Made by a program: the position numbers and the translations under genes | The notes under the pieces: generated by a model | Told to the model about the DNA's origin: nothing | Database searches by the model: none | The model's input: the letters and a program-made list of their open reading frames with translations, nothing else | Part shown: positions 1-12,038 of the stretch, piece after piece | Position numbering within the stretch: position 1 is the stretch's first letter | Layout of the letters: every line of letters begins with the position of its first letter | Origin: Candidatus Methylomirabilis sp. | Lineage (GTDB): Bacteria > Methylomirabilota > Methylomirabilia > Methylomirabilales > Methylomirabilaceae | Direction: 5' to 3' | DNA length: 12,038 nt | Assembly (NCBI GenBank): GCA_041498975.1 | Contig: JBGQJI010000073.1 | Span: 1-12,038, forward strand

Positions 1-19
1 CGAAGTCTTCTCTTGTCAT
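1..19 (-). CDS. Possible 5' end of a gene running off the left edge (MTREDF...)
   Basis: ATG at 17-19 on the minus strand with a purine-rich upstream stretch (GAAAGAAAG). Same orientation as neighbouring genes. Only 6 codons are visible. Confidence 0.25.
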
Positions 20-83
20 GCTCGCTTTCTTTCGAGATCACTAGCCTACACCGTCAAATTTGGGCGAACTGTGTCGGTTTCAC

Positions 84-620
84 TTACCTGGCCTTAGCTA
101 GACCCTCCGCACGCATAATCTCGGCGACGTTCTGTCCATTGACCTGAACATCCGCAACGGTCCGCCCGTACTTGTCCACACCTCGGGGCGTCATGGTCAC
201 ATTCCCACTATGGAGAAGTTCGTTCAGACGTCTGCGGGCCTGGGCTCCTCCGGGGTCTGACAATTCAGGGGCGTTCATGCCACGGATACGCACCCGTTGG
301 CCGCCATTCGTGAACGTGTCCCCGTCCAGAGTGCGGATGCGCTTGGGGTCCACATTCCTCGGTGGAAGAGCCATAGGCCCCATAGAGTGGGGAGAGGGAG
401 AGCGGAAATGACGTTCCGGCGGCCTCGGAGAATCGCGGCGAGGATAAGGGTGGGGGTGGGTGAAAGGAGGGGGACGAGGATGGAAGCGCCACGGCTTAGG
501 ACCTCTGCCTCGACCCCCACCGTGCCCGCCTCCACCCCGCGCCTCAACCATGTTGGCAAGACTAGTACCCAAGAGCCCGAGGAGGCCAACGAGGAACGCC
601 CGCCGTCCGATGCCCTGCAT
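84..620 (-). CDS. Thermonuclease (staphylococcal nuclease-like, SNase) family protein with a twin-arginine-like signal and Gly/Pro-rich linker
   Basis: SNase motifs LDGDTF, RVRIRGMNAPE, DKYGRTVADV and NVAEIMRAEGLA. ATG at 620, just after the upstream stop (623-625), gives MQGIGRRAFLVGLLGLLG, a signal-like N-terminus. Confidence 0.85.
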   Translation of the reverse strand: MQGIGRRAFLVGLLGLLGTSLANMVEARGGGGHGGGRGRGPKPWRFHPRPPPFTHPHPYPRRDSPRPPERHFRSPSPHSMGPMALPPRNVDPKRIRTLDGDTFTNGGQRVRIRGMNAPELSDPGGAQARRRLNELLHSGNVTMTPRGVDKYGRTVADVQVNGQNVAEIMRAEGLAKAR

Positions 621-622
621 CT

Positions 623-1042
623 CTAGTTTTCCTGTTGAGGCTCGCTGCCGATCAGAATGCCGTCCCGGAAGTATAAGAAGATGCGTGCTTGCCCACAATC
701 CATTACGGGGATCACCTCGCCCGCTATCCGCGTGATCCGGTATCCCAAAGCATCCGTTTCCTGCCCCCGATAATTGCTTGCCACCTCACATTTCGTTTTG
801 CCCCAGGCAAGACGCACTTCATCAACCGTCATGCCGAAGAGTACAACCCCCTCGCGGATCGCTGCCTGAACCTCCTGGGGCCACGTGGTAATACGGCGGC
901 CTTGTTCCACTTCAGGCTTGGAAACGCTGAAGGGCCGAACGGGCGTTGCGTGACCGCTGCCATGAAGCAACCAGGGGACGCTCAGACTCGCCGTGATGAT
1001 GAACAGGAGGGATGTGGCAAACCTGGGTGAGATGGGATACAC
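623..1042 (-). CDS. Hypothetical membrane-anchored/exported protein, weak SmpA/BamE-like motif
   Basis: GTG start with GGAGG upstream, N-terminal hydrophobic segment, and GMTVDEVRLAWGK...LYFRDGILI, which resembles SmpA/OmlA-like domains. Confidence 0.65.
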   Translation of the reverse strand: MYPISPRFATSLLFIITASLSVPWLLHGSGHATPVRPFSVSKPEVEQGRRITTWPQEVQAAIREGVVLFGMTVDEVRLAWGKTKCEVASNYRGQETDALGYRITRIAGEVIPVMDCGQARIFLYFRDGILIGSEPQQEN

Positions 1043-1121
1043 GGCTTTGCACCTCCGGGCGGGATCTCTCGCCTCGCCTGCGCTCTGTCAATCTCATTCT
1101 CGATAGTGGGGCCAGCCGTGC

Positions 1122-1640
1122 CTATCGCTTCGGGTTGGCGGCGAGGTAGGCGTTGATGAATTCGTCCACCATATCCCGCACTGTTTCACGGACCTTGCGG
1201 AGATCGTTGGGTCCGGTAGTGCCAACCATTCCACGAGCCTGCCATGTTGCGGCGATACCTCCTATCTTAAGGTTCCTCTCAAGCCTTACCTCTTGGTTCA
1301 GGTGTAGACTGATGTGGAAGGCGTATAGCACCAGCGGTGGTGCGCTAACGTTCCTAAGGAAGCCAACTTCGAGGTAAAGGTACGGCCAACCCGGCGTACC
1401 TTTCCAATCCATCTCACTAAGAACCGGGATACCAACCTGCCGCAGCTTTAGTTCTACGTCAGTCAGAAGGGCAGATCGTGTAAGACCATCCCTCTCGGCG
1501 TCAGGGTCTATCTTCTCAACTACGACTTTGACTCCAGCTAGGCCAACCAGTGTTTCCCGCTCAGACTGAATATCTTGTGCCAGCGCCGGGGAGACCACCG
1601 CCAGCATGAGGGTCAGAGCAGCTAACCAAGGCGTCTTCAT
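1122..1640 (-). CDS. Hypothetical secreted protein (172 aa)
   Basis: ATG with GAGAGG upstream, a classical signal peptide (MKTPWLAALTLMLAVVSPALA-Q) and a protein-like composition. Confidence 0.8.
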   Translation of the reverse strand: MKTPWLAALTLMLAVVSPALAQDIQSERETLVGLAGVKVVVEKIDPDAERDGLTRSALLTDVELKLRQVGIPVLSEMDWKGTPGWPYLYLEVGFLRNVSAPPLVLYAFHISLHLNQEVRLERNLKIGGIAATWQARGMVGTTGPNDLRKVRETVRDMVDEFINAYLAANPKR

Positions 1641-1789
1641 CTCACGTCCTCTCTCTGTCAGTTTCCCGTTCGATGGCAGGACCGGCTAGACTATGTCTAC
1701 GCACCCGGTCTGTCCTCGCGGAGGGTGGAGCGGGCCTCCCACAGACCCGCCCCATCCCGTCACCAATCCGATCACCTATCCCGACTTGG

Positions 1790-2224
1790 CTACGCGGCCT
1801 TCCTCCGTTTGCTCCTCACCGTCACCGGCTGGCACGTCTGCCCACGCTTCGGTCGGACCTCGCCGATCACTGTCTCTGCTACCCCGCCCCTGAAGCGGTA
1901 CAACACCGGGGGCTTTTCGTCACAAGAAGGGAGGGCTTCAACGATTTGCCCCGTTTCGATCAGGGGGGCCACGGCCACGAACATCTTGTCAACTGACGTG
2001 CAGGGCAAGCTAGCCCCGTTCTCATACCACAGGTTGATCCAGGCGCGGGACTTCTAGGGGTCATAGCCGATTACCGCATCATTGGGGTCTATAAGCCTCA
2101 TGAGGAACATCTGTTCTTCGTGATCCTCCTGTCTGAAGACAGATTGGATTGCCGCCTCCAGGTCACCCGCTGTCACCCCCCTCTTTGCGTGGATCGTGCC
2201 GTTGAGATGCAGATAGGTGTTCAT
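1790..2224 (-). pseudogene. 144-codon hypothetical ORF interrupted by one in-frame TAG (2054-2056)
   Basis: ATG at 2224 with AGGAGA SD. It reads MNTYLHLNGTIHAKRG...GYDP*KSRAWINLWYENGAS and continues in frame into track ORF 1790-2008. Confidence 0.6.
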
Positions 2225-2274
2225 CGCTCTGTTCTCCTATTATCGTCATGTTCCGATTGTTAACAGGTATTGTC

Positions 2275-2505
2275 CTATTGCCGCTCGACTGCCGAAGTCG
2301 GTGCCTCAAGGGGCGGCGCTCGGCTCGTGTGGGAGTCACCAGCCCTATTGACCCAATGTTTAGGGAGAGAAGTATTTGGGCTCACTGCAACCCTCACGCC
2401 AATGGGTCCGTTTCGCTCGATCGTGATGTGGAAGCGATGGCTCAGACTTGGCCCTGTGACGCGCTTAGTGCCCCAGGATTGACGCTCCACCCGCGCACGT
2501 TTCAT
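2275..2505 (-). CDS. Possible small hypothetical protein (76 aa)
   Basis: ATG preceded by GGGAGAG, same orientation as the other island genes. No recognisable motif. Confidence 0.25.
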   Translation of the reverse strand: MKRARVERQSWGTKRVTGPSLSHRFHITIERNGPIGVRVAVSPNTSLPKHWVNRAGDSHTSRAPPLEAPTSAVERQ

Positions 2506-2627
2506 GCTCTCCCTGTGTTGCCCGTCTGGCCCATGTGAGAAGGGGTCCCCTGTTATTTTCCGCGTCGGCCAAAGGATTGACCAGGACAGTCTTTTGGGAG
2601 GCCGCGCCCCGTGGGGGGTCCCCTGCC

Positions 2628-2647
2628 GGTCACACCCTGGGTCACAC
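2628..2647. repeat. 8-bp direct repeat GGTCACAC x2 (12-bp period), resembling an integrase arm-type site
   Basis: GGTCACAC at 2628-2635 and 2640-2647, about 110 bp from the tRNA 3' end. Confidence 0.5.
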
Positions 2648-2758
2648 TTCAGGGTCGATTTTCGTCATAGACGGTCGTTCTACAGCAACAATCGGACCAG
2701 CGAGGAAACCCCGCGAGGGCGCGTTAGTTGCGCGTTCTAGGAGGGCTAGCAGGAATGC

Positions 2759-2853
2759 TGGCGGAGGCGTGTGGGGGTCGAACCCACCAACCCGTTATTA
2801 GCGGGTTCGCTGGTTTTGAAGACCAGGAGGGCCACCGGGCCCATTCCGCCTCC
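2759..2853 (-). tRNA. selC: tRNA-Sec (anticodon UCA), 95 nt with encoded CCA
   Basis: GGAGGCGG AA UGGGCC CGGU GGCCCU C CUGGU CUUCAAA ACCAG C GAACCCG CUAAUAA CGGGUU G GUGGG UUCGACC CCCAC ACGCCUCC G CCA. This gives an 8/5 acceptor/T arrangement, long D stem with 4-nt loop, long variable arm, G discriminator and anticodon at 2817-2819. Confidence 0.97.
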
Positions 2854-2863
2854 GCGCTTCCTG

Positions 2864-2893
2864 AGGATAGCGGAGGGAGCGAGATACTGTCCA
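2864..2893 (-). promoter_or_regulatory. Putative sigma70 promoter of selC
   Basis: TGGACA (2893-2888), 18 nt, TATCCT (2869-2864), located 10 nt before the mature tRNA 5' end. Confidence 0.6.
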
Positions 2894-3174
2894 GCTATTT
2901 CGGCGCGTTCTCCCGATATCTCGGACGACTTGGGCCAAGGGAAAGCACGCCAACGGTGACTTAAGAGGGCGCTCGACTCCTTCCGGTCCGATTAGGCTCG
3001 AAGAGCGAAGCGGCAAACAAGATGGGAGCATGGCCAGTTCCTTCTGGGCTTACGATCTAATCCTATCCATCGCAGGTCTTTTCGACCTTCAACAACGTTT
3101 TCCCCATGCAGGGGGAGTCGCAGTCGGCCCATTACCTTTCAGCAGGAAGGAACCCCGGAACAGAGATAGGAATC

Positions 3175-3343
3175 GTCATTGCGAGGAGCGAGACCCCTCG
3201 CCACGGCTCGGGGCAGGCTGCGCAATCTGACCTGAAAGGTCATTCCGAGAGAAGCGAGGACTCTCAGAGGGATTGCTTCGGCTGCGCCTCGCAACGACAC
3301 TGCGTGTCGGATTGCCGCGCACCCTTTGGGTGCTCGCAATGAC
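3175..3343. repeat. Nested REP-like palindromic element
   Basis: Perfect inverted repeat GTCATTGCGAG (3175-3185) / CTCGCAATGAC (3333-3343) enclosing a degenerate pair GTCATTCCGAG (3239-3249) / CTCGCAACGAC (3288-3298), with GCAATCT and GATTGC sub-motifs. Confidence 0.8.
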
Positions 3344-3619
3344 AGATACTTCAGGCCGTTGGTAAGTCTATCTCTGTTCTTGGGCAGGAAGATCTTGCTT
3401 GTCACCTCGGCTTTCGTTTGATAGCATCGTGGCACGCGCGCTGTCCCGTTTGCTAATTCGCTCACTGGCGAACTAACATCTCGAACTCTTGATCTGGCAC
3501 TCAAGTTAGGTGGGGTCGGTTTCCCTTTCTCCGATGCAAATGGAGGGAGTTACGTCATTGGGGCGCGCATCCTAAGCGCAGAGTAAGCCAACAGTAACAT
3601 CCACCAGGAGGCGACAGCA

Positions 3620-4045
3620 ATGAAGCGAAGAGCATTCCTACTCAGCGTGGCTTTGGTAGTGGCAACCGCGGTGGGGGTGATCGGGACACAGATCCTGAAC
3701 GCCCAGCAGGAGCTGGCAAAGGGCACGATCCTCCAGAGGGCGGAGCTGCCGGGGACCAAAGGGAAGGAAGCGGTCCTGGTTCTCAGGGAGCTGCCCCTTG
3801 GGGCGGAGACCGGCAAGCATTATCAATCTGGCAGCGAGGTGGCTTATGTCCTGGAAGGCTCCATCATCGTGGAGGTGAAGGGGAAACCACCGGTCACTTT
3901 GAAGCCGGGGGATACATTCCAGACGGGACCCAAACAAGAACACAACGTGAAGAACGCCAGTAAGACCGCTCCGGCCAAGGTTTTGGTGTACTATGTCACC
4001 GAGAAGGGCAAACCCCTTGCGGACATCTCCCGCCCGGTGAAGTAA
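3620..4045 (+). CDS. Cupin-domain protein with Tat-like signal peptide
   Basis: AGGAGG SD. N-terminus MKRRAFLLSVALVVA. Cupin motifs GKHYQSGSEVAYVLEG and LKPGDTFQTGPKQEHNVKN. Confidence 0.9.
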   Translation: MKRRAFLLSVALVVATAVGVIGTQILNAQQELAKGTILQRAELPGTKGKEAVLVLRELPLGAETGKHYQSGSEVAYVLEGSIIVEVKGKPPVTLKPGDTFQTGPKQEHNVKNASKTAPAKVLVYYVTEKGKPLADISRPVK

Positions 4046-4240
4046 GGGCAGACCTATCAAGGCCTGATGGTCAAGGAAGGAGAGCGATAAGCGACAAGGA
4101 GGCGTGGGAAATGAGCGTGAATGGGCAGGTGTCTAAGCGGCTAGCATATCGAGAGAAACGGGTTTGGATGGATCGAAGGTCGCCGACACCACCCTGGACC
4201 GAGACGAACATCTTGGATCTTGCCCCCCCGTCCCGGCCAC

Positions 4241-4474
4241 CTAGGCCCTCCGGCGCAGTTTCTGTCGCTGAGCCCGCTGATTGCCGGCGATCCAGCTCTC
4301 GATCGCCTCTTTCTTGAAGCGCCAGACGTTCCCCAACTTCCAGGCAGGGAGCGTCCCGTCGCGCGCCATCCGGTAGACGGTTGACTTGTTGATCCGGAGG
4401 TAGCGGGCCACCTCCTCGAGGGTCATCACCGTGGGCCGCTGCTCCGTCCGCTGGCCGCTCCGCTTTTGCTCCAT
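4241..4474 (-). CDS. Excisionase-family (HTH_17/MerR-like) helix-turn-helix DNA-binding protein
   Basis: VMTLEEVARYLRINKSTVYRMARDGTLPAWKLGNVWRFKKEAIESWI is the typical family pattern. GGAG SD. Confidence 0.9.
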   Translation of the reverse strand: MEQKRSGQRTEQRPTVMTLEEVARYLRINKSTVYRMARDGTLPAWKLGNVWRFKKEAIESWIAGNQRAQRQKLRRRA

Positions 4475-4573
4475 CGGTCCACTCCGCCGGCCGCCCTGCC
4501 TCCGCCGCTCCGGCCGTCTCCCCAGAAAGACGCACCCTACTGAACCGCGCTCCCTGCTCTGCTACACTGACTA

Positions 4574-4603
4574 ACTCTAGGCAGGGCTGGTTAGCGTTGT
4601 CAA
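4574..4603 (-). promoter_or_regulatory. Putative sigma70 promoter for the HTH gene (~95-nt leader)
   Basis: TTGACA (4603-4598), 18 nt, TAGAGT (4579-4574), with an A-rich tract upstream. Confidence 0.6.
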
Positions 4604-4686
4604 GCGATTTTATTTTCCTCAAGGAGTTGCGTCGGAGGCGGATGAGAGGATCAACTCTGGGTCCGAATGATTTTTCAGCGCGCCCG

Positions 4687-5034
4687 CTAACCGAACAGCT
4701 TCGCGTAGGTCACGGCGTCGAAACCGACGGCGAGCGTGCGACCCTTCCGCAGCGTCGGGGCCCGGAGGTTACCTGTCGGCCCGAGCAGGAGCCCCAGAAG
4801 CTCAGCATTGTCCGGTCTCTCTTTCCGCAGGTCCAGATGGATCACTTGCCGCCTTTTGGTGACGTAAATCTCGTCCACTTCCCGGACTAGCGCAAGCGCC
4901 TCTTTCGCTCTGAGGGTCGTCTTCTTCGCATCGACCTGGAGGGCGGTCTCAACGCTGTGTGTCACAAGAAACTCTTGCGTCTTGGCGCAGGTCTTTCACC
5001 CAGGCCGGTGATACCTCCAGTCAACACGTGTCAT
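4687..5034 (-). CDS. ArsC/Spx-like thioredoxin-fold selenoprotein (115 aa, Sec13 in UKTC)
   Basis: GGAGG SD and ATG at 5034 give MTRVDWRYHRPG-TGA(4998-4996)-KTCAKTQEFL, continuing in frame into track ORF 4687-4965 (...GNLRAPTLRKGRTLAVGF). The TGA sits at the first position of a CxxC-type motif. SECIS-like hairpin downstream, and selB and selC nearby. Confidence 0.88.
4963..4979 (-). promoter_or_regulatory. Putative bacterial SECIS apical hairpin
   Basis: CGCAAGA-GUU-UCUUGUG stem-loop. The loop starts with G at nt +24 after the UGA, consistent with the bacterial SECIS model. Confidence 0.6.
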
Positions 5035-5152
5035 GAACGTTGCCTCCCATCATGCGAGGTCAAGAGGGATTGCCGTCACGCCGCGCCAACGGCCGGAAGA
5101 TGGCCTCGTCATCGTCGCCGGTGAGGACCGGGCTTGCCGTGCAGGAGTCCTC

Positions 5153-6256
5153 TTACCAGTGCCGGCTTTCTCCGCGCTTGAGGGCCCAGACATTGCCGAG
5201 ATCGATCTTGCGCCTGCGCGCGGCCTTTCGCATCTGCCCTGGGGGCTCATCCAGCGGCTCTTCCGCCAGCTCGAAGGTGCCCCAGTGAATGCCCAGCAGC
5301 GTTTTGCCGCGCAGGTCCATAAACGCCTGCACAGCCTCTTCCGGCGTGGTGTGTACGCCTTTCATAAGATACGCGGGCTTGTACGCGCCAATGGGCACGG
5401 CGGCCAGATCGAACGGGCCGAGCGCCTCCCCGATCTGCTTGAAGCCATCGAAGTAGCCGCTATCCCCACCCGCATACAGGCGTTTCGAGCGGCCTGCGAC
5501 CACCCACGATGCCCACAGCCGCCTGTTCGTGTCTGAAAGGTTCCGGCCGCTGAAGTGCTGGGCCGGGACGCAGACCAGGCGCAGGCCGCGATGCTCATAC
5601 GTCTGCCACCAGTCCAGCTCCTGGACGCGGGTCATCCCGTTCTCCGCAAACCATGCCTTGAGCCCCAAGGGGACCACGAAGAGCGGATCGTATGTCTGCG
5701 CCAACCGCTTGACCGTGCCCAGGTCCAGGTGATCGTAGTGGTCGTGAGAGATCAGGACCAGGTGAATGGAAGGCAGGTCTTCGAATCGCATCCCAGGAGC
5801 GTTGAGCCGCCGCGCCCCCAGCCAGGAGACGGGGCCGGCCCGATCCCCCCAGTGCGGGTCGGTCAACAGGTTGATGCCGTCAAGCTGAACCAGCAGCGTG
5901 GAGTGGCCGACCCACGTCACCGTGGCGTCGTTGGTGTTCTCGCGGAGCTCCCGGCCACCATTAGCCTCTCGAGGCAGATCGAAGCTTCGTGGCGCAAGAA
6001 GGTTGACCCACAGTCGGCCCGCGACATACTTGGCGCGCACCAACCCGGCGGGGCGCGTGAAGGCCGGGTCAGGGTTGCGGAAGCCACCCTCCACATGATG
6101 GGCGGGCCGCCCGAGCAGCGGCTCCTTCCCGATCGGGGCGCAGGCGAGGAAAAGGAAGGGCAGAGCAAACGCAAGAGATCGTTGCCGAAATTTCCGAGAT
6201 GAGTTCAGCGTTCCCTGTCCTCCTTGATGCTCGGCCGGGGCGCAGTACATGGTCAT
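5153..6256 (-). CDS. MBL-fold metallo-hydrolase (NAPE-PLD/RomA-like), probable lipoprotein; start uncertain
   Basis: Motifs TWVGHST, LLTDP, ISHDHYDHLD, PAQHFSGR, GGDSGY, PIGAY and IHWGTF. Lipobox-like FLAC. Start is ATG 6256/6250 or CTG 6208 behind AAGGAGG. Confidence 0.9.
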   Translation of the reverse strand: MTMYCAPAEHQGGQGTLNSSRKFRQRSLAFALPFLFLACAPIGKEPLLGRPAHHVEGGFRNPDPAFTRPAGLVRAKYVAGRLWVNLLAPRSFDLPREANGGRELRENTNDATVTWVGHSTLLVQLDGINLLTDPHWGDRAGPVSWLGARRLNAPGMRFEDLPSIHLVLISHDHYDHLDLGTVKRLAQTYDPLFVVPLGLKAWFAENGMTRVQELDWWQTYEHRGLRLVCVPAQHFSGRNLSDTNRRLWASWVVAGRSKRLYAGGDSGYFDGFKQIGEALGPFDLAAVPIGAYKPAYLMKGVHTTPEEAVQAFMDLRGKTLLGIHWGTFELAEEPLDEPPGQMRKAARRRKIDLGNVWALKRGESRHW

Positions 6257-6326
6257 TCTGATCGATCGCCTTGACTGTGGGATCTCAGGTTGTCGCCGGC
6301 GCTGCTGCTGATGATGCGCCCACAAG

Positions 6327-7223
6327 TTACCGGCCCAGCAGGTGTCTGAGCGCGCCTTCCAGCTCGGGATGCCGGAAACGGTAGCCCGATCCCTGAAGCC
6401 GGCTCGGGACCACCCTGGCGCTTGCGAGGAGCAGCGCGTCGGCCATTTCGCCGAATGCGAGCCTGGCCGCGAACGCGGGCATCGGCACCAATGCCGGCCG
6501 CCGGAGCACCCGCGCCAAGGTGCGCGTGAATTCGGAATTGGTCACCGGGGCAGGGGCCACGACGTTGACCGCGCCCACAAGGGAATCGGTGGTAAGGGCG
6601 TGGTACGTTGCCCCGACGGCATCGTCGAGGCTGATCCAGCTCATGAATTGCCTGCCGGTCCCGATCTTGCCGCCCAAGCCAAGACTGAAGGGGAGAAGCA
6701 TCTTCTTGAGAGCCCCGCCCGCCGGGCTGAGGATGATGCCGATTCGTGATTGCACCACCCGCACCCCGGCTCGTGAGGCCGGCTCGGTCGCCGCTTCCCA
6801 GTCGCGGCAGACCTGGGCGAGGAAGTCACTTCCTGGCTGGCTCTCCTCACGCAGGACCTCGTCGCCGCGGTCCCCGTAGTATCCGATGGCCGAGGCGCTC
6901 GCCAGCACCTTGGGAGGACGGCCGAGTCGCGTGAACGACTCGCACAGCCGCCTCGTCCCCTCGACCCTGCTGCGGCGGATCTCGGCCTTCCGCTGGGGCG
7001 TCCACCTGCCGGAAGCGATATTCTCCCCGGCTAGATGGACCACGGCATCCACCCCCTCTAGCCCGGAGAGCTCCCGGACCCCTGCCTCCGGCTCCCACTG
7101 GATCTCTCTCTCGCCGCCGGGGGGCCTGCGCACGAGCCGGGTCACTTGATGTCCCTCCGTGGCGAGGAACGCGAACAACGCCGAACCAATCAAGCCGCTC
7201 GAGCCAGTCACGGCGACATGCAT
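6327..7223 (-). CDS. TIGR01777-type (YfcH-like) NAD-dependent epimerase/oxidoreductase, 298 aa
   Basis: AGGAGA SD and ATG at 7223. Motifs VAVTGSSGLIG, VVHLAGENIA..RWT, SASAIGYYG, FLAQVCRDWE and GRQFMSWI. Confidence 0.93.
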   Translation of the reverse strand: MHVAVTGSSGLIGSALFAFLATEGHQVTRLVRRPPGGEREIQWEPEAGVRELSGLEGVDAVVHLAGENIASGRWTPQRKAEIRRSRVEGTRRLCESFTRLGRPPKVLASASAIGYYGDRGDEVLREESQPGSDFLAQVCRDWEAATEPASRAGVRVVQSRIGIILSPAGGALKKMLLPFSLGLGGKIGTGRQFMSWISLDDAVGATYHALTTDSLVGAVNVVAPAPVTNSEFTRTLARVLRRPALVPMPAFAARLAFGEMADALLLASARVVPSRLQGSGYRFRHPELEGALRHLLGR

Positions 7224-7259
7224 GCGTGTCTCCTGCCGAGTACCCACGTAACGATTCCC

Positions 7260-7449
7260 ACTTGTGCAGCGATCCCTTTAGCCACGCCGTCATTCGGGGG
7301 GAAGCCGGGTCGCTCGGGGTTCCCCCAGCGGTTGAGCCTCACCACGCTGCGGACAACCTGGCTGGTCCCCGCAGGAACTATTTCGGGGCCGCCTTGATAG
7401 TTCGGGTGAAGGGAGGGCCGTGTTGGTCTTATCGCCCCCCCCTCCGCGT
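7260..7449 (-). ncRNA. Candidate structured RNA (standalone ncRNA or leader), family not identified
   Basis: Several adjacent hairpins plus long-range pairings fill a ~280-nt intergenic gap, downstream of a selC-like promoter. Ends are approximate. Confidence 0.45.
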
Positions 7450-7455
7450 CCTCTA

Positions 7456-7484
7456 AGGATAACGGAGGAGGCGGAGGGTGTCCA
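7456..7484 (-). promoter_or_regulatory. Putative sigma70 promoter
   Basis: TGGACA (7484-7479), 17 nt, TATCCT (7461-7456). Same hexamers as the selC promoter. Confidence 0.55.
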
Positions 7485-7503
7485 ACGCTTTCCAAGGGCC
7501 GGA

Positions 7504-8022
7504 TCAGCGAGCGGCCTCCACAATCGTGACCTTCTTCATGATATCGCCTCGTTTGATCTTTATGACGACGTCCATCCCATCCGCCACCTGCCCGAACACC
7601 GTGTACTGGCCGTCCAGTCCGGGCTGCGGGGCCAGACAGATGTAGAACTGGCTTCCCGCGCTGTTGGGCGCGGGCGTCCGCGCCATGGCAACCGTCCCGA
7701 CCAGATGTTTCCGCGAATTGAACTCATCCTTGATGGTGTAGCCAGGCCCGCCGGTCCCATCACCTTTGGGATCGCCGCCCTGGACGACGAAGCCGGGAAC
7801 AACCCGGTGGAACTTCAACCCGTCGTAGAAGCCCTTCTTGGCCAGCTTCACGAAGTTGGCCACCGTCTCGGGCGCGTCTTTTGGATAGAAATCGATCACG
7901 ATCTTCCCTTGCTCCATCTCGATGACGGCCCTTGGACTCTTCGTCTCCGCCGCCTCGGTCCTCCTCCCCAGCAGGGTCAATACTGTGAGCCCGACACACA
8001 GCATCCCGATCGCTCTTCGCAT
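7504..8022 (-). CDS. Cyclophilin-type peptidyl-prolyl cis-trans isomerase with signal peptide
   Basis: Motifs APETVANF, FYDGLKFHRVVPGFVVQGGDP, AMAR, SAGSQFYI and LDGQYTVFGQV. GAGGAGG SD. Confidence 0.96.
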   Translation of the reverse strand: MRRAIGMLCVGLTVLTLLGRRTEAAETKSPRAVIEMEQGKIVIDFYPKDAPETVANFVKLAKKGFYDGLKFHRVVPGFVVQGGDPKGDGTGGPGYTIKDEFNSRKHLVGTVAMARTPAPNSAGSQFYICLAPQPGLDGQYTVFGQVADGMDVVIKIKRGDIMKKVTIVEAAR

Positions 8023-8058
8023 CGCATGCCTCCTCGATAATTGAACCGCCAGCGGCCA

Positions 8059-8143
8059 TCAATACCACCGGCGCCTTCCTATGTCAATCATTTCGCAGTC
8101 AAGAACCCTTTCGGTTGCGGAAGAGTCCGACCTCAAGTAGAAT
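8059..8143. promoter_or_regulatory. Divergent sigma70-like promoters (cyclophilin and peptidase)
   Basis: Plus strand: TTGCGG (8115-8120), 17 nt, TAGAAT (8138-8143). Minus strand: TTGACA (8087-8082), 17 nt, TATTGA (weaker -10). Confidence 0.5.
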
Positions 8144-8181
8144 CAGGGGCCGCTTGCCCCAGCGGCTAATCAGGAGAGCGC

Positions 8182-9159
8182 ATGAGCGGTCAGATCACGG
8201 ACATCGAGGGGATCAGAGTCGGGCATTGTAGCGACCTTGAGGCCATCACCGGGTGCACCGTCATCCTGTGCGAGGAGGGTGCCATAGGGGGAGTGGACAT
8301 CCGGGGATCGGCGTCAGGGACCAGGGAGCTGGACGCCCTGAATCCGCTGCACCTCGTTGACCGCGTTCACGGCCTGGTTCTGGCCGGCGGGTCGGCCTTT
8401 GGCCTCGGCGCCGCGGATGGCGTCATGGCGTACCTGGAAGAACGGAGTGTCGGCTTCGATGTCGGCATCGCTCGGGTGCCGATCGTCCCGGCCGCAATCC
8501 TGTTCGACCTCAGGATTGGTGACTCTCGGGTCCGGCCCGATCGAGACATGGGGTATCGAGCCTGCCAGGCGGCTGCCCCTGGGCTGATCGCGGAGGGAAG
8601 CGTCGGAGCGGGAACCGGCGCGACGGTGGGCAAGCTCATGGGGATCGAGCGTGCGATGAAAGGGGGCCTCGGGACAAGCAGCCTGCCGCTCCCGGGGGGG
8701 CTCACGGTCGGCGCGCTCGTGGTGGTGAACGCCTTCGGCGATGTGCTCGACGCGGAAACGGGCCAGATCCTGGCAGGCCTCAGGGATAGCCCGAACGGGA
8801 CACGGTTGCTGGACAGCGCGGCCCAGATGCGCGCCGGGATCCGTCCCAGGGGCTATGGTCGGGAATCGACCACCCTGGTGGCAGTCGCCACCAACGCGCG
8901 GCTGACCAAGGTGGAGGCCAGCAAGCTCGCCCAGCAAGCCCAGATTGGACTGGCCCGGACCATCCGCCCGGTCCACACGACGCTGGACGGCGACGCGATC
9001 TTCACATTGGCAACCGGTCATGTGGCAGGCGATCTGAACGCCCTGGGGCTCGCCGCTGCAGATGCCGTGGCGGCGGCCACGGTCCGTGCGATAAAAAAGG
9101 CCAGGGGGCTCGGTGGCCTCCCGGCCTACGAGGACCTACAGACCAAACAAAGGGGCTGA
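8182..9159 (+). CDS. P1/S58 family peptidase (DmpA-like L-aminopeptidase/D-esterase)
   Basis: Motifs ITDIEGIRVGH, TGCTVI, GTRE, LAGGSAFGL, VPIVPAAILFDL, GSVGAGTGA, VNAFGD, TTLVAVATNA and HTTLDGD. AGGAG SD. Confidence 0.95.
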   Translation: MSGQITDIEGIRVGHCSDLEAITGCTVILCEEGAIGGVDIRGSASGTRELDALNPLHLVDRVHGLVLAGGSAFGLGAADGVMAYLEERSVGFDVGIARVPIVPAAILFDLRIGDSRVRPDRDMGYRACQAAAPGLIAEGSVGAGTGATVGKLMGIERAMKGGLGTSSLPLPGGLTVGALVVVNAFGDVLDAETGQILAGLRDSPNGTRLLDSAAQMRAGIRPRGYGRESTTLVAVATNARLTKVEASKLAQQAQIGLARTIRPVHTTLDGDAIFTLATGHVAGDLNALGLAAADAVAAATVRAIKKARGLGGLPAYEDLQTKQRG

Positions 9160-9165
9160 CTCGCG

Positions 9166-9372
9166 TCAGTTTTTTGACCCGTCGGGCTTCTTTTCCTTCT
9201 CCTCCGGCTTTTTGGGCGTCACGTCGATCGCATCCTTCCCCGTCACCGACTCCTTGAAGCCTCGGATCGCCTTGCCCAACCCGCTTCCGATCTCCGGCAG
9301 CCGGTTTGCTCCGAAGATGACCAGCACGATGATCAGAATCACCACTAGTTCGCTAATCCCCAGCCCGAACAT
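9166..9372 (-). CDS. tatA: Twin-arginine translocase subunit TatA/E
   Basis: [40 protein letters not shown] matches the TatA pattern. GGAGG SD. Confidence 0.96.
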
Positions 9373-9396
9373 GCGCCTTCCTCCCTGGGAGGCCCC

Positions 9397-11310
9397 TCAC
9401 GCGTACGGAACCCGCTCGTCTCCCTGCCGACGGGTCAGCTTCACACTATCGAAATGCTCCAAGAACGGGATGGCAAACTTCCGACTCACGCCCAGGAGGT
9501 CTTTGAATCCCGGGACCGTGATCGTGGCGTGGCGCTTGAAGTGGTCGAGGAGCATCCCCTGCGCACGCTCATAATGCTCGCGGTGAAGATACAGGTTATC
9601 TTTGACCTTGATCACCGTTCCCTCATCGACAAGGCGATGAAAGAGCGTAACTCCAACCTTGCCACTGGCACCCGCCTGTGCAAGCGCCACCTCCAAATCC
9701 GGCGGCTGAAAGCCCGCCGTCCGGTAGATCGTTTCCAGCCGCACCTTTGCGATCTGCTCGTCGGCGGAGAGGGTGGCTTGATGCAGGAAATGCCGAACCT
9801 TCTCCCGGTCGATGGCGACGCGCTTCGTTTCCACCAGGCCTTGCAACAGGTGGGCGAAAAGGGCCGCCCCGACCTGAGGAAGCTTGCTCCGAAGCTCCTC
9901 CTTCGGCAGCCCATCCTTGAGGGGCTCTTTCCGGTGGAACTCCTCAAGGCGTGAAACGATCTCCGCCGCAAGGCGATCGTAGCTGGTCCGGTGGACGTAC
10001 CCGAGCTCGCCCTTCGCTCCCAACGGAACGGCCGTGCCGGCCTCGATGAGGCGCGTGAGCTCGCCCTTGAGCGTGGTCTCATCGAGGCTGGCCGATGCCC
10101 TGAGCGCGTCCAGAGAGACCGGCGCGGGACCGGCTTGCAGCAGCAGCCGCTCTAGCTGCTGTCCCGATGTGCCGGTCTGCAGGACCTTGAGATGTTCCAG
10201 CAATAGCGCCTTTGACCGCCGCCGGACAGGCGGGGTCGGGTCGAGGATGCTCCCGCCCCCGATCGTCAGGGCAGGCGAATAGCTTCGGATGACGTACCGG
10301 TCTCCGGCCAGGGCAGTCGCCGGAGCCTCGAGCCGCAGGTGCGCCAAGGATTCCTCGCCGGGGTTGAGCTCTTCCCGATCGAGCAGCACGACCCGGGCCA
10401 GCACCTCGCTTGTCCCCAGGTGGAACCGGACCCTTGCCCGGTTCCGCAAGGCACGAGGGGCGTCTTTCAGGAGCTCCAGCGAGACATCGAAGGCCGTGGC
10501 GGACTTGAGCGTGTCAGGGAGCGCCAGGAGATCGCCTCGATCGAGCCGATCCACCTCCAGCCCAGGCAGGTTGACTGCGGTCCGCTGTCCTGCCCAGGCC
10601 TGCTCCACCGTCCGGCCGTGGACCTGAAGGCGGCGGACGCGTGAATGCAGCTCCCGAGGCAGGACGATCACATCGTCCCCGACCTTCACCGTCCCGGACC
10701 AGAGGGTGCCGGTGACCACCGTGCCGAAGCCCTTCATGGTAAACACCCGATCGATCGGGAGCCGGAAGATCCCATCGTGGCGCTTCGGTTCGACCGCCTC
10801 GGCCACCACCCGGAGGGCCGCCCGCAATTCCTGCAGCCCCTGCCCGGTGACGGGGGAGACCGGGATCACCGGCGCCCCCTCGAGAAACGTCCCGGCCAGG
10901 AACCCTTCCAAATCGGCGCGCACCATCTCCAGCCAATCGGGCTCGACGAGATCGACCTTCGTCAGCGCGACCACGCCCCGCTTGACCTGAAGCAACTCGC
11001 AGATATGGAGGTGCTCCCGCGTCTGCGGCATCACCCCCTCGTCGGCGCCGATGACGAGCACGACCAGGTCGATCCCTCCGACGCCCGCCAGCATGGTCTT
11101 GACGAACCGTTCATGCCCGGGGACATCGACGATCCCGAGGTGGAGGTCGTCGGAAAGGGCCAGATTGGCGAAGCCCAACTCGATGGAGATCCCCCGCTCC
11201 TTCTCCTCCTTCAGCCGGTCGGTGTCGATGCCGGTGAGCGCCTTGACGAGCGAGGTCTTTCCATGATCGATGTGGCCGGCGGTCCCAACGATGATATACT
11301 TCATCGCCAT
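9397..11310 (-). CDS. selB: Selenocysteine-specific translation elongation factor SelB (~637 aa)
   Basis: Motifs [37 protein letters not shown] and TKVD, plus the C-terminal winged helix [13 protein letters not shown]...TRRQGDER. True start is ATG 11310 or 11304, not the track's 11565. Confidence 0.98.
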
Positions 11311-11316
11311 AGAGGG

Positions 11317-11345
11317 ATCGTAGCATAGGGGCCGAATGGCGGCAA
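11317..11345 (-). promoter_or_regulatory. Putative selB promoter giving a leaderless mRNA
   Basis: TTGCCG (11345-11340), 17 nt, TACGAT (11322-11317) with an extended TG, then 6 nt to the ATG. No SD present. Confidence 0.6.
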
Positions 11346-11447
11346 GGTTGAAGTCCCTTGGGGATTTGTCAACAAACGTGCGAGAGTTAGAACGCGTTAA
11401 TACGCTGGCGTCGCCACGGAGGGGACTGAAAAGGGGACTGGAAAAGC

Positions 11448-11476
11448 TTGACAGGGTGGGAGGGAGGTGACATGCT
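11448..11476 (+). promoter_or_regulatory. Putative sigma70 promoter divergent from selB
   Basis: TTGACA (11448-11453), 17 nt, CATGCT (11471-11476) with an extended TG. Confidence 0.55.
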
Positions 11477-11482
11477 GCCCCC

Positions 11483-11614
11483 GCATAGGTGATCGTGATG
11501 GGTCCGGGGTGAACACAGCACTTCTGCCACCCGCTGCAGTCTGCTTGGCGCATTATTTCATTCATAGCAACGCCCTCTTAGGTTGAACTCGTCCTAGAGG
11601 GCGTTGATTTTTTT
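11483..11614 (+). ncRNA. Candidate ~130-nt small RNA or attenuated leader
   Basis: Bounded by a predicted promoter and a strong intrinsic terminator. Internal GGGUG...CACCC hairpin. No convincing ORF. Confidence 0.45.
11568..11614 (+). terminator. Rho-independent terminator
   Basis: CAACGCCCTCTTAGG (11568-11582) / CCTAGAGGGCGTTG (11593-11606): 14-bp stem with one bulge, followed by A and T7. Confidence 0.8.
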
Positions 11615-11632
11615 AGGGGCAGGCGGTAGAGT
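11604..11632 (+). promoter_or_regulatory. Putative promoter for the cyclase gene, overlapping the terminator
   Basis: TTGATT (11604-11609), 17 nt, TAGAGT (11627-11632). Confidence 0.5.
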
Positions 11633-11650
11633 ACCCGCTAGAGGAGACGA

Positions 11651-12038
11651 ATGACTGATCGTCCACGCGGTACCGTCACTTTTCTTTTTACCGATATTGA
11701 GGGTAGCACCAAGCTTTGGGAAAGACATCCCGAGGCGATGAAGGTCGCTCTCGCGCGCCATGACGCGCTCCTACGCCACGCAATCGAATCTCATCGCGGC
11801 TTTGTGTTCAGAACTGTCGGCGATGCATTCTACGCCGCGTTTCCGACTGCGCCCGAAGCGCTGGCCGCCGCGCTGACGGCGCAACGCGCATTGCGCGCGG
11901 AAGAGTGGGGCGAGACGCATATCAAAGCGCGTATGGCCCTCCACACCGGCAGCGTCGAAGAACCTGACGGCGATTACTTCGGTCGTCCACTCAACCGCGT
12001 GGCGCGATTACTGGCAGCGGGATATGGTGAACAGACTC
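11651..12038 (+). CDS. Class III adenylate/guanylate cyclase-domain protein (partial, runs off the window)
   Basis: GAGGAG SD. Reads MTDRPRGTVTFLFTDIEGSTKLWE...TVGDAFYAAF...RMALHTG...DYFGRPLNRVARLLAAG. Absent from the ORF track, with no stop inside the window. Confidence 0.93.
   Translation, partial: MTDRPRGTVTFLFTDIEGSTKLWERHPEAMKVALARHDALLRHAIESHRGFVFRTVGDAFYAAFPTAPEALAAALTAQRALRAEEWGETHIKARMALHTGSVEEPDGDYFGRPLNRVARLLAAGYGEQT

What the first reader, a model, noticed from the sequence alone, without database searches (positions are those of the whole stretch)
4687..5034. Hidden selenoprotein: ArsC/Spx-like protein with UxxC, truncated by standard ORF calling
Seen: a strong SD and ATG, 12 codons, an in-frame TGA followed by K-T-C, and an open frame to 4687. 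A G-loop hairpin lies 17-33 nt after the UGA. Known: UGA aligned to a redox Cys, together with SECIS, SelB and tRNA-Sec, defines bacterial selenoproteins, and ArsC-like selenoproteins have been predicted before. Inference: this is a 115-aa Sec redox protein of unknown substrate, lying between selC and selB.
Basis: partly seen in the sequence, partly recalled or inferred. Interest (0 to 1): 0.75.

Follow-up and report, generated by a model that had tools for sequence, protein, structure and literature searches.

The report
Known ArsC/Spx-fold selenoprotein, truncated by annotation
This small bacterial gene has an internal UGA stop codon that is very likely read as selenocysteine, giving a 115-residue protein that is probably a thiol-redox enzyme; it belongs to an already catalogued family, so the find mainly corrects an annotation.

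Summary
Observation confirmed. Window 5034-4687 (minus strand) has a Shine-Dalgarno, ATG, 12 codons, TGA, then an open frame. Read as Sec it is a 115-aa UxxC protein scoring 134.9 bits on NCBIfam NF041106 'ArsC family (seleno)protein' (cut-off 85). Of 80 related loci, 76 have TGA and 4 Cys at that codon. A hairpin at +17..+33 keeps G at +24 in 77 of 77 Sec genes and 0 of 4 Cys genes, with compensatory changes. The genome has selA, selB, selC and selD. The family is catalogued in print, and this scan noted it before on other DNA (24 findings). Lying between selC and selB is not conserved. The predicted fold is a glutaredoxin core with an alpha/beta insert. Two arsenate-binding arginines of ArsC and Spx's G52 and R92 are not kept, so a selenol/thiol oxidoreductase is likelier than arsenate reductase or Spx. 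Sec incorporation and function are untested. Against: 13 database proteins have Trp there (DNA unseen), and the isolated hairpin is weak (-6.6 kcal/mol).

The parts
4687..5034 (-). Full coding sequence, 115 aa with Sec13; NF041106 ArsC family (seleno)protein
5043..5048 (-). Shine-Dalgarno-like GGGAGG, 8 nt before the ATG
   Evidence: many homologs have a start 12 codons before the UGA
4996..4998 (-). In-frame UGA, codon 13, predicted selenocysteine (first position of UxxC)
   Evidence: TGA in 76 of 80 related loci, Cys in 4
4987..4989 (-). Cys16, predicted resolving cysteine
   Evidence: invariant in 88 of 88
4963..4979 (-). Bacterial SECIS-like hairpin inside the coding sequence (+17..+33; 7 bp, loop GUU, G at +24)
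4765..4926 (-). Inserted subdomain, about residues 37-90: predicted helix, beta-hairpin (55-68), helix, in place of the helical bundle of ArsC/Spx/YffB
   Evidence: AlphaFold2 models; fold searches
4756..4764 (-). R91-A92-P93; P93 aligns to the thioredoxin-fold cis-proline position, A92 replaces Spx R92 (ArsC R94 by indirect mapping)
4687..4965 (-). Truncated 92-aa ORF from GTG that standard callers report; lacks the redox motif
2759..2853 (-). tRNA-Sec gene (selC), anticodon UCA; context, needed for recoding
9397..11565 (-). ORF holding selB (TIGR00475 match 9409-11295); context, needed for recoding

Best explanation
The gene has an in-frame UGA at codon 13 that is very likely decoded as selenocysteine, giving a 115-residue member of the catalogued NF041106 family that likely works as a small selenol/thiol-disulfide oxidoreductase. 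Shown: the frame, the UGA, the hairpin and its conservation, selA/B/C/D in the genome, and family membership by score. Inferred from established Sec biology: SelB with Sec-tRNA binds the G-loop hairpin 23 nt downstream and inserts Sec. Predicted: a glutaredoxin-type core with U13-x-x-C16 at the start of helix 1 and Pro93 in the cis-proline position. Inferred mechanism: the Sec13 selenolate attacks a disulfide or other oxidised sulfur in a partner, Cys16 resolves it to a selenenylsulfide, and a cellular thiol or reductase regenerates it. The family-specific basic alpha/beta insert would select the partner. The substrate is not identified. About 0.97 for Sec recoding, about 0.6 for this function.
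For: Recoding: NF041106 134.9 bits against a cut-off of 85. TGA 76 / Cys 4 of 80 loci, the best 80 of 494 confirmed relatives. All 31 listed matches in 41 genomes of this order, own genome included, hold one TGA. G at +24 in 77 of 77 Sec genes (window included) and 0 of 4 Cys genes; 70 of 77 keep at least 6 of 7 pairs; +23/+27 reads A-U 46, G-C 20, A-C 8, C-U 1, G-U 0; Leu23 is CTT in 72 of 77 against 88 of 920 other Leu codons downstream of the UGA in the same genes. With the paralogous subfamily added: 92.3% of cells paired, 5 of 7 pairs changed on both sides, 0 of 500 shuffles reach the covariation score, slid controls 31-70% paired. selA over cut-off in 42 of 46 TGA-carrying genomes tested. 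TGA is an ordinary stop here: 618 of 1184 long mechanical ORFs, and selB, tatA and the cyclophilin gene. Function: model pLDDT 94; best folds Spx, YffB, ArsC-like, then glutaredoxins and NrdH at rmsd about 2.5 over 73-74 residues; C16 and P93 invariant; no conserved partner gene across lineages.
Against: No protein, 75Se or RNA evidence was obtained. The isolated hairpin (-6.6 kcal/mol) misses the -7.5 limit of the published bSECIS model, although +1..+50 folds at -10.3 with the hairpin formed. The covariation count treats related sequences as independent, and two of its five measures were reached by 34 and 43 of 500 shuffles. Trp stands at the Sec column in 11 of the 64 representatives and 2 of the 9 close homologs that cover it. 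4 of 46 TGA-carrying MAGs showed no selA. The best sequence and Foldseek matches are Spx regulators, not enzymes. The window protein has Arg at position 61, where the other 87 aligned sequences have Gly.
Confidence: 0.6

Rival explanations
1. It is a selenoprotein but works like Spx: a redox switch that binds RNA polymerase or nucleic acid when U13-C16 is oxidised.
For: Best PDB sequence hits are Spx (E 3e-8 with the family profile) and best Foldseek hits are Spx. Positions aligned to Spx DNA-backbone contacts stay basic: 60 is K/R in 88 of 88, 62 is K/R in 73 of 88, R91 invariant; G104 is kept. The proteins are basic (mean K+R-D-E +6.6).
Against: TIGR01617 27.5 bits against 75.05 and Spx NF002459 17.9 against 123. 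The column aligned to Spx G52 is Gly in only 16 of 88, and R92 of the RPI motif is Ala in 88 of 88. The region of Spx helix 4 is predicted as a beta-hairpin, and whole-chain TM-scores to Spx are only about 0.56.
Confidence: 0.2
2. It is a selenium-containing arsenate reductase or other metalloid reductase, as the family name suggests.
For: Pfam ArsC 26 bits against a cut-off of 24. His four residues before the nucleophile, as in ArsC His8, in 82 of 88. No TIGR00014 arsC was found in this 85%-complete genome. Listed as 'arsenate reductase-like' in reviews.
Against: By indirect mapping (ArsC Gly/Cys106 = Spx Gly104 in PMC5593903, plus the alignment), Arg94 is Ala and Arg107 is Phe in 88 of 88, Ser15 is Cys, and the Arg of the HX3CX3R motif is absent. 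None of the recurrent neighbour families that were scanned was an ars gene.
Confidence: 0.07
3. It is a selenoprotein whose U13/C16 pair binds a metal or carries sulfur or selenium rather than cycling redox states.
For: A review notes that Sec may act as a metal ligand in some small Sec families. His9 and Arg10 next to the motif are conserved. Two same-genus genomes carry an extra tRNA-Sec-like gene beside the gene.
Against: A cis-proline-position Pro opposite a CxxC motif is typical of redox-active thioredoxin folds (passage and general knowledge). No linkage to sel genes in most genomes.
Confidence: 0.1
4. The UGA is a true stop, or is read as Trp; the product is the 92-aa fragment or the gene is a pseudogene.
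For: 110 of 119 close database homologs lack the N-terminus, 90 starting at a Met right after the UGA; Trp occurs at the column in 13 database proteins. ATG directly follows the UGA in 16 of 76 loci.
Against: The segment before the UGA is conserved across many phyla. No locus among 80 has TGG. A TGG version of the motif gave 14 matches in the metagenome collection, none a homolog, while the TGA version matches 71 of 76 TGA loci. The loop G is lost exactly where the codon is Cys. TGA is a normal stop in this genome.
Confidence: 0.03

Closest known systems
NCBIfam NF041106 ArsC_rel_Se_1, 'ArsC family (seleno)protein' = 'Arsenate reductase-like protein', UxxC (table row in PMC13188914; COG1393 UxxC row in PMC9312934; 'Arsenate reductase 2', cd03032, UxxC in PMC2398784 is probably the same family)
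   Same: Scores above cut-off over the whole model (profile 1-107 of 107); UxxC motif; one Sec; Cys homologs exist.
   Different: Nothing of substance; this is one more member. It has Arg at the near-invariant Gly61 and a G-U pair that weakens the hairpin.
Spx/MgsR regulators (TIGR01617; PDB 1z3e, 3gfk, 7f75)
   Same: CxxC-type motif at the same place, P93, R91 and G104 kept, basic residues at 60 and 62; best sequence and Foldseek matches.
   Different: Below both family cut-offs; G52 and R92 not kept; predicted beta-hairpin where Spx has helix 4; Sec in place of the first Cys.
Glutaredoxin-coupled arsenate reductase ArsC (TIGR00014) and its UxxS selenoprotein form
   Same: Same superfamily (PF03960); His four residues before the nucleophile.
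   Different: UxxC, not CxxS/UxxS; Arg94 and Arg107 equivalents absent by indirect mapping; no TIGR00014 match.
YffB (PDB 1rw1, 2kok) and glutaredoxin/NrdH-redoxins
   Same: Top structural matches: 1rw1 Z 8.7, rmsd 4.7 over 94 residues; glutaredoxin-like 7c10 Z 7.3, rmsd 2.6 over 74 residues.
   Different: YffB has a helical second domain (and, in the 2kok protein, a single Cys); glutaredoxins lack the roughly 50-residue insert.

Membership tests
NF041106 ArsC family (seleno)protein | HMM score above the curated cut-off | tested here: met
   134.9 bits against 85; 127.2 bits read from DNA through the TGA
NF041106 ArsC family (seleno)protein | UxxC or CxxC motif near the N-terminus | tested here: met
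   U13-K-T-C16; motif listed as UxxC in PMC13188914
Bacterial selenoprotein | In-frame UGA aligned to Cys in homologs | tested here: met
   76 TGA, 4 TGC/TGT of 80 loci; Cys in 50 of 64 representatives that cover the column
Bacterial selenoprotein | bSECIS geometry: 3-9 nt loop, 4-16 bp stem, G in the first two loop positions, 16-37 nt from the UGA | tested here: met
   7 bp, loop GUU, 23 nt; criteria from PMC13188914
Bacterial selenoprotein | bSECIS free energy at or below -7.5 kcal/mol | tested here: inconclusive
   -6.6 for the hairpin alone, -10.3 for +1..+50; mean -8.5 in 76 homologs; bSECISearch itself was not available
Bacterial selenoprotein | selA, selB, selC, selD in the genome, with UGA otherwise a stop | tested here: met
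Bacterial selenoprotein | Selenium shown in the protein | not testable with these tools
   needs 75Se labelling or MS
Spx/MgsR regulators | TIGR01617 or NF002459 above cut-off | tested here: not met
   27.5 against 75.05; 17.9 against 123
Spx/MgsR regulators | Conserved G52 and RPI motif | tested here: not met
   Gly in 16 of 88 at the aligned column (alignment weak in this region); R-A-P in 88 of 88
Spx/MgsR regulators | Binding to the RNA polymerase alpha C-terminal domain | not tested
   no complex prediction or assay was run
Glutaredoxin-coupled arsenate reductase ArsC | Arg60, Arg94, Arg107 triad and HX3CX3R motif | tested here: not met
   Ala92 and Phe105 in 88 of 88 at the positions mapped to Arg94 and Arg107; mapping is indirect through Spx; Arg60 position ambiguous, Lys/Arg
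Glutaredoxin-coupled arsenate reductase ArsC | TIGR00014 match | tested here: not met
   not among hits at E up to 0.01; no match in the genome
Glutaredoxin-coupled arsenate reductase ArsC | Arsenate reductase activity | not testable with these tools
   needs an enzyme assay

The most novel reading that the evidence does not exclude
The NF041106 family is misnamed: it is a selenocysteine-based redox switch with its own basic alpha/beta insert, acting like Spx on RNA polymerase or nucleic acid in Methylomirabilota, Planctomycetota and Acidobacteriota. That would make it a selenium-sensing transcription regulator, with a second Sec paralog subfamily sharing the same SECIS.
Probability: 0.15. Interest if true: 0.6.

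Novelty: new member of a known kind. Interest (0 to 1): 0.15.

Why it matters
It corrects an annotation: the database form of this gene lacks its active-site motif, as do 110 of its 119 closest database homologs. The family is widespread and apparently untested, so its substrate is an open but modest question. What this work adds is a covariation-supported SECIS shared with a more distant paralog subfamily that falls below the NCBIfam cut-off, and a predicted insert unlike the helical domain of ArsC and Spx, which argues against the 'arsenate reductase' label.

Tried and rejected
Linkage to sel genes as a functional clue: rejected. No selA, selB or selD hit and no ARAGORN tRNA-Sec in the flanks of the 80 loci, many on short contigs. 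No selB near the gene in 10 of 11 fetched relative regions; only G014 shares the window's order. In the single-contig genome G008, selB, this gene and selC lie at 73 kb, 392 kb and 1.92 Mb. Neighbourhood as a guide to substrate: neighbours recur only within lineages (sulfatase in 13 loci, TIGR01777 in 7 counting the window, others fewer; fae-mtd cluster in same-genus relatives), and only 19 chosen neighbour proteins were scanned. Sec tracking host machinery: the 4 Cys-version genomes also have selA, so these look like Sec/Cys exchanges inside Sec-using genomes (50 of the 80 genomes tested). Folding energy as proof of the SECIS: not significant for the longer windows. Fold of the insert alone: no clear match (best Z 3.2; no Foldseek hit at E up to 0.001), which shows neither a new fold nor a different one. 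Expression: no RNA holder listed. The TGG scan had no positive control in the same collection, and the DNA of the Trp-bearing database proteins was not seen. PF03960 did not ring in the genome search although the protein passes its cut-off narrowly. No language-model look-alike search result is available for this protein. Literature searches for an experimental test found only computational catalogues; most subscription papers are outside the library and no supplements were read.

Full report
Observation. On the minus strand a GGGAGG at 5048-5043 precedes ATG 5034 by 8 nt; codon 13 is TGA (4998-4996), followed by K-T-C and an open frame to TAG 4689-4687. Table 11 yields only a 92-aa ORF from GTG 4965, and a 92-aa form is what the protein collection holds. 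Contigs of three of four laid sediment runs span 4600-5200 without a differing letter and the fourth covers only part; they may be the same source, so this is weak support against an assembly error. The closest named relatives are Methylomirabilota (NC10) genomes at 69-77% identity, so the host likely belongs there (inference).

Family. With U read as C the protein scores 134.9 bits on NCBIfam NF041106 'ArsC family (seleno)protein' (cut-off 85), 27.5 on TIGR01617 (cut-off 75.05) and 26 on Pfam ArsC (cut-off 24). A 2026 review lists NF041106 as 'Arsenate reductase-like protein, UxxC' and says that the functions of such computationally found selenoproteins are largely uncharacterized (PMC13188914, passages). 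Earlier tables list an arsenate reductase-like UxxC family (PMC9312934), 'Arsenate reductase 2, UxxC' with 42 marine members (PMC2398784) and 'ArsC-like' (PMC1794560); all were seen as passages only, and I did not check that the older entries are the same family. PMC13326102 uses such a protein as a BLAST example (passage); PMC4807772 passages added nothing on this family. This scan has 24 earlier findings with these words in at least 24 genomes; the 8 shown agree. They are unchecked AI notes, not evidence. A look-up by sequence found none.

Is the UGA Sec? In the best 80 of 494 confirmed relatives in genome contigs, the codon is TGA in 76 and TGC/TGT in 4, never TGG; this set leans to close relatives. 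In 41 genomes of the order, own genome included, 27 have a match, 14 over cut-off, and all 31 listed matches hold one TGA. The genome has tRNA-Sec and selB in the window, selA on C23 and selD, itself with one TGA, on C199. Of 50 of the 80 genomes tested, 42 of 46 TGA carriers and all 4 Cys carriers have selA over cut-off. TGA ends 618 of 1184 long mechanical ORFs, so it is not reassigned genome-wide. Against: at the Sec column the best 150 of 848 representatives show 86 gaps, 50 Cys, 11 Trp and 3 others, and the 119 close homologs 110 gaps, 7 Cys and 2 Trp. A TGG version of the motif found 14 metagenome matches, none a homolog, whereas the TGA version matches 71 of the 76 TGA loci. I therefore read the Trp entries as UGA translated with the wrong table (inference; their DNA was not seen).

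SECIS. The hairpin at +17..+33 fits the published geometry. Alone it is weak: -6.6 kcal/mol against a -7.5 limit, pair probability mostly about 0.65, and unremarkable shuffle scores for three of four windows. Conservation carries it. G at +24 is in 77 of 77 Sec genes and 0 of 4 Cys genes. Glu21 is always GAG (56 of 56), Thr19 is ACG in 54 of 55, and Leu23 is CTT in 72 of 77 against 88 of 920 elsewhere. A Glu-to-Gly change at +23 goes with the silent Phe change at +27 in 20 of 20 cases. A second paralog in this genome (C64:8555-8863, 51.4 bits on NF041106, below cut-off) and its relatives keep a hairpin in the same register with two further compensatory pairs. Over 89 distinct sequences 92.3% of cells pair and 5 of 7 pairs change on both sides; 0 of 500 shuffles reach the covariation score and slid controls pair at 31-70%. 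Two pair-type measures were reached by 34 and 43 shuffles, and kin are not independent. Only 38 of 80,849 TGA triplets in the genome show the same pattern. In all four laid runs, short deeper contigs match just 4965-4998 or part of it with 2-3 differences, consistent with this stretch being conserved in other organisms.

Structure and mechanism. The AlphaFold2 model from 88 sequences (pLDDT 94.3, pTM 0.86) has a glutaredoxin-type core with the motif at the start of helix 14-25, and an insert of helix, beta-hairpin (55-68) and helix. Best matches are Spx, YffB and ArsC-like chains at TM about 0.56, and YffB at Z 8.7 (rmsd 4.7 over 94), with glutaredoxins and NrdH at Z about 7, rmsd about 2.5 over 73-74 residues. 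Solved relatives have a helical second domain (PMC3169414, passages). The insert alone folds the same way (pLDDT 82) and finds no clear match, which proves nothing about novelty. Aligned to Spx, R91, P93 and G104 are kept and positions 60 and 62 stay basic, but G52 is not conserved (16 of 88) and R92 is Ala in 88 of 88; these are the conserved Spx features named in PMC8501982 and PMC2801614 (passages). Using the ArsC 106 = Spx 104 equivalence in PMC5593903 (passages), ArsC Arg94 and Arg107 map to invariant Ala92 and Phe105, and Ser15 to Cys16; this mapping is indirect. I therefore commit to a selenol/thiol-disulfide oxidoreductase: Sec13 attacks, Cys16 resolves, and the insert picks the partner (all inferred, 0.6). 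Rivals are an Spx-like redox switch (0.2), a metal or sulfur/selenium carrier (0.1), an arsenate reductase (0.07) and no recoding (0.03).

Context. The gene follows a metallo-beta-lactamase-fold gene and a TIGR01777 gene on the same strand and precedes an excisionase-like HTH gene with its own sigma-70-like promoter match at 4603-4574. selB and selC are often a few kb apart in this order, but this gene lies near selB in only one relative examined (G014, cut by the contig end); in eight of the eleven fetched regions it is instead divergent to a fae gene, in most with mtd next. No neighbour is shared across phyla.

Verdict. A correct call of a real, very probably Sec-containing gene, and a new member of a curated family. 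Interest 0.15. The open question is the family's substrate, for which searches found no experiment in the held library.

Noticed in passing
G000:C64:8555-8863 (-), locus L085: A second ArsC/glutaredoxin-like gene in the same genome with TGA in a UxxC motif and a stronger hairpin in the same register (-11.9 kcal/mol). It scores 51.4 bits on NF041106, below cut-off, and below the UXX-star cut-offs; relatives occur across the order (L099-L110, L112, L113). Probably a second, less well catalogued Sec subfamily.
   Followed up: partly
L118:9326-9423 (+) and L116:7606-7703 (-): A second tRNA-Sec-like gene (RF01852, 57.9 and 54 bits, UCA anticodon, missed by ARAGORN, acceptor stem apparently shorter than in the window's selC) 0.3 and 1 kb upstream of and divergent to the ArsC-like gene in two same-genus genomes that also have an ordinary selC elsewhere.
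   Followed up: partly
L116:7745-8281 (-): A 178-aa DinB_2 ORF, recalled as resembling the N-terminus of EgtB/SenA sulfoxide or selenoxide synthases, lies between the ArsC-like gene and that extra tRNA; it looks truncated.
   Followed up: no
G000:C199:1054-1980 (-), locus L082: selD has one in-frame TGA, so it is likely a selenoprotein too.
   Followed up: no
L010, L022, L023 and others (16 of 76 TGA loci): ATG directly follows the UGA, so gene callers start a 102-aa product there; whether re-initiation gives such a product in cells is unknown.
   Followed up: no
L032, L037, L038, L060: The four Cys versions (three in Obscuribacterales or cyanobacterial records, one unclassified) are in genomes that keep selA; L032 still has a 7-pair stem but lacks the loop G.
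   Followed up: partly
window 4852-4854 (-): Arg61 in the window protein where the other 87 aligned sequences have Gly, at the turn of the predicted hairpin; the same letters are in contigs of three runs.
   Followed up: no
window 4241-4474 (-) and 84-1640: An excisionase-like HTH_17 gene (72 bits on MAD1, cut-off 80) upstream of selC, and downstream of selC two ORFs with no family hit plus an SNase-domain ORF; possibly an integration site at tRNA-Sec.
   Followed up: no
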